NCBI GenBank assembly: GCA_043826455.1
Contig: JBDRQD010000006.1
Span: 1 to 64,000 of the forward strand
Direction: 5' to 3'
From: Candidatus Bathyarchaeota archaeon
Lineage (GTDB): Archaea > Thermoproteota > Bathyarchaeia > TCS64
DNA: 64,000 nt
Position numbers and translations under genes: made by a program. The notes beneath the pieces are model-generated. The model saw only the letters and a list, made by a program, of their open reading frames with translations. It made no database searches and was not told the DNA's origin. Positions 1-64,000 of the stretch are shown one piece after another. Every line of letters starts with the position of its first letter. Positions within the stretch are counted from its first letter, which is position 1.

Positions 1-185
1 TTTCCCAGCCACTAGGAACAAACCCCTAGAACCCCAAGGAACCCTAGCCCATCCACAAGCCACAATGGCTCACTGCTCATCCCCCTCACATCGCCTTAGA
101 CCTCAACGGATGTCTTACTCAGCACACGCATAAGCTGACGCTCTGATTAGTAACCTTATTTTTAGACGCCGAGGGGTGGTATCCT

Positions 186-743
186 ATGAACGTAACCCAG
201 ATAATACTCGTCATAGTCGTCATCCTCATCACCGCGACCGGAACTATAATCTGGAGAACAAGCCAAGAAACCACAACCCCCCTCAGAACCCTCAACCCCC
301 AATCCAGCGGACCCAAAACGCTAGTAGTCTACTCACCCGGCCTATCAGACTTCCACCAGAAGACAGCCGAAGCCTTCGCCAACGCCCTAACCACCGACTG
401 GAGCGTAGACATCGTCACCGCCAGCAGCCAGGCCCCCACCGACCTCACAGGCTACACCCTGCTGGTCATCGGCGGACCCGTATACGGCGGCCAACCATCC
501 AAACCCGTGCAGACCTACATGGCGAGACTGGGAGACCTGAAGGGCCTACGCGTCTACACGCTGCTCACCTCGGCGGGCGAGAACCCCCAAGCGGAGACGA
601 CCATGTCGTCCTGGGTGACCACCCACGGAGGCGTCGAGGCAGGCACCCTCGTCTTACACACACAGACCCCGAACACGCCCATCGACGGAGCCACCGAGCC
701 GACCCAGATCGCGGCCAAGGCCGCCCAGAGCCTAACAAAATAG
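186..743 (+). CDS. Flavodoxin-like protein with N-terminal membrane anchor
   Basis: N-terminal hydrophobic helix; KTLVVYSPG..., LLVIGGPVYGG flavodoxin-fold motifs. Confidence 0.75.
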   Translation: MNVTQIILVIVVILITATGTIIWRTSQETTTPLRTLNPQSSGPKTLVVYSPGLSDFHQKTAEAFANALTTDWSVDIVTASSQAPTDLTGYTLLVIGGPVYGGQPSKPVQTYMARLGDLKGLRVYTLLTSAGENPQAETTMSSWVTTHGGVEAGTLVLHTQTPNTPIDGATEPTQIAAKAAQSLTK

Positions 744-752
744 GTCCAGACC

Positions 753-1286
753 ATGCCAGACTCGATCCCCTGGGAGAACCCCGCCACCATCCCCCCCTAC
801 ACCCCCACGGTCCTCACCCTCACAAGAATCCTCCTCACTCCGATACTCCTGACCCTACTCAGGGCGGCCAGCCCCCTCGCACCCACCATATACCTGGCCG
901 CGTGCGCCACCGACCTCCTCGACGGCAAGGCGGCCAGGCGCCTCGGCTCCTCATCCGCCGAAGGCGCGGTCCTCGACGCCTCAGCCGACTTCCTCCTCAT
1001 AGCCACCGGCTTCACACACTACGTGCTCCTCGGAATAGCATCACCGCTCCTACTAACCTTGATGACGCTATCGTTCCTCCAGTACATCCACACAATAAGT
1101 CTCCCGGTCAGAGACGTCCTCGGGAAGCACGTGGGCACCGTCCTCTACACCCTACTCGGCGCATTGATCCTGGCACCCTCAACCCAGGTCGGTGCCGCGG
1201 TGAACGTGATCGGCGGTGCCTACGTGGCGGCGGCTCTGATCCATAGGTTCCAACGCATACAAGATTATTACAAACCCGGATCTTGA
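753..1286 (+). CDS. CDP-alcohol phosphatidyltransferase family protein
   Basis: Signature DxxDGxxARxxxxxSxxGxxLDxxxD (DLLDGKAARRLGSSSAEGAVLDASAD); hydrophobic. Confidence 0.85.
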   Translation: MPDSIPWENPATIPPYTPTVLTLTRILLTPILLTLLRAASPLAPTIYLAACATDLLDGKAARRLGSSSAEGAVLDASADFLLIATGFTHYVLLGIASPLLLTLMTLSFLQYIHTISLPVRDVLGKHVGTVLYTLLGALILAPSTQVGAAVNVIGGAYVAAALIHRFQRIQDYYKPGS

Positions 1287-1448
1287 GGGCAACCAACGAA
1301 TGTGAGACGCAAGCCTTTTTTTTAGCTATCTTGTCTGGCTCTTTTCTGGGATTACCTTGGTCTTCCTATACTGAAAACAGGATCGTAGGTTTATGGATCG
1401 ATCCGAAACCTCTAATAAGTTACACACACATACCCACACGGGGCATAC

Positions 1449-1682
1449 ATGGGCACAAAAAACATCTCCATCTCAGAAGAGGCCTACGAGAGACTCTCGG
1501 CGCTTAAAAAGCCGAACGAGAGCTTCACGGAGGTCATAAACAGGCTCACAGAGAGGAGGTCCATACTAGAATTGGCGGGCGTCCTCACTGAGCGGGAGGG
1601 AAGGGAGCTAAATGAAACCCTGTCAACGCTCCGCGGAAGAAGCTCCGAAAGGATCACATCAACCATGAAGAGGGTCGAGTGA
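1449..1682 (+). CDS. vapB: Antitoxin, VapB-like (archaeal RHH/DUF217 type)
   Basis: KNISISEEAYERL..K..ESFTEVI pattern; GTGA overlap with downstream PIN gene. Confidence 0.85.
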   Translation: MGTKNISISEEAYERLSALKKPNESFTEVINRLTERRSILELAGVLTEREGRELNETLSTLRGRSSERITSTMKRVE

Positions 1683-2077
1683 AGATGCTCGCCGACACAT
1701 CCTTCATCATAGACCTGATGCTGGGCGATGAAGCCGCCCTGCAGAAGGCCCGCGAGATCGAGGCGGGAAACAAGCCGCTCATGGTCTCCGCTCCCACAGT
1801 ATTTGAGCTGTACGTGGGATTATCTCTGAGCAGAAAACCGGAAGAGGAAAAGAGGAAAATATTGGAGGTCCTACGTTCTCTTCCCTTCCTGCCCCTCGAC
1901 TACGAGTCATCACAGGCAGGAGGGCTGATCTATGGCGATAAGCAGAGGTCTGGGTCACGGGTAGACCCAGAGGACGCCATGGTCGCCGGGATCGCCAAAG
2001 TAAACGGCAAGAAGCTCCTGACGCGGAACCTGAAACACTTCCAGGGCATCGAGGGAGTCCTCGTGGAACCTTACTGA
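1679..2077 (+). CDS. vapC: VapC PIN-domain ribonuclease toxin
   Basis: ADTSFIID, E, DAMVAG, LLTRNLKHF PIN motifs; 132 aa. Confidence 0.92.
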   Translation: MKMLADTSFIIDLMLGDEAALQKAREIEAGNKPLMVSAPTVFELYVGLSLSRKPEEEKRKILEVLRSLPFLPLDYESSQAGGLIYGDKQRSGSRVDPEDAMVAGIAKVNGKKLLTRNLKHFQGIEGVLVEPY

Positions 2078-2358
2078 CCCCAGGCGACGGCGCGCATCGA
2101 GGCGGGGAGATCATCAACCATTGCGCTCAGCCCATCCCCTAGCGTCGCCCACCGTGGACCCAAGCGAGAAACAACACCTCTACGCCTTATCCGAGTCACG
2201 TCGAACAAGCGATAACCCACGGACACCGACGCCCACCGCCACCGCCAAACAACCCCTAAAAAGCCTCTGAACCGGAAAAAAAGCCTGAAAACCGGGAACC
2301 GCGGTGGCGGTGATGGGACCCCCCCTCCCCCCCCCCCACGTGCACACACACAGAGAAG

Positions 2359-2514
2359 CTACTGCTTCTCCTTCTCAGACTCCTCAAAATCATACAGCAA
2401 CGGATAAATATCATAATGCTGCCGGATCAACTTCAACGTAAACCGCCCAAACCAGTAGAAAATCCCCAACGAAAACAGGATAATAATAACACTAACCACA
2501 TCAACGGTATCCAT
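2359..2514 (-). CDS. Small single-pass membrane protein (51 aa, below the ORF-track cutoff)
   Basis: Manual translation MDTVDVVSVIIILFSLGIFYWFGRFTLKLIRQHYDIYPLLYDFEESEKEKQ*; co-oriented just downstream of rimI. Confidence 0.55.
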   Translation of the reverse strand: MDTVDVVSVIIILFSLGIFYWFGRFTLKLIRQHYDIYPLLYDFEESEKEKQ

Positions 2515-2549
2515 CAACAACCAAAACACACGCAGCTAAATAACCCTAC

Positions 2550-3044
2550 CTAAAACCCCGCCAAACTCACAGCCATAACCCACGCATCCTCACCATCCAT
2601 ATAATAACCATAGTTCCTCTTCACCTTCCGAAACCCCAAAACATCATACAACCCAATAGCAGCCACATTACTCACCCGCACCTCCAAGTACCCCTCACCC
2701 ACACCATACACATCCCGCCCCCGCCTCATAGCCTCCACCACCAACGCCCGCCCCAGCCCCCGCCTACGATACCCCTCCATCACCGCCACACTCACCACAT
2801 GACACAGCCGAGCAGGCGTCAACAACCCCAGCTTAGACCACCCCTTCTCCACCCTACACATAATATAGCCCTGAGCCTCACCGTCCGCCTCAGCCACCAG
2901 AAACGTCTCAGGGTACTTCTGGTAAAGATCACGGTAGAAGAAGCTACTATAGTTCTCAGGCAGACAAGCAGTGTTGATGTGCATAACCCGCGGCAGCTCA
3001 TCAGTCCTGAAGACCCTGACAGAGTACTGGTCGCCAGCCAACAC
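2550..3044 (-). CDS. rimI: N-terminal acetyltransferase, RimI/Ard1-like GNAT
   Basis: LPENY, YRRRGLG acetyl-CoA motif, LEVRVSN, YYMDGEDA. Confidence 0.9.
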   Translation of the reverse strand: MLAGDQYSVRVFRTDELPRVMHINTACLPENYSSFFYRDLYQKYPETFLVAEADGEAQGYIMCRVEKGWSKLGLLTPARLCHVVSVAVMEGYRRRGLGRALVVEAMRRGRDVYGVGEGYLEVRVSNVAAIGLYDVLGFRKVKRNYGYYMDGEDAWVMAVSLAGF

Positions 3045-3136
3045 GAATCCGATAATGGATTATTTCGGGAGATTTAAATAAATCGAATCCCCCGGGACGG
3101 ACACAGTTTTATCGCCCCCACACCAACAATATCCAG

Positions 3137-4270
3137 ATGGAGGACACGAGCCAGGCACAGGCCCCAGAGATGGACCCACGATACGTGGACGCCGTGCACC
3201 GCCACTTCAAGGTAGAGGACACATACTGGGAGAGAACCACCCCCACCTTCATAGTCAAAGGAAAAGCGGAGGGCTACAGGCGGCACCTGATAAAAGACGC
3301 CTTCAAGGCCCTAGCCGAGGAGCTGAAACCCCTAGGCTACCTACCCAGGATCAGGTGGATAGTAGATAACTACCAAATCTCCGTACTCAGCAGAGAGACG
3401 AGCCCGGGCGCCAACAACCGCCGGAACCTCGCCCTCTTCGCAGCCACCCTGGCCACCGTCTTCCTAGACGGCTACCTCAGAAGCAACAACCCCGTCCTAA
3501 CCCAGGCCCTCATGAGCGACACACCCGTCCTCCTCAACGCCGCCCTCTTCACCTTCGCCATAATAACCATCTTCGGCGTCCACGAGCTGGGCCACAAAGC
3601 CATGTCCCAGCTAAGAGGAGTAGAGGCCAGCATGCCCTACTTCATACCCGCCCCCCCAGGCATGGGGGGCACCCTCGGCGCAGTCATAACCCAGCGAGAG
3701 CCCCCCGTCAACAGGGACGCCCTCTTCGACCTAGGCATGAGCGGCCCGGTGGCAGGCTTCACAGTCTCCGCCCTCATGGGCTACCTGGGCCTCAGACTCA
3801 GCTACGTGGTACCCCTAAACCAGATAAGCCAATGGATGATGAGCTACCCCGAGATACGCTTCCAGCAGATGCCCATGCCCATCATCCTCGAGCTAATGGC
3901 GGACCTGGTGAGGCCCACCCCCGAAGGCATGGTCCTGGTGATGCACCCGGTGGCCTTCGCCGCCTGGGTAGGCTGCGTCCTCACCTTCATAAACCTCATC
4001 CCCGCCTGGCAGCTGGACGGAGGCCACATAGTCAGATCCCTGGTGGGCAGGGAGAGCCACAAGATCATAAGCGTCGCCGGTGTGCTCCTCCTCGTAATAT
4101 CAGGCTACTTCATAATGGGCGTCGTCGTAGCCTTCTTCCTCATGAGGGAGGGCGCCGAGTCCATGGAGCCCCTGGACGACGTATCATCCCTCAGCCTATC
4201 CAGGAAGCTGGGGTTCACCCTCTACTTCCTGCTCATGGCCCTGACTCTCGTGGCCCTGATCCCCATCTAA
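3137..4270 (+). CDS. Site-2 protease (M50 family)
   Basis: HELGH and NLIPAWQLDGG motifs; multiple TM segments. Confidence 0.92.
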   Translation: MEDTSQAQAPEMDPRYVDAVHRHFKVEDTYWERTTPTFIVKGKAEGYRRHLIKDAFKALAEELKPLGYLPRIRWIVDNYQISVLSRETSPGANNRRNLALFAATLATVFLDGYLRSNNPVLTQALMSDTPVLLNAALFTFAIITIFGVHELGHKAMSQLRGVEASMPYFIPAPPGMGGTLGAVITQREPPVNRDALFDLGMSGPVAGFTVSALMGYLGLRLSYVVPLNQISQWMMSYPEIRFQQMPMPIILELMADLVRPTPEGMVLVMHPVAFAAWVGCVLTFINLIPAWQLDGGHIVRSLVGRESHKIISVAGVLLLVISGYFIMGVVVAFFLMREGAESMEPLDDVSSLSLSRKLGFTLYFLLMALTLVALIPI

Positions 4271-4326
4271 GCACCTGGAAACAGGCAGCAGTACGAGCCA
4301 CAATGGGATGTGCGCCGTGAAAACGG

Positions 4327-5571
4327 TCACACGTTCACCTTGAATGTCGAGCCAAACGGCAACACATAGGTGCTCCTGCCCCTTCTGCCGGCCACAGCCA
4401 TCTCGTAGGCCTGGCTCGTGGTCCTCACAGACTCGAAGCCCAAGGGCTCAACCAGGTAGCTGGGCAGAGCCGAGACCAGGATCACCCTCTGGGTGCGCGT
4501 CACCCTCTTAAACATCTGGAGAGCCTCCGCCCCACACATGTACCGCCTCTCAAACTCGGCGGCCTCCGTCACCCTCGCCAGCCTGGTGAACGCCTCCGCA
4601 CCGAGCCCCTCACCGCACTCGGCCAACAGAATCACCGTGCCATTACGCTTGGTAACCCTGCTGGCGCCCTCCAGCGCCCACGAGGCCTTGTAGAGGTTAA
4701 AGTCGAACCTGTCACCCCCGGCGCTCACCACGGTCACATCCGACAACGTATCCGCCTTCTCCTCGTAGCCTCCGCCCAGGGCCGTGATGGCCTTGCCCCA
4801 GGTCTCCTCGAAGCCCCCCGCGTACACCCCCACGGGCTCGCCCCCCGGGCTCACCGCCACGTTGACCGCGAAGTCAACCCCCGCCAGCTTCACTGCCTCA
4901 ACCACGTCCTCCTTGACAGGGTTAAGCTCGATGACGCCCGGCGCGGCCCCGCCCTTGAAGTAGTTCCTCCGGTTCTCCACGAGGGTTTGATGCGAGCAAA
5001 CACCCGGCACCAACGCGTTATGCGCGCCGCTGAAACCATAAAGGTGGTCTACCCGCGTCTCCCCCACGGCGATCTTTATGGTGGCCTCAGCATACGCCCT
5101 GTTCACATTCACAGGGGTGCCCCTGTGGGTGGCCCCAGCCTCCACCAGCCCACCCGTGGACCTAACATGGTCAACTACTTGAACCTGAGACAGCGTGGAG
5201 GCTCTACCTATCTCCCCCTGGAGTCTGCTGCCGCCGTTCTCCCTCTCGCAGTCACCCAGGATTACCGTGATCCTGTCCCGGGGCACTATCTGCTCAACGA
5301 GCTGCTTCACAAGGTGCGACAAGACCTGGACAGCGTGGCCCGGGCTCATGGAGCCGTCCACCGTTATGGCCACCCTGCAGTCAGGCTTCACCAGCTCGTC
5401 GAGGGACGCGGCGCCGATTGGGGCGTCGATCGCGATGAGAATGTCATCCTGTAGCTGTATGTGCTCCTCTCCATCAGGTGGTCCAAGTATCTTGAGGAGG
5501 TTATCCAAGTTCACCGAGACGTACACCTCCGTCTCGCCGTAGGGTAGCCAGCAGTCAGTCATGGTGCTCAA
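4327..5571 (-). CDS. Lactate racemase LarA-like (DUF2088) protein, divergent
   Basis: LPYG N-terminus, G.T.RGTPV.VN, GFSG..ALVPG, D.NLY, GTVILLAEC.EG.G. Confidence 0.8.
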   Translation of the reverse strand: MSTMTDCWLPYGETEVYVSVNLDNLLKILGPPDGEEHIQLQDDILIAIDAPIGAASLDELVKPDCRVAITVDGSMSPGHAVQVLSHLVKQLVEQIVPRDRITVILGDCERENGGSRLQGEIGRASTLSQVQVVDHVRSTGGLVEAGATHRGTPVNVNRAYAEATIKIAVGETRVDHLYGFSGAHNALVPGVCSHQTLVENRRNYFKGGAAPGVIELNPVKEDVVEAVKLAGVDFAVNVAVSPGGEPVGVYAGGFEETWGKAITALGGGYEEKADTLSDVTVVSAGGDRFDFNLYKASWALEGASRVTKRNGTVILLAECGEGLGAEAFTRLARVTEAAEFERRYMCGAEALQMFKRVTRTQRVILVSALPSYLVEPLGFESVRTTSQAYEMAVAGRRGRSTYVLPFGSTFKVNV

Positions 5572-5745
5572 CCTAGGAAATAGTCGTTAAATGAGAAAGG
5601 GTTTTCGCCTCATATGGGCGAATCGCGGTGCCGCGCCCGTCATGGTCTGTTGGTGGGGCTCGACAGACTGGACAGGTACTCCCTGATCCTTCGGAGCCTC
5701 AGGCTCTCAGCCTGAAGTCTGCTGCGCCAAGTCTCAGCGGCCTCG

Positions 5746-7053
5746 TCATCCCCCTGAGCCTCGGCCTGGTTTGAGGGTGTCAACCCGAGCCCTCGCCATG
5801 TTCATCTCCTCCAGGGCCCGCCTGATGTCCTCGTTAGATACGTTCTGGAGAGCCTCCTTGATGCCGTCGCTGACATCCACCAGCTCGTTGAGGTCCAGCT
5901 TGCCTTCATCTAACTTCCTCTGGAGCTGCGCCAGCTTGTCCTCGGTGAGGGCCAACGCGTTCGTCACTCTCGTCCTCTCCGCTGTAGGGATGGTGGCCTG
6001 GTAAGCTGACAGGGACTCCCTCAGGTTCGTGACCCTGCTCTGGATGCTCTCCCTGTACCTGGAGGCCAGGACCACCTTCACGCGGTTAATCTCCGCGTTC
6101 ACCAGGGCCTGAGCGTCCTTCAACCTCTGCGCAGCCTGCCTCATGACCGCATCGAAGCCCCTCTGGTCCCTGTCTCTGTACTGGTGTTCAGCGTCTCCAA
6201 GAAGGGACTCTATCTCCTCCAATGTATCCTCGAGGGACAAGGTGTCCCAGCCCCTCTCTCGCAGGGACTTTACTGATAGGCTCAGCTTCTTGAAGTACTC
6301 CCATGCCCTCATCAGGGTCTGGTTCATCGCCGCCGTCGGCGGCTCAGCGACGGGGGGCCTCTCCGGCTGGTCGATGGCCTGGAAGGAGCCCCGAAGAATG
6401 CCCTGTGCTTCCTTCACCTTCGCCCACGACTCCTCCAGCCTCCCCGAGTCCAGCAGCCTCTGAGCCTCTTCTAGGGCCTGCTCGGCCTTCTGAGCGCCCT
6501 CAACGACCCGGGGTGGAACCGTGTACCCCCTGGACTCGAGTTCAGCCACGTATGCCCTCAGCCCTCTAAGCGTGCTCCATGTGGACTGGAGCAGCTGAGC
6601 AGCCACCTGGTTCCTGTCGCTGCTTGACACGGTGACCATCAGTGACTCCTTTAGGGTGCCGTCCGTATCCACTGTGACGCGGTACACGTCCGAGCCCATG
6701 GACTGAGACAGGACGACGTTAAGCTTGTAGTGGCCGTCCCCCGGCACCTTGAACAAGTACACGTAGGTATCGTTGTTGGTCCCCTTGAGGCAGACCGTGA
6801 TGTTTAACCCGGGCTCCGAGTTGCCCTCCACGGTGAAGAAGCCGCCCGGAGCCACGTAGACGTGCCTCGCGGATGTGCTCACTGACAAGGCTGGGGACGC
6901 GTTCACGGCCAACGGCGCTACAACTACCAGAGCCAGCATGAGCAGCAGCGGCAGGGTCCAGCGATGTGGGCGCATCCTCGCATAGCTCTCCCCCGCCGCC
7001 TTATTAGAGGAACCTGTAGGAACAAGATGGAATAACCGTTTCACTCTGCTCAC
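5746..7053 (-). CDS. Secreted or membrane protein with Ig-like N-domain and long helical/coiled-coil region; C-terminus possibly frameshifted
   Basis: Signal-like hydrophobic segment, beta-rich domain, then heptad-rich helices; true start probably downstream of 7053. Confidence 0.65.
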   Translation of the reverse strand: MSRVKRLFHLVPTGSSNKAAGESYARMRPHRWTLPLLLMLALVVVAPLAVNASPALSVSTSARHVYVAPGGFFTVEGNSEPGLNITVCLKGTNNDTYVYLFKVPGDGHYKLNVVLSQSMGSDVYRVTVDTDGTLKESLMVTVSSSDRNQVAAQLLQSTWSTLRGLRAYVAELESRGYTVPPRVVEGAQKAEQALEEAQRLLDSGRLEESWAKVKEAQGILRGSFQAIDQPERPPVAEPPTAAMNQTLMRAWEYFKKLSLSVKSLRERGWDTLSLEDTLEEIESLLGDAEHQYRDRDQRGFDAVMRQAAQRLKDAQALVNAEINRVKVVLASRYRESIQSRVTNLRESLSAYQATIPTAERTRVTNALALTEDKLAQLQRKLDEGKLDLNELVDVSDGIKEALQNVSNEDIRRALEEMNMARARVDTLKPGRGSGG

Positions 7054-8318
7054 CTCCGGTACCTCCTGCTTACGCTGACCAGGCTCTGGCCCCCCACCTT
7101 CCGCTCCTCGATGATCTCCAGACCCACGAGGCGCCTTATCATCCTCCAGGCGCTCGTCCTCGGCAACTCGAACTTCTCTTTTATCTCGTTGGCGAACACC
7201 TCTCCACCGGCCTCGGCTATGAACTTCAAGGCTTCCCGGTCCTCGAACCGCAGCCCTGGGTTGTCCTGAAACACGGCGTCCAAGTCTATAATAAAGTGCT
7301 CACGCTGGGGCGCAGCCTTTACGGCTCCACGTCTACTGACCATATACAGCCCGGAGGCTATCACGACGAGGGCCACGGCCGCCAACATCGTCAGTCCGGC
7401 GTCGAAGGGCTTGGTGGCGCGTTCAGCCGCGGCCTTGCTGAGCCCGGCATAGTCCTTAGCCATAGAGTAGCCCCCGGCCTCGTATACGCTGGTGGCCTGG
7501 CTTAGGTAAGTCACCGCTGCGTCAATCCCCTCCGTCCGGCCCTCAGAGAGGGCCTGAGACACCGCTGTGTCGGCCATATTGATGAGAGCCAAGGCTTCAG
7601 AGGCCTCCTGTCTTGTTTCATCGGCAGCATCAACGGCGTCACCCGACCTGATTATGGCGCCGGCGTAATCCGCGGCGTTGAAAAGGGCGTACGCCTCAGC
7701 GAGCAGAATTCTCGCCTCCGTCAGCTCCACCCCCGTTTCCTCAATCTGACTAAGGTATGCTTCGGCCTCATCAAGGGCGTCGCTCGCCTTCGCCACGGCG
7801 TCGAGGGCGCCGGTCAGATACGATATGGACACCTGGCCCGGGGGCATCAGGACATGTGGCCTGCCCTGCTCCACACCGATCTCGATGGGTAACTCGCTGA
7901 GGCTTATTATGGCGGCGCTCTGCGGAAGCCTGATCCTCGAAGCTATGGGCGTTGACACGTTGAAGGTCCACACGGACCCGGTCTTGCTCGTCAAAGCCAA
8001 CGTATAGTAAAGCACGTCTGCATAGGTACTTCCGATCGAGTCGATGGTTACCCCCGTGGGGTTAACCGCGGCTTCCAAGGGTAACCCGTCCTGGTTGAGG
8101 ACCACAAGGCTGTCGTAGGGTGGTCCCGGTAACCCCACGTCCACTTGAACTAGGAACGAGTCCAGCTCCATTCCGTACTTCACCTCGGCGACGCCATCAC
8201 TGTACACCATGTACTCGACGGTCTTGAGCGTGTAGTCGGAAGCTGAAACTAGCGGGACCACCGAGAACAACAACGCCGTCATGATCAGTGCGCCTGGGGC
8301 TCTCATGGTGTTCAACAC
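7050..8318 (-). CDS. Membrane-anchored winged-helix regulator (COG2512-like)
   Basis: Signal peptide, extracellular domain, TM helix, C-terminal wHTH (GGEVFANEIKEKFELPRTSAWRMIRRL). Confidence 0.75.
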   Translation of the reverse strand: MLNTMRAPGALIMTALLFSVVPLVSASDYTLKTVEYMVYSDGVAEVKYGMELDSFLVQVDVGLPGPPYDSLVVLNQDGLPLEAAVNPTGVTIDSIGSTYADVLYYTLALTSKTGSVWTFNVSTPIASRIRLPQSAAIISLSELPIEIGVEQGRPHVLMPPGQVSISYLTGALDAVAKASDALDEAEAYLSQIEETGVELTEARILLAEAYALFNAADYAGAIIRSGDAVDAADETRQEASEALALINMADTAVSQALSEGRTEGIDAAVTYLSQATSVYEAGGYSMAKDYAGLSKAAAERATKPFDAGLTMLAAVALVVIASGLYMVSRRGAVKAAPQREHFIIDLDAVFQDNPGLRFEDREALKFIAEAGGEVFANEIKEKFELPRTSAWRMIRRLVGLEIIEERKVGGQSLVSVSRRYRR

Positions 8319-8401
8319 GTAGCTGTTTCCAATAGATACTGCTTCAGAGGTAATCTGTTTTACGTATAAGAGATATTAAGGGTGGCTCCCCTTCATGGAC
8401 A

Positions 8402-8983
8402 GTGAACGTATTGACTGAGAAAAAAGTTGTCTACTTCGACGAGATCAAGGAAGCTAACACCGAACTCACTCTGAGAGCAGCCAAGAAGAGGGCTGACGAG
8501 CTGGGGATCAAGGACATAATAGTCGCAACTACGAGGGGCGGGACCGCTTTGAAGGCCCTGGACCACTTCAAGGGCGGCTATAACGTGATCTTGGTCACCC
8601 ACTCAGCCGGCTTCAAGGAGCCGGGTAAGATAGAGATGAGTGACGAGACCAGGAAGGAGATCGTTGCTAAAGGGGGCAGGGTGCTCACCACGCTGCACGC
8701 CTTCGCCGGCGTAGACAGAGCCATCAACAGGAAGTTCAACACCCTCGGCTCGTCTGAGCTCGTGGCCCACGTACTGAGGCTGTTCGGGCAGGGCATGAAG
8801 GTGTGCGTAGAGACCGTGTACATGGCAGCGGACTCCGGGATGCTCACCATGGACCGCGACGTGGTGTCCATCGCGGGCACAGGCAAGGGGTGCGACACGG
8901 CTGTCGTGGTGAAGCCCGCCCACCTGAGCGACATGTTTGACCTCTACGTTAAGGAGATAATCTGCAAGCCCACAACCAGATGA
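8402..8983 (+). CDS. Pyruvate kinase alpha/beta-domain family protein (MTH1675/COG1751-like)
   Basis: NTE.TL, IIVATT.G, VTH..GF, LFGQGMKVCVE...MAADSG. Confidence 0.85.
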   Translation: MNVLTEKKVVYFDEIKEANTELTLRAAKKRADELGIKDIIVATTRGGTALKALDHFKGGYNVILVTHSAGFKEPGKIEMSDETRKEIVAKGGRVLTTLHAFAGVDRAINRKFNTLGSSELVAHVLRLFGQGMKVCVETVYMAADSGMLTMDRDVVSIAGTGKGCDTAVVVKPAHLSDMFDLYVKEIICKPTTR

Positions 8984-8987
8984 TGGG

Positions 8988-9536
8988 TTAGGAGAAGACG
9001 CTGAACCTCTCTTTCTTCGCCTTACATATGGGGCACCGCTCAGGGGGCTCACCCTCCACGGTGTAGCCGCAAACCTGGCATACGCCCACGGGTCCCAGCT
9101 CCAGGTCCTTCTCGTTCTTCACAGCGTCCAAGGCTCTCTCGTAGAAAGCTGCATGGGTCTTCTCAGTCTCCCAGGCGAACCTTAAGCTGATCTCCGCCGC
9201 GTACTCCTTCTGGGCCTTGGCGACCTCCATGAAGGCGGGGTACATCTCCTCCACCTCGTAGTGCTCGCCGTCTATGCCGTTCTGGAGGTCCTCCTCGACG
9301 GTTCGGCTGCCGAAGAAGGCGCCCGACGCGGTGGCGGCGTCGCCCTTGTGTTGGATGTTCTTGTAGTGATTACCAGCGTGGATGAGTTCCGCGTGGGCTA
9401 CAGCCCTGAACAGGCGGGATACGTTAGGGAAGCCCTTCTGCTTGGCTCTCTCAGCGTATATCAGGTACCTCGTGTGGGCCTGGCTCTCACCAGCGAAGGC
9501 GCTGATGAGGTTCTTCTCTGTCATCGCTCTAACCAT
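8988..9536 (-). CDS. rbr: Rubrerythrin
   Basis: AFAGESQA, E..HA diiron motifs, C-terminal CQVCGY...CPIC rubredoxin. Confidence 0.95.
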   Translation of the reverse strand: MVRAMTEKNLISAFAGESQAHTRYLIYAERAKQKGFPNVSRLFRAVAHAELIHAGNHYKNIQHKGDAATASGAFFGSRTVEEDLQNGIDGEHYEVEEMYPAFMEVAKAQKEYAAEISLRFAWETEKTHAAFYERALDAVKNEKDLELGPVGVCQVCGYTVEGEPPERCPICKAKKERFSVFS

Positions 9537-10148
9537 GACACCACTGTATGACGTGAGTCGCGGTTTTTAGACCTTGTTCATCTATATGCGAGAGGTTCTC
9601 GATTAACCGTATTTTTGGTGCTCCGGAACTGAGGACGAGGCGAAGCCTCACAGAAGCAAAAACACGGAGCAAAAGATGGAATTTTTTTTCCGCCTTATCC
9701 CGGCTGGCACGGGATAAACCACCCAGCGAACGATACGCGCACCACGCCAGCACCGGAGCCCAGCGAGGGGGGGAGGGGGGTAGCGCAGGTGAACCGAAAA
9801 CGGACGCCCCAGGCCAAAAGGAGACCGGGAAACACGCCTTCACGATCCCATTCTATACAAAAACGCCGTCCATTCCACGCAGAAACACGGTCTATTCAGC
9901 ACATCAGACACGCTGCCCCAGACTGCTAATGTGTAAAAAAGGTAGGGGGGTATCGATTTTAGGAGGAAAAAACCTCCTATAATATGGGTCCAGGGCCCCC
10001 AGCACCGAGAAGTATATGACCGTGGCACGGGGCTAAGAAGAAAACCTCCTCAAAGAGGCACCAACAACAGATTACAGATTTACGATGCAGGACGACCCTA
10101 AATCAGGTGACCCTTCATGGTCCGCTCCTTGTTAGAGTCATATCCCAG

Positions 10149-10451
10149 TCAAGTGAATCTGCGTCTCGCCACCCAGTACGCCGAGAAGGCTATGACGAGA
10201 TCTATTGCCCACCACTTGTACAGGTCGAACAGACTCATGAAGCCGTGATCCTGCAGGGCGCCTAGTTCACCCTCCTCTGTCCCGGAGGCGAGCAAGGGGC
10301 CCCCTGACTCCTCTGGAGCTTCACCTGCCCTGAGCATCTCCTGGGGCCCGGCCAACATGGATACCTGCTCGGGCACCGTGGATACGAGGAAGTACCCCAC
10401 GGCCACAGCGGCCACCATGTAGGCCATGATCTTAGCGTTCATCGAGTACAC
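10149..10451 (-). CDS. Hypothetical membrane protein (2 TM)
   Basis: Two hydrophobic segments; co-oriented with upstream genes. Confidence 0.6.
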   Translation of the reverse strand: MYSMNAKIMAYMVAAVAVGYFLVSTVPEQVSMLAGPQEMLRAGEAPEESGGPLLASGTEEGELGALQDHGFMSLFDLYKWWAIDLVIAFSAYWVARRRFT

Positions 10452-10532
10452 CTCCGGCGCCCCGTGACTTAATCCTAGAGATTAGAACACGGCGAGCACC
10501 ACACAGGACTGCGTGTTCTGGTATTAGAACAG

Positions 10533-10973
10533 TCAACGCGGCCGATCCCTCCATATCCTGATGGTCTCATACCACAGGATGACCGCAGGAACCAGGCCCA
10601 TGACCAGGGTGGTGATGGCCTCAGGGGACGGGTAGAAGGGCCTCTGGATGAGGTACGTCAGTATCATGGTAGTCATGAGGACCGCGTAGAAAAGGTAGCG
10701 AGGCAGCATGACGCCTCCGAAGGTGACGAACTGGCGTAGCACCCCCACCTTCACCTCCTTCACCACCCGGTAGTCCCCGTAGACGTTCTCGATGAGGCCC
10801 AGGTCCTGGAGCTTGGTGAGGTGGTAGCTGCTGACGCTGGGGCTGCTGAAGCCCAACTCTCGTTGTATCTCCCGCACCCCGACGGCGTCAGACGGGTTCT
10901 TGAGCATCTGCATGTAGACTAGAAGCGTCTTGCCTTTGAGCTCAGACTCGATGACGGCGTCCTCACTTGCCAC
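10533..10973 (-). CDS. wHTH protein with C-terminal TM helices
   Basis: GVREIQRELGFSSPSVSSYHL.KL..LGLI wHTH followed by two TM segments. Confidence 0.8.
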   Translation of the reverse strand: MASEDAVIESELKGKTLLVYMQMLKNPSDAVGVREIQRELGFSSPSVSSYHLTKLQDLGLIENVYGDYRVVKEVKVGVLRQFVTFGGVMLPRYLFYAVLMTTMILTYLIQRPFYPSPEAITTLVMGLVPAVILWYETIRIWRDRPR

Positions 10974-11008
10974 TTCTCAGCCACCCTTGTTTCATCTAAT
11001 TTGTCTGC

Positions 11009-11848
11009 TCAATCTTTAAAGGTATTCAAGATGGCGAGGCTGGCGTGGATGGCTTCCTCGGTGCGGACGGTCTGGGTGCCCTGGGCGGGCACGGTGTTCA
11101 CTATGTACTGGAAGCACTCCTCGGCTCGACGCCCCTCGTGTCCCACGATCTCGTGGATCCCCTCCTTGTAGGAGCCGAAGGCGACCAGGGTCCGCCTGCT
11201 GTTCAGCCACCGCTCCTCCAGGGCGTCTCTGCAGACGGTTATCTCGGTGCCAAGCCTCGAGGTGGCTACTGTTAGGTCCCACTCAGGGCTGAGGGCCAGC
11301 TCCCCGAGCCTGACCCTGCTTCCTCTCAGATCGTATCCCCAGTACTCGTCGAGCTGGCTCTTCTTGACGGGGCGCCCCAGGAGTTGAGGGTCCTTATCTG
11401 TCACCTTCACCGTTATCCTGCTGCCCCTGCTGGGCCCCCTGCCTTTGACCGTCAGCGGCTTGTCTACCCCGATGTCCACGGTGAGGCTGCCCTCAGCCAC
11501 CTCTGTGACGACGCCGTCCCTCACATCACCCACCTGAAGTTTGTCGGCGGCGTCCTCTGTGGGGTGGTGGAGTGTTCTCAGGGGCGGAAGGGTGCCGGCG
11601 TACCTGAGCTCGGGTCTCCTTTTGAACAGGTGCTTGCGCAGGTACTGGGGGGTCTCCATGTAGCCTAGTATGTACTTCATGAGGAGGGACTCGTCCGGCC
11701 TGTCAGGGTATACTATTATCTCGTCTACGCGGTATATGGCGGCGGCTCTCCCCACCTGAGCCAGTATGACTGTCTTGTCCCTGAGGTCGCTGTACTCCGC
11801 GACTATGGATGCGGGGATGGCCACCGATAGGCTGTTTCTTCTCCTCAA
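11009..11848 (-). CDS. SPOUT-family RNA methyltransferase (MTH1/DUF171, SPOUT1-like)
   Basis: LSVAIPAS, ETPQYLRK, LPPL...HH, QGTQTVRTEEA knot motif. Confidence 0.9.
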   Translation of the reverse strand: MRRRNSLSVAIPASIVAEYSDLRDKTVILAQVGRAAAIYRVDEIIVYPDRPDESLLMKYILGYMETPQYLRKHLFKRRPELRYAGTLPPLRTLHHPTEDAADKLQVGDVRDGVVTEVAEGSLTVDIGVDKPLTVKGRGPSRGSRITVKVTDKDPQLLGRPVKKSQLDEYWGYDLRGSRVRLGELALSPEWDLTVATSRLGTEITVCRDALEERWLNSRRTLVAFGSYKEGIHEIVGHEGRRAEECFQYIVNTVPAQGTQTVRTEEAIHASLAILNTFKD

Positions 11849-12345
11849 CTATGCATCTCCTCTCTGTACTTTCTCCAGCTGCTCCAGCCCGTCTTCACGT
11901 ACCTTTCTCTGCCTTCGGGGTCCTCCTTGACCCATTCAAGGAAGCCGTTGAAGCTTCTCATGGAGGCTATCTTCTTCTGTTTTCCTATCCCCATGTCGGC
12001 TAGGCTCTTTATGAACTCGGCCTCGGCGAGCTCCTGGGTCGCCCCAGTTATCTTCACCTCGCGGACCTTGTAGCCGAGCTCCTCCAGGGTCTCTCTGGCT
12101 GACGAGAAGATGAACCCTGTGCACACGTGTAGTTCTTCGCTTGTGGAGGCCTCAAGGATATCCAGGCCTTCCAGGATTACCTGTGTGGCCGCTCTGACGT
12201 ACTCCTGATACTTGAATTGGGCGTCGCGGAAGTACTCTACAGGTATCAGGCCCACATGGTTTTCACCTGTCTCCACGCGCCTCATCACTATGACTACTCC
12301 GCCTACTAGGTCGCCCCAGCCGGAGTCGTCTACCTCAATCACCAT
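11845..12345 (-). CDS. RNase H-like fold protein (short, RNase HII-like N-terminal motif)
   Basis: IEVDDSGWGDLVGGVVI resembles the RNase HII GxDEAGRG..GP.VV strand-loop. Confidence 0.5.
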   Translation of the reverse strand: MVIEVDDSGWGDLVGGVVIVMRRVETGENHVGLIPVEYFRDAQFKYQEYVRAATQVILEGLDILEASTSEELHVCTGFIFSSARETLEELGYKVREVKITGATQELAEAEFIKSLADMGIGKQKKIASMRSFNGFLEWVKEDPEGRERYVKTGWSSWRKYREEMHS

Positions 12346-12418
12346 GTGTGTTCCTCGACTGATTACGTCTCAACAATTACCTGTTGAAACGTTTATATTC
12401 ATTGATAGTGGCTTCGCA

Positions 12419-13474
12419 TTAAACTTGTTTAAGGGATTCTATCGACTCGGTTGAGCTGGGGTCTCTCCCGTAGAGGACGGCAAGGTAGGCGCTGGCGTAG
12501 TCCCCGATGTATAGGGCGCTGAGGATGCGGGCGAGCTTCCCCTGCCCCACTGCCTCCACCTCGATGACTCTTCCGAAGGACTCGGAGACAAGCTTGGTGA
12601 ACATGTACACCTTAGGCGATAAAGGCCCCTCCTGGGGGTCTCTGATGATCACGGCGCAGCACTGAGCCAGGAGGTCCCTTGGGGCCTCCCGCGCCATGAC
12701 GCTGTTGTGGAAAGCCTCCGGGATGAAGTTGTGGGCTGCTGGACTCTTGGAGTTCTCGTTGAACTGAGTGGTATACCTGTACGCCACCGCCTCATGGATC
12801 TCTCCTCCGAAGACAAAAGGGATGTAGCCCTTGAGGCTCTCCGCGAGCCGCTTCGCCGGGTTGAAGGCGCTGGGCGTGCCTGGATCCATCTCGCGGCTAA
12901 GCCCGTCCAAGACCTTGAGGGCCTCCGCGACCTGACCCCAGGTCTCGTCGTCTACGAGGCCCAGTCTTCTGGATACGGTAGCTAAGCCGAAGAACTGGTG
13001 GGCTATGGCTGCGCGGGGCTGGAAGCCTTTAGGGTACCTGAGGCGAGGTATCTTCCGGAGGCTGGCGCTCTGGCTCAGCTTGCCCCCTGAGCAGAAGCAT
13101 ACCAGGGGGCAGCCCCGGTCCAGGGCTTCCTGGTACTGGCTCAGGGTCTCCTCGGTGTTGCCCGAGTAGCTGACGCAGTAGACCAGGGTGTTCTCGTCGA
13201 CCCAGGCGGGCAGGTGGTACCCTCTCGAGACCTGGATGGGGACAGTGGACCTGTCCATGAGCCAGTCTCTTAGGATGAGGCCTCCGACGGCTGAGCCCCC
13301 CATCCCGGCTATGAGTAGGCCTTTGATTTTGCTTGCTTCGAGTTTGGCTAGGTTGAGTTTCTCGGCGTCTTTGATGGCTTTTCTTGCGTTTTGGGGGAAC
13401 CTGGCTATGGCTTGGAGCATGTTGCTTGGGTCGTGGGTTTGTAGGTGTTGGGGGTCGTTGAGGCCTGGGGTCAT
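12419..13474 (-). CDS. Bifunctional phosphoglucose/phosphomannose isomerase
   Basis: AGMGGS, SYSGNTEET, QPRAA, NENSK, PE..HN motifs. Confidence 0.93.
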   Translation of the reverse strand: MTPGLNDPQHLQTHDPSNMLQAIARFPQNARKAIKDAEKLNLAKLEASKIKGLLIAGMGGSAVGGLILRDWLMDRSTVPIQVSRGYHLPAWVDENTLVYCVSYSGNTEETLSQYQEALDRGCPLVCFCSGGKLSQSASLRKIPRLRYPKGFQPRAAIAHQFFGLATVSRRLGLVDDETWGQVAEALKVLDGLSREMDPGTPSAFNPAKRLAESLKGYIPFVFGGEIHEAVAYRYTTQFNENSKSPAAHNFIPEAFHNSVMAREAPRDLLAQCCAVIIRDPQEGPLSPKVYMFTKLVSESFGRVIEVEAVGQGKLARILSALYIGDYASAYLAVLYGRDPSSTESIESLKQV

Positions 13475-13608
13475 GGTATGTAGTTGGGTTGGTGGGTTAA
13501 AATTATGTGTGGTGCATCGGGCTGTGTGGCTCGACTTTATTGTGTGGTTTGTTGCAGGCGGCTGGTAATTCTAGGTATGTGGCGTGTCCTTTGTGGCTGC
13601 GGGCTACT

Positions 13609-13657
13609 GGTTTTGTACCTAGTGGCTGGGAATTTTACGAATTAGGGGGTTAATGAC
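13609..13657 (+). repeat. Dispersed intergenic repeat, copy 2 (related copies at 1-38 minus and 21951-22010 plus)
   Basis: 13612-13632 matches the reverse complement of 2-22 at 20/21 nt; 13638-13657 matches 21991-22010 at 18/20 nt. Confidence 0.7.
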
Positions 13658-13918
13658 TACGGCTTGGAATGCGTGAGTTTTTTTAAATCGTCCGCTTACA
13701 ATCGAAGATGGGGAAAGTGATCTTCCGGACTGTGTAGTAAAATCCTTTCCTGTAGCCGACCTGAACTACAGGACATGAACGGATTGATCGACTTAGTTTC
13801 CTAGAACGCATTTAAAACAGCTGGAGAACTTGTTAAACCCAATTATGTTATTCGAAATTTCATATAATGTAACCACGTAGTCGTTGCATTAAAAACGCGT
13901 ATATAATAATAAAAAAAA

Positions 13919-14977
13919 TTAGGTTTCTAGTGGGTTTGGTGCTCCTATGTATTGTTTTACAGGGTTTTCACTCGGGGGATCTAGATGTTTGGCTAAAAAC
14001 TCATAGATCTCTCCGCGTACTCCTTTTGAGAACCTGGTGTCTAGCCTGCTGAACCCGTGTGCGCCTGGAGTGGGCGGGTATATCTTGTACTCGAAGTCCC
14101 ATTTTTTAAACTTCAGCGATTTTATCAGGTGTTCTACTTCCAGTACATTAACATCTTGGTCATTCTCTGTGGAGTGGACAAGAAGAGGAGGGTGTACGTT
14201 TGGTTGGTACTCTGGGACGTTCCAAGCTGGTGATCTCCTTTTATAGTTAGAATAGTCATCGTTTCCACTCTTCCCGATGTGGTACTCTGCTTCGAACAGG
14301 TCTCTGTAACTTTGCGACTTGTACCCCATCCTGGCTACAACGTCACTCACAGGTACTGACGCGTGAGCCGCCTGGTAATCCGTTGGGTGATTGAATATAT
14401 TGAACAAGGTATGCATTCCGCCGTGGCTCCACCCCATGATACCCACTCTTTCAGAGTCAACGCAGTCATAGTTTTCAACCATGAACTTCTTGGACTCGTA
14501 GGTATCCTCGGACTCTAACCCACCGTAGTCAATTAACTCGTAGAACTCTTTACCGTACCCAGTGCTACCACGGTACTCCGGCGCCACCACAACGTATCCT
14601 TGTGCTACAAGTTCTCCGACTACGTTTGAAGCCATCGAGTTAAAGTTAGAGTGTACTCCTCCGTGAGGTAGTACGATAAGCGGGCTTTTTTCTCCCTTCT
14701 TTAGATTTCTAGGTATGAATGTATACGCAGAAAACGTTACTCGGTTGCCAGCTCCTTGAGCCGTTGGATTAAGCTGGTACTGAGAAGGCGGGCCCGTTAA
14801 TGTAACCTTGTCGATGTACGCAAGGCCGCCGACTTTGTGGTACCATAGAACGTCGTCCACCATCATCTGAGTGGCCGAATGCATGTGGGCTAATGGCCCA
14901 TACTCCATCCCATTAATTACCAGCTTCTTCAATACGGTTTCAGCTATTTTTTGGATTTCTTCATCTGTTAACAACAT
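13919..14977 (-). CDS. S9 family (prolyl oligopeptidase/acylaminoacyl peptidase-like) serine peptidase
   Basis: PHGG, YRGSTGYG, GWSHGG nucleophile, ENDQDV, GAHGF; ATG at 14977 preceded by GGAGG. Confidence 0.9.
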   Translation of the reverse strand: MLLTDEEIQKIAETVLKKLVINGMEYGPLAHMHSATQMMVDDVLWYHKVGGLAYIDKVTLTGPPSQYQLNPTAQGAGNRVTFSAYTFIPRNLKKGEKSPLIVLPHGGVHSNFNSMASNVVGELVAQGYVVVAPEYRGSTGYGKEFYELIDYGGLESEDTYESKKFMVENYDCVDSERVGIMGWSHGGMHTLFNIFNHPTDYQAAHASVPVSDVVARMGYKSQSYRDLFEAEYHIGKSGNDDYSNYKRRSPAWNVPEYQPNVHPPLLVHSTENDQDVNVLEVEHLIKSLKFKKWDFEYKIYPPTPGAHGFSRLDTRFSKGVRGEIYEFLAKHLDPPSENPVKQYIGAPNPLET

Positions 14978-15103
14978 GATTCCTCCACCATTACATTCCC
15001 TCAAATTGGCGGGTAGACAACCCAAAGAAAGCGAGGCTGTGGCAGATCAGATATTTGGTTTCTTTGGGGAAAGGAGACTTGGCTTTCACTTTAGTTTATC
15101 CAC

Positions 15104-15202
15104 CATTCGCCTTGAAGGCTATCCCCCCGTCGTGGGGTTAAGTGCGTTCCAGCGTAACCAGCCTCTGGGTACGTTTCTGACAATCCCTCAGCACGAGTTA
15201 AG
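15104..15202 (-). ncRNA. Candidate structured cis-regulatory RNA leader, copy B (upstream of the S9 peptidase)
   Basis: Shares the CCCC-ACGAC-GGGG hairpin, GYGC/GCRC helix, CNG/CNG-GAA helix and terminal GAAUG with copy A, with compensatory changes. Confidence 0.6.
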
Positions 15203-15244
15203 CATGTTATAGGAATGCCTCCTTTAAAAAAAATGGGAATTATC

Positions 15245-15880
15245 CTACATAGGGATAATTTTCAGAACCTGAAGCAGATACTCGATTCTGCCTGAGAGCA
15301 TGGACATCCTGAATAGCACGGTGTTGCCGAACATTACGCCTAGACCAATCATGACGATGAGTCGGCCCAGTCTCGCTGTTGGAGCGAGCACCCCCTTATG
15401 TTCTCTTGTGAACAGGAAGTAGGATAAAGCGCATATTGTGCCGACGCCAACGTAGACGAAGTTAAACCAATCCATCATAGTTGCGCCCGATGGCGCAGTA
15501 ATGGTGGAGTTAATCTGGTTGATGATATTGGGGATCAAGGTGCCGCTTGTCACAACACCTAACATTACGCCTACAAGTGTAGCGATAGAGTACCTTGATA
15601 TCCATCTATACTTTTCTACGAAGACGGTGTACATACCCAGTCCAAGAAGTATCGGTATGACGAACACGTATTGTCCATTCAGTAATGGGGTAATCGCGAT
15701 CCTGTTCGTGTTCTGAACCGCGACGATCGCTGTTATGGCAAAGGCGATGCCGATGTAGATGTGTTCAGCCAACCTGTAAAGCGGGTTCTCTTTGTAGAGC
15801 ATGTAGCTGTAGATGGCTACGGTGAGAACCGCACCCACCCATAACCCCAGCAAGCCCCATAGCTCAGTTGGATACGCCAT
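15245..15880 (-). CDS. Uncharacterised multi-pass membrane protein (gene 4 of the membrane module)
   Basis: About 6 TM; KENPLYRLAEHIYIG and MIGLGVMFGNTV..R motifs. Confidence 0.85.
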   Translation of the reverse strand: MAYPTELWGLLGLWVGAVLTVAIYSYMLYKENPLYRLAEHIYIGIAFAITAIVAVQNTNRIAITPLLNGQYVFVIPILLGLGMYTVFVEKYRWISRYSIATLVGVMLGVVTSGTLIPNIINQINSTITAPSGATMMDWFNFVYVGVGTICALSYFLFTREHKGVLAPTARLGRLIVMIGLGVMFGNTVLFRMSMLSGRIEYLLQVLKIIPM

Positions 15881-15881
15881 T

Positions 15882-16709
15882 TCAGTTTCCTCCTTTAATT
15901 TTATTGTATATTATTGGCAAGTTAGCTAGGACAATCAGTATTACGAAGAGTAGATGAGTGGAACTGATAGCGTCCATTGTTGTTGTGGCTGCAGCAGGCA
16001 TGTCAGCAAGTTTCTCTAGCTCCGCTGCTCCCCTCACGCCTACTGCTAAACCGAAGATGTCTCCGCTAGCGAGGTAAGGTGCAAGAGCTGAGCCTTTCAT
16101 TGCGATACCCATACCAGCAACAGGTATCCCATAGGGCTCTCCCCACTGCTGGATCCACTTCACTTCTCCCTCCGCTGTGAATAAGACCATAGCATAGTCT
16201 GTGGCGCGGTTTGCTTCACGCATCAAGGGTAGATCATTGATAGGGGTCCCGAAGTGGTCGGCTGGGAATATGGAGCTCATGTCAACCGCCATTTGTGATG
16301 CAGCAGCATCTTCTCCAGCGTAGTAACCTAGGAAAACCACGTCTGTGCCGTATTCCAGTGTTTGAAGCTTTGGAACCAGTTCATTTAAACGGTCCCAGGA
16401 CCTGGCGACGTCAATACTGTTACCTAGGTAGACAAGCTTTGCGCCTCTGTCGATGAGTGTGTTTGTCTCTACGACAAGCCCACCCATGCACTCAGCCCAC
16501 GTGCTTACGCTCATGAAGATGTCAATGAGTACAATGTCGCCGTCTTGAACTGACAGCAGGCCATCATATAGTGCCCTTGAGGAGGGCTTAACGGTGATTG
16601 GCAGTCCTATGGGGGTAATCAGAGGCCAGGCTATGACGATGACTATCAGCCAGTAGTAGACTCTTCTGTCAAGTTTGTCAAGTCTATCAAATATGGTTTG
16701 ATTAGCCAT
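15882..16709 (-). CDS. Uncharacterised membrane protein with central alpha/beta domain (gene 3)
   Basis: N- and C-terminal TM; LGYYAG, PYL.SG...G...G..GAAE.E motifs; tightly coupled to neighbours. Confidence 0.85.
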   Translation of the reverse strand: MANQTIFDRLDKLDRRVYYWLIVIVIAWPLITPIGLPITVKPSSRALYDGLLSVQDGDIVLIDIFMSVSTWAECMGGLVVETNTLIDRGAKLVYLGNSIDVARSWDRLNELVPKLQTLEYGTDVVFLGYYAGEDAAASQMAVDMSSIFPADHFGTPINDLPLMREANRATDYAMVLFTAEGEVKWIQQWGEPYGIPVAGMGIAMKGSALAPYLASGDIFGLAVGVRGAAELEKLADMPAAATTTMDAISSTHLLFVILIVLANLPIIYNKIKGGN

Positions 16710-17339
16710 CTATTCACCTCCGCCGAAGAATCCTCTCTCGTTACCGGTGATTACTCTGTAGGCGTACACGATTGTCCCGAGACCTGCGATCAACATTAGA
16801 ACCCTGTATCCAGGTAGTTGGCCTGGACCTAGGAGCCAGTCACCTATCACGGGGAATCCTGACCAGATTACCTCTCCGATAGGAGCATTGGTAAAGACAA
16901 CTATGCACCCAGCTATGAGTAGTAGAGCTGCATCAATGTTTCTGGCTCTGAAGGCTCGGTAGGCTGAGGATACAATGAAGAAACCGGTGCTCGCGTACAT
17001 GGTTTGCTCTAAAGTAGTGTATACGTTTCTGAATGCCCACTGGTACTGGGCTCCATTGGTGTTGATTAATCCCAGTATGAAAACTGTCACGAATGTTACT
17101 ATAGTCACTATGCTGTACAGCCATCTTCCTTCTGCTCTTTTCAGCACAGTTTTCCCATGTATCCTTAACAGGCTGATGACGCCTAATCCTAGAGCGATGT
17201 TTGAGATTACTACAGCGAACTGTCTGAGGACCTCAGCTATAGATCCTATACCAGCGATCGCAAAGAAATAGTCGGCAATAATTATAGCGAATACTAAGAT
17301 AGGTATGTATTTGAAAGCTGTTGATTTAATAAACGACAT
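16710..17339 (-). CDS. Uncharacterised multi-pass membrane protein (gene 2)
   Basis: About 5-6 TM; FFIVSSAYRAFRARN motif. Confidence 0.85.
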   Translation of the reverse strand: MSFIKSTAFKYIPILVFAIIIADYFFAIAGIGSIAEVLRQFAVVISNIALGLGVISLLRIHGKTVLKRAEGRWLYSIVTIVTFVTVFILGLINTNGAQYQWAFRNVYTTLEQTMYASTGFFIVSSAYRAFRARNIDAALLLIAGCIVVFTNAPIGEVIWSGFPVIGDWLLGPGQLPGYRVLMLIAGLGTIVYAYRVITGNERGFFGGGE

Positions 17340-17343
17340 AGTA

Positions 17344-18123
17344 TCACAACCTCAGTAGATCTACAAGGAACTTGATGCCAGTAGGAGCGAGAATCATGCC
17401 CAAGATCATTATCCCAAGGGACACTAACTTGATTACATCTTCAGCAGCTATAGGCCCCACAGCTCCTGCGTCGCCTGATACTGCTGCTGCGGCAGCGAAA
17501 AGCTCCTCCATTATTAAAGTATAGTCTGTGCTAGCAACGAGAAAGGGTATCTGGTATAGGTTGACTGTTCCACTTATCTGCATGGCGCCCACATGGTTAC
17601 CTGCTTCTGAGAGTACCACAGACTCGTATGCAAGGTAGCCTATCAGGCATGCAGCGGCTGGGTTCTCTCTCTGAACTGCACCAATATATCGAGACACCAG
17701 TGAGCTCTGGTTCGCGATTAGTTCAATGTCATCGTCATTGTACTCCTCGCCTTTTCCTTCAACAGCATAAGCGTTTCTGATTGTTTCCTGGATAAGAGGC
17801 ATGGCGTCAATTGTAACAGTGAACAGTCTGAGCTTAACGCCTGCTTTGGCCGCGAAACGGGCTAAGCGTCCTAGGACTGTGATGCCTGCTAGAATGTATG
17901 CTCCACTCGAGAGGCTTAGTGATGACCCGATACCAGGCATGTAGAAGATGGGTCTACCCATCTCGGCGCATCGGCCAACAGCCTCAGGTAAAGCCTCCAA
18001 GGCCGCCAAGCTTCGAATTTTATAGACCTTGCCTTGCTCCATCATTCTGGTGAACAGGTAGTATAGGACAAACGAGCCAAATAGTAAAACGAAGGCAACG
18101 ATCCGTCCGTCTTTAAGTAACAT
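17344..18123 (-). CDS. DUF6754-like membrane protein (gene 1)
   Basis: IRSLAALEAL.EAVGR.AEMGRP, ESVVL.EAG..VGAMQI.GT..Q.PF..A.DY.LI.EELFAA; family name from recall, not a search. Confidence 0.75.
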   Translation of the reverse strand: MLLKDGRIVAFVLLFGSFVLYYLFTRMMEQGKVYKIRSLAALEALPEAVGRCAEMGRPIFYMPGIGSSLSLSSGAYILAGITVLGRLARFAAKAGVKLRLFTVTIDAMPLIQETIRNAYAVEGKGEEYNDDDIELIANQSSLVSRYIGAVQRENPAAACLIGYLAYESVVLSEAGNHVGAMQISGTVNLYQIPFLVASTDYTLIMEELFAAAAAVSGDAGAVGPIAAEDVIKLVSLGIMILGMILAPTGIKFLVDLLRL

Positions 18124-18143
18124 CTTGTTCTTTTTCCATTTTG

Positions 18144-18262
18144 CATTCCCTGTTGATGGACAACAGGGCGTTCACCCCGTCGTGGGGCATAGCGCTTTCC
18201 GTCGTTCCCAGACAGGTTGTACTGCCGGGAAACTCACTCGGTGTAACCCTGCGCGGGCTATG
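18144..18262 (-). ncRNA. Candidate structured cis-regulatory RNA leader, copy A (upstream of the membrane module)
   Basis: Multi-stem 5' leader ending about 20 nt before the ATG; same motif order as copy B; G-U pairs form only on the minus (sense) strand. Confidence 0.6.
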
Positions 18263-18331
18263 TAAACCAGGGTTTACATTTTGATCTAGCATTAGATCAT
18301 ACAGTATGTTCATTATTTACTGATTTATAAT
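18260..18331 (-). promoter_or_regulatory. Putative TATA box (TTATAAA, 18330-18324) and two palindromes (18260-18279, 18282-18299)
   Basis: ATGTAAACC-ag-GGTTTACAT and TGATCTA-gcat-TAGATCA inverted repeats in the divergent AT-rich intergenic region. Confidence 0.45.
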
Positions 18332-18465
18332 TTGTCATAATTCCACGATTTTTAATAAATTATTAAAATATATTAGTAAACATCAGTTTTTTCGGGTATG
18401 AACGGTTAAAAGATAATTGTTTTTAGACCTCCATGTAACCCTCCTTAATAGGAGGCGATTGATTT

Positions 18466-19305
18466 TTGGGAATGCTAGAGCTACTCTCTGAATTGATCCA
18501 GAACAGATGCATCAATCCGCCTGGGAACGAGATGAGGTCAATTAAATCAATAGAACAGTATATGCATAAACATGGCGTCAAAAGTAGAATATACGAATCA
18601 GCACCAAACAGAGGCAATTTAATCGCTAGAATCTCGGGTTCAGGGAGTGGCCTCACTCTCATGTTTGGGCCAGGTCACGTCGATGTAGTGCCAGTGGATG
18701 ACGCTGATGCGTGGGATGAAGATCCGTTCACAGCCACGATAAAGGATGGCTACATGTGGGGCAGAGGTTCTCACGACATGCTCTTCATGGTCACCGCCCA
18801 CGTACAAGCATTCATTGACCTGAAAAGAAGCGGGTTTAAACCAAAAGGAGACCTGTTGCTGCTGGTGGTCTCAGATGAGGAGGGTGAGGGAACCTATGGA
18901 TCGCAGTGGATGCTCGAGCATCACCCTGAGACAGTGCGTACTGACTACGCGGTCTCAGAGGCGGGCGGATGGCTCAATGAGCAAGGGGGCGTGGTCTTCA
19001 CCTTCGGAGAGAAGGGGGACGTGTACACTAGCCCTGTTGAGTCGGCCTTCGTCACAGTTATGGAGCAGGCGATCCAAAGAGAGGTGCCCGGCGCTAAACT
19101 TGTACCCGAGATGATGCCCGGAAAAACTGATTTAAAGTTTCTGAGAAAGATGGGCGTAGAAGCGTACGGTTTCGGTCTTTACGACTCTGAGACGCCTTCT
19201 CATGCGAGGAGGGTTCATGGGCCCAACGAGAGGGTGAGCCTTAAGACGCTGGAGCTTACTCACAGGGTTTGCACTCACCTCGCTAAGGGTTTAAACGCGT
19301 CGTAG
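18466..19305 (+). CDS. M20/M25/M40 metallopeptidase apparently lacking the dimerisation domain
   Basis: GHVDVV, GRGSHDM, SDEE, EAGG, HGPNER; only 279 aa, with GEKG joined directly to TSPVES. Confidence 0.8.
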   Translation: MGMLELLSELIQNRCINPPGNEMRSIKSIEQYMHKHGVKSRIYESAPNRGNLIARISGSGSGLTLMFGPGHVDVVPVDDADAWDEDPFTATIKDGYMWGRGSHDMLFMVTAHVQAFIDLKRSGFKPKGDLLLLVVSDEEGEGTYGSQWMLEHHPETVRTDYAVSEAGGWLNEQGGVVFTFGEKGDVYTSPVESAFVTVMEQAIQREVPGAKLVPEMMPGKTDLKFLRKMGVEAYGFGLYDSETPSHARRVHGPNERVSLKTLELTHRVCTHLAKGLNAS

Positions 19306-19377
19306 TTATTCTTTGGGCCAGGCTCAAATTTCCCCTGTGAGTGAGGCAAACCATATCTCAGTTTAACGACAAAGGAT

Positions 19378-20304
19378 ATGGGACAGGACTTGAAACGCGC
19401 CTTTGAGGACCCCTTCAGCGCCGGGGGCTGCTGGTATAAGGGGAACGTTCACACTCACTCTGACAGGTCTGACGGCACCAGGACCCCGGAGCAGCTGGTG
19501 TCCATGTACCTTGGCGCTGGCTACGATTTTCTGTCCATAACCGACCACAGCGGGGTGACCGATGTGGGCGGCCTGGACGGCCGCGGCCTGCTGCTCATCC
19601 CAGGTGAGGAGCTGTGCGTGGGGAAGTCGCAGGCGGGGACGCACTACCACTTGGTGGGTGTGGGCATCCAAGATACGTTACCCTTCAGGGACTTCGACGC
19701 CGAACTGGACCCGCAGCGGGTGGTGGACGAGGTCAACGGCCTGGGCGGGGTCAGCCTGCTGGCTCACCCCTACTGGTCGGGCCTGTGCCACCGGGACATG
19801 GTGGCGGTGGACGGGCTGTGCGGTGTGGAGATATACAACACCAGCTGCGACTACGAGCGGAACACGGGGCTCTCCGCGTCGCACGTGGACGGGTTGATAG
19901 CGGCGGGCAGGCGCCCATACATCTTCGCTGTCGACGACCACCACGGCGCTGATAGGCCCACGATGCCTGTGGACGCCTGCGGTGCCTGGATAATGGTGAA
20001 GGCGTCTTCGCTGGAGGAGCGGGACATCTTGGAGAGCATACGTGGTGGTCTGTTCTACTCCAGCACGGGTCCCGAGATCAAGGATATCACGGTGGACGGC
20101 GAAGGGGTGATTCACGTGGAGTGCTCGCCGGCGAGGACTGTCTCCTTCGTGTCCACGCCCTCACTGGGTATGAAGTTCCACGCCCGGGACAGGCCCATAA
20201 CCTCGGTGAGCTACCCGGGGAGACCTGGTGAGACGTATGTCCGGGTCGAGGTAACGGATAGTGAGGGGAGGACGGCTTGGTCCAACCCCATCTACAACTT
20301 GTGA
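19378..20304 (+). CDS. PHP-domain metallohydrolase (CehA/McbA-like)
   Basis: KGNVHTHS..SDG, ITDH, AHPYW, VDDHH, YVRVEV...G.TAWSNP. Confidence 0.88.
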   Translation: MGQDLKRAFEDPFSAGGCWYKGNVHTHSDRSDGTRTPEQLVSMYLGAGYDFLSITDHSGVTDVGGLDGRGLLLIPGEELCVGKSQAGTHYHLVGVGIQDTLPFRDFDAELDPQRVVDEVNGLGGVSLLAHPYWSGLCHRDMVAVDGLCGVEIYNTSCDYERNTGLSASHVDGLIAAGRRPYIFAVDDHHGADRPTMPVDACGAWIMVKASSLEERDILESIRGGLFYSSTGPEIKDITVDGEGVIHVECSPARTVSFVSTPSLGMKFHARDRPITSVSYPGRPGETYVRVEVTDSEGRTAWSNPIYNL

Positions 20305-20325
20305 AAGGGTGCACGGGTTCTGCGG

Positions 20326-21267
20326 TTATTCACCTGGAGGGATCAGCTTGGAGAGTGTATTGTAGCCTAGGATGAGTCCCTTCTCCTCCCGTCCATAGGC
20401 GTCAACTATCCCCGACTCTGTGTCGATGTGCTCCCTGGCGTGGGCGGCGGCGAACACGTCGTCCTCATGCTCTATGTCTATGTTGCCCCTGTAGCCCACC
20501 TCGATGAGGGCCGTGATGAACCGGGGCCAGTTGATCTCCCCCCACCCCGGGAGACGGGCTCGCCACCAGCCGTGGCCCAGGCCCATGATGTCTCCGAATG
20601 CCTGCCCGAGGATGCCTACGCGGTTCAGCACCCTGCGGTTGATCTCCATGTCCTTGGCGTGGATGTGGTAGATGCGGTCCCCGTAATCGTAGATGGCCTG
20701 GATGTAGTCTATCCCCTGCCACACCATGTGGGACGGGTCCAGCTCGATGCCCAGCGACTTGGAGGGTACCACCCGGTACATCTCGTCCCACACCTCGGGG
20801 CTGATGGCGATGTTCTCGCCCCGCAGTTGGAACCTGTCCATCATGGGGCAGTTCTCTATGGCGATGCGCAGGCCTCGTCTCTCGGCCTCGTCGCAGAAGG
20901 GGGTGAAGGCTTCCTCGAAGAGGGGGATGTTGTCCTTGATGGACTTGTCGGGGTCCCGGCCCGCGAAGGTGCAGACCACGCCGACGTCCATGCGGCTGGC
21001 CAGCTCCATGACCTTGTATAAGTATCGGCTGGCCTCATCCGCTTTGGCTTTGTCGGGGTCCAGGTAGTTGGGGTAGTAGCCGAGGGCCGATACCTCGATG
21101 TCGTGGGCTTCCAGGTCCTTCTTGACCTCCTTGATGCGCCTGTCGGTGACGTGGTCGGCGTTGAGGCTGGAGTCGGGCCAGGCCGAGAGCTCCATGGAGC
21201 GGAAGCCGACCTTGTGGGCGAACGCGACAGTGTTTTTATCGTAGTTGGTGTAGAACCCGAGTTTCAT
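20326..21267 (-). CDS. Sugar-phosphate isomerase/epimerase (xylose isomerase-like TIM barrel)
   Basis: AIENCP, LDPSH, HIHAKD, IEHED metal-binding motifs. Confidence 0.9.
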   Translation of the reverse strand: MKLGFYTNYDKNTVAFAHKVGFRSMELSAWPDSSLNADHVTDRRIKEVKKDLEAHDIEVSALGYYPNYLDPDKAKADEASRYLYKVMELASRMDVGVVCTFAGRDPDKSIKDNIPLFEEAFTPFCDEAERRGLRIAIENCPMMDRFQLRGENIAISPEVWDEMYRVVPSKSLGIELDPSHMVWQGIDYIQAIYDYGDRIYHIHAKDMEINRRVLNRVGILGQAFGDIMGLGHGWWRARLPGWGEINWPRFITALIEVGYRGNIDIEHEDDVFAAAHAREHIDTESGIVDAYGREEKGLILGYNTLSKLIPPGE

Positions 21268-21360
21268 GGATATCTCCTTCCCTGTCTGCGATAATTAAGA
21301 CTATCCCGAGGGGCCGAGATGCTCAGCTTTAATTCCGAGATGCTTGTACAAGAATATGGT

Positions 21361-21809
21361 ATGAAGACCTTAATCGTCTATACTCGGTGTACGGAAACAC
21401 TGAGAAGATCGCCAAGGCCATCGGCGAAGGTGTAGCCGGCGATGTGGAGGTTCTACGCTCGGATGAAGCGGACTTCTCCAAACTTGAGGCGTTTGACCTA
21501 GTCATCGTCGGCTCTCCGACCCACGGTGGCAGGCCCACTCCGGCGATGCGGGACTTCCTCAGCAGGGCCCCGGAGCCCATGTTCAAGGGCACTAAGGTGG
21601 CCGCCTTCGATACAAGGGGCGCGAATAAGCTGGTGGGTGTCTTCGGCTACGCCGGGGAAAGGATCGGTAACAGCCTTAAGGGTAAGGGTGGACGCCTCGT
21701 GGTGTCGCCGGAGGGCTTCTACGTAAAGGGTACCAAAGGTCCGCTGAAGGAGGGGGAGCTTGAACGCGCCGCCGGCTGGGGTAAGGGGATCGTTAACGGT
21801 TTGAAGTAG
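21361..21809 (+). pseudogene. Flavodoxin with a one-base frameshift after codon 7 (or a sequence error)
   Basis: ATG at 21361 gives MKTLIVY; the conserved S-V-YGNTEKIA...VGSPTHGG...AFDTR lies in another frame. Confidence 0.7.
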
Positions 21810-21950
21810 GGGGGCTCGGGGCCCAGGGGCGGCTCTTATACTCCTGGTGGAGTTGAGGTGCCCACAGTGAAGTGGGGCCCGGATGCCACAGCGGCTCCTT
21901 CAGCTTCTCTACTCGTGGCTGTGTGGTCTACTGGGCATGGTCCCTTTTCT

Positions 21951-22010
21951 TTGGGGTTCCAGAGTTTGTTACAAGTAGCATGTAATTTAGCGAATTAAGG
22001 GGTTGATGAC
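21951..22010 (+). repeat. Dispersed intergenic repeat, copy 3
   Basis: CGAATTAAGGGGTTGATGAC versus CGAATTAGGGGGTTAATGAC (13638); TTGGGGTTC..AG..GTTTGTT shared with the reverse complement of the window start. Confidence 0.65.
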
Positions 22011-22136
22011 AGCTGTGTGGAAGAATGTGAAAAAAATTTGGATCACCTTTAGCTAACTTGTATCGTTTAAGGTGCACACTCTCTATCAGCCTGTGGTCTT
22101 TGTGCACTGTGTGGCACCATCAATTAATCACAAGTT

Positions 22137-22559
22137 TCACCTTGACAGAACCAGCACCTTTTTCTCGTACACCGCAGGATGCTCTTCGCCTATTCTAGCC
22201 GTGAACACCAGGGTCCCGTTCACCTGAGGGGACACGGGGATTGGCATGAGCCACGTCTCTGACCCCGGGGAGGCGAAGTAGAAAGGACCTGCGGGGGTGA
22301 GGTGGGCCCCATGGCCACCTCTGAGAGGCTCTCCGTTGAGGGTGCAGCCGAACTCGACCTTGGTGATGGCTGAGTATGGGGCCGGGAAAGGAAAGTAGTT
22401 GTAGCAGGTGATGGTGGCGGTGACGTTCTCGCCGACGAGGCAGGTCTCCCTGTCGGTCTCCACTCGGAACCCTACTAGGCGATCAGAGGCAGCAGCGAAG
22501 AGGATGAAGTCCATGAACAATATGAGTGGCGAGAGCCTGACAAGCTTCCTCAAACCCAA
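22137..22559 (-). CDS. Hypothetical exported protein (Ig-like)
   Basis: N-terminal hydrophobic segment followed by a beta-rich domain. Confidence 0.5.
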   Translation of the reverse strand: MGLRKLVRLSPLILFMDFILFAAASDRLVGFRVETDRETCLVGENVTATITCYNYFPFPAPYSAITKVEFGCTLNGEPLRGGHGAHLTPAGPFYFASPGSETWLMPIPVSPQVNGTLVFTARIGEEHPAVYEKKVLVLSR

Positions 22560-22652
22560 TGATTCTCCTCAGAATAATTTGAACGTTAAAGAGATAAACG
22601 CCACGGTTTCAAACCCTGACAATGAACATTAAATAGCTAATATAATAAAGGC

Positions 22653-24281
22653 TTAGAACTCGGGCTCGGGTTTACCCAGCTTCTTGTCATACGCCGCCTT
22701 CACGAACCCATAATACGGCGGGCTAGGCGCCCATGGACGGCTCTTGAACTCCGGGTGAAACTGTGTGCCCAGGAAGAAGTAGCGGTCCGGCAGCCACAGC
22801 AGCTCCTTCAGCTTCTTCTCCTTGCTCCACCCCGGGAAGACGGCCCCAGCCTTCTCCAGCCTGTCCCAGTACAGGGGGTTTACCTCCCACCTGTGCCTGT
22901 GCCGCTCACGAATCTCCGTCGAACCATACAGCCTGTGGGGCAGGCTCCCATCCGCTATCACCACCGGGTTGGCGCCCAGCCTCATGGTGCCACCAAGCTC
23001 CTTCAACCCCTTCTGCTCCGGCAGGAGGTCAATGACCGGGTGCGGCGTCTCCGGGACGCACTCGGTGCTGGCGGCCCCCTCCAGGCCCACCACGTTCCTG
23101 GCGAACTCCACCGTCGCCAACTGGAACCCGTAGCAGATGCCCAGGAAAGGCTTGTCGTGGGTCCTGCAGTAGTTGATGGCTATGATCTTGCCCTCAGCCC
23201 CCCTCTGCCCGAAGCCCCCCGGCACGAGGACGCCGTCGTACCCGTCCAGGGCGCTGGCCTTCTTCAGGTCCTCCTCGAAGAACTCGGTCTCTATCCAGTC
23301 GATCTGCACCCTGCACCCGGCCTTGGCCGCGGCGTGCCTCAGTGCCTCGTTGACGCTCACGTAGCAGTCGGCCAGCTCCGCGTATTTACCGCACATGGCG
23401 ATCCTAACCACGTCCCTAGGCTTCTTGAAGCGCTCCACCATCTCACGCCACTCGCCCCACTCCGGCTTGCAGTCCCGGAGCCCCAGGTACTCGCACACCA
23501 CGTCCCCCATGCCCTGCCTCTCCAGCTCCAGGGGCAGCTCGTAGAGGGTCGGCACGTTGATGCTACTGAAAACCGCCCTCTCCTCCACACTGCAGTACAG
23601 GGCGATCTTACTCCTAGAAGCCTTGTCCAGCCGCCCCTTCTCGATGCGCGCCGCTATCACGTCCGGCTGCAACCCTATGGCGCGGAGTTCCTTGACGCTG
23701 TGCTGGGTCGGTTTGGTCTTGGGCTCACCCACGGCCTCCAGCACCGGCACCAATGTGACGTGGACCAGCAGGGTGTCGCCCCGCTTTTCCTCGTTCCTCA
23801 TCTGCCTGAAGGACTCCAGAAACGGCAGCCCCTCAATGTCGCCGACGGTGCCGCCGCACTCCACCAGCACCACGTCCGCCTTGCTCTTGGAGGCAGCCAG
23901 CCTGATCCTTCGCTTGATCTCATCAGTCACATGTGGAATGATCTGGACACAGCGGCCCAGGTAGCCCCCCTCCCGCTCCCTCCGTATCACCGTCTGGTAG
24001 ACCTGACCGCTGGTGACGTTGTTGAGGCCCGTGAACTCGCCGCCCAGGAACCGTTCGTAGGTGCCCAGGTCCATGTCGGCCTCGTAGCCGTCCTCCAGCA
24101 CGAAGACCTCCCCATGAATGTAGGGGTTCATGGTGCCCGCGTCCACGTTTAGGTACGGGTCGCATTTCACGGCTGTGACCCGGTAGCCCCGGACCTCCAG
24201 CATCTTCCCTACGCTGCAGGTGACCAGCCCCTTGCCCAGGCCGCTCAGCACGCCCCCCGTCACAAAAATGTACTTCGTCAA
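22653..24281 (-). CDS. pyrG: CTP synthase
   Basis: [48 protein letters not shown]; start probably TTG 24281. Confidence 0.98.
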
Positions 24282-24467
24282 GACGTTGACCTGCCAATAA
24301 TACACCCACTTCTCAAAGTTGTAGACTATAAATGATTCTATGGAGAACGGACTGAAGCTTAGACCAGACGAAAACTACCCTGAAGACCATGAAAAGCTGA
24401 TTTCGTCGAGCGGCCGCGTCCCCCCACGGTCAACACAGGCGCCTCACGCGGACACAGGATGAAAACG

Positions 24468-25988
24468 TCAGGAGTTGCCTATGGGCAGCCTAGCATCCGT
24501 CGTGATGTTCAGGCCCAGCTCCTTCAGCGGCTTCTCGCAGCCCCCGTCCATGAGGTGAGTCGAGTGCATCTCGCATCCCCTGAGAGCTGGGAGAGCCGAG
24601 AGGCACTCGGCGGCGTTGGGGTTGAACACGGCGCTCACGGCCAGCGCGTCCAGGACCTCCTTCACGTCCAGGGACTCGTCCAGCCCCAGGCCCCTCTTCA
24701 GCCCGGTGATGGACTCTATGATGACGGGGGACAGCACATTGATCTCGTCGGGTATCCCCGCCAGGTACTTCACCGTGTTGAGCAGAGCCGCGGACTCGGA
24801 GTGGAGTAGAGGCGAACGCTTCCCCGTCAGGAGCACCTTCCCAGAGGCCACCCAGACCTCTATGGCGGCCCCCGAGTGGAGCCCCTTGTACCCCTTCTCC
24901 GGGTCCCGCAGCGCTACCTCCAGCGCCTGATTAGCGGCTAGGGCCACGCCCCGGTCACCCGGAGTAACACCCACCCTGGCCATTATGGCCTCCATCCTCT
25001 CCACGGTGTCGTATGTGGTGAGGCCCTCAACGAACTCCCTCTGGTACTGGTAGAAGCGGCGCACTATCTCCTCCCTGCTGGCATCCCTGCAGACGCCATC
25101 GTCCACTATGCCCTCCCCAGCCATGTTGACCCCCATGTCCGTGGGGCTCCTGATCTCAGCCATGGGGTCCCCAGGCCCCGTCATCTTCTCGATGATCCTG
25201 CGCATTATGGCGAAGTTCTCCACGTCCCGGTTGTAGTTGGTAGCCTCCACGCCGTATGCGTCCCTGTGCCACGGGTCCAGGCAGTTGTAGTCGCCCAGGT
25301 CGGCGGTGGCCGCCTCATATGCCACGTTAATTGGGTGCTCCAAGGGCAGGTTCCATATGGGGAAGGTCTCGAACTTGGCGAAGCCGCTCATTATACCCAA
25401 CTTCCGCTCCTGGTAGACCTGGCTCATGCAGAAGCTCATCTTGCCGCTCCCCGGGCCGGGGGCCGTGACCACCACGATCCTCCTGTCTGTGTCCACGTGC
25501 TCGGGCCGGCCGTAGCCCTCCTCGCTCACCACCCTGTCGATGTCCGTGAGGTAGCCCTCGATCTCGTAGTGGATGAACACACTGATGCCCCGATTCATCA
25601 GACGCTGCCTGAACTTGTCTGCGGCGTGCTCCCCCTCGTAACGGTTGATGACCACCGCGGAGACGTCCAGGCCCAGCTCCCTGAGGTCGCCGATGTCCTT
25701 GATGATCTGGTCCTCGTATGTGAGCCCGAAGTCGCGGCGCACCTTCCTGCGCTCTATGTCCTTGGCGCTGATGCAGTGTATTATCTCGGCCTGGGCCCCC
25801 AGCTTCCTGAGCATCTGGACCTTGGTGTCCACCTCGAAGCCGGGCAGCACCCTGGACGCGTGGTGGTCGTACCTGAGCTTGCCGCCGAACTCCAGGTACA
25901 GCTTGTCGTACTGTTCCACCCGCTCCATGATGCGCCGGACCTGGGCGGAGAGGTACCTGCCGGTGTCGAAGCCCTTCTCCTTGATCAT
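24468..25988 (-). CDS. DUF1846 (UPF0371) family protein
   Basis: KLYLEFGGKL..D.HASRVLPGF, TAPGPGSGK, AKFETFPIWNLP, NYNRDVE, SPTDMGVN. Confidence 0.9.
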   Translation of the reverse strand: MIKEKGFDTGRYLSAQVRRIMERVEQYDKLYLEFGGKLRYDHHASRVLPGFEVDTKVQMLRKLGAQAEIIHCISAKDIERRKVRRDFGLTYEDQIIKDIGDLRELGLDVSAVVINRYEGEHAADKFRQRLMNRGISVFIHYEIEGYLTDIDRVVSEEGYGRPEHVDTDRRIVVVTAPGPGSGKMSFCMSQVYQERKLGIMSGFAKFETFPIWNLPLEHPINVAYEAATADLGDYNCLDPWHRDAYGVEATNYNRDVENFAIMRRIIEKMTGPGDPMAEIRSPTDMGVNMAGEGIVDDGVCRDASREEIVRRFYQYQREFVEGLTTYDTVERMEAIMARVGVTPGDRGVALAANQALEVALRDPEKGYKGLHSGAAIEVWVASGKVLLTGKRSPLLHSESAALLNTVKYLAGIPDEINVLSPVIIESITGLKRGLGLDESLDVKEVLDALAVSAVFNPNAAECLSALPALRGCEMHSTHLMDGGCEKPLKELGLNITTDARLPIGNS

Positions 25989-26145
25989 ACCAGGCTCCGC
26001 CTCTCAAGGTTGAACCAATGTGAAGATAACGTCGAATCGGACCTCTTCCCCAGCGTATGTTTAAGAATTTTGTAGAGCGCTCTCGGCGGATTCTTCGGCA
26101 TATTCAACAATATTTTGAGGTCCAATAAGACACTTGCGTAGATTT

Positions 26146-27705
26146 TCAGGCCTCCTGGGGGTCGATGAGGGGCTCACCCGTCATCTCGGGAGGCTTTGGT
26201 ACGCCCATGAGCGTGAGGATCGTCGGCGCAACGCTGCTCAAGCTCTCACCCCCCCTCAGCTTCACGTCGCGCAGCCCCTCCTCGCCGCTTATCAGTATGA
26301 AGGGCACCGGGTTGACGCCGTGGCTGGGGTTAGGCTCACCGTCAGGGTAGAACATGGTTTCAATGTTGCCGTGGTCCCCTGTCACCAGCACAGTGTAGCC
26401 GCTGGCTAGGGCCGCCTCCACCACCACGCCAAGGCACCTGTCCACCACCTCACACGCCCTGATCCCGGCCTCCAGGTTGGCCGAGTGGCCCACCAGGTCC
26501 CCGTTGGCGTAGTTCACCAGAATGAAGTCGTAGAGGCCGCGCTGAATCTCGGGGACCAGCCTCTCCGTGATCTCGGGGGCGCTCATCTCCGGCTTATCCT
26601 CGTAGCTGGGCACCTTGGGGCTGGGCACCAGTATCCTGTCCTCCCCAGGCTCCGGTTCCTCCACCTGGCTGTTGAAGAAGAAGGTGACGTGAGCATACTT
26701 CTCGGTCTCAGCGATCCGTAGCTGCCGCAGGCCCGCGGCGCTAAGCGTCTGCCCTAGGTTGTTCTTCACGGTGTGCTGGGGGAAGACCGCGGGCAGGTCC
26801 AGGGCCTGGTCGTAGACGCTCATGCAGACATAGTGGATGTCCGGCCTGGGGCCGCGGCTGAACCTTGTGAACCCTTGCTCGGTGAGGGCGTAGGTTATCT
26901 GCCTGGCCCTGTCGCTCCTGAAGTTCCAGAGGATGAGGGCGTCTCCGTCCTCGATGACGGCCACAGGGGACTCGTCTGGCTCCGTCAGCGATATGGGCTC
27001 CACGTAGTAGTCTGTGAGGTCTGGGTTCCCCGCGTAGGCGTGCTCGAGTGCCTCCAGGGGGTCTCTCTCCTTCACGCCCTCCCCGTGGACTAGGAGCCTG
27101 TAGGCTCGCTCCGTCCTGCCCCAGTTGTTGTCCCTGTCCATGGCGTAGTAGCGGCCCACCATGGACGCGATGCGGCCCACGCCCTTCTTCTCCATGACGC
27201 GGAGGGTCTCCTCTAGGAAGCCGGAGGCGCTTCTTTCGGGGACATCCCGGCCGTCCAGGAAGCAGTGGACGTAGACTTCTCTGAGCTTGTTTCTCCTGGC
27301 CAACTCCAGTAATGCGTAGAGGTGGTCCGTAGTTCCGTGGATGCCCTGGTCGCTGAGGAGGCCGGCCAGGTGAAGCCTGCCCCCAGTCCGCTTCAGGTGC
27401 TCGACGGCGTCCAGGAGGGGCCTCTTCTCGTAGAAGCTGCCGTCCTTGATGCTGTGGTTGATCTCCTCCAGGGGCTGCCATACGACGCGGCCGGCGCCCA
27501 TGGTGAGGTGGCCGGGCTCGCTGCCCCCCTGGGTGCCCTCCGGTAAGCCCACGGCGTTGCCGGTGCACTTTAGGAGGGCCCACGGGTATGTGCGCATGTA
27601 GTGGTCGTCGTTGGGGGTGTGTGCGAGGTACGCGGCGTTGCCCTTCCGCTCCTCTGTGTAGCCCCAACCGTCCCTGACGACCAGGATGACCCTGCGCCCG
27701 GCCAT
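26146..27705 (-). CDS. gpmI: 2,3-bisphosphoglycerate-independent phosphoglycerate mutase (bacterial type)
   Basis: DGWG, SE.GH, GRYYAMDRD, NFRSDRARQ, AETEKYAHVTFF, D.VGH, DHGN. Confidence 0.96.
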   Translation of the reverse strand: MAGRRVILVVRDGWGYTEERKGNAAYLAHTPNDDHYMRTYPWALLKCTGNAVGLPEGTQGGSEPGHLTMGAGRVVWQPLEEINHSIKDGSFYEKRPLLDAVEHLKRTGGRLHLAGLLSDQGIHGTTDHLYALLELARRNKLREVYVHCFLDGRDVPERSASGFLEETLRVMEKKGVGRIASMVGRYYAMDRDNNWGRTERAYRLLVHGEGVKERDPLEALEHAYAGNPDLTDYYVEPISLTEPDESPVAVIEDGDALILWNFRSDRARQITYALTEQGFTRFSRGPRPDIHYVCMSVYDQALDLPAVFPQHTVKNNLGQTLSAAGLRQLRIAETEKYAHVTFFFNSQVEEPEPGEDRILVPSPKVPSYEDKPEMSAPEITERLVPEIQRGLYDFILVNYANGDLVGHSANLEAGIRACEVVDRCLGVVVEAALASGYTVLVTGDHGNIETMFYPDGEPNPSHGVNPVPFILISGEEGLRDVKLRGGESLSSVAPTILTLMGVPKPPEMTGEPLIDPQEA

Positions 27706-27736
27706 ATCTGAGAATTATCTGTGGCTGAGTTTAAGG

Positions 27737-27958
27737 TCACCGCCGCAGGTAGCCCCACAGCAGCGACAGGAGGCTCAGGAGTATGAGGAGGGGGCTGGTG
27801 GCGAAGTAGAAGCCGTCGCTCCTGTAGACGTAGACTATGTACCAGGGTAGGCGTTCGATGCTGGGGACCAGCCTGGAGAGGTAGGGGAGAGCCAAGAAGA
27901 GGACGCCTAGCAGTATAAGTGTCCAACCCATGGCCGTGAAGGGCCTGTACTCGTCCAT
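27737..27958 (-). CDS. Small membrane protein (DUF2905-like)
   Basis: 73 aa with two TM; RLP..I.Y....F.F pattern. Confidence 0.6.
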   Translation of the reverse strand: MDEYRPFTAMGWTLILLGVLFLALPYLSRLVPSIERLPWYIVYVYRSDGFYFATSPLLILLSLLSLLWGYLRR

Positions 27959-28009
27959 GGACGTATATTGATCACTGGATAGTAAATGTTTTAATGCGGC
28001 GGGGCTGAT

Positions 28010-28675
28010 GTGAACCGGAAACGGGGGACCATTTTGAGGATCGTCATGCTGGGGCCTCCTGGGAGCGGCAAGGGCACCCAGGCACGCATCATCTCTGAGC
28101 TCTACGGCGTGCCCGTGGTGACCACCGGAGACATGCTCAGGGACGCCGTGGCCCGGAGAACTCAGCACGGCAGGGTCGCCAAGGGGTTCATGGACCGGGG
28201 GGAGCTGGTGCCGGACAGGATCGTCAACATGGTGGTGCGGGAAAGGCTCAGCATGCCTGACTTAGAGGCCGGGTTCATCCTGGACGGGTTCCCCCGGAGC
28301 ACCGCCCAGGCCGACGCCCTGGACAGAGTGCTGGAGGAGAGGGGCCTGCAGCTGGACTACGTCATCCACGTCACCCTGGGGGACGAGGCGATAGCTGCTC
28401 GGCTGGGTAACAGGAGGAGCTGCCCCGTGTGCGGGGCCGTGTACCACCTGGAGTCTAAGCCGCCCAGGGCCGCGGGGGTATGCGACGAGTGCGGCTCGGG
28501 GCTGGTCCTCAGGGACGACGACAAGCCCGAGGTGATCCGGCACCGGCTGGAGGTGTACCGGGAGAAGACCCAGCCTCTGCTGGACAGGTATATGGGGGCA
28601 GGGATCATCCGGGAGGTGCCCGGTGACTGCCCCCTGAACGAGTTACCCGGGCTGCTGAGGAAGATACTAGGCTAG
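28010..28675 (+). CDS. adk: Adenylate kinase (bacterial type, Zn-lid)
   Basis: GPPGSGKGTQA, GDMLR, LDGFPR, CPVC...CDEC lid, RDDD. Confidence 0.95.
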   Translation: MNRKRGTILRIVMLGPPGSGKGTQARIISELYGVPVVTTGDMLRDAVARRTQHGRVAKGFMDRGELVPDRIVNMVVRERLSMPDLEAGFILDGFPRSTAQADALDRVLEERGLQLDYVIHVTLGDEAIAARLGNRRSCPVCGAVYHLESKPPRAAGVCDECGSGLVLRDDDKPEVIRHRLEVYREKTQPLLDRYMGAGIIREVPGDCPLNELPGLLRKILG

Positions 28676-29154
28676 GTCTTGTACCCTATCTTCCGTAGGA
28701 ACTCTTTGCGCCACCTGACGCCGTGCTCGTCCTCGACGCCCCGGGGCCTCTGCCCGTCTACTACGCCCAGAATGCCGCGGCCCTGCTCTGTCTCGGCTAC
28801 GACGACGGCGAGGGGGTTGGCGGTGGCGGCGATGACGTGGCACAGCTCGGGGACTGCCTTGAGCTGGGTGAGGACATTGATGGGGTACGCGTCCCTGAGG
28901 AGTATGTTGAGGCTGTGACCGCAGCCCAGGGCCAGGGCGTTCTCCGCCGCAGCCTTCTTCAAAGCCTCATCGTTGCCGTCCACCCTGACGAGGCACTCCC
29001 CACTGGCCTCGCTGAAGGCCAGGCCGAACCGGATGCCGGGGGCGCTGGAGGCCAGGGCCTCGTATACGTCCTCCACGGTTTTGATGAAGTGGCTCTGGGC
29101 GAGGATGATGTTGCAGCCCTCGGGCACCTTGAGCTTAACCATTTTCAGCTCCAA
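28672..29154 (-). CDS. Adenosine-specific kinase / AMP-binding DUF355 family
   Basis: QSHFIKTVED, AFSEASG, ATANP, GRGILGVVDG, LRKIGYK. Confidence 0.88.
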   Translation of the reverse strand: MELKMVKLKVPEGCNIILAQSHFIKTVEDVYEALASSAPGIRFGLAFSEASGECLVRVDGNDEALKKAAAENALALGCGHSLNILLRDAYPINVLTQLKAVPELCHVIAATANPLAVVVAETEQGRGILGVVDGQRPRGVEDEHGVRWRKEFLRKIGYKT

Positions 29155-29233
29155 CGCGTTTCACGCCTGAATCTTGGCGGGCTGCGCTTTTAACTGGTTC
29201 GTAATCCATAAGTCTCTGGCCGCGACTGGTTCC

Positions 29234-29872
29234 ATGATGTCTGGGGACCGCAAGGAACCGGATGACCTGGCCGAGAGGATCACCGGCTGGCACTACAGTC
29301 TGGGGTGGGGGGACGGCTCGGACAGCGTGGCACCCTACGTGCCCACCCCCATGAACGTGGTGCACGAGATGCTGAAGCTGGCCAGGGCTGGGCCGGGGGA
29401 CGTGCTCTACGATCTCGGCTGCGGGGACGGCAGGATCATCCTGGCCGCCGTGGAGGAGTACAACGTGGACAGGGCCGTGGGGTACGAGATTAACCCCCAG
29501 ATGGCTGAGGCCACCAGGATGAAGGTGTACGATAAGGAGCTACAGGACCGGATCGCGGTGCTTCAGGCAGACTTTTTCGGGGAGGACCTGTCGGAGGCCT
29601 CTGTGGTGACGCTGTACCTGACCACGTCGGGTAACGCCAAGCTGAGGCCTAAGCTGGAGAAGGAGTTGAGGGTGGGGGCCCGGGTGGTTAGCCACGATTT
29701 CCCGGTCTCGGACTGGGTTCACAGCCGGGAGGAGGAGCGGTTCTACATGGTGGGCAGCCACAAGCTGTTTCTGTACGAGATCCCTGAGGCTTACATGCTG
29801 GATAAAAAGGCCCCGGAGGGGGACAGCTGGGACCGGCTGCGGCGGATGTTTGAGCGCCGCGACTCCCGTTGA
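29234..29872 (+). CDS. SAM-dependent methyltransferase (protein-lysine MT, FAM173/aKMT-like)
   Basis: PYVPTP, YDLGCGDGRI, VVTLYL, RVVSHDF. Confidence 0.85.
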   Translation: MMSGDRKEPDDLAERITGWHYSLGWGDGSDSVAPYVPTPMNVVHEMLKLARAGPGDVLYDLGCGDGRIILAAVEEYNVDRAVGYEINPQMAEATRMKVYDKELQDRIAVLQADFFGEDLSEASVVTLYLTTSGNAKLRPKLEKELRVGARVVSHDFPVSDWVHSREEERFYMVGSHKLFLYEIPEAYMLDKKAPEGDSWDRLRRMFERRDSR

Positions 29873-29900
29873 CTGTGGCTGTACCTTTCAGGGAAAAATT

Positions 29901-30833
29901 TTAGTAGACGCCTAGGGCTAGGGCGATGATGGCCATCCTGGCGTAGATGCCGTGCTTCATCTGCCTGAAGTACCAGGCGTTGGGCAGGTCATCCACGTCG
30001 GTGCTGATCTCGTTGACCCTGGGCAGGGGGTGCATGATGGCCACGTCCTTCTTGCCGTGCTTCTGGACCATCCGTCTGTCCATGATGTAGCTGTCCTTGA
30101 CCTTGTCGTACTCCTCCTGGCTGGCGAACCGCTCCCGCTGCACACGGGTCATGTAGACCACGTCCAGCTTGGGCATGGTCTTGGGCAGATCGGATACCTC
30201 GACCACCTCTATCTTGTCCTTGACCTCCTCGATGACCTCAGGCTTCATCTTCAACGCATCAGGGGCTATGCAGTAGACCTTGACATCATAGTTCCGGAGC
30301 GCCTTCAGGAGGCTGTGGACGGTGCGCCCGTTCTTCAGGTCCCCCACCATGCCTACGGTGAGGCCGTCGATGCCGCCTTTGGCGTAGCGTATGCAGTGGA
30401 GGTCCAGCATGGTCTGGGTGGGATGCTCCCAGGTTCCGCTGCCTCCGTTGATGTAGGGGACGCTGCTCACCTTGGCTGCGCGGAGGGCGGCGTCGTTGTC
30501 GGGGTGCCTCATGGCTATGATGTCTACGTAGTTCATGACGGTGCGTATGGTGTCCTCGAAGCTTTCGCCTTTCTTGGCGCTGCTTGTCATGGGGTCGGCC
30601 ACGGTGGTGACGTTGCCGCCTAGCCTGAACATGGCTGACTCGAAGCTGAGCCTGGTGCGGGTGCTGGGCTCGAAGAAGAGGCTGGCCAGGACCTTGCCCC
30701 GGGCCATGTCCGAGCCCTGCTTCTCTAGGTCCACCATCTCGTCGGCCACGTCCAGGATGAAGTCTAGTTGGGCGCGGCTGTAGTCGCTCATGCTGATGAA
30801 GTGCTTGCCTTTGAAGTCGGCTTTACTAACCAT
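29901..30833 (-). CDS. pyrB: Aspartate carbamoyltransferase catalytic subunit
   Basis: FFEPSTRTRLSF, HPTQ, YMTRVQRER, MHPLPR. Confidence 0.98.
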   Translation of the reverse strand: MVSKADFKGKHFISMSDYSRAQLDFILDVADEMVDLEKQGSDMARGKVLASLFFEPSTRTRLSFESAMFRLGGNVTTVADPMTSSAKKGESFEDTIRTVMNYVDIIAMRHPDNDAALRAAKVSSVPYINGGSGTWEHPTQTMLDLHCIRYAKGGIDGLTVGMVGDLKNGRTVHSLLKALRNYDVKVYCIAPDALKMKPEVIEEVKDKIEVVEVSDLPKTMPKLDVVYMTRVQRERFASQEEYDKVKDSYIMDRRMVQKHGKKDVAIMHPLPRVNEISTDVDDLPNAWYFRQMKHGIYARMAIIALALGVY

Positions 30834-30937
30834 GGGGATGTTTTGGTTTGGTGGGGATATATTTGTTGCCGTGGTTGGTTCTCAATTGGACGTTGTGCTC
30901 CATAATTTTTATAATATAAATTATGTTACAGTTTATT

Positions 30938-31258
30938 ATGCCGCTGGAAGACTTCTTGATGCCTGGGGAAAACATCAGGTATTCGAGCGCGTCGCCGGTT
31001 GAGTATCAGGGGGCGCAGTACTTTTTCTTGATCACTGACAGGAGGGTTCTCTGGCACAGGCAGCAGGGACTAGTTTTCAAGAAGGATAATGTAATCTCCG
31101 AGAACATAAGCGAGATAGTAGACATGTCCTACTCTGAGAAGGGCCTTGTCTCGAAGAAGGGAATAGTTAACATCACCACCTCAAGGAAGAAACTCGAGTT
31201 TTCGGGTGCGAAGGACTCGATCATGGAGATCTACAAGGAGCTCCAAAACTTCATTTAA
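30938..31258 (+). CDS. Small PH-like domain protein
   Basis: L.PGE.I, ITDRRVL, KKG/EKGL loops typical of prokaryotic PH domains. Confidence 0.65.
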   Translation: MPLEDFLMPGENIRYSSASPVEYQGAQYFFLITDRRVLWHRQQGLVFKKDNVISENISEIVDMSYSEKGLVSKKGIVNITTSRKKLEFSGAKDSIMEIYKELQNFI

Positions 31259-31259
31259 T

Positions 31260-32156
31260 TTATGTGACAGGTTGACCGAGCAGCCCCTGCGGTTTGAAGT
31301 ACATTGTCAGAGTCATTACGGCTATGGGCACGAGGGGCCTGTACTCGCCCATCCAGACGCCTATGGTGTGGTTAGCCCACACGATTAGCGTGATTTCAAC
31401 CACTCCCATGATTAGGCCCCCCACCGCGGCCCCTCTCATGCTTCTCACACCTCCCAGTAGGCACGAGGCCAGGACTCCTGTCATGAGGGTGGTGCCCATT
31501 GCTTGGGGCCATACGAACCATATGCTCCCGTAGGCCCCCGCCAGCCCCGCCAGGCCTCCAGCCAGGGCCCAGGCCCGCCATCTGACCCTGCTCGGGTTGA
31601 CGCCTTGCACCATTGCTAGATCGGCATCGTCAGCCACGGCCTTAAGGGAGGCCCCGATGATAGTCCCCTTGAGCAGGCGCTCATGGAACAGAACCGAGAC
31701 GACGGCGATAACCGTGGATACTATGAATACGCCTGGGACCCACCCCACGGTGAAATCGTAATTTGGCAGGCTGAAATACTGAGCATATGCACCGAAGTGG
31801 GTCATCAACCAGTACGAGTAGCACTCCACGAGCGTGGACAGTATGATTCCTGCGGCAATGAGCGCCAGGGTTACATACACGGGGCCCCTGCGCCTCCTCA
31901 GCAGGGGCTCGACCACCAATGCGCAGCAGAGGGCGCCTGTCAGCCCGCAGACAGTGAAGGCTGCGGGTAGGCTCAGGTAGACCTGGGCTCTGAGCACCCT
32001 AGCCACGGTGAACCCCGTGTAGGCTCCGATGGCAGCCGTGGGCCCGATGGTGAGGTTGAAGGTGTCCGATGTGAGGTATGTGAGGGTGTGGGCCTGGGCC
32101 ATGAGCACCAGCATGGACGCGTAGATGAGGGTGTTCATGAGTAACGCGACGCTCAT
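31260..32156 (-). CDS. Branched-chain amino acid ABC permease-like (LivH family), orphan
   Basis: G.SLKAVADD..LA..QGVN, LAGLAG, LLGG..S..GA.VGG, KPQGL. Confidence 0.8.
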   Translation of the reverse strand: MSVALLMNTLIYASMLVLMAQAHTLTYLTSDTFNLTIGPTAAIGAYTGFTVARVLRAQVYLSLPAAFTVCGLTGALCCALVVEPLLRRRRGPVYVTLALIAAGIILSTLVECYSYWLMTHFGAYAQYFSLPNYDFTVGWVPGVFIVSTVIAVVSVLFHERLLKGTIIGASLKAVADDADLAMVQGVNPSRVRWRAWALAGGLAGLAGAYGSIWFVWPQAMGTTLMTGVLASCLLGGVRSMRGAAVGGLIMGVVEITLIVWANHTIGVWMGEYRPLVPIAVMTLTMYFKPQGLLGQPVT

Positions 32157-32204
32157 ATAAAGATGGAGGCGACAGTAAACGTTTTAACGTTTATGGGGGG
32201 CGTT

Positions 32205-33071
32205 TCAGAAGCCCATGCGCCACCCTGCGCCCAGCTCCAAGTAATCCTCCCCGTAGCTGTCCCTGAAGGCGCTCCGCGCCAGTTCCCCGCTGCAGTGGGT
32301 CGGCGCAGCCTTCTCGACCCCCAGGCCCTTGAGCTCGGCCACCAGGCCGTCCAGGCTGGCCTTGTCCGCGCCGCCCAGGTGGAAGCCGCCGAAGACGAAG
32401 CTGACATCCAGGCCCGTCGCCTCCTCGGCCGCCTGGACCAGGTTCTGGACCCCCGGGTGGCTGCACCCAGTGATGAGGACCAGCCCCCCGCCAGTGTTAA
32501 CCATGAGGGCCTGCTCGTCGGGATTAAAGTCCAGCACCCTTGTGGTGGCCACGCCGGGGCAGATGAGTGTCGCGTTCCACGTCTCCATCAGGGTGGCTCC
32601 GCTGTCTCTCACCCTGCTCTTGATGTGGTAGGGGAACGACTCGGGTAGGTACACCGTCATGTCGCTGTTGGCCTCCAGCACCAGGCCCAGGCCCCCCACG
32701 TGGTCCCAGTGCTCGTGGCTCAGCACCAGGTAGTCGACCTCAGCAAGGTCGACGCCCAAAGCCTCCACGTTGTGGGCCAGCACCTCGGGGTCTCCCCCCG
32801 TGTCGAAGAGAACAGTGTCGTCCCCCAGCTCAACCAGGCAGCTGAAACCCCACTCTGTGGCGCAGCTTCCGTTGAAAGGTATGTTATCGTAGAGGATGGT
32901 GAACCGGCCGCTACGCTCAACCAGGGCTAGGGCTGTCTCTCCTTCGCCGGCCTGGTCCCAGCCCAGGAGACCCGGAGCCAGAAAGTAACCCGCGACGGCT
33001 GCGGCGACCACGAGGGCGAAGCCCGCCACCCATCTACCGTTGAGCCTCATAAACCAGACATAAGCGGCCAT
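32205..33071 (-). CDS. MBL-fold metallohydrolase (COG1237-like) with N-terminal anchor
   Basis: WGFS, LFDTG, SHEHWDHVGG, GCSHPG, GGFHL, PTHCSG. Confidence 0.88.
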   Translation of the reverse strand: MAAYVWFMRLNGRWVAGFALVVAAAVAGYFLAPGLLGWDQAGEGETALALVERSGRFTILYDNIPFNGSCATEWGFSCLVELGDDTVLFDTGGDPEVLAHNVEALGVDLAEVDYLVLSHEHWDHVGGLGLVLEANSDMTVYLPESFPYHIKSRVRDSGATLMETWNATLICPGVATTRVLDFNPDEQALMVNTGGGLVLITGCSHPGVQNLVQAAEEATGLDVSFVFGGFHLGGADKASLDGLVAELKGLGVEKAAPTHCSGELARSAFRDSYGEDYLELGAGWRMGF

Positions 33072-33129
33072 TCATTAAAGGGCATTCAATGAACCGTCTT
33101 TGGGTGTAAAGACGCGTCTTGACAGGTGA

Positions 33130-33564
33130 CTAAGTCTCAGGGTAGAGCCCTATTTCTCTAAGGAACTCTCTGAAGGAGGGCGTCAGGTCTATCCCCAGGA
33201 AATCCGCCGGCTCCACCCACCTGGCCTCCAGGGCATCATCCATGGCAGTGGCCTCGCCCTCCATGACCCTAGCCAGCAGCTGAACTATGATGAAGTGGTA
33301 CCGGACCCGCCCCTCGTCGTCCCTGACGATCTTGTCCACCACACCGATCCTGTCCACCACCTCCACCCTGAGCCCCGTCTCCTCCAGCGCCTCACGAACC
33401 GCCGCGTCCCTGACCCTCTCCCCCACCTCCACCAGGCCACCGGGCACCGTCCACAGCCCAGCGTCAGGCTCGGCCCCCCTCCTGATGAGCAGAAACTTGC
33501 CGTTCCTCTCGATGAGGATGCCTACGCCCACGATGGGCCTCTCAGGGTAAAGCCTGCCAGACAT
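33130..33564 (-). CDS. Nudix hydrolase (ADP-ribose pyrophosphatase-like)
   Basis: Nudix box PGGLVEVGE....AAVREALEETGL. Confidence 0.93.
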   Translation of the reverse strand: MSGRLYPERPIVGVGILIERNGKFLLIRRGAEPDAGLWTVPGGLVEVGERVRDAAVREALEETGLRVEVVDRIGVVDKIVRDDEGRVRYHFIIVQLLARVMEGEATAMDDALEARWVEPADFLGIDLTPSFREFLREIGLYPET

Positions 33565-33594
33565 ACAGCTTAATTGCAGCACCCAGCAGCTTAT

Positions 33595-35115
33595 TTAGTC
33601 GTCGGCCACCTGCTCCCGCCCCGCGGCCTCCATGTGGATGAACCTGCTCATGGGCGTGCTCAAGCTGCTAGCTGGGTACACCTCAGGCAGCACTTTCACC
33701 CAAATGGGGAACCTGCACCTGAGCGCCGTCCCCTTAACTATGGCTTCACCCGGCGGAAGGTAGCCTATGAGCTCAGCGAACTCGGCCCCCATGATCTCAG
33801 CCATCCTCGCCTTATCAACGTCCTCCAGGCTGTGACACACCACGTTATTCGCACACTGGGTCACCACCGTCTTCTCCACGGTGCTCAGCCTCTGGGTCAC
33901 CGCCCACAGCCCCACACCGTTCCTGCCGCCATTAGTCGCGATCTCCTTGATGACCCCCAGCAGCTTGCCCCTGCTCTCCTTCTCACCGATCTCAAAGACG
34001 CCCCGCTGAGGGGCATAGTACATGGCCTCCTCCAAGACGATGATGCACCCGAACTTGCGGTTCTCCAGGGCCTCCCCGAAGATGCGGCGCAGAACCTGGG
34101 CCACCACCAGGTGCTTCTGGTCCCAGGTGTCCTTCCCGGCGCTCAGGTCCATGATCACCACGTGCCTGTCCCGGAGCAGCTCCACCGGGTCCAGGGTCTC
34201 CATGTCCCCGTCCGGGATCAGTCGGCTGATGCCCACGCTGTTCACCACCTGCATCCTGTACGCCTCGAACTCCTCCGGCTTCTTGTTGAACCCCAGCCTC
34301 TCCAGGTGAACCTGATCCAGTGCCCTGCGCAGGTTCGCCTTGGTCACCGTCGCCTGCTGCGCGTACAGAATCTTCAGGGCGTGGATGAGTATCTTGGCGT
34401 TCCACCAAGTCTTCTGCCACCCGAACTCCGCCACGTAGTCCTCCCAGGGGATGCCCCCTGGCTCGAAGAACCTGCTCCAGGGGACACGCAGAACCTTGTC
34501 TGAGCCGAGACGCTCCTGTAGGCTGCTGTACTCCCCGTCCTTATCCACTATGAAGAAGCGGACTGGGGGGTCCGCAGCAGCGGCTCTAGCCACCATGGTC
34601 ACCGCCGTGGTGGTCTTCCCCGTCCCCACCGCCCCACATATCAGGCAGCTCTGCCGGATCAAGCTGTACATCCCCAGCTCCACGTCTAGGTCCGTCCCTG
34701 GGTCCGTCCCCAGCAGTATCCTCCAGTCGCCGCTGGGCTTGGTGAACTGGGCGATGACATCCCTCTCGGCCAGGTACACGGGCGTGTTCGGCTGAAGCGG
34801 ATACCTCAACGGCCTGAGGCTGCCCCCCTCATCCATCCACCCCCACTGGTACGCCTGAGCATGAAGCGTGCTATCCTCAAAGTCGTTGATGACTCTGCCG
34901 TCCCTGAGGAGGGCCTCCTCGTACTCCCTGACCCGCTTATGGGGGTACACCCGGGTCACCTGGTAAACCACGGGGCACCCGTTCTTAGGGTGCTCCATGT
35001 ACACTAGGTCGCCCTTGGCCAGCTCCAGGCCCCTGAGGAGCAGCACAGTGATCTCGCTGATGCCGTACTCGCCCGTGGCGCTGTACGTGTGCCCGACCCT
35101 CAGCCCACCATCCAC
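33595..35115 (-). CDS. herA: HerA/FtsK-family ATPase
   Basis: N-terminal HAS-barrel-like region, Walker A GAVGTGKT, VDKDGEY, Walker B VLEEA, GRNG arginine region, TQR motif. Confidence 0.88.
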   Translation of the reverse strand: MDGGLRVGHTYSATGEYGISEITVLLLRGLELAKGDLVYMEHPKNGCPVVYQVTRVYPHKRVREYEEALLRDGRVINDFEDSTLHAQAYQWGWMDEGGSLRPLRYPLQPNTPVYLAERDVIAQFTKPSGDWRILLGTDPGTDLDVELGMYSLIRQSCLICGAVGTGKTTTAVTMVARAAAADPPVRFFIVDKDGEYSSLQERLGSDKVLRVPWSRFFEPGGIPWEDYVAEFGWQKTWWNAKILIHALKILYAQQATVTKANLRRALDQVHLERLGFNKKPEEFEAYRMQVVNSVGISRLIPDGDMETLDPVELLRDRHVVIMDLSAGKDTWDQKHLVVAQVLRRIFGEALENRKFGCIIVLEEAMYYAPQRGVFEIGEKESRGKLLGVIKEIATNGGRNGVGLWAVTQRLSTVEKTVVTQCANNVVCHSLEDVDKARMAEIMGAEFAELIGYLPPGEAIVKGTALRCRFPIWVKVLPEVYPASSLSTPMSRFIHMEAAGREQVADD

Positions 35116-36155
35116 TCGCCCTCACCCCAGTACGGCGCCAGCGGAGAAACGTCCCCCGTCTCCCGGCCCACCCTGCTTATTATCTCGCTGAAAACGTCGC
35201 CGATGAAGCGGCGGCTCACCTTCACCTCTTCGTCGGCCCGGACGATGGGCAGCGGTATCCCGCTCCAGATGCTGGTCGCGTAGCAGTAGTCGGCCACGTC
35301 GTCCACGGCCCCCAGGCAGAACGCGGGGAGGTCCACCCTGATGGGGGGGAGGTCCCACTCCTGGGTCAGCCGACAGTAGAACCCGTACACGGGCTCCTGA
35401 ACCACGTCCATCATCTGGCTCCCCCGGGATGCCATCCGCATCGCCGTCCGGGGGCTGAAGATGTCTGTGCGCTCCCCTGGCATCAGTGTCTGGTGCATCA
35501 GGTAGCTGTCACTCAGGTCCGTCTCGGCGCCCAGCCCCAGGTAGTGAACCAGGTACCGGGCGCTGGGTCGCTTCACCACCCCGGCCACCGTCACCCCCCG
35601 GTCCCTGCACACCCTGAGTAGCCCGTTCAGGGCGTCCACCAGCCGCCGCCTGTCCTCCTCGCAGCCGGCGGCCCCCCACCAGCCGCTCAGCGCCAGGGGC
35701 CCGTCCACCAGCATGAGCTCCACCTCGCCGCCCCCTAGCAGGAACTCCCTGGCGGTCTCGTAGAGCCTGGCCTCCCGGCGTAGGTTCACCGACCCTGCGA
35801 AGCCCACGCCCACCGAGTAGGGCTCGCACATGCTTTCGGGGGGCAGGTAGAAGCGGCCTCCCTGGGGAAGCGTGTAGACCAGGGCGCTGATTACCGCGTA
35901 CTGCCTGGAGGCCATGGGTATCACCTGGCTCCCCGCGTCCACACCAGCCACCCACGTGTACGCCTCCCGCTTCCTTAGAGGCACCACATCCATCTCGCTC
36001 CTGATACGCTCCGCCAGCTCCCTGACCAGCGGGGCCTCGGTCAGCACGTCTCCCGTGATCTCGGCCAGGAGCAGGTTCCTTATGCTGAGGCTGAGGCTTT
36101 CGGCCTGCGGCCTGGGATCAGCCAGCTCCCCCCGTTCCTTAACCGCGAGCACCAT
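35100..36155 (-). CDS. nurA: NurA-family 5'-3' nuclease
   Basis: GVDAG, LVDGPL, GVVKR, SD, P.PI..AD..VK motifs; overlaps herA. Confidence 0.85.
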   Translation of the reverse strand: MVLAVKERGELADPRPQAESLSLSIRNLLLAEITGDVLTEAPLVRELAERIRSEMDVVPLRKREAYTWVAGVDAGSQVIPMASRQYAVISALVYTLPQGGRFYLPPESMCEPYSVGVGFAGSVNLRREARLYETAREFLLGGGEVELMLVDGPLALSGWWGAAGCEEDRRRLVDALNGLLRVCRDRGVTVAGVVKRPSARYLVHYLGLGAETDLSDSYLMHQTLMPGERTDIFSPRTAMRMASRGSQMMDVVQEPVYGFYCRLTQEWDLPPIRVDLPAFCLGAVDDVADYCYATSIWSGIPLPIVRADEEVKVSRRFIGDVFSEIISRVGRETGDVSPLAPYWGEGEWMVG

Positions 36156-36326
36156 GATACCACGTCCGTTGAAACCGTTGACGTACAACACTTTTTTTCC
36201 ACCGTATTTAACCCTTGCGATCGCTTTGAGCGTAATTTCTGATAAACCAGGTTTTATTTATATACTCAGAAATTAAGACGCTCGCCCATCTATGTCTATC
36301 AATGTAAAAACGCATGGACCCCAAAA

Positions 36327-36348
36327 GTAAAGTTAAATACCACTTTAC
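36327..36348. promoter_or_regulatory. Inverted repeat GTAAAGT-N8-ACTTTAC straddling a TATA-like box of the wHTH operon
   Basis: Perfect 7-bp arms around TTAAATA, immediately upstream of 36355. Confidence 0.45.
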
Positions 36349-36354
36349 ATAGAT

Positions 36355-36615
36355 ATGACAACTAGAAAGATGAGTAAGAACCAGAGCCTAAAGGACACCA
36401 TTTTCAAGGAGTTTCTCAGGAACCCGGCCCTTGGGCCCACCGAGATGGCGGAGAAGCTGGGCGCCAACTACAACAGCGTAAAGGCTGCTTTCGCCAAGCT
36501 CGCCGAGGAGGGACTCCTCGAGCGCTCAGGCAGAGGTAACTACGAGCCCAGCGTCCCGGGCATCCTCCTCAACCTCATGGCCCGCGTGGAGGCCCTGGAG
36601 ACGAAGGCACCATGA
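36355..36615 (+). CDS. Small winged-helix protein 1
   Basis: GPTEMAEKLGANYNSVKAAFAKL..EGLLER..RG.Y. Confidence 0.85.
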   Translation: MTTRKMSKNQSLKDTIFKEFLRNPALGPTEMAEKLGANYNSVKAAFAKLAEEGLLERSGRGNYEPSVPGILLNLMARVEALETKAP

Positions 36616-36872
36616 GCGAGACCTGGGACAAGGTCCTCAAGGACGTCTCACCCACCACCAGCCAGTTCAAGGTCCTAGTCTACCTGGCCTTCCGGGGCCC
36701 CAGCCAGCCCAGCGACATCAGCAGCGAAACGGGCATAGCCCCAGGCACCGTACGGCCAGCCCTTCGCACCCTCCTGGACAAGGGCTACGTGGCCCAGCAG
36801 GAGGACGGCAGCTACAGGAGCCTCGTCCCCTTCACAGACGTCGTCTCCCACCTGTACGCGGCTCAGAAGTAG
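36612..36872 (+). CDS. Small winged-helix protein 2
   Basis: SQFKVLVYL..RGP..PSDIS..TGI..GTVR.AL..L..KGYV; ATGA overlap. Confidence 0.85.
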   Translation: MSETWDKVLKDVSPTTSQFKVLVYLAFRGPSQPSDISSETGIAPGTVRPALRTLLDKGYVAQQEDGSYRSLVPFTDVVSHLYAAQK

Positions 36873-36886
36873 CCGGAGGAAAAGCC

Positions 36887-37138
36887 GTGGGTTCCGAGGA
36901 GCTCGAGGGCCTGAAGCGGGCGGACAGCCAGAGGGACGTCTTCCTCATGTTGGTCCAAGGCGGAGAACCCATGAGTAGCCAGGAGATAGCCGACAAGCTT
37001 GGGCTCACGGTGAACGCCGTCAACATTGCCCTCTTCAACCTCAACAAGAAGGAGCTCGTTGAGCGGGTGAGCCGAGGCGTATACAGGTACCGGCTCGGCC
37101 CCATCCTGGTGGAGCTCCTGAAAAAGTACTTCGAGTGA
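36887..37138 (+). CDS. Small winged-helix protein 3
   Basis: SQRDVF..L...GEPMS.QEIADKLGL..NAV..AL..L.KK.LVERV.RG.Y. Confidence 0.85.
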   Translation: MGSEELEGLKRADSQRDVFLMLVQGGEPMSSQEIADKLGLTVNAVNIALFNLNKKELVERVSRGVYRYRLGPILVELLKKYFE

Positions 37139-37392
37139 CCCGCATGAAGCTGGATGAGTTGGACCCCGAGACCTCGGCCTTCAAGATACTGGTCCACCTC
37201 ACCTTCCGGGGCCAGCCCATGAAGCCGATAGACATCAGCAGGGAGCTGGGGGAGAACAGCAGCAGCGTCCGGGCTAGGCTCGCCGAGCTCAAGCGGGACG
37301 GCCTGGTGGACTCCACCGGTGACGGGTACGTGGCTCTCACCACCACTTACGACATCTTGATGAAACTTTATAGACAACCAAAGGAAAAGTAG
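37135..37392 (+). CDS. Small winged-helix protein 4
   Basis: SAFKILVHL.FRGQPMKP.DIS.ELG...SSVRARL.EL...GLV; GTGA overlap. Confidence 0.85.
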   Translation: MTRMKLDELDPETSAFKILVHLTFRGQPMKPIDISRELGENSSSVRARLAELKRDGLVDSTGDGYVALTTTYDILMKLYRQPKEK

Positions 37393-37403
37393 GGTGAAGT
37401 AGA

Positions 37404-37721
37404 TTGTCTGAACAGCAACTGGGGGAGATGAAGGAGAAGATGGAGACCTTAGTAGGGCTGCAACGGGCGCCCAGCCAGTTCATGGTCTTCTACCACCTGC
37501 TCGGCACCTCCAAGACCATGACGGTGAAGGAGATCAGCGACGAACTGGTTCTCACCCCCAAGGCCACGGAGAGGGCCGTAGCCAAGCTCCTGGAGAAGGA
37601 CATGATCCAGAGGAGCCCCTTCCGGGACGGCGGCTACAACGTGGACGCCAAGGGCGTCACGTTGATGCTGCTGGTAACCACCATGGAGCTATACCAGGAG
37701 CAAAAGAAGAAGAAAGGCTAG
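37404..37721 (+). CDS. Small winged-helix protein 5
   Basis: SQFMVF..L....MTVKEIS.EL.L..KA.ERAV.KL..KDMI.R. Confidence 0.85.
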   Translation: MSEQQLGEMKEKMETLVGLQRAPSQFMVFYHLLGTSKTMTVKEISDELVLTPKATERAVAKLLEKDMIQRSPFRDGGYNVDAKGVTLMLLVTTMELYQEQKKKKG

Positions 37722-38185
37722 TCCCGGCCGAGCCTGGGGAGGACCTCCTCCTCGACCCACCTGACGCCCTTCATGGTGAGCCTGTACGCGCTACCCTTAC
37801 CCTCCGGCTGGAACACGTGGCCTCTGCGCCTCATCTCGTGGAGCCTTGCAGCCACCGTGATCTTCTTGCCGCTGCTGGCCAGCCGGTCCCGAATCGCCTT
37901 GCCAGTGGCCTCATGGTTCCTCATGGCGTACATTATCAGGCCCACGGCCTCATAGTGGCTCAGCTCCTCCCGCGTCACGATCGTCGGCCCATCTCGGCCC
38001 ACCCTCACGATGCCCTCCAGGACATCCTCGGCCTCCGCCGCGGCCACCTCGGCTAACCTGCCCTGGACAGCGGCCACGAACTCCCCGGTGAGCCAGCCCA
38101 GCCCCTCCATGACCTCCTCCGGGGACCCTCCTGAGACCTCCAGTTCACCGTACCCGGTCTTGACCCGCACCTTAAGCCGTGGCAA
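37718..38185 (-). CDS. Hypothetical protein: N-terminal beta-hairpin/helix domain plus C-terminal wHTH
   Basis: LKVRVKTGYGELEVSG N-terminus; ARL.EM.RRG.V....Y.LT.KG wing. Confidence 0.7.
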   Translation of the reverse strand: MPRLKVRVKTGYGELEVSGGSPEEVMEGLGWLTGEFVAAVQGRLAEVAAAEAEDVLEGIVRVGRDGPTIVTREELSHYEAVGLIMYAMRNHEATGKAIRDRLASSGKKITVAARLHEMRRRGHVFQPEGKGSAYRLTMKGVRWVEEEVLPRLGRD

Positions 38186-38648
38186 CCTTGGCCTCCTCCA
38201 CGTTCAGCAGGTACAGGTAGCCCCGCTTACTGTCCTTCCACCTGCGGAGGCTCCCCTTCTTCACCATCCAGACAAGGACGCCGCTGAGGGTGGTCTTGGG
38301 GAAGAATATGGCGTTGGCCTCCATGGCCTTCCTTAGCTCCCCGATGGCGCGGGGCGTCTTCCCCCAATCGGACCCCAGGAGGCTCTGCACGGCCTCACTG
38401 CACTGGTTGGTCCTTGAGATGTTAGGATACTTCTCTATGGAGGCCCCAGCCTCGGCCTTAGCCGGCTTGGGGTGGGGCACCTCAGCGTTGAAAGCCTTGG
38501 ACACCTTACCTATTATGAGGTCCAGGTCGTCCAGGGTGGCCAGCACCTCCTCCTTGGCTCCCCCCAGCTCCACCTCCACGTTGCCTATCCTGACCTTGAG
38601 GCGGAAAGAGGGCTCAGACATGGCAACACCCAGAACTTCTGATACCAT
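38172..38648 (-). CDS. Hypothetical protein: N-terminal beta-hairpin/helix domain plus C-terminal wHTH
   Basis: FRLKVRIGNVEVELGG N-terminus; TLSGVL..MVKKG.LRR.K...GY.Y. Confidence 0.7.
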   Translation of the reverse strand: MVSEVLGVAMSEPSFRLKVRIGNVEVELGGAKEEVLATLDDLDLIIGKVSKAFNAEVPHPKPAKAEAGASIEKYPNISRTNQCSEAVQSLLGSDWGKTPRAIGELRKAMEANAIFFPKTTLSGVLVWMVKKGSLRRWKDSKRGYLYLLNVEEAKVATA

Positions 38649-38675
38649 AATAAGCTCTAAGACCGTTTATAATAC

Positions 38676-40577
38676 TTATGGGGATTGGGTTTTATCCTTC
38701 AGAGCCGCCTGGAGCAGCCTCTGAACGTCCCTAGGCTGAGCCCTGCCCCGCACCTGCCCCATGACCACCCCCATGAGCGGCCCCATAGCCCCCATACCCC
38801 TCTCAGCCACCAGGCCCGCCCTCTCCTCCACCACAGCCCCTATGAGTGCCTCCAGCTCAGAGAGGCTCATGGCCTCCAGCCCCAGGGCCTTCAACGCGTC
38901 CCTGGCGCCGCTGCCCGGATGCTTGGCCAGCCAAGTCAGCACGTCGGGTAGTGCCTCCTTGGCCGTGGACCCCTCCTTGACCAAGGCGAAGGAGCCCCGG
39001 ATGGCGTCGTCTGTCAACGCCTCCACGGGGACGCCGTCGCGCCTCAGCCTAGTCAGGTCCTCCGTGAGGGTGACAGCCAGTAACGTGGTGCTGTGGCCTT
39101 CGGCAGAGAGCTCCTCGAAGAGGCCCATGTAGTCCGAGTCCACAGTCTGGGTGGCCAGCTTCTCGTTGAGCCCATGCTCCTTCATGAAGCGCCTGAGCTT
39201 CACCTCAGGCATCTCGGGAAGCCTCACCCTCAGCGCACTGATCCTCTCAGAAGTGATCTGGACGGGCTTGACATCCGTCTCAGGGTACATCCTGGCCGCC
39301 CCGGGGCGGGGCCTGGTGAACCGGGTAGTCCCGTCCGGGTTGGCAGCCCGAGTCTCGGCGGGCACCCCCATCAGGGCCATCCGGGCCCTGTCCACTACTG
39401 CCACCAGGGCGGCGGCGCACTTGTCGTGGTCGTCGGCCACGATGACAGCCGCGTCCCCCTCAGCAGCGTCCACTGCCTCTCTGAGGGCGCTGACCTCCTC
39501 CTCGGTGACGCTGTACCCGGGGAGTTCATCCGTGTGGAATATGCCCTTCACGTTGCCCATGAACTTGGCGTGGTCACTCATCTCGGTGCCCAGCCTCCTC
39601 CCAGGGCATAGCTCCTTTCCAGTGAGGCCCGCAAAGCCGGGCAGCTTGACAGCCAGCACGACGCCGCCCTTCTTGAGGGTGCCGCCCAGGACCTTGCTCT
39701 TGGTGCCCTTGAACACGCCCGAGACGTCCACATGCTCCTTCTTTAGCTGGTTCCCCTTTACTCCCCGTTTCTTGAGCTCCTCCGTGATCTCCAGGAGGGC
39801 CGCCTGGCGCATGGCCTCGTACTCGACCACCGTAGGCAGCAGCCCCAGGTCCTGGACACCCTTGATCTCTATGATGGCTCCGCCCCGGATGCTGACGTTC
39901 ACGTCCTGCCTGATGGTGCCCAGACCCCTCCGCACCATGCCCGTGGCCCTGAGGATGCCGCCTATGCGGGCAGCCGCCTCGTAAGCCTCCTGAGGCGTGT
40001 GTATCTCGGGGGCCGTGGTGATCTCTATGAGAGGGATGCCCAGCCGGTCCAGCCTGTAGGTGATGGTGTCCCCCTCCTCGCTGATCTTCCTCGCCGCGTC
40101 CTCCTCTACCGCCACCTGCTCCAAGTGGATCGTCTTGCCCGCGGCCTTGATCTCCCCGCCCAGGCTGACGACGCTGGTGCGCTGGAAGCCACCCGTGTTG
40201 CTGCCGTCCACCACCGTCTTCCTCATGACCTGAATCTCGTCAACAGGGGCACCCCCCGTCATCAGTGTGAAAGTGAGGGCTATGTCAACGGACTCCTCGT
40301 CCAGGGGCCCCGGAGGCTCCTCGTCCATCTCCACAAGGCAGTTAGTCTCGTGGTCCGCCAGATAGATGATGGTCTTGCCCTTGAGGAACTCGAAGAGGGC
40401 GGCGGGGTCGATCTCCCCCAGCTCGGACTGACTGGGCCTGAGCCTCCGCGTGAATGTGTAGTCGGGCTCCCTCTCGCTGAGCCTGGGGGGGCACGAGCAG
40501 AACAGCTTGTGCCGCGTGGCCAGCTCCTGGTGTATCTCTATGCCCACTGTGAGCCCCAGCTTCTTGTAGTCCATCAC
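38676..40577 (-). CDS. gatE: Glu-tRNA(Gln) amidotransferase subunit E
   Basis: GIEIHQEL, DGSNTGGFQRT, LDRLGIPLIEI, RRGLGTIRQDVN, RPGAARMYPETD. Confidence 0.98.
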   Translation of the reverse strand: MMDYKKLGLTVGIEIHQELATRHKLFCSCPPRLSEREPDYTFTRRLRPSQSELGEIDPAALFEFLKGKTIIYLADHETNCLVEMDEEPPGPLDEESVDIALTFTLMTGGAPVDEIQVMRKTVVDGSNTGGFQRTSVVSLGGEIKAAGKTIHLEQVAVEEDAARKISEEGDTITYRLDRLGIPLIEITTAPEIHTPQEAYEAAARIGGILRATGMVRRGLGTIRQDVNVSIRGGAIIEIKGVQDLGLLPTVVEYEAMRQAALLEITEELKKRGVKGNQLKKEHVDVSGVFKGTKSKVLGGTLKKGGVVLAVKLPGFAGLTGKELCPGRRLGTEMSDHAKFMGNVKGIFHTDELPGYSVTEEEVSALREAVDAAEGDAAVIVADDHDKCAAALVAVVDRARMALMGVPAETRAANPDGTTRFTRPRPGAARMYPETDVKPVQITSERISALRVRLPEMPEVKLRRFMKEHGLNEKLATQTVDSDYMGLFEELSAEGHSTTLLAVTLTEDLTRLRRDGVPVEALTDDAIRGSFALVKEGSTAKEALPDVLTWLAKHPGSGARDALKALGLEAMSLSELEALIGAVVEERAGLVAERGMGAMGPLMGVVMGQVRGRAQPRDVQRLLQAALKDKTQSP

Positions 40578-41905
40578 GCGGCACCTCCAAGGTACGGCGT
40601 CCTGGGGTTGAACTCCCCCACCAAGTTCGCGGTCAGCAGCCTCTTAGCCTCCTCATGGTCGTCGGTCTGTCCCAGGCACCACTTGAGCTTCACGTAGGCC
40701 GTCTCCCCGTGCATGTCCCCCAGGGGCACCGCGCCCCGGTCCACCAGCTCGCGACCGTGGCTGTAAACGTTGAGGTTGACGCGGCCCCAGATGCACTGGC
40801 TGGTGATGCCCACCACCACGCCTTCCTTTCTGGCCCTCGCCACGGCGGGCCAGAGGTTCTTGTTCACCTGGCCCAGGCCCGTGGCCTCGATGATGAGCCC
40901 CCTGTACCCCTCGTCCAGGTAGCGCTCCAGGAGTGTGAGGCTGAAGTCGGGATGGAACTTGATGAGCGCAACCCTGTCGCTGAACCTGTTGAGGAGCCTG
41001 GGCTCGCACTCTTGGCGCAGCCTGACCCTGTCGTTCAGCATCTCCAGCTTCCCGTCCCGGTACCTTGCCAGGGGCCAGTCGTTCACCGGCTGGAAAGCGT
41101 ACCTTGCGCTCGTGTGGCACTTCCGCACCTTGGTGCCCCGGATGTAGGAGATGCTGTCGTCGCTGGTGCCCTCGTGGAGCCCCACGCAGACCTCCGCGAA
41201 AGGCGCATTAGCCGCGGTGTATACGCCCCCCATGAGGTTGGTGGCGTTGTCGCTGCTGGGCCTGTCACTGCTCCTCTGGCTCCCCACGAAGACCACGGGC
41301 ACGGGCAGGTCCTGGAGCGCGAAGCTGAGGGCCGCGCTGCTGTACGCCATGGTGTCCGTGCCGTGGGTGAATATGACCCCGCTGGCCCCCGCCCTGATCT
41401 TGTCGTGCGCTCGCTTCGCCATTCCCGCCCAGTGCTCGCTGCCTATGTCCTCGCTGAAGACACTGTACAGGATGTCAGCCTCCACGTCAGCCACCTCCGT
41501 CAGCTCAGGCACTATGCCCAGGAGGTCGCGGCTGGTCATGGCAGACACGACGCCGCCGGTCACGTAGTCCACCCTGCTGGCGATGGTTCCCCCGGTGCTG
41601 ATGATGCTCACCCTGGGCAGCCCCTTCTTGGCCTGGGGTAGCGGCGGCTGCCTGAACTCGGGCTTCGGCGCCACACCCACCTTCTCTATCTTCATCCCGC
41701 TGGTGTAGGCGACGCCGATGTTGTACCCCGATTTGAGCTTGATGACGAGGTGCCTGTCGTCGTAGCTCTCAACCCTGGGCATCAGGCTCCCTTCGTACCG
41801 CTGGTTGTTGACAGTGACTGCCAGCTTGTCCCCTATCTCCGCCCCCGCCCCGGCGAGGGCCTCACGCAGTTTTCCGCGGTACCCGGTGAGCCTGTCCTCA
41901 GTCAT
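40574..41905 (-). CDS. gatD: Glu-tRNA(Gln) amidotransferase subunit D
   Basis: KLKSGYNIG, STGGTIASRVDY.TG, HGTDTM, SQRSSDRPSSD. Confidence 0.98.
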   Translation of the reverse strand: MTEDRLTGYRGKLREALAGAGAEIGDKLAVTVNNQRYEGSLMPRVESYDDRHLVIKLKSGYNIGVAYTSGMKIEKVGVAPKPEFRQPPLPQAKKGLPRVSIISTGGTIASRVDYVTGGVVSAMTSRDLLGIVPELTEVADVEADILYSVFSEDIGSEHWAGMAKRAHDKIRAGASGVIFTHGTDTMAYSSAALSFALQDLPVPVVFVGSQRSSDRPSSDNATNLMGGVYTAANAPFAEVCVGLHEGTSDDSISYIRGTKVRKCHTSARYAFQPVNDWPLARYRDGKLEMLNDRVRLRQECEPRLLNRFSDRVALIKFHPDFSLTLLERYLDEGYRGLIIEATGLGQVNKNLWPAVARARKEGVVVGITSQCIWGRVNLNVYSHGRELVDRGAVPLGDMHGETAYVKLKWCLGQTDDHEEAKRLLTANLVGEFNPRTPYLGGAA

Positions 41906-41950
41906 GTGAATCAGAGAAGTTTACTCTCTTCCGATTAATAATAGGCGTGG

Positions 41951-42280
41951 TCAGATCATCTGGAGGTAGGTGCGCTTGGTGGGCCTGTAGTTGCCTGGGC
42001 CCAGAAGCGCCTGAAGCCTGTTCCAGAGCTCCGTGATCCTTGGGTCCTCCCTGATGGCCGAGGACACCATCTTGTAGTGGTCTTGGTCGCTGAACCTGTT
42101 GATCTCCAGCCACCTACGGGGGTCCTTCTCGTCCCTGTACAGCTCGACCTTGAGGCAGCCCAGCTCCAAGTATATATCGATGGCCTGCTTCTCCAGCTTC
42201 ACGTACTCTATGCTCTTCTCCTTAGGAATCCGGTACTGGTAGACCACCGTGTACAATGCGCTCCCCCAGACTAGGGACAC
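41951..42280 (-). CDS. Dimeric alpha/beta-barrel protein (DUF1428/NIPSNAP-like)
   Basis: YRIP....EY...E..A..IY.E.G, W.EI.RF pattern; within the elp3-gatD run. Confidence 0.55.
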   Translation of the reverse strand: MSLVWGSALYTVVYQYRIPKEKSIEYVKLEKQAIDIYLELGCLKVELYRDEKDPRRWLEINRFSDQDHYKMVSSAIREDPRITELWNRLQALLGPGNYRPTKRTYLQMI

Positions 42281-42301
42281 GGCTCGGGATAAAAACGCAT
42301 C

Positions 42302-43864
42302 TCACAGGGGCTTAGATACGTATGGGCCGTCCTTCACGTAGCCCAGCCTCCGGTAGTACTCCTTGGTGCCCAGGGCGCTCATCACCACCATCCGCTTCAT
42401 GCCGCGGTCCGCGGCCGCCCTCTCAGCCTCCTCCATGAGGGCCTCTCCCCAGCCCCTGTGCTGCCAGTCAACCCCAGGCGCGCCCACGGGGGTCATGCTC
42501 CCGTAGACGTGGAGCTCCCGCACCAGGCCCGTGTCCACGGTGATCTCGGGCCTGAAAGCATCCTCCGAGGGTAGCCTGAGCCTGAGGAAACCCACCAGGA
42601 CGTCGTTCTCAGGGTCCTCCACACTGATGAAATCCTCGGTTCCGCCCGACGCCTCGTAGACTCTGTGGACCATGTCCAGGGCTTCTGGCTCCACGCCCTC
42701 CCTGGCCCTGTGCCCCGCCTCCCTGCACCTGATGCACCGGCACCTTGAGCCGCGCTCCCTGAGCCGCTCTTGGGCCAGCTGCCGGAGGTTACTCTTGTCC
42801 ACACCGGCCTCGATCTGGTGGACAGGGATGTCCCTCTGGACCCTCATTATCCTGACCCAGGGAGGTACCATCTCCTTGACTCGAGCCACCAGCTCTGCGG
42901 CCTCCTCGGTGGCTAGGGGCGTGTACTCACCGCGCCGCCACCACTCGTACAGCTTGGTGCCCTTAACCACCAGGGTCGGGTATATCTTGAGCATATCAGG
43001 CTTGAAGGCCGGGTCCTCGAAGACCCTGCGGAACCCCTCCAGGTCCCGCTCAGGGGTTGAGCCCGGCAGCCCAGGCATCATGTGGTAGCAAACTTTCAGG
43101 GCCGAGTCCTTCAGCCGACGGGTCCCGTCCACCACGTCCCTAACCGTATGGCCCCTGTCCACCAGCCTGTAAAGGTCGTCGTAGATGTTCTGGACCCCCA
43201 CCTCCACGCGGGTCACCCCCAGACCCAGCATGGCGTCGATGTCCTGCTGCGCTAGGCAGTCGGGCCGGGTCTCCACGGTTATCCCCACGTTCCTGATCTC
43301 TGAGGAATCGGCTTGGAGCTTGGCCTCCTCCAGGCTCCCCGACTCTGCGCCGTTCATGGCGTCCAGGCAGCCCTCCACGAACCACTCCTGGTAGCCGCGG
43401 GGGCTGGCCGGGAAGGTGCCCCCCATGATGATGAGGTCGACCTTGTCCACGGTGTGGCCTATGGCGCGCAGCTGCTCGATGCGGCTCCGCACCTGAGCGC
43501 CTGGATCAAACATGTTCTGGGCGCCCCTCATGGCGGCGGGCTCGTGACCCGTGTAGCTCTGGGGGCTCCCCGCCTCCGGGCCACCCGGGCAGTAGGCGCA
43601 CCTGCCGTGGGGGCAGGGATACGGCTCCGTCATGACGGCCACCACGTTGACGCCGCTGATAGCTCGGGACGCCTTACGCCTCAGCAGGGGGATGAGCCGC
43701 TCCCGCTCCTCGGGCCTCAGCGCCGCGATGATCTCCGAGTTGCCGGGAATCCTGCCCAAGGAATACTTCCTCGTGGCCCTGTACTTGGCCACGTCCAGGT
43801 CCTCCCTGGTAGGCTCATCCAGGTAAAGAAGCGTCTCAATTATCTCTCGGAGAGCGGCGTCCAA
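42302..43864 (-). CDS. elp3: Elp3 tRNA uridine(34) acetyltransferase (radical SAM plus GNAT)
   Basis: CPHGRCAYCPGG, QSYTG.EP, ETRPD, KIYPTLV, RELHVYG, WQHRGWG; start inferred at TTG 43864. Confidence 0.96.
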   Translation of the reverse strand: MDAALREIIETLLYLDEPTREDLDVAKYRATRKYSLGRIPGNSEIIAALRPEERERLIPLLRRKASRAISGVNVVAVMTEPYPCPHGRCAYCPGGPEAGSPQSYTGHEPAAMRGAQNMFDPGAQVRSRIEQLRAIGHTVDKVDLIIMGGTFPASPRGYQEWFVEGCLDAMNGAESGSLEEAKLQADSSEIRNVGITVETRPDCLAQQDIDAMLGLGVTRVEVGVQNIYDDLYRLVDRGHTVRDVVDGTRRLKDSALKVCYHMMPGLPGSTPERDLEGFRRVFEDPAFKPDMLKIYPTLVVKGTKLYEWWRRGEYTPLATEEAAELVARVKEMVPPWVRIMRVQRDIPVHQIEAGVDKSNLRQLAQERLRERGSRCRCIRCREAGHRAREGVEPEALDMVHRVYEASGGTEDFISVEDPENDVLVGFLRLRLPSEDAFRPEITVDTGLVRELHVYGSMTPVGAPGVDWQHRGWGEALMEEAERAAADRGMKRMVVMSALGTKEYYRRLGYVKDGPYVSKPL

Positions 43865-43902
43865 GTCGAGTTGAAGAAAAACAGGTTTGTTAAAAAGGTT
43901 AT

Positions 43903-45096
43903 CTAGAGGATTGTGAGGCTCTCGATGTCCCTGGGGTAGTAGGTGAGCCACTCGCAGCCGTCCCCGGTCACCAGCAGGGTGTCGCTGTGCCTGAAACCAG
44001 CATACCCCAACTCGTAGACGCCGGGCTCTATGCTCACCACCATCCCCGGCTCCAGGGGCTGCGGGTTCCCCTGATCCAAGTAGGGAGGCTCGTGGCCCAG
44101 GAGGCCCAGGCCGTGGCCCGAGTGGTGCCTGACCAGCTCCCAGTAACCTGCATCCCTAATCACCTTGTTAGCCGCTTTATCCACGTCGGCGCAGGTGTTC
44201 CCCGGCTTCAACGCGTCCGCGGCCGCCTCCTGGGCCCTGCACATGACCTTGAAGAGCTTCCCCATCTTGGCGGTGGGCTTCCCCACGATCATGGTGCGCT
44301 CCAGCTCAGAGCCGTAGCCCCCCACGTCGGCCCCGGCCCCGGTGACGAGGACGTCCCCCTCCTCGATCATCTTACCGATGCTGATGCTGTGAGGCATCGC
44401 AGACTTCCAGCCCACCTGGCCCCTGTACCCGGCGCCGCAGGGCCGCCCCTTCAAGGTCTCATACTCCGGCCCCAGCGTCTTCTTCATGATACCTGAGGCC
44501 TCCAGAGTGGCCATGAGACTCACCTCGGCGTCCCAGAGGCCGGGCCTTGTGTACTCCTGAAGGAGCTGGTGGGCCAGGTTGCCCCACTTGCAGCTCTCCC
44601 TGATGAGCTCCACCTCCTCCTCCGACTTGAGGAGCTTCATGTCCCACATGTACTGGTCGTCCTTCACCAGCTCGGCCTCCTTCAGCAGGTCCTTGAGGGG
44701 CGTGCCCACGTACCCCATGGTGCCCCCGGCCCCAGCCGGGTTATCTGTGCCTATCCGGGCCTTGCCGAGGTCCCTGTCGGTGATCCACTGGGCGAACCGC
44801 TCTATGGGGTGCTTCTCCCCCGGGTAGTCCAGGTAGGTGAGGCAGTCGCCCACGAGGGGCGTCTGGTGGCGCAGGTGGTCGGCCTCCAAGAGAGGTCCCA
44901 TGAATGTGGGCTTGCCGTCGGGCTCCACCAGGAGGGCGGCGGGGCGCTCCGTGACCATGTGGTAGAAGTGGCTGAGGTAGAAGATGCTGGTCCCGTTGGT
45001 GACCAGGTACGCGTCCATGTTCTCCTGCTTCATGTGTTCTCTGAGCTTCTCCAGCCTCTTCCCGTACTCTCTCCAGCTTATCCTGAGCTTGGGCAT
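43903..45096 (-). CDS. M24 Xaa-Pro peptidase / creatinase-family protein
   Basis: KSEEE, PH, GY.SELERT, GHGLGL..HEPP, SIEPG.Y, RHSDT. Confidence 0.9.
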   Translation of the reverse strand: MPKLRISWREYGKRLEKLREHMKQENMDAYLVTNGTSIFYLSHFYHMVTERPAALLVEPDGKPTFMGPLLEADHLRHQTPLVGDCLTYLDYPGEKHPIERFAQWITDRDLGKARIGTDNPAGAGGTMGYVGTPLKDLLKEAELVKDDQYMWDMKLLKSEEEVELIRESCKWGNLAHQLLQEYTRPGLWDAEVSLMATLEASGIMKKTLGPEYETLKGRPCGAGYRGQVGWKSAMPHSISIGKMIEEGDVLVTGAGADVGGYGSELERTMIVGKPTAKMGKLFKVMCRAQEAAADALKPGNTCADVDKAANKVIRDAGYWELVRHHSGHGLGLLGHEPPYLDQGNPQPLEPGMVVSIEPGVYELGYAGFRHSDTLLVTGDGCEWLTYYPRDIESLTIL

Positions 45097-45165
45097 CTCG
45101 AGTCAGAGAAAACTGGGGTTTAGGAGATAAAACATCATCGAGGAGGTAAAGATGGGTGCGCCCCG

Positions 45166-46602
45166 CTACTGGGGCTGCTTCTTCAGCTGGTCCAGCGGTG
45201 GCTTCAGGCCAGCGGGGAGGGGGCATATGTATTCGCGGCTCTTCATCTGCCTGGCCCACTCGTCCTTCGACCTCTGAAGCAGCTTCTTATCCGACAGGAG
45301 GTCGATGACGGTGCCAGCCATCACCTTCGACGCGAATACGGTGCTCTTCTGGCCTAAACTTGTGCCGTTACTAGCCGTGTTCTGCCAGCTGTGGCCCGCC
45401 GCGCCCACGATGGTGTAAACGGTCCTGAACTGGACCGTGGGCGTGTTCCAGGCCACGTCGGCCACGTCGCTGCTGCCTCCCCCCTTGGTGCCCTCCCCGA
45501 CGGGGTCGTATATCCTGGTGTTGAGGTTCACATCCATGAGGTCCATGGCGTCGGGCAGGCTGCTGCTCATCAACCCCACCTTCTTCTTCTCGCGTGGGAT
45601 ACTCTTAGCCAGCTCGGCGGCGAACTCCTCCTCATCCTCCGAGTAGGTGGGCGCACCCACCAGCCTCATGTTGGCTATCGCTGTCTCGCCCAGCACACGG
45701 TTCTCCATGCCGTTGTGGACGCCGCTCAGGAACGTGACCTTGTGGGTTGTGCCCACCATCTTGTCCGCCCCGTCCGCGATGTCCAGTATCTTTAGGTAGT
45801 ACATATCCACAAGCTCCCGCTCCGGCGCCCGCACGTAGTACCAGCTGCGGGCGTAGGGGGGCACCACGTTGGGCTCGTGGCCCCCATCCTCCACCACGTA
45901 GTGGATCCTAGTCTCCTGGACCACGTGCTCACGCATATAGTTAACCCCGATGTTCATGAGCTCCACGGCGTCCATGGCGCTCACCCCCTGCTCGGGGCTG
46001 CCCGCCGCGTGGCTGGCCACCCCATAGAACTCGAACTTGACGCTGTTCATGGCGTTCCCGCTGCGGAGGCTGACGCCGTTGAAGCTGCTGGGGTGGTGGC
46101 CAACGCAGGCGTCCACGCCGTCGAAGACGCCGTCACGGACCATGAACACCTTGCCGACGAGGGTCTCCTCGGCGGGGCAGCCGAAGACCTTCACGGTGCC
46201 CTTCACCAGGCCCTTGTCCATGGCCGCCTTGACCGCCAGTGCGCCCCCCAGGGCGGTGACGGCGTAACCGTTGTGGCCGCAGCCGTGGCCGGCGCCCCCC
46301 TCCACCAGGGGCTCCTTGTAGGGCACCGGCTTATTGCTGATGCCGGGGAGGGCGTCCAGCTCACCCATGACCCCTATGACCGGCTTCCCCTTCCCGTAGG
46401 TGGCCACGAAGGCGCTGGGCATCCCGGCGACGCCCCGCGTCACACTGAACCCCTCCTTCCTGAGGACATCCGTGAGGAGGTCGGCGGTCCTGTTCTCCTG
46501 GAGGCCCACCTCGGCCAGCTCCCATATCCGCATGTGGTGGTCCACCAGCATGCGTTCGTGCTGGTCGACCCAGTCCCACGCTACTCGCTTAGACTCTGAC
46601 AA
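45166..46602 (-). CDS. M20 amidohydrolase, AbgB-like (p-aminobenzoyl-glutamate hydrolase subunit B family)
   Basis: GELDALPG, GHGCGHN, GCPAEE, ASHAA..PE.G.SA.DAVELM..G..YMREH, GSSDV.DV.W, HSWQ. Confidence 0.9.
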   Translation of the reverse strand: MSESKRVAWDWVDQHERMLVDHHMRIWELAEVGLQENRTADLLTDVLRKEGFSVTRGVAGMPSAFVATYGKGKPVIGVMGELDALPGISNKPVPYKEPLVEGGAGHGCGHNGYAVTALGGALAVKAAMDKGLVKGTVKVFGCPAEETLVGKVFMVRDGVFDGVDACVGHHPSSFNGVSLRSGNAMNSVKFEFYGVASHAAGSPEQGVSAMDAVELMNIGVNYMREHVVQETRIHYVVEDGGHEPNVVPPYARSWYYVRAPERELVDMYYLKILDIADGADKMVGTTHKVTFLSGVHNGMENRVLGETAIANMRLVGAPTYSEDEEEFAAELAKSIPREKKKVGLMSSSLPDAMDLMDVNLNTRIYDPVGEGTKGGGSSDVADVAWNTPTVQFRTVYTIVGAAGHSWQNTASNGTSLGQKSTVFASKVMAGTVIDLLSDKKLLQRSKDEWARQMKSREYICPLPAGLKPPLDQLKKQPQ

Positions 46603-46653
46603 ACGTCACACCTGGTATAGGTTGGGGGAGGTTGTATTAACCTGTAACGAGTA

Positions 46654-46998
46654 GAGTGGAGTCGAGGTTCGTATACTGGGTCAACCGCTTTCCCCCTTTT
46701 TTGTGTCCAATCAACACGTAATGGTACCGTTTTCTCTTAGTTAGCGACCCTGAAGAAAATCCGGTCTTCTGGAGATGGGTGTGGTTCAGCGGAAAGAAGT
46801 AATGGTACCATTATTCTCTGGGAGTTATGGGGCCATCACGTTAACAGGAGATAATGGTACCATTACTTCACTGAGGTGAGCGCCACTTTGAAGCTGGCAG
46901 ACAAAAATTGTACCATTTCCCCGCGGAGAGTAAGGCGCCACTAAACCATCACAGTATAATGGTACCATTTTACTCTAGATGAGCCATCGACTCCACTC
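46654..46998. repeat. Palindrome array 1: five AATGGTACCATT-type cores bounded by 12-bp inverted repeats
   Basis: Cores at 46720, 46801, 46853, 46906, 46958; GAGTGGAGTCGA (46654-46665) and TCGACTCCACTC (46987-46998). Confidence 0.9.
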
Positions 46999-47078
46999 GG
47001 AAGCGTGAACACGGTCCAGTGCTTGCCTGATCCATCTCGTCGGGTCCTCATGAAAAGGAAATAAAAACTACGATGTTT

Positions 47079-47609
47079 CTAGGCGGTCACCGGCTTCGGC
47101 GTCGCGAGGCCCCTCCTCTCCCTCAGGGCCCTCATCTCGTTGGCCAGGTACTCCACGGGCTCCAGGTAGTCCGGGTAATCGTTGCGCCTCCTGAACTCCA
47201 ATGCTATGGGTCCCATCTTCTCCCAGTACCTCTGGACGCCTGAGGGGTTCAGCTCGTGGAGGAGCTCCAGGTCCAGGAGGCCCCTGCGCACCAGGGCCGC
47301 GAGGCTATTGTAGTAGTTGCGGGCTACGCGCCTGGCCACGTTGGCCTCGGGGTTCTTCAGGGGGCTGTACTTTTCCCAGTACTCGTCGTAGCTGCTCCAC
47401 TGCCACCGCCAGAGTATCTCCGTCAGGGCGTCGTCGAACTTCTCGTCTGTTATGTACTTGACTAGGCTGAGGTGGTGCTCCGCCCGCCGCGTATTAACCT
47501 CCACTAATTTAACTGCCAGGTACTGTCGGGAGAAGTACACCATGTAGGCTACCCCCAGGGTGAGGGCGAAGCCGCCCAGGGTCAGGGACACGCTTTGAAG
47601 GTCAACCAT
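47079..47609 (-). CDS. Hypothetical protein, N-terminal TM (DUF4760-like helical family)
   Basis: TM, then W..YDEYWEKY, G.LD..L, WEK..P....R, EYL..E. Confidence 0.65.
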   Translation of the reverse strand: MVDLQSVSLTLGGFALTLGVAYMVYFSRQYLAVKLVEVNTRRAEHHLSLVKYITDEKFDDALTEILWRWQWSSYDEYWEKYSPLKNPEANVARRVARNYYNSLAALVRRGLLDLELLHELNPSGVQRYWEKMGPIALEFRRRNDYPDYLEPVEYLANEMRALRERRGLATPKPVTA

Positions 47610-47721
47610 TTGGGTCAGAGGAGACTTGGAGCGATGTTGGGATAAGATTATGGTTCCACGGTAAGCCCGGAACTACCTCTTAGGAGTATAATTATAATGC
47701 CACCGCCCTGCACCAATACAC

Positions 47722-48276
47722 GTGACCCAAGCCACCGAGGACACCCTAAGGAGAATAGAGCAGTCAGCCGGGAGAAGGTACCTCCCCATCATCGGGCGCG
47801 AGAAGGGCAGGCTCCTAGGCGAGATCGTCGTCAAGCACAAACCTAGACGGGTGCTGGAGGTGGGGACCCTGGTGGGGTACTCCACCATCCAGATGGGGAA
47901 GACCATGGGTGGCGACGCCGAGATAGTGACCATCGAGGTGGATCGGGATGAGGCGGAGGCTGCGAGGGAGAACATCCGAGCCTCTGGGATAAAGCCCAGG
48001 GTGACGGTGATCACCGGTGACGCCCTGGACGTCATCCCGAAGCTTGAAGGAACCTTCGATCTGGTCTTCCTGGATGCCGCCAAGCACCAGTACCTGGCCT
48101 ACCTGAGACTGGTGGAGGACAGGCTGGGAGCCGGCGCCGTGGTGGTGGCCGACAACGCCGGAATCAGCTCTAGGGCAATGAGAGAATATCTGGAGTATGT
48201 CCGGGGCTCCGGAAGGTACAGCAGCGAGTACATCCCCGTGGGCTGGGACGGTGTAGAGGTCAGCGTCAAATGGTGA
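47722..48276 (+). CDS. O-methyltransferase (class I SAM, COMT/TrmR-like)
   Basis: VLEVGT.VGYS, GDA, FDLVFLDAAK..Y, VADN. Confidence 0.9.
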   Translation: MTQATEDTLRRIEQSAGRRYLPIIGREKGRLLGEIVVKHKPRRVLEVGTLVGYSTIQMGKTMGGDAEIVTIEVDRDEAEAARENIRASGIKPRVTVITGDALDVIPKLEGTFDLVFLDAAKHQYLAYLRLVEDRLGAGAVVVADNAGISSRAMREYLEYVRGSGRYSSEYIPVGWDGVEVSVKW

Positions 48277-48313
48277 CCGGCTCAGGTTCAAGGTAACTCT
48301 CTCAAACGCTTCA

Positions 48314-48658
48314 TTGGTGTCCTCACGTGATGGATCAATGTTAGATAATCGCCTTAAACCGGGTCCCCGACCAGACACAGGCATGATCCGGTTCAGCAGA
48401 ACCAGCTTCGGCCAGTGTCTGGGCTTCCTGACCTGCGTCCGGGACGGCCTGTCCGCCCGCGGCATCAAGGAGAGGCTGGGCCTCAGCAGGTACAGCTATG
48501 AGTACACCCGTAACAGGCTCCTTAGGCTCAGGCTCGTGGTCTACGACGGGGACCAGTTGCTTCTCACAGACAAGGGCCTGAACGTGCTTACCTACAGCGC
48601 CGATGCATCAGCCGGCCATGACGAAGCTGAGCTGAAGATCGCTCAGCAGCCCCCTTAG
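48314..48658 (+). CDS. Small wHTH protein
   Basis: I.E.LGLS..SY....N.L..L.LV......LTDKG..VL. Confidence 0.55.
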   Translation: MVSSRDGSMLDNRLKPGPRPDTGMIRFSRTSFGQCLGFLTCVRDGLSARGIKERLGLSRYSYEYTRNRLLRLRLVVYDGDQLLLTDKGLNVLTYSADASAGHDEAELKIAQQPP

Positions 48659-48916
48659 TTGATTCACCTCGTCCTCTGAGGCAAGAGCCGCCAACTGATC
48701 GACCAGGACGCTCACCGAGTCTATGGCCACCTTGGCCCGCCTCAGGTCCTTCACGGGTTCAGCGTCCTCCTTCACTGGCGCCCCCAGGTAATCAAGAGCC
48801 TTGCCGGCGAGGGCCCCTATGAAGAATCGGAGCAGCTGGTCCACCTCCAGATATTTGAGGTCGTAGGACTGCACGTCCTCTCTCTCAGAGCTCATGCACC
48901 ATATCTGGGGTGTCAA
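48608..48916 (-). CDS. DUF1844 family protein
   Basis: A..YLG, DL..AK.AID, L...LSDLQL.FV. Confidence 0.8.
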   Translation of the reverse strand: MTPQIWCMSSEREDVQSYDLKYLEVDQLLRFFIGALAGKALDYLGAPVKEDAEPVKDLRRAKVAIDSVSVLVDQLAALASEDEVNQLRGLLSDLQLSFVMAG

Positions 48917-49159
48917 CGGAAAAACTCATCCAATGGAGGACCCCATGAAGCACCTGTTCGAAGGTAAAAGCCGGACCGGTGTGTGGCGTTGTACCTCACG
49001 CGAAGGTTTTTTAACCGCGGTTCAGGGGCGAATCTAAGTAGTCTTAGTCTCCTTTTCTCCAAACTGGCGCTAAGACTACTAACGTCTAAGCAAACGTCAC
49101 CCCTCTCAAGAGACTTGTCAGCCACCGGATGGAGGAGCTGCTCATTAATCACAATGGAC

Positions 49160-49453
49160 TCAAACTAGGAGGAGGAGCCTGTCATCCAGGCTGCGGAGCC
49201 GCTTCACCGAGTAACCCCTATCCCGTAAGCCGCCGACAACGAACTCCACTTCGTCCCCGCCCAGGGGCCTAGCCACCTCGGCCTTCACGGCGAAGAGAGG
49301 CTCCTCAGGGCTGTAGACATCCACGCCCCTGCGTCTGGTGACGGATACGCTGTACTCTCGGATGCCGAGGTGGAGGAGGGCGCCCTCCACAAGCCTGTGG
49401 ACCTCCTGTCTCCGCTCCTCTATGTAGGAGCCGACGGCGTCACCTTTAGGCAA
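49160..49453 (-). CDS. Hypothetical protein
   Basis: 97-aa ORF overlapping the PRT stop; genome-like codon usage. Confidence 0.6.
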   Translation of the reverse strand: MPKGDAVGSYIEERRQEVHRLVEGALLHLGIREYSVSVTRRRGVDVYSPEEPLFAVKAEVARPLGGDEVEFVVGGLRDRGYSVKRLRSLDDRLLLLV

Positions 49454-50063
49454 GGCGCCTGCGCTCTATCTCGGCCTGTACTTCCCTTATCTGGTCGCGG
49501 CTGAGGTCTATGCTGAAGCTGGACTTGAGGCGCCTCTTGACCTCCTCCAGGTTCCCTGCCCCCTCGGCGGCCTTGGCCACCAGGTTGCACATGTCCTCCA
49601 CGAAGTTCCAGGGGAAGACCACCCACCGCCACGTGATCTCGTCCCCATAGTAGTCGGGCACGAACTTGCTGCCCATTATGTGGCGGAGGGCGGCGGTCCT
49701 GATCTCGGCGGGGTTCTTCTCCCTGACGTAGTCCACGGCCAGCTTCATGCTGTCCCCTGTGTCTGTGATGTCGTCCACCACCAGCACCCTCCTGCCGGTG
49801 AGGTCTATGTCGAAGGGGTACTTGATCTGGGCCTTGCCGTCGGGGGTCGCGGTGACCCCCCAGTGCTCCACCTTGAGGCTCACCAGGTCCTTCACCCCCA
49901 GGTAGTCGCAGAGGACCCTACTGAGGACCCAGCCGCCCCGGGCCAGGCCCACCATGAAGTCGGGCCTGTACCCGGACTCTATTATCTTCTTGGCGACCGC
50001 CTTTCCGAGGCGGTCGAAGAGGCCCCAGTCCATGACTTCGCACTCGAACTTATCCCCAGGCAT
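49446..50063 (-). CDS. Type I phosphoribosyltransferase (archaeal purine PRT-like)
   Basis: GLARGG, VLVVDDITDTGDS PRPP loop, WVVFPWN; ATG at 50063. Confidence 0.92.
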   Translation of the reverse strand: MPGDKFECEVMDWGLFDRLGKAVAKKIIESGYRPDFMVGLARGGWVLSRVLCDYLGVKDLVSLKVEHWGVTATPDGKAQIKYPFDIDLTGRRVLVVDDITDTGDSMKLAVDYVREKNPAEIRTAALRHIMGSKFVPDYYGDEITWRWVVFPWNFVEDMCNLVAKAAEGAGNLEEVKRRLKSSFSIDLSRDQIREVQAEIERRRLA

Positions 50064-50125
50064 AACGTAGAAAAAAGAAGGGACGATGCTTAAGACAGTT
50101 TGCCACCCAGGCGCCCAGCCTGAGC

Positions 50126-51127
50126 CTAGGATAACCCGAGGAGCCGCCCCGGGTTGTCCTTCACCATGGCACCGATGTCCGCCTCGGGGACACCCAGGTC
50201 CATGAGGCAGGCTATGAACTCTCGGAGCCCCTCCACGGGGGTGGGCAGGGTGTAGACGCCGAAGTCTGTGCATATTATGCAGCGCTCGGCTCCCAGCTCC
50301 TTCATCTGGGCGGCCGCCTGCTTGACGCCTCCGCCTACCTCGCCGCTCATCCCCTCGTCTATGCTGGCGTACTCCCGCTCCACGTAGTAGTGGGTCTTAG
50401 GGATGGTGGTGGTGTGGGTGTACGCCGCCAGCGTGTACTCTATGTAAGCGCCCCTCCCGGCCATGTAGCTGAGCTCATCCAAAGTGGCCTCCTTGACCAC
50501 GGCGCTGGACACCACCACCCGCTCGATCCCATACTCGGCAGCGTAGTCCACCAGCCTGACGGCCTCGGGCACCGAGACGTGGCCTGTGATCATGTAGACG
50601 TGGGGGTGAGCGGCGATGAGCCGGAGTATCTCGTCCAGATCCCTGCTGGGTGCTCCCTCGGGGACCCTGATACAGGTGTCCAGCTCCCTCATGAACTCGG
50701 GGAATAGTTCGCTGAGGGGCTTGAAGACGCCATCCACGACGCGGCCCTCCCTCGCCGCCTGGTACAATGTGCTGTGGGCGCCGAAGCTGACGTACTTCGC
50801 CCCGTCACCGTAGTAGAGGGCGGTCTTCACGGCTCTGGGGTTCATTCCACCGTACACCGTGTTGAGGATGAGGCCGCCGTAGGTCTGGAAGTCGGGGACG
50901 GCCCTGTTCACCAGCCAGGCCGTACCGTTGCTCATCTCAAAGACGTCCATGAAGACGATGGCCCTCATCCCGGCGTCCCTGGCCTGGACGGCGGCCTGGA
51001 AGGGGTCCACCCTGCGGGGGCTGCTGAAGATGTGGGGCCCGGCGTGGACGTGGATGTCTATGGCGCCCCTGAGGAGCTCCTCGGACCTCTGGAGGGTCCT
51101 GCCCTCAGGTAGAAACCTGTCCCTCAA
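50126..51127 (-). CDS. Amidohydrolase-fold protein (DUF6282-like)
   Basis: GAIDIHVHAGP, LN..YGG.NP.AV, TGHVS, TDFG, NP.RLLG. Confidence 0.8.
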   Translation of the reverse strand: MRDRFLPEGRTLQRSEELLRGAIDIHVHAGPHIFSSPRRVDPFQAAVQARDAGMRAIVFMDVFEMSNGTAWLVNRAVPDFQTYGGLILNTVYGGMNPRAVKTALYYGDGAKYVSFGAHSTLYQAAREGRVVDGVFKPLSELFPEFMRELDTCIRVPEGAPSRDLDEILRLIAAHPHVYMITGHVSVPEAVRLVDYAAEYGIERVVVSSAVVKEATLDELSYMAGRGAYIEYTLAAYTHTTTIPKTHYYVEREYASIDEGMSGEVGGGVKQAAAQMKELGAERCIICTDFGVYTLPTPVEGLREFIACLMDLGVPEADIGAMVKDNPGRLLGLS

Positions 51128-51253
51128 ACCGTATCAAGGATATCACTCGTCGGTGGAATATAGTATCTACTTCCCGTCACCATTTCCACCCCTGCGCCGA
51201 ACGCTCGCGCGGTTTAAAGGCAACCTTTCCAATAGGGTTACCGGTGAGGATCG

Positions 51254-52060
51254 GTGAGGTACTGCTCTAAATGCGGTAAGGAGAACAGCGACACAGCCGA
51301 GTTCTGTAAGCACTGCGGCGAGAAACTGGCCGGCGTCACCTACGTGAAGCCCAGGGGTTCGGGCTGGGACGCGGGCCGCGTCATAGTCACCATCATCGGC
51401 GTCGTCATGATCTTCACGGCTTTCGGCCTCGTCATGGGGGGCGGCAGCCTCAGGTTCATCAGGGGCACCATAATGGACGATGAGGGCTTCATCGTGAGCG
51501 GTGTGAAAGGGGTGTCCTCTTCCTCCTACGCTATAGTTTTCCAGAACCTGGACGTGCACATCGACGACGAGGCGAGCAGGGTGATGAGGGCCATGGGGGG
51601 TGACATTGTGTTCAAGTTAGAGGCTACAAGCGGGGACCCGTCCAAGGCCGTGTTCCTGGGGGTGGCGCAAGACTCGTACGCCGCCGCCTACCTGGGCCAG
51701 GTGGAGTACGACAGGCTTGTGAGCTCCAGATGGGAGTACGACCCCTTCGTCAACGATTTCCCGGAGTACACCCTTAGCAGGCACCCCGGCTCGGCTCCCT
51801 CAGGGCCGCCCACCATGCACAGCTTCTGGGTCGTCCACCAGTACGGGACGGGGAGCCAGGTGCTCACGTGGAGGCCGACCACGGGCAGCTACTGGGTCGT
51901 AGTGATGAACGAGGACGCCTCGGCTGGGGTGGACGTGGACGTCAAGCTGGGTGTGAGGGTTCCCCTCATTGAGAGCCTAGGGGGGATACTGCTGTTCAGC
52001 GGCATCATCATAGGGCTCATTGGCGGGTTCATCATCTACCACGCCGTCATACGCAGGTGA
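51254..52060 (+). CDS. Zinc-ribbon membrane protein
   Basis: CSKCG..N...A.FCKHCG, TM, extracellular domain with YWVVVMNED.S.GV, C-terminal TM. Confidence 0.8.
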   Translation: MRYCSKCGKENSDTAEFCKHCGEKLAGVTYVKPRGSGWDAGRVIVTIIGVVMIFTAFGLVMGGGSLRFIRGTIMDDEGFIVSGVKGVSSSSYAIVFQNLDVHIDDEASRVMRAMGGDIVFKLEATSGDPSKAVFLGVAQDSYAAAYLGQVEYDRLVSSRWEYDPFVNDFPEYTLSRHPGSAPSGPPTMHSFWVVHQYGTGSQVLTWRPTTGSYWVVVMNEDASAGVDVDVKLGVRVPLIESLGGILLFSGIIIGLIGGFIIYHAVIRR

Positions 52061-52144
52061 AGCCAACCTTTTTCTAGCACCTACCCGATCCTGTGACGGA
52101 GAGGCGATGAGGCTATAACCCTCGCCGCTCAAGGTGAATACGAG

Positions 52145-52555
52145 ATGGAGAAAGACTACAAGAACATGCTGGAGCGCGCCTACTCCCAGCTCCCCGAGGA
52201 CACTGGGCCCCTGGACAGGTTCACTGTGCCCAGGGCGGACGTCCGTCAGCAGGGAAGGAGGAGCGTCATCGTCAACTTCATGGAGATAGCTGAGGCATTG
52301 CGTAGAGACCCCGACCACCTGATGAAGTTCATACTCAACGAGACTGCCACCAGGGGCACCCTGGACGGCAACAGGGCTATGCTGCAGGGCAGGTTCAACG
52401 CCGAGACCATCAGGAACATCGTGGACATCTACACCAACAGGTATGTCATCTGCCCCGTGTGCGGCCGCCCCGACACCCACATGGTGAAGGACAGGAGGCT
52501 CACCTTCCTCCAGTGCGACGCCTGCGGCGCCAGGAGCAGCATAGGGAAGGCCTAG
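52145..52555 (+). CDS. eif2b: Translation initiation factor 2 subunit beta
   Basis: Y..MLERAY, NF.EIA..L.RDP.HL, YV.CPVCG.PDT, CDACGA. Confidence 0.96.
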   Translation: MEKDYKNMLERAYSQLPEDTGPLDRFTVPRADVRQQGRRSVIVNFMEIAEALRRDPDHLMKFILNETATRGTLDGNRAMLQGRFNAETIRNIVDIYTNRYVICPVCGRPDTHMVKDRRLTFLQCDACGARSSIGKA

Positions 52556-52557
52556 CG

Positions 52558-52857
52558 TTGGGCAGGGTCTACGTCAAGTCCATGCGCCGCGGCAAGGACA
52601 CCGTGGTGGCGGTCTGCGACGAGGAGATCCTGGGCGCGACCCTTGAGGGGGGCAGGGTGCCCTTCACGGTGAGCGAGGGCTTCTACAAGGGAGTCCTGGG
52701 CGACGTAGAGGAGGCCCTAGAGGCCATGAGGCGGGCCACCATCTGCAACCTGGTGGGCAAGAGGATCGTCGAGGCGGCCATCGGGTGCAGGATGGTGCAC
52801 GAGCGGGCCGTAATATACTTCGGTGACGTGCCCCACGCCCAGATAGTGAAGCTGTAG
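52558..52857 (+). CDS. DUF424 family protein
   Basis: VAVCDEE.LG, FY.G, ATI.NLVG.R.V..A, VPHAQ. Confidence 0.88.
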   Translation: MGRVYVKSMRRGKDTVVAVCDEEILGATLEGGRVPFTVSEGFYKGVLGDVEEALEAMRRATICNLVGKRIVEAAIGCRMVHERAVIYFGDVPHAQIVKL

Positions 52858-52905
52858 GGATAATCTCTTTTAGCCGTACGGTCACTTCCTTACGGTGAAG
52901 TTTTC

Positions 52906-54159
52906 TTGGACTACAAGGTCAAGGACATTGGGCTCGCTGAGCAGGGCGAGCTGTTGATCGACTGGGCCACGGACCACATGCCCGTCCTGGGGCTCATCAG
53001 GAAGAGGTTCGAGAAGGAGAAGCCTCTGAAGGGTGTCCGGCTGGGCGCCGTACTCCACTGTACCAAGGAGACGGCGGTGCTGGTGCGGACCCTGGAGGCG
53101 GGGGGCGCCAAGGTGGCTATCGCCGGCTCGAACCCCCTGTCCACCCAGGACGCGGTGGTGGCTGCTTTGGCTGCGTCAGGCACCCCGGTTTACGGCTGGA
53201 GGGAGCAGACCAAGGACGAGTACTACTGGTGCATCGACCAGCTCCTAGAGTTCAAGCCCCAGGTGACCATGGACGACGGCTGCGACCTGGTGAGCAGACT
53301 CCACGAGAAGGCGCCTGAGCTACTGGGCAAGGTCAAGGGTGGCAGCGAGGAGACCACCACGGGCGTCATCAGGCTCAGAGCCATGGAGAAGGACGGTGCG
53401 CTGAAGTACCCCATGGTGGCCGTGAACGACACCCCCACCAAGCGCCTCTTCGACAACAGGTACGGGACAGGGCAGAGCACCATTGACGGCATCCTGCGGG
53501 CGTCCAGCGTCATGATCGCGGGCAAGACCTTCGTGGTATGCGGCTACGGCTGGTGCAGCCGAGGCATAGCCATGAGGGCCAGGGGCATGGGCGCCAACGT
53601 CATAGTCACCGAGGTGAACCCTACCAGGGCCTTGGAGGCCGTGATGGACGGGTACAGGGTGATGCCGCTGCAGGAGGCGGCGCCCATCGGCGACATCTTC
53701 GTCACCAGCACAGGCAACGTCAACGTCATCGACGGGCACCACATGGAGAAGATGAGGGACGGCGCCATGCTGGCCAACAGCGGCCACTTCAACGTGGAGA
53801 TCAACATCCCGGCCCTGGAGAGCCTGTCCAAGGGCAAGCGCAGGATGCGGTCAGACCTAGACGAGTACAGGCTCAAGGACGGCAGGAAGATCTATCTGCT
53901 AGGTGAGGGCAGGCTGGTGAACTTGGCCGCGGCGGAGGGCCACCCCAGCGAGGTCATGGACCTGAGCTTCGCGGACCAGGCGCTGATAGCGGAGTGGCTG
54001 TGGAAGGGGCCCAAGCTGGCGGTCAGGGTCTACGATGTGCCCTCGGACATCGACGCCATGGTGGCCAGGCTGAAACTAGAGTCCATGGGCGTGGGCGTGG
54101 ACAAGCTGACCGAGCAGCAGCTCAAGTACATGAGCAGCTGGCGTGAGGGCACCACCTAG
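52906..54159 (+). CDS. ahcY: S-adenosylhomocysteine hydrolase
   Basis: [43 protein letters not shown]. Confidence 0.98.
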
Positions 54160-55370
54160 CTGAGGCAGACACCGTCCTCAGTGCCCCGGAGAATCCCCCT
54201 CTCCACCAGGAACTCTATGCTGTTCTCGGTCTCCCCGGGGGTGAAGCCCTGGCGGCTCATCTCCCGGACCAGCCACGACGGCTGGTAGAAGAAGCCCGGA
54301 ATCTTTATGGTGCGCACTATCTGGCGGCTGCACGCCTTGATACGGCTCTCGTTGCTCATCAGCGGCCCCATAATGGTCTCCACGCGGCTGGTGAGGGGCG
54401 CCGCCGGAATGCCCAGGCTGTTCTTCACGTGCTTGTAGAAGTCCTTGGTCATGCTTCCGCCGTGGAAGGTGAGCACCCGCTTGGGCTTGCACCTGCGCGT
54501 GTAGCTCATCAAGCTCCGGTAGTCGGCGTGGTCGCTGAGGGGAAACGCTGTCCGCTTCTTGCCCATGATGATGGCCCAGCCCGAGGCAAGGGCCTCATCG
54601 GCGTCGCCGGCTGTGATCTTGCTGCCCTTGGGGGTGACTATGGCGCACTTACCGGAGTCTATGAGGTCCAGTCCCTCCGAGCTTTTAGCGTCCACGCTGT
54701 CCAGGTTGTAGCCAAGCTCCCTGTACACGTCCGTGACGGGCGTCGCGCTCTTAGCCGTCACCGCCGGGAGGTTGGTGTACTGGTTGAGGATGCTGATGAT
54801 CTCCTGGGCGTTGCCTATGCTGTCCGTCTTGAACACCGGTATCCTGCCGCTGAGCACCGTGTTCACCGCCCACTGGTATATCTCCACGGCCACGTCGTCC
54901 CTCTTGGGGAAGCTGAACATGGGAGCACCGAAGGTGGTCTCCACTATCAGGATGTCACAGTCCACGGGGGGCGCAGGGTCCATGGTGAAGGTGGTCTCGG
55001 TGCACAGGTCGCCGGTATAGAGCACCGTGCCCCCCGGGGTGTTGACCTCGTACATGACGCTGCCCAGGACGTGGCCGCTGTTGTGGGCCCGGACCTCTAT
55101 GTCTCCGATGGCTATCTTGCCCCCCGCCTTTACAGGCTCCAGGTTCTCCAGGCGCTTCCACCCCATTGCTCCGAGGAGCCGTAGCGTCTCAGTGGTGGCG
55201 TACTTGGTGCGCTCGGGGTGCTTGAAGGCCGCGGCGTGGTCGGCGTGGGCGTGGGTGACGAAGGTCGGGTAGCTGTGGGTGTTGCGGGTAGGATCGAGTA
55301 CGATCCCCTGGTCTCCGTACTCTACCACCACTCCGCCGCTGAAACGTACCTTAAGATCCACTTGGGCCAC
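54156..55370 (-). CDS. MBL/beta-CASP-like nuclease with C-terminal extension
   Basis: THAHADH, SGHVLGS, YTGD, ETTFG.P, LSDHAD, TFHG. Confidence 0.85.
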
Positions 55371-55438
55371 CGGACTGAATCATTATAATTCTGGTGAATT
55401 GTCCCAATAAGGAGTGCGGCGTTATTTATACCCGCTGG

Positions 55439-55813
55439 TCACCGGGTCTGCAGCATAAGTATGGCCTGGGCCAGGTCTCCGCCGCTCTGCTCCAACGCTG
55501 CACGGGCCTTCTCCATGCTCACGTTGGCCTGCTGCGCCACCAGGAGCACGTCCTCCTCAGGGATCTCGGGGGGCGCCTCCTCCGCCACCTCCTCAGCGGG
55601 GGCAGCCTCCGGCTTCCTTGTGGTCTCCCTGCCGCCCACCACGTTGTACATCTTCTGGCCCTGCACGTTCATGCTGGTGACGGCGGGACCCTCGATGATG
55701 ATCTCCCTGGTGTCGCTCTGGAGGATGACTCGCTTGATGTCACCCAGCTCATCCATCTTCATGCCCATCTGCTGCATCATGCGGCGGGCCCGCCTAGAAT
55801 CCATCCTAGCCAT
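55439..55813 (-). CDS. nac: Nascent polypeptide-associated complex protein
   Basis: RRMMQQMGM, IPEEDV.LVAQQA.VS...A..AL....GDLA.AI UBA domain. Confidence 0.95.
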   Translation of the reverse strand: MARMDSRRARRMMQQMGMKMDELGDIKRVILQSDTREIIIEGPAVTSMNVQGQKMYNVVGGRETTRKPEAAPAEEVAEEAPPEIPEEDVLLVAQQANVSMEKARAALEQSGGDLAQAILMLQTR

Positions 55814-55907
55814 GGCGTGTTCGCAGAATATGAAGGGCAACTGGAATTTAAATCATGAAGGGTACGCCTTGAAGAATTGAAAAGAGAATAGATGGAGGAA
55901 AGAGAGG

Positions 55908-56747
55908 CTAAAGGGTCTTGGCGGCTGCCTTCACCGTGTTCCTGAGGAGCATGGCTATGAGCATAGGGCCCACACCGCCTGGCACCGGGGTGATAGCGGA
56001 CGCCTTCTCCATGGCGGCCTCCGCGTCCACGTCCCCGAACACCTTCTTGCCCTCGTAGTTATTGCCGTTGTCGATTACCACGACGCCCTTCTTCAGCATG
56101 TCGCCCGTGACCCCGTGCTTCGTGAACATCTCGGTGCTCACCACGTCGGCCTGCCTCACCAGCTCAGCCAGGTGGGGGCACTTGGGGCCCACCACGGTTA
56201 CGCGTAGCTTCAAGTTGGCCAGCACAGCGGCCAGAGGCTTGGATAGGAAGTTGGATTTGCCAACAACCACCCAGTGCTTGTTCTCAGGGTCGATGCCGTA
56301 CCTCTTCAGGAGCTCCAGGATAGCCTCGACGCCCGCCGGCATATACGCCTCCTCACCCATGAGCAACTTGCCCAGGGTGTTGGGGCACAGACCGTCCACG
56401 TCCTTCCTAGGGTCGATGGCGTCCACCGCAGACAGCTCGTCCAGCCCCTCAGCCAAGGGCAGCTGCACCATGATGCCGTGGATCTTGGGGTCCTTGTTCA
56501 GCTTGCAGATGAGGGCTACAAGGTCCTTCTGGGTGGTCTTCTCCAGGTGGTGAAACTCGGCGTAGAGGCCCAGCTCCTCGGCCTTCTTCGCCTTCATGCC
56601 CACGTAGCGGGCGCTGTACTTGTCCTCGCCCGTGAGGACAAGGGCCAGGCCCGGTGTGACTCCCTTGGCCTTGAGATCGGCCACCTGGGCGGCCAGCTCC
56701 TGCATCACCGTCTCGGTGGTCGCCCGCCCGTCCAATATTGTGGCCAT
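55908..56747 (-). CDS. folD: Methylene-THF dehydrogenase/cyclohydrolase
   Basis: Y...K, GIMVQLPL, KDVDG, ITPVPGGVGPM. Confidence 0.95.
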   Translation of the reverse strand: MATILDGRATTETVMQELAAQVADLKAKGVTPGLALVLTGEDKYSARYVGMKAKKAEELGLYAEFHHLEKTTQKDLVALICKLNKDPKIHGIMVQLPLAEGLDELSAVDAIDPRKDVDGLCPNTLGKLLMGEEAYMPAGVEAILELLKRYGIDPENKHWVVVGKSNFLSKPLAAVLANLKLRVTVVGPKCPHLAELVRQADVVSTEMFTKHGVTGDMLKKGVVVIDNGNNYEGKKVFGDVDAEAAMEKASAITPVPGGVGPMLIAMLLRNTVKAAAKTL

Positions 56748-56748
56748 C

Positions 56749-58425
56749 TCAGCTCAGCCCCTTTATGACGCCGTTCTCGTCGATGTCCATGTCGTCGGAC
56801 GCAGGCTTCGACGGCAGCCCGGGCATGGTGTTGATGTCCCCGCAGTAAGCCACTATGAAGCCGACGCCTGTGGCGGGCTTCAGGTTCCTGACGGGCAGGA
56901 TGTATCCCTCCGGGGGCATCCCCTGGATGTCCTCGTTGTCCGTGAGGCTCAGAGGCGTCTTGGCCATGCAGATGGGCATCTTGTCGAAGCCCAGCTTCTC
57001 TATCTTCCTGAGGGTGCTCCTGGCCTCGGAGCTCAGCTCGATGTCCGCCACCTTGTACATGCCCTGGGCGATGGCCCTGATCTTGTCCTCCACGGGCATC
57101 TCCAGGTCGTAGAGGTAGTGGAAGCTGCTGCCCTTCTTGACCTCCCTGAGCACCACCTCGGCCAGCTCCTTGCCGCCGACCCCGCCCTTCAGCACTGTGT
57201 CCGTGAACGCGGCGGGCACGCCCTCCTTCTTGGCCCAGTTCAGGATCACGTCGATCTCCTCCGGGGTATCCGTGTAGAAGTGGTTCATGCAGACGACGAC
57301 ACGCAGACCGAACCTCTTGGCGTTGTCCACCTCGTTGGCCAGTATGGGCAGGCCCGCCCTCACCTTCTCAGGGTTGGGTTCCTTCAGGTCCTTGTACTTG
57401 ACGCCGGCGTGGCGCTTCAGCGCCTTGATGGTGGCCACGATGACAGCCAGGTCGGGTTTCAGGCCGCCAGCCCTGGACGCTATATTGCAGAACTTCTCCA
57501 TGCCCAGGTCGGCTCCGAAGCCGGGCTCCACGATGACGTAGTCCGTGAGCTTGAGGGCCGTCTTGATGGCTGACAGGCTGGGGCAGCCGTGGGCGATGTT
57601 GGCGAAGGGGCCGCCGTGGATGATGGCGGGAGTGTTCTCCAGGGTCTGGACCAGGTTGGGCTTCACGGCGTCCTTCAGTAGGATGGCTAATGCGCCTATG
57701 CCGCCTATGTCCTTGGCCTTGACGGCCTCACCCTTCTTGTTGTAGGCCACTGTGATCTCGCCCATGCGCCTCTTCATCTCCATGAGGTCGCTGCTGATGG
57801 CGTGGATGGCCGTGATCTCGGAGGCCGTGGTGATCTCGAAGCCCGTCTCGTATGGGACGCCGTCGTTCTTGCCGCCGAGGCCCGCGACTATGTTACGGAG
57901 GAAGCTGCTCTCGATGTCCAGCACCCTCTTCCACATCACCTGCTTCATGTCGATGTTCAGGTCGTTGCCCCTGAACACGTGGTTCTCCATGAGGCTGGTG
58001 AGCAGGTCGTGGGCCACAGTGATGGCGTGGAGGTCACCAGTGAAGTGGATGTTGATGTCCTCCATGGGTAGGACCTGGGCGTAGCCGCCCCCGGCCGCTC
58101 CTCCCTTGATCCCGAAGACGGGGCCGAGGCTGGGCTGACGCAGAACCACGATGTTCTTCTTGCCCAGCTTACCCAGCGCCTGGGCCAGGCCGACGGCCAT
58201 GGTGGTCTTACCCTCACCGCTCTTGGTGGGGGTGACAGCTGACACGATGATCAGCCTGCCGTCAGGCTTGTCCTTCCTGTCCGTGAGGACGTGGGACTTG
58301 ATCTTGGCTTTATACTTACCATAAAGCTCTATGTCATCCTCTTTGAGCCCGAGGCTCGCAGCGATCTCCGTGATCGGCTTGAGCTTGGCGCTCTGAGCGA
58401 TCTCTATGTCCGGTGGAATAGCCAT
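56749..58425 (-). CDS. fhs: Formate-tetrahydrofolate ligase
   Basis: TPT..GEGKTT, GIKGGAAGGGY, HFTGD, HGGPFANIAHG, GFGADLG.EKF, TMPGL. Confidence 0.98.
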   Translation of the reverse strand: MAIPPDIEIAQSAKLKPITEIAASLGLKEDDIELYGKYKAKIKSHVLTDRKDKPDGRLIIVSAVTPTKSGEGKTTMAVGLAQALGKLGKKNIVVLRQPSLGPVFGIKGGAAGGGYAQVLPMEDINIHFTGDLHAITVAHDLLTSLMENHVFRGNDLNIDMKQVMWKRVLDIESSFLRNIVAGLGGKNDGVPYETGFEITTASEITAIHAISSDLMEMKRRMGEITVAYNKKGEAVKAKDIGGIGALAILLKDAVKPNLVQTLENTPAIIHGGPFANIAHGCPSLSAIKTALKLTDYVIVEPGFGADLGMEKFCNIASRAGGLKPDLAVIVATIKALKRHAGVKYKDLKEPNPEKVRAGLPILANEVDNAKRFGLRVVVCMNHFYTDTPEEIDVILNWAKKEGVPAAFTDTVLKGGVGGKELAEVVLREVKKGSSFHYLYDLEMPVEDKIRAIAQGMYKVADIELSSEARSTLRKIEKLGFDKMPICMAKTPLSLTDNEDIQGMPPEGYILPVRNLKPATGVGFIVAYCGDINTMPGLPSKPASDDMDIDENGVIKGLS

Positions 58426-58485
58426 AGTGTTTCAAGGAATAGATGTGAGCCCGCTTAATAACTTTCAGGGGAAAAAAATGGGGAG

Positions 58486-60099
58486 CTACATCCCCTCGTG
58501 CAGAACCTTGTACTCCTTCTCCGGACCCGGCTTAGTGAGACTCCACTCAAAGCCACGCTGTGTGGTGACGTACTCGGGCCACGGCAGGTCTATGGGAGGG
58601 TAGAAGTCTCTGGGCAACAGGGGCGGCACCCACTTGCTGCCCCCTACGCCTCCTCCCGTCCTATCCTCGAACTCCTTCCTAGCCGCGGCCAGGTCCACCG
58701 GGTGGGTCAGCAGGTCAACGATGGTGGCGCCGATGGTCTTGGACGCCGTGACGATGCCCGGGTCCACGCAGGCCGAGTACCCGTTTAGGGCGTAGCTGGC
58801 CCACGCGGGCAACGGCTTGTCGGGGTCAGGGTTCCTTAGGACCGCGTTGGCCGTGTTCAGCCGCGTAGACGGCGCCGTCCACTGGTAATCCACGTAGTCG
58901 TCTGAGCCCTGGTGCGTCACCCACTGGGGGAACATGTACCTGATATCCTTGTCTATATAGTCGATGGGCTGGACACTCTGACACGCCTCCGTGAAGGGAT
59001 CCTTGGTCGCCTCGAAGCCCAGGTTCTCCTGAAGCTTTCTGCCGAACTCCCTGGCCTCCTCGCTGAACTTGGGTGGCCCCACCGTCTCTAGGTTCCTGAA
59101 CAGGACCTCGCTCAGCTTCTTGTTGCTGAGCCCCGTCCTGGTGCGGGCTATGATGCGCTTCGTGACCCTGGTGCCAGTTATCTGGGCCACCCCCTTGGCC
59201 GTGTTGTCCAGCACCCGCTCTATCTGCTCCTGCATCTCTAGGAGCGGGGCCCTGTGGGCGTACTGGATCTGGCTTATCCTAGGGGGCAGGTTGTCCGAGG
59301 TGGCCTGGCCCCCTACCATTATGTACTCGTTGAGGGTCCAGTAGGCCGTGTAGGGGAGCATGGCGTCCTCCACGTACTTCGTGGCAGTGTACATTAGGCA
59401 CACGGCGTCCAGGGACGCCGGTATCCTGCCCCCCGCGTGGCCCAGTATCCTGAAGGGCACGTTCTTGGGCCTGAACCAGTTCTCGGGGTTCACCGTCTCG
59501 AAGGTGTACAGGGTGTTCCAGTAGCTGGCCGCGTTGATCTCGTACCTCACCGTGTTGTAGCCGGCGGGGTGGTACGGGATGCTTGCGTCGAAGTCGTCGA
59601 AGTAGCCCTTGGCGGCGTGCACCGGCTTGGAGCCGCACACCTTCTCCGCGGGCTCCCCGAGGAACTTGAGGGTGCCCTTCAGCCCGTGCTTCTCCATGGT
59701 GTGCTTGGCCGCCAGGAACCCGAAGAGGGCGCCTGTTCCGAGCCCCGAGTGGGGGTCCGTGTGGCCAGCCGCGTAGGGGTGCAGGTTCTCGTCCCGGGGC
59801 TTCCGGTAGGGGACCGGCGCCTGGCTGCAGTCGGGTACCGCATCGTACTCGGCGAAGCCGCCTACGACGGGCTTGCCCTTGCCCCAGACGGCGCAGAAGG
59901 CCGTGGGCATCTCGCCGCTGCCCTCCTCCACCTTCCAGCCGTCGTCCCGGAGGAGCTTCACGTAGGCCGCCGCCGACCTGTACTCCCTGAAGGCTGGCTC
60001 GGCTAGGCGCCAGATCTCCATGTGGAAGTCTGAGAGCCGCTTCCTGTTCTCGTCAACGTAGTCCAGGGCGGTCTTCTTCTCCTTCTGAATCTTACTCAA
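58486..60099 (-). CDS. M20 amidohydrolase, divergent AbgB-like
   Basis: EPAFREY.S, AEYDAVP, GHTDPHS (in place of GHGCGHN), GEPAEK, GSDD. Confidence 0.8.
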   Translation of the reverse strand: MSKIQKEKKTALDYVDENRKRLSDFHMEIWRLAEPAFREYRSAAAYVKLLRDDGWKVEEGSGEMPTAFCAVWGKGKPVVGGFAEYDAVPDCSQAPVPYRKPRDENLHPYAAGHTDPHSGLGTGALFGFLAAKHTMEKHGLKGTLKFLGEPAEKVCGSKPVHAAKGYFDDFDASIPYHPAGYNTVRYEINAASYWNTLYTFETVNPENWFRPKNVPFRILGHAGGRIPASLDAVCLMYTATKYVEDAMLPYTAYWTLNEYIMVGGQATSDNLPPRISQIQYAHRAPLLEMQEQIERVLDNTAKGVAQITGTRVTKRIIARTRTGLSNKKLSEVLFRNLETVGPPKFSEEAREFGRKLQENLGFEATKDPFTEACQSVQPIDYIDKDIRYMFPQWVTHQGSDDYVDYQWTAPSTRLNTANAVLRNPDPDKPLPAWASYALNGYSACVDPGIVTASKTIGATIVDLLTHPVDLAAARKEFEDRTGGGVGGSKWVPPLLPRDFYPPIDLPWPEYVTTQRGFEWSLTKPGPEKEYKVLHEGM

Positions 60100-60159
60100 A
60101 ACACCACCAAGACTACGTTGGGCGCCAGTATATAGAACATTTACCTGGCGAGAAGGAAA

Positions 60160-60364
60160 AATGGTACCATTAATCTTCGGAAATATTTAGGTCAAGAATA
60201 ATGGTACCATTTCTAGGTGGGGACGAGCACCACGATGAAGCGGGCGGATCAAAATGGTACCATTTTCCCTAACGCGGGATGCCACCATGAAGCGGGTAAA
60301 CAAATGGTACCATTATTCCAGAGATTATTGGCATCTTGAAACCAGTTCAAGGTATGGTACCATT
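60160..60364. repeat. Palindrome array 2: five AATGGTACCATT-type cores
   Basis: Cores at 60160, 60200, 60253, 60303, 60353 (spacing 40, 53, 50, 50). Confidence 0.9.
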
Positions 60365-60438
60365 AAATTTCCCTTGATAAACCAAGGTCTTTGCCCCGAA
60401 AACTTATCTTGTGAACAGTCAACTTGTAGACAGTCAAG

Positions 60439-61278
60439 GTGAATGAGTTGGTTACAGTTACCTTCGTAAAGATAGGTTACATAGGCACGACGACCCTCGT
60501 CGACGCCCTCCTGGACGAGAGGTCCGCCCGGGCGGACATCAAGATACGGATAATATCCAGCGGCGTCAACATGGACGAGGCCGAGGGTGAGGCCGTGGCC
60601 AAGATCGCTGCAGGCGTCCCGAGCGACCTGTACGTGGCCATATCCCCCAACGTGGGGCTGCCGGGCCCCGCGAAGGTCAGGGAGGTCCTGAAGAAGACGG
60701 GCAAGCCCATCATAGTGATAGGGGACGAGCCCAGCAGGAAGGCCGTGAAGAGCTTCCCCGAGGAGGGCATAGGCTACATAGTCATCTACGGTGACCCCAT
60801 GATCAGCGCCAAGGCGCCGTTCCTGGACCCCGTGGAGATGGCCCTCTTCAACGCCGACGTCATACGGGTGCTGGCCGTGACGGGGGCCTTCAGGCTGGTC
60901 CACACGGCCATCGACAAGGTGATAGACGAGCTGAAGGAGGGCAAGAAGCCCGTGCTCCCCGAGCTGATCATCAACAAGACGGCCGCTCTAGCGGCCAGCG
61001 ATATCCAGAACCCCTACGCCTACGCCAAGGCCATGGCCGCCTACGAGGCGTCCAAGGAGGTGGCCAGCCTCAGCACCGAGGCGGTCTTCAAGATCGAGGA
61101 CAGGAACGAGGCATTGCCGGTGCTGGCCGCGGCCCACGAACTCATGAGGATGGCGGCCAAGCTGGCTGACGAGGCGCGGGAGATCGAGAAGGGCAACGAC
61201 ACGGCTGTGAGGCTAGCCCACTATAAGAAGGGGGACCTCAGGCGCCGGGTGAAGCTCTTCGACGAGCCCGAGAAGTAG
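60439..61278 (+). CDS. mtd: F420-dependent methylene-H4MPT dehydrogenase
   Basis: K.G.IG, LLDER..R, SPN..LPGP, DPMI.A...FLDP.EMA.FN.D, NPYA.AKA, AAHE. Confidence 0.93.
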   Translation: MNELVTVTFVKIGYIGTTTLVDALLDERSARADIKIRIISSGVNMDEAEGEAVAKIAAGVPSDLYVAISPNVGLPGPAKVREVLKKTGKPIIVIGDEPSRKAVKSFPEEGIGYIVIYGDPMISAKAPFLDPVEMALFNADVIRVLAVTGAFRLVHTAIDKVIDELKEGKKPVLPELIINKTAALAASDIQNPYAYAKAMAAYEASKEVASLSTEAVFKIEDRNEALPVLAAAHELMRMAAKLADEAREIEKGNDTAVRLAHYKKGDLRRRVKLFDEPEK

Positions 61279-61279
61279 G

Positions 61280-61759
61280 CTACCTGTGCCTACTTCTCCC
61301 TCGCCTAACCTTTACGGCTGCCCCGGTCCTGAAGCTGAGCATCTCCTTTTTTATCAGCAGGGCCTTACCCACGGCAATCACTTCTTTCTGCGAGTCCAGG
61401 ACCACCACCTCGTCCCCCGGCCTTATGGCGTCGCCAGCGTCCACCACGTGCTTGGCGAACACGTTCCTCCCCTCCTCCACGGCCTCCACCACGTCGTCTA
61501 GGATGGTCACGGCGTAGCCGAAGCCCTCCATCGCCTCAGCTAACCTCCTGGCCCCCGCGATGGTCAGGGTGAACAAGGCGTCGTTAGGCCTGTAGTTGGC
61601 CACCAGCACGCCCCCCGCCTCCAAGTGCCTTGGTTTGCCCGTGTTCTTGGAGTACTCGATGACCGTGTCCTCCGGGAAAAGGGCTTCTCCTGCCCCGCGG
61701 CCGAACTGGAAGTCAGCCACAGCCCTAAGCCTCTCCACGTCCTCTTTCATCAGCCTCAA
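61280..61759 (-). CDS. PUA-domain protein (TGT C-terminal-like)
   Basis: ADFQFG.G, S..TG..R, VFAKHV..A...IRPGDEV.V, G.AVKVR.G. Confidence 0.88.
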   Translation of the reverse strand: MRLMKEDVERLRAVADFQFGRGAGEALFPEDTVIEYSKNTGKPRHLEAGGVLVANYRPNDALFTLTIAGARRLAEAMEGFGYAVTILDDVVEAVEEGRNVFAKHVVDAGDAIRPGDEVVVLDSQKEVIAVGKALLIKKEMLSFRTGAAVKVRRGRSRHR

Positions 61760-61813
61760 CCATGTCGCTGAGGATTTATAAGCCCAGCCATAAAGTCTCT
61801 ATGAGGTTCATAC

Positions 61814-62329
61814 ATGCGCTGCGAAGTATGTGGACGCGAGATATTCGGGCAAGTCTACTACAGGGTCATAGAGGGAGGTAAGATGACGGTCTGCTCCGGG
61901 TGCGCCCAGTTCGGCGCACGGGACTGGGACCCCAAGGAGAAGACGGCTCAGCAGTCTCGTAGGGGCCCCTCCAGGTCGGCGGCGCCCCCGCGCCCCAGGA
62001 GCGACATAGAGGTGGCGGAGACCTTCGAGCTGGTGGAGAACTATGGGGAGCTGATACGCAAGACCCGGCAGAGGAAGGGTATGAAGGTGGAGGACTTCGC
62101 CAAGAAGCTCAACGAGAAGGAGTCCGTTGTCAAGAATCTGGAGAAGGAGGAGCTGAACCCCAGCATGGCCCTCATCAAGAAGGTGGAGAACGAGCTGGGC
62201 ATCAAGCTCCTGGAGCTGGCGCCCACGGCGTCCGGCCCAGTCCTCGCCAAGCCCATGGGGCCCAGGACCCTGGGCGACATGATCAAGATAAAGGTGCCCA
62301 AAGACGAGGAAGAGGAAGAAAAGCGATAA
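61814..62329 (+). CDS. mbf1: Archaeal multiprotein bridging factor 1
   Basis: CEVCG...IEG....VC..C Zn ribbon, Cro-like HTH, TLGD motif. Confidence 0.95.
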   Translation: MRCEVCGREIFGQVYYRVIEGGKMTVCSGCAQFGARDWDPKEKTAQQSRRGPSRSAAPPRPRSDIEVAETFELVENYGELIRKTRQRKGMKVEDFAKKLNEKESVVKNLEKEELNPSMALIKKVENELGIKLLELAPTASGPVLAKPMGPRTLGDMIKIKVPKDEEEEEKR

Positions 62330-62901
62330 ACCCAGCCATCGTCGTCACGGGGACCCCGGGCACGGGGAAGACCACCTTCTCCAAGCTGCTATCCGAGCGG
62401 ATCGGAGTCAGGCACATTGAGCTGTCAGCCTACGCCTTGGAGCGCGGGCACATCCTGGAGAGGGACGCTGAGAGGGACACATCCGTGGTGGACATGGAGG
62501 CTCTCCGGAGCAACGTATCAAACATGCTGGATGTTGAGACCCTCATCTTGGACGGCCACTACGCCCACGAGCTTACATCCCCAGACTCCACGAGGCTCGT
62601 ATTCGTCCTCAGGAGGGCCCCCTGGACGCTCCTGGGGGAGCTCCGAGGCAGAGGATACTCACAGGAGAAGACCTGGGAGAACGTGGACGCCGAGCTCCTG
62701 GCCGTGTGCCTCAGCGAGGCCCTGGAGAGGTTCCCCCCGGGCAAGGTCTGTGAGCTGGACACCACGGGCGCCCAGCCCCAGGAGACCCTGAAGATGGGCC
62801 TGGCCGCCCTGGAGAGAGGGAGCTGCCCAGGGGCGTACACGGACTGGGTGAGCCGGCCAGAGACAAACGAGCTTCTGAGGGTGAGGCCATGTACCTCATA
62901 G
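62326..62901 (+). CDS. Adenylate kinase 6 / Fap7-like NMP kinase, probable ATA start
   Basis: In frame upstream of ORF 62437: I-N-P-A-I-V-V-TGTPGTGKTT; DGHY, LR..P..L..L..RGY..EK..EN..AE. Confidence 0.85.
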   Translation: MNPAIVVTGTPGTGKTTFSKLLSERIGVRHIELSAYALERGHILERDAERDTSVVDMEALRSNVSNMLDVETLILDGHYAHELTSPDSTRLVFVLRRAPWTLLGELRGRGYSQEKTWENVDAELLAVCLSEALERFPPGKVCELDTTGAQPQETLKMGLAALERGSCPGAYTDWVSRPETNELLRVRPCTS

Positions 62902-63113
62902 CCAGGTGCCCCAGCTGCGCCAAGATCATAATGGCTAACGAGGCAAACAAGACCAGGTCGTGCCCCCACTGCGGGGCCCGCGCCGACCTCTTCAGCCTCA
63001 GGGTGCTGGCCAGGGCCAGAACCAGCCAGGAGGCCGTGGAGATCATCCAACACTTAAAGGAGAGGCAGGGCGACGAGGAATGGGTGCCCCGGTTCAAGAA
63101 GTTTAAAGTATAG
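62889..63113 (+). CDS. DUF1922-like zinc-ribbon protein
   Basis: CPSC...KTRSCPHCG. Confidence 0.8.
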   Translation: MYLIARCPSCAKIIMANEANKTRSCPHCGARADLFSLRVLARARTSQEAVEIIQHLKERQGDEEWVPRFKKFKV

Positions 63114-63199
63114 CTGCGTTTCTCGGCCCCCAGCCGGATAGGAATGTTTTTGATTTTTATATGAGAGATGGAGATAGGATAGGTTTAGAGGTAATCGAT

Positions 63200-63622
63200 T
63201 TGGCCGCTATAACTGGTAGAAGGTTCTTCGAGGAGCTAGGCCAGCTCGTGGACAAGCCGGTGGTCGTGGAGGACACGTCCGGCAAGACCTACGAGGGCAC
63301 CCTCCTCGGATTTGACAGCCAGAGCATGAGCGTGGCCCTGGGCGATGTGAAGGGAACGCAGGGGACGCTGTACCACAGGCTGGTGCTGACGGGAAGCATT
63401 ATTGCCAAGATCATGGCCACGGACCGGCCTTTCAACCTGGACGGGCTGAGGGAGCGCCTGGATAGGGTCTTCCCCAACATGGTCCAGTACTTCGCCGAGG
63501 CTGGCGTCATCGTGGTCATGAGCAAGATAAGGGTGAATGAGACCGGTGTGATAGAGGGCACGGGCCCGGCCGCGGACAGGGTCCGGGACATCTACAACAG
63601 GTTCATCGCCGAGACCACTTAA
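63200..63622 (+). CDS. Sm-like Lsm protein with C-terminal domain (SmAP3 type)
   Basis: Y.GTL.GFD Sm1 motif; PF.L..L...L..VFP.MV, V..V...G..GP.A.R; start inferred at TTG 63200. Confidence 0.85.
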   Translation: MAAITGRRFFEELGQLVDKPVVVEDTSGKTYEGTLLGFDSQSMSVALGDVKGTQGTLYHRLVLTGSIIAKIMATDRPFNLDGLRERLDRVFPNMVQYFAEAGVIVVMSKIRVNETGVIEGTGPAADRVRDIYNRFIAETT

Positions 63623-63738
63623 CCCATTTTTTAAACAGGTTCAGCCTTTCTACTCGGCTCTCACGGTCTCTCCGCCCACAGGCGGAACAAGTATAAGTCG
63701 CTGTGCAGAACCTTGAATTGAAGGTACAGAGTGAAGCC

Positions 63739-64000
63739 ATGAGCCAGCCACAGCTAAGGATGCACCAGACCATAGGCGGGTACACCTTCGAGGGCCCATA
63801 CATGACAGTGGATCACCTGCCGAGTGCACCCGGACTATACGCCGTGGTGTGCAGCGACCAGAGAGGATACTACCTGCTGGATGTGGGCTACTCCTCAAAG
63901 ATCAGGACAGCTGTGAAGAGGAGCACCCGGAGACAGTGCTGGGAGAACAACAGGAGAGGGGTCATGATGTACGCCTTCCTGGTGGACTCGCAGCTGGATG
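63739..64000 (+). CDS. GIY-YIG-like protein, truncated by the window end
   Basis: Manual translation MSQPQ..IGGYTFEGPY...LP.APGLYAVV....YYLLDVGYS..IR. Confidence 0.55.
   Translation, partial: MSQPQLRMHQTIGGYTFEGPYMTVDHLPSAPGLYAVVCSDQRGYYLLDVGYSSKIRTAVKRSTRRQCWENNRRGVMMYAFLVDSQLD

Follow-up and report, generated by a model that had tools for sequence, protein, structure and literature searches.

A conserved pseudoknotted leader RNA upstream of DUF6754-module and S9 hydrolase genes in Bathyarchaeia: a candidate archaeal riboswitch

The window analysed here is a 64,000-nt stretch of a Candidatus Bathyarchaeota contig, and it carries two copies of a structured leader on the minus strand. Copy A precedes D1, the first gene of a four-gene membrane module, and copy B precedes a gene for an S9-family hydrolase. 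The features of the locus are as follows.

18466..19305, plus strand, M20 peptidase gene, divergent and not under the motif (context)
18324..18330, minus strand, TATA-like box of leader A, a consensus match only, lying 73 nt 5′ of P1 and predicting a start near 18300
18261..18299, minus strand, two additional 5′ hairpins preceding copy A, outside the conserved motif (z −3.7)
18247..18257, minus strand, copy A P1 (CCC/GGG); its loop GCGC-A is the pseudoknot 5′ strand
18199..18241, minus strand, copy A P2: C-stem CCG/CGG, AGU bulge and tandem GA/GA, a standard kink-turn, then a variable distal stem
18192..18195, minus strand, copy A pseudoknot 3′ strand GCGC
18175..18187, minus strand, copy A P3 hairpin CCCC-ACGAC-GGGG
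18142..18168, minus strand, copy A P4 (18168-18148) and conserved 3′ AAUGCA (18147-18142), 18 nt before the start codon
17344..18123, minus strand, D1, DUF6754 protein of 259 aa, its Rossmann-like domain anchored in the membrane; the gene next to leader A and first in its operon
16710..17339, minus strand, D2, a 209-aa membrane protein belonging to the module, with no Pfam assignment
15882..16709, minus strand, D3, a 275-aa alpha/beta protein anchored in the membrane and belonging to the module, with no Pfam assignment
15245..15880, minus strand, D4, a 211-aa membrane protein belonging to the module, with no Pfam assignment
15223..15233, minus strand, T8 tract and AAA, 33 nt 5′ of P1; putative terminator-like element of D1-D4, TATA-like element of leader B, or both
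15187..15197, minus strand, copy B P1 (CUC/GAG) with loop GUGC-U
15149..15180, minus strand, copy B P2 with a plain AAA bulge and no kink-turn
15142..15145, minus strand, copy B pseudoknot 3′ strand GCAC
15125..15137, minus strand, copy B P3 hairpin CCCC-ACGAC-GGGG
14992..15118, minus strand, copy B P4 with a 121-nt folded insert (15118-14998) and 3′ AAUGUA (14997-14992), 14 nt before the ATG
13919..14977, minus strand, S9-family alpha/beta hydrolase of 352 aa, catalytic domain only, GWSHGG motif, under leader B

The first-pass annotation had placed both copies on the minus strand with this order of elements, as is seen in the sequence. It had closed copy B at 15104 with a GCCU/AGGC hairpin and GAAUG, which is not the homologous end. 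Copy B extends to 14992, its true P4 base and AAUGYA being located at 15118-14998 and 14997-14992. Each copy closes with the conserved GAAUGYA, preceded by a stem that varies. Of the two TATA-like boxes proposed, that at 18330-18324 stands as a consensus match, but that at 15229-15223 doubles as the T-tract after the stop of the upstream gene and is only a candidate promoter for copy B. Both extra 5′ hairpins of copy A also occur in L008, and the first one in L004.

The DUF6754 module was found in 74 of 79 genomes of the order, with up to 15 matches per genome. Its predicted models are confident (pLDDT 90 and 89). Fold searches gave generic Rossmann-like matches only (best Z 9.9, many tied), no sequence relative was found in the PDB, D1 and D3 did not match significantly in profile comparison, and a literature search for the module found nothing. 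Genes neighbouring the motif loci encode M20 and S9 peptidases, amidase, asparaginase, aminotransferase and amidohydrolase. The proposal that the controlled genes serve peptide uptake can be kept as a suggestion from such neighbours; DUF6754 itself is a domain without known function.

Two look-alike units make up the leader. In each, a short C/G hairpin is followed by a GAWNG linker and then by a variable stem, and the unit closes with an AAN-GC tail. A pseudoknot arises where the first hairpin's loop base-pairs with the GCRC tail. The compensatory change GCGC/GCGC versus GUGC/GCAC, noticed at first between the two window copies, proved to be Watson-Crick in all 36 distinct copies. A second compensatory pair, which had escaped the annotation, lies in P1 (CCC/GGG in copy A, CUC/GAG in copy B). 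P1 and the pseudoknot thus each covary C-G/U-A by one compensatory change apiece. Because P1 splits clade B from A and C and the pseudoknot splits clade A from B and C, these are two separate events, and covariation of the core, although present, amounts to these two evolutionary events only. A pair-count measure of covariation was not significant on two alignments (29 of 500 and 205 of 500 shuffles). P2 and P4 vary in both sequence and length, P4 spanning 20-127 nt across copies, with 92-96% of pairing kept and six pairs changed on both sides in clade A. Folding energy was not significant by itself for the two window copies (z −1.9 and −0.65 sense, −1.6 and −0.07 antisense), and the evidence for the proposed structure is comparative.

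Two folds are predicted. In a swapped rod, P1 and P3 exchange strands; its predicted energy is 4-7 kcal/mol below that of a nested model lacking the pseudoknot pairs, and it is the predicted lowest-energy fold in clades A and C. P3b is paired in the swapped and pseudoknotted folds alike, and P4 is predicted to form in both. Since P1 abuts the pseudoknot strand with no linker, the geometry suggests that all 7 pairs may not form together. A helix of GCR with a 3′ UGY closing a three-way junction fits all copies, but its probability is at most 0.10 and it has no two-sided covariation, and it was rejected.

We found 36 distinct full copies in three clades (A, 16; B, 17; C, 3) and one variant, D (L129), which keeps P1 and the 3′ unit and lacks the GCRC partner. 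Among the GTDB genomes searched, the copies are confined to one genus of uncultured sediment Bathyarchaeia. Every copy lies on the sense strand immediately 5′ of a DUF6754 gene or an S9 peptidase gene. A covariance-model search of the order gave 19 matches in 11 of 79 genomes, all 5′ of DUF6754-module or S9 genes. The full motif was present in 31 of 52 metagenome pattern matches, and all 31 were on the same strand and 5′ of D1 (15) or S9 (16). When genes were picked by protein and not by motif, the motif preceded all eight D1 orthologues (72-100% identity) and all nine close S9 orthologues within the genus; one close S9 gene of the same clade (L130, 70% identity) was without it.

A phylum-wide pattern matched only one of 401 genomes, the source's own; it was too strict to cover most clade-A copies, and besides the source the 401 comprised just two genomes of the order. 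With a looser pattern, 29 of the 79 genomes of the order gave matches, but many of these were chance matches in coding sequence, and full motifs alone were counted. The motif was absent from five bacterial genomes carrying S9 homologues. Two matches of 16 bits (L069 and L108) were dismissed as chance. A class-wide model of the 3′ unit gave seven weak places of at most 21 bits, five of which, out of seven inspected, were within or overlapping reading frames.

That the element acts as DNA, as an operator palindrome or a small mobile repeat, is scarcely tenable and largely refuted. CCCC-N5-GGGG is indeed a dyad, and the island has about 41-52% GC against 58% for the genome. However, pairing is retained across differences of more than 100 nt in the spacing of the conserved blocks. 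The pattern of GGAA, GCRC strand and hairpin occurs in the 2.95-Mb genome only as copies A and B, in fixed context, orientation and distance from the start codon; the bare 13-nt hairpin has a third match, which is without the other motif parts. Plasmids and phages gave no match, and 34 hairpin matches in viral contigs were all at chance level (at most 20.6 bits, against at least 39 for true copies). The random orientation or position expected of a mobile repeat was thus not seen, all copies standing before DUF6754 or S9 genes, and the description of the element as a cis-regulatory structured leader is well supported. Its placement, in 5′ leaders on the sense strand before a consistent gene set, is that of a riboswitch.

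The conservation of the leader is aptamer-like. The 49-nt core of copy A is 94-98% identical in L009 and L010, where four-fold sites are 29-32% identical and the upstream flank is no more alike than shuffled sequence. In the copy B comparisons the core is 92-94% identical against 22-32% at four-fold sites. The four-fold sites of the downstream gene are saturated where the core stays 92-98% identical. The fixed bases are located in loops and linkers, about 20 unpaired positions being constant across three clades and two genes. The 13-nt hairpin, called invariant before, is not strictly so, its loop reading ACAAC in L009 and L087 (two of 35 copies). A conserved unpaired core with covarying, variable stems is the pattern of a riboswitch class.

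A constitutive structure without sensing, which shields the 5′ end from nucleases or aids ribosome loading without a Shine-Dalgarno sequence, would explain why most clade-A motifs begin within a few nt of the predicted start, and it fits the lack of an evident switch platform. In sister DUF6754 operons the leaders, unrelated in sequence, form long 5′ stem-loops (z −4.4, −2.8 and −2.4), as would suit a general stabilising role. We consider this improbable: a stabiliser needs pairing, not some 20 fixed unpaired positions, and copy A is already preceded by its two extra hairpins.

The distance from the motif 3′ end to the start codon is fixed at 14-21 nt regardless of P4 length. In clade A, 13 of 16 copies have a TATA-like box that starts 31-33 nt 5′ of P1. 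Metatranscriptome (RNA-library) contigs from related strains (17555-18282 and 17968-18277) run from leader A into D1, a weak test of whether transcription starts 3′ of the motif, as such contigs show neither strand nor start. The runs that lack RNA cover, three at S9 and four upstream of 18424, are given no weight as evidence. The segment between motif and start is A-rich, and no Shine-Dalgarno sequence was found in clade A or in the short-P4 copies of clade B. Neither window copy has a U-tract after the motif. A search for an expression platform found no terminator or start-codon-gating helix, and neither of the two predicted folds frees or hides the start region. The P3 3′ strand can pair favourably with the 16S tail (−10 to −16 kcal/mol), but its reading as a masked Shine-Dalgarno was rejected and kept as a minor lead: both predicted folds have the strand paired, and no reading frame is conserved from the AUG that follows it. 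A leader peptide from the AUG of AAUGYA was also rejected, the frames being start-stop (three copies), 5-52 codons long or fused in frame, in all three registers.

The same contigs bear on a self-cleaving ribozyme or an RNA-processing site that cuts the leader, glmS-like if ligand-gated. The compact pseudoknot with its invariant single-stranded bases suits such a role, and copy B is located between two co-oriented genes, where processing could act. No Rfam ribozyme model matches, however, and the contigs are unbroken from leader A into D1, although partial cleavage would escape them. We judge cleavage very unlikely.

A standard kink-turn (L3 = U) is present in P2 of 15 of 16 clade-A copies, including copy A, in two of three clade-C copies and in none of the 17 clade-B copies, copy B among them. 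As described in PMC6298567, a standard kink-turn has a bulge of 3 nt and, after it, tandem G:A and A:G pairs, and a G:C pair at −1b:−1n prevents it from folding in ions alone. That pair is G:C in all 15 clade-A turns. The source genome encodes an L7Ae-family protein, and L7Ae control of archaeal leaders is documented in PMC6298567, and PMC5539422 is reported to document it as well. L7Ae probably binds the P2 kink-turn of clades A and C as an accessory.

A leader that responds to protein would read the look-alike units as tandem sites for a regulator, possibly a dimer, with L7Ae on the kink-turn and translation controlled by the protein. The two-unit pseudo-symmetry and the turn, in a genome with an L7Ae-family protein, suit this account. 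Yet the turn is lost in clade B while the core is kept, so L7Ae cannot explain the core. Moreover, the turn is about 75 nt from the start codon, whereas in l7ae leaders the ribosome site is adjacent, and no regulator gene accompanies the locus in the relatives read. We regard protein control as unlikely, though the likeliest of the competing accounts.

The best reading is that the structured leader RNA is a previously undescribed, new archaeal cis-regulatory class. That this class is cis-acting on amino-acid and peptide-use genes, and most likely a metabolite riboswitch tuning their translation, comes close to being probable without reaching it. The name riboswitch, as first proposed, is tentative: leader placement and the conserved core favour it, but no start-codon- or terminator-gating helix was found. 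The narrow range of the element, one genus among the genomes searched, speaks against it. If the riboswitch reading is right, the RNA may alternate between the swapped rod and the pseudoknotted fold, of which covariation supports the latter. The trigger would be a small ligand that binds at the invariant bases of loop and junction and shifts the balance towards the pseudoknotted fold; the most plausible candidates are an amino acid, a short peptide or an amide on which the module and hydrolase act. This shift would alter the packing of the 3′ GAAUGYA segment beside the ribosome landing site, which in turn may change translation initiation or message lifetime. A fuller version is possible and held more tentatively: an archaea-born, pseudo-symmetric two-unit riboswitch for an amino acid, short peptide or amide, with an L7Ae-assisted arm and a control that uses neither a terminator nor Shine-Dalgarno masking. 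The leader makes archaea-own riboswitches testable with a 120-nt RNA, free of culture. If it binds a metabolite, the ligand would also hint at what the DUF6754 membrane module, widespread and uncharacterised, takes as its substrate; if it binds protein, it would still be a new archaeal post-transcriptional regulon.

The search of Rfam 15 proposed in the first-pass annotation gave no match at the gathering threshold over the window, and none over the window copies at E≤10. Three further copies (L086, L005 and L055) scored 10-15 bits against cut-offs of 37-60. SAM-I and c-di-GMP-II riboswitches resemble the motif in leader position, invariant junctions, variable peripheral stems, kink-turn and pseudoknot; lysine, glycine and cobalamin riboswitches also carry a kink-turn. 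Unlike in SAM-I-type riboswitches, the loop that the turn of the motif orients is not conserved, the turn itself is lost from clade B, and the pseudoknot is made with the loop of the first hairpin. There is neither an Rfam match nor a terminator or anti-Shine-Dalgarno platform. The c-di-AMP riboswitch (ydaO, RF00379) is alike in having two pseudo-symmetric halves of helix, purine linker, stem and short linker, and in a GGGGUGAA stretch before a stem. Helix order differs, however, and P3 of the motif is a closed hairpin. RF00379 gave nothing at either copy even at E 10, and two 13-bit matches elsewhere in the genome against a cut-off of 38. The usual genes of that class concern the cell wall or potassium, and the genes downstream of the motif do not.

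Guanidine-II (mini-ykkC) shares two G/C hairpins and an ACGA string in one loop. It is defined by two hairpins, each capped by an ACGR tetraloop. The motif was not assigned to it: its loop is a 5-nt ACRAC with G changed to A in two of 35 copies, the other loop, GYGC, pairs downstream, and no Rfam match was found. A box C/D guide RNA has a C box RUGAUGA and a D box CUGA flanking the guides. This was also rejected, as the clade-A turn reads UGA-RUC or UGA-GUU and YGA, no C′/D′ pair is present and snoRNA matches are at chance level. The archaeal l7ae 5′-UTR switch (PMC6298567) is likewise a leader in archaea whose standard kink-turn would hardly fold in the absence of L7Ae. In that switch the turn makes up the entire element, right beside the ribosome site; in the motif it is peripheral, absent from clade B and set in a conserved fold of 115-210 nt. 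According to PMC8241225, the fluoride riboswitch of Thermococcus kodakarensis was, as of 2021, the only natural archaeal riboswitch shown experimentally, and its class is common to archaea and bacteria. Both it and the motif are small pseudoknots in a leader, but the motif has no RF01734 match, precedes different genes and was found in Bathyarchaeia only. If the motif is an archaea-born riboswitch, archaea would have in it a first class of their own, as opposed to one shared with bacteria.

Both motif copies lie where the first-pass annotation placed them and have the elements it described:

18257-18142, minus strand: leader A (copy A), upstream of a four-gene membrane module (D1-D4), with the DUF6754 gene D1 first
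15197-14992, minus strand: leader B (copy B), upstream of an S9-family hydrolase gene (S9)

The end originally proposed for copy B was wrong, because helix P4 spans 20-127 nt and folds back on itself; the true end is 14992. An extended pattern matched the 2.95-Mb genome only twice, at copies A and B. Rfam 15 gave no match at gathering scores over the whole window, chance-level scores only on three further diverse copies and nothing at E up to 10 on copies A and B, so neither belongs to a known Rfam family. Folding of each copy alone was unremarkable (z = -1.9 for copy A, -0.65 for copy B), and the case for structure therefore rests on comparison.

The D1 protein was searched in 79 genomes of the order and loci were taken for the best 30 matches. 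Among these, the motif was found in 8/8 loci with D1 at 72-100% identity and was absent from 22/22 loci at 43-49% identity, 5 of which have short upstream sequence. An exact-pattern metagenome scan gave 52 loci, 31 with the full motif. All 31 copies lie on the same strand upstream of D1 (15) or S9 (16), the genes being identified by translation, so position and orientation are not random; we regard a DNA element or repeat as the least probable reading. The remaining 21 loci are not full motifs (19 at ≤20.6 bits with the full-motif covariance model, 2 at 16 bits). A non-coding stretch with a CCCC-ACGAC-GGGG hairpin, identical in a metagenome locus (L075:1478-1551) and a viral contig (L188:370-443), scored a chance-level 20.6 bits and seems unrelated. 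The full-motif model found 19 places in 11 of the 79 genomes, every one in the window's genus. A model of the 3′ unit, run on 150 genomes of the class, found 11 places at ≥55 bits, all within that genus; 7 further places, all ≤21 bits, were rejected. Within the genus, the motif precedes 9/9 close S9 orthologues and 0/3 distant paralogues, and it was found in 0/5 bacterial genomes with S9 homologues. Close relatives with names are Bathyarchaeia. The 36 distinct full copies form three clades:

Clade A: 16 copies, upstream of D1
Clade B: 17 copies, upstream of S9
Clade C: 3 copies, upstream of S9 with 68-71% identity

An additional variant, D (L129:1240-1481, genome G435), retains P1 with GUGC, and its 3′ unit is intact; P2 and the GCRC strand are replaced, and the leader around it is longer and G/C-rich. 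RNA run X7 has a similar variant as a loose end at a depth of about 220. The S9 genes with the motif form one well-supported clade, which also includes the motif-less L130. The 49-nt core of copy A shares 43/49 positions with clade C versus 37/49 with neighbouring copy B, so the window pair did not arise by a recent local duplication. The motif's older association is probably with S9.

The core is conserved where its surroundings are not. In L009 and L010 it is 94-98% identical to that of copy A, while the D1 genes show 29-32% four-fold-site identity and similarity between the upstream flanks does not exceed that of shuffled DNA. Compared with copy B, core identity is 92-94% and four-fold-site identity 22-32%. 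Metagenome copies were picked by pattern; L004-L010 were picked by protein, so for these the conservation is not circular.

Elements of the motif, 5′ to 3′ (P1, linker, P2, AAN, GCRC, 4-nt linker, P3, KGAWNG, P4, AAUGYA)
P1: CYC/GRG, with a loop of GYGC plus 1-2 nt
Linker from P1 to P2: ends GAUCG in most copies
P2: variable stem, followed by AAN and GCRC
Linker from GCRC to P3: 4 nt, U first
P3: CCCC-ACRAC-GGGG, followed by KGAWNG
P4: variable, 20 to 127 nt, followed by AAUGYA

The mirrored halves suggest an old internal duplication. P1 has C-G in 19 copies and U-A in 17, and the covarying pseudoknot between GYGC and GCRC is Watson-Crick in 36/36. These two changes divide the clades differently, and the core covariation amounts to two events, not 33. 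Within clade A alone, 6 pairs in P2 and P4 differ at both partners, and pairing is kept in 96% of cells. In mixed alignments, three measures (covariation score, cells paired and cells changed) exceeded 500/500 shuffles, which ignore kinship, and every slid control; the pair-count statistic was not significant there (29/500 and 205/500). The covariation proposed earlier is present, on few events, in changes that keep pairing in P1, P2, P4 and the pseudoknot. In four B copies (window 14998-15118, L040, L070, L089), a P4 insert of 117-127 nt folds multi-branched with some common sequence (a GGUGG/CYACC stem), and may be a second inserted element.

P2 contains a standard kink-turn in 15/16 clade A copies and 2/3 of clade C, versus 0/17 of clade B. 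In 15/15 clade A kink-turns, -1b:-1n is G:C, which, according to PMC6298567, prevents folding in ions alone. The genome encodes an L7Ae-family gene. That a protein binds the leader is a reading to which we give roughly a one-in-four weight.

A TATA-like box begins 31-33 nt 5′ of P1 in 13/16 clade A copies, which would have transcription begin just a few nt upstream of P1; in window leader A, 73 nt separate the box from P1, and two additional hairpins lie between them. A T-rich match lies upstream in just 7/17 B copies, the same stretch being the tract after D4. Clade C copies (L086:385-430, minus strand; L087; L100) carry an extra conserved hairpin between TATA-like box and P1. AAUGYA and the start codon are 17-21 nt apart in 34/36 copies (those assigned), and 14 nt apart in window copy B, counted to the ATG at 14977. 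Among 24 RNA runs listed, 21 contain 12-21% of sampled words; contigs of four were examined. Related-strain contigs cover 17555-18282 (X3) and 17968-18277 (X2), an X7 contig with a clade A arm stops about 6 nt before P1, and another X7 contig links D4 to S9 through leader B. These contigs, in which strand and start are not readable, hint weakly that the leaders belong to messages.

In clades A and C, thermodynamic models prefer a rod with P1 and P3 strands swapped. The predicted energy of the rod is below that of the nested model (pseudoknot pairs left out of the score) by a mean of 4.2 kcal/mol in B, where folds are more varied, 5.0 in C and 6.9 in A. Comparison of sequences supports the pseudoknotted fold, the one backed by covariation; a ribozyme is very unlikely. 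A constitutive stabiliser of the message is improbable, less so than a ribozyme. A leader in which a ligand stabilises one fold would be expected to have alternative folds that compete, unpaired bases that do not change and a constant distance to the start codon, as predicted or seen here. Against this, neither predicted fold masks the start region, which is A-rich and, in A and short-P4 B copies, has no Shine-Dalgarno. We put first, at slightly under an even chance, a metabolite riboswitch whose ligand binding would change translation initiation or message lifetime.

Gene content offers clues to the ligand. Fifteen neighbour genes were chosen by eye and 13 assigned to a family; locus neighbours include M20 peptidase, acyltransferase/C45-like, asparaginase, aminotransferase IV, amidase, amidohydrolase and MutL/GlmL genes, and because of these families our best guess is an amino acid, peptide or amide. 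Confident models of D1 and D3 predict membrane-anchored Rossmann-like domains, with no specific structural relatives; the module may be a transporter. The genome has eight paralogous four-gene DUF6754 modules (contigs C6, C15 with four, C31, C40 and C46), and D1 matches reach 15 per genome in the family. Several modules adjoin peptidase- or amino-acid-mutase-like genes. In a Bacillota genome (L123), S9 adjoins a DUF6754 module and the motif is absent. The S9 protein (window 13922-14977), unlike solved S9 peptidases, has no propeller domain, its match spanning residues about 80-330 only; N-termini are signal-peptide-like in bacterial relatives and short and helix-like in the archaeal clade.

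Sister DUF6754 operons (43-49% identity to D1) have long 5′ leaders of a different kind, stem-loops or Y-shaped (L012:1355-1480, L016:1350-1480, L024:1390-1480, other L011-L032 loci, and C15 upstream of 109481), unrelated to the motif. They begin near the predicted transcription start and share a base, on which the tips vary (z = -4.4, -2.8, -2.4). The leader of a 65%-identical D1, divergent from a clade C S9 (L086:1025-1110), is different again, with three hairpins, and motif models did not match it.

Literature searches, mostly outside subscription journals, found nothing on the motif or on DUF6754, and no archaeal riboswitch or RNA motif tied to prolyl oligopeptidase; for Bathyarchaeota/Bathyarchaeia riboswitches they gave unrelated work only, and for RNA motifs more broadly, general surveys. 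The main text of a 2026 preprint atlas of intergenic clusters (10.64898/2026.10.21.760802) has no Bathyarchaeia, DUF6754 or peptidase; its supplements and cluster tables may hold the motif unannotated. The motif is a real and new RNA family, cis-acting, strongly conserved and narrow in range. The first-pass reading of it as an archaeal riboswitch is supported in part, as a credible candidate. According to PMC8241225, the fluoride riboswitch was, by 2021, the sole natural one tested in archaea. The motif does not match the c-di-AMP riboswitch; the usual definitions set it apart from guanidine-II and box C/D RNAs, and it is not a uORF, the frame opened by the AUG in AAUGYA not being conserved among copies. 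It belongs to none of the families tested and appears to act like a riboswitch leader.
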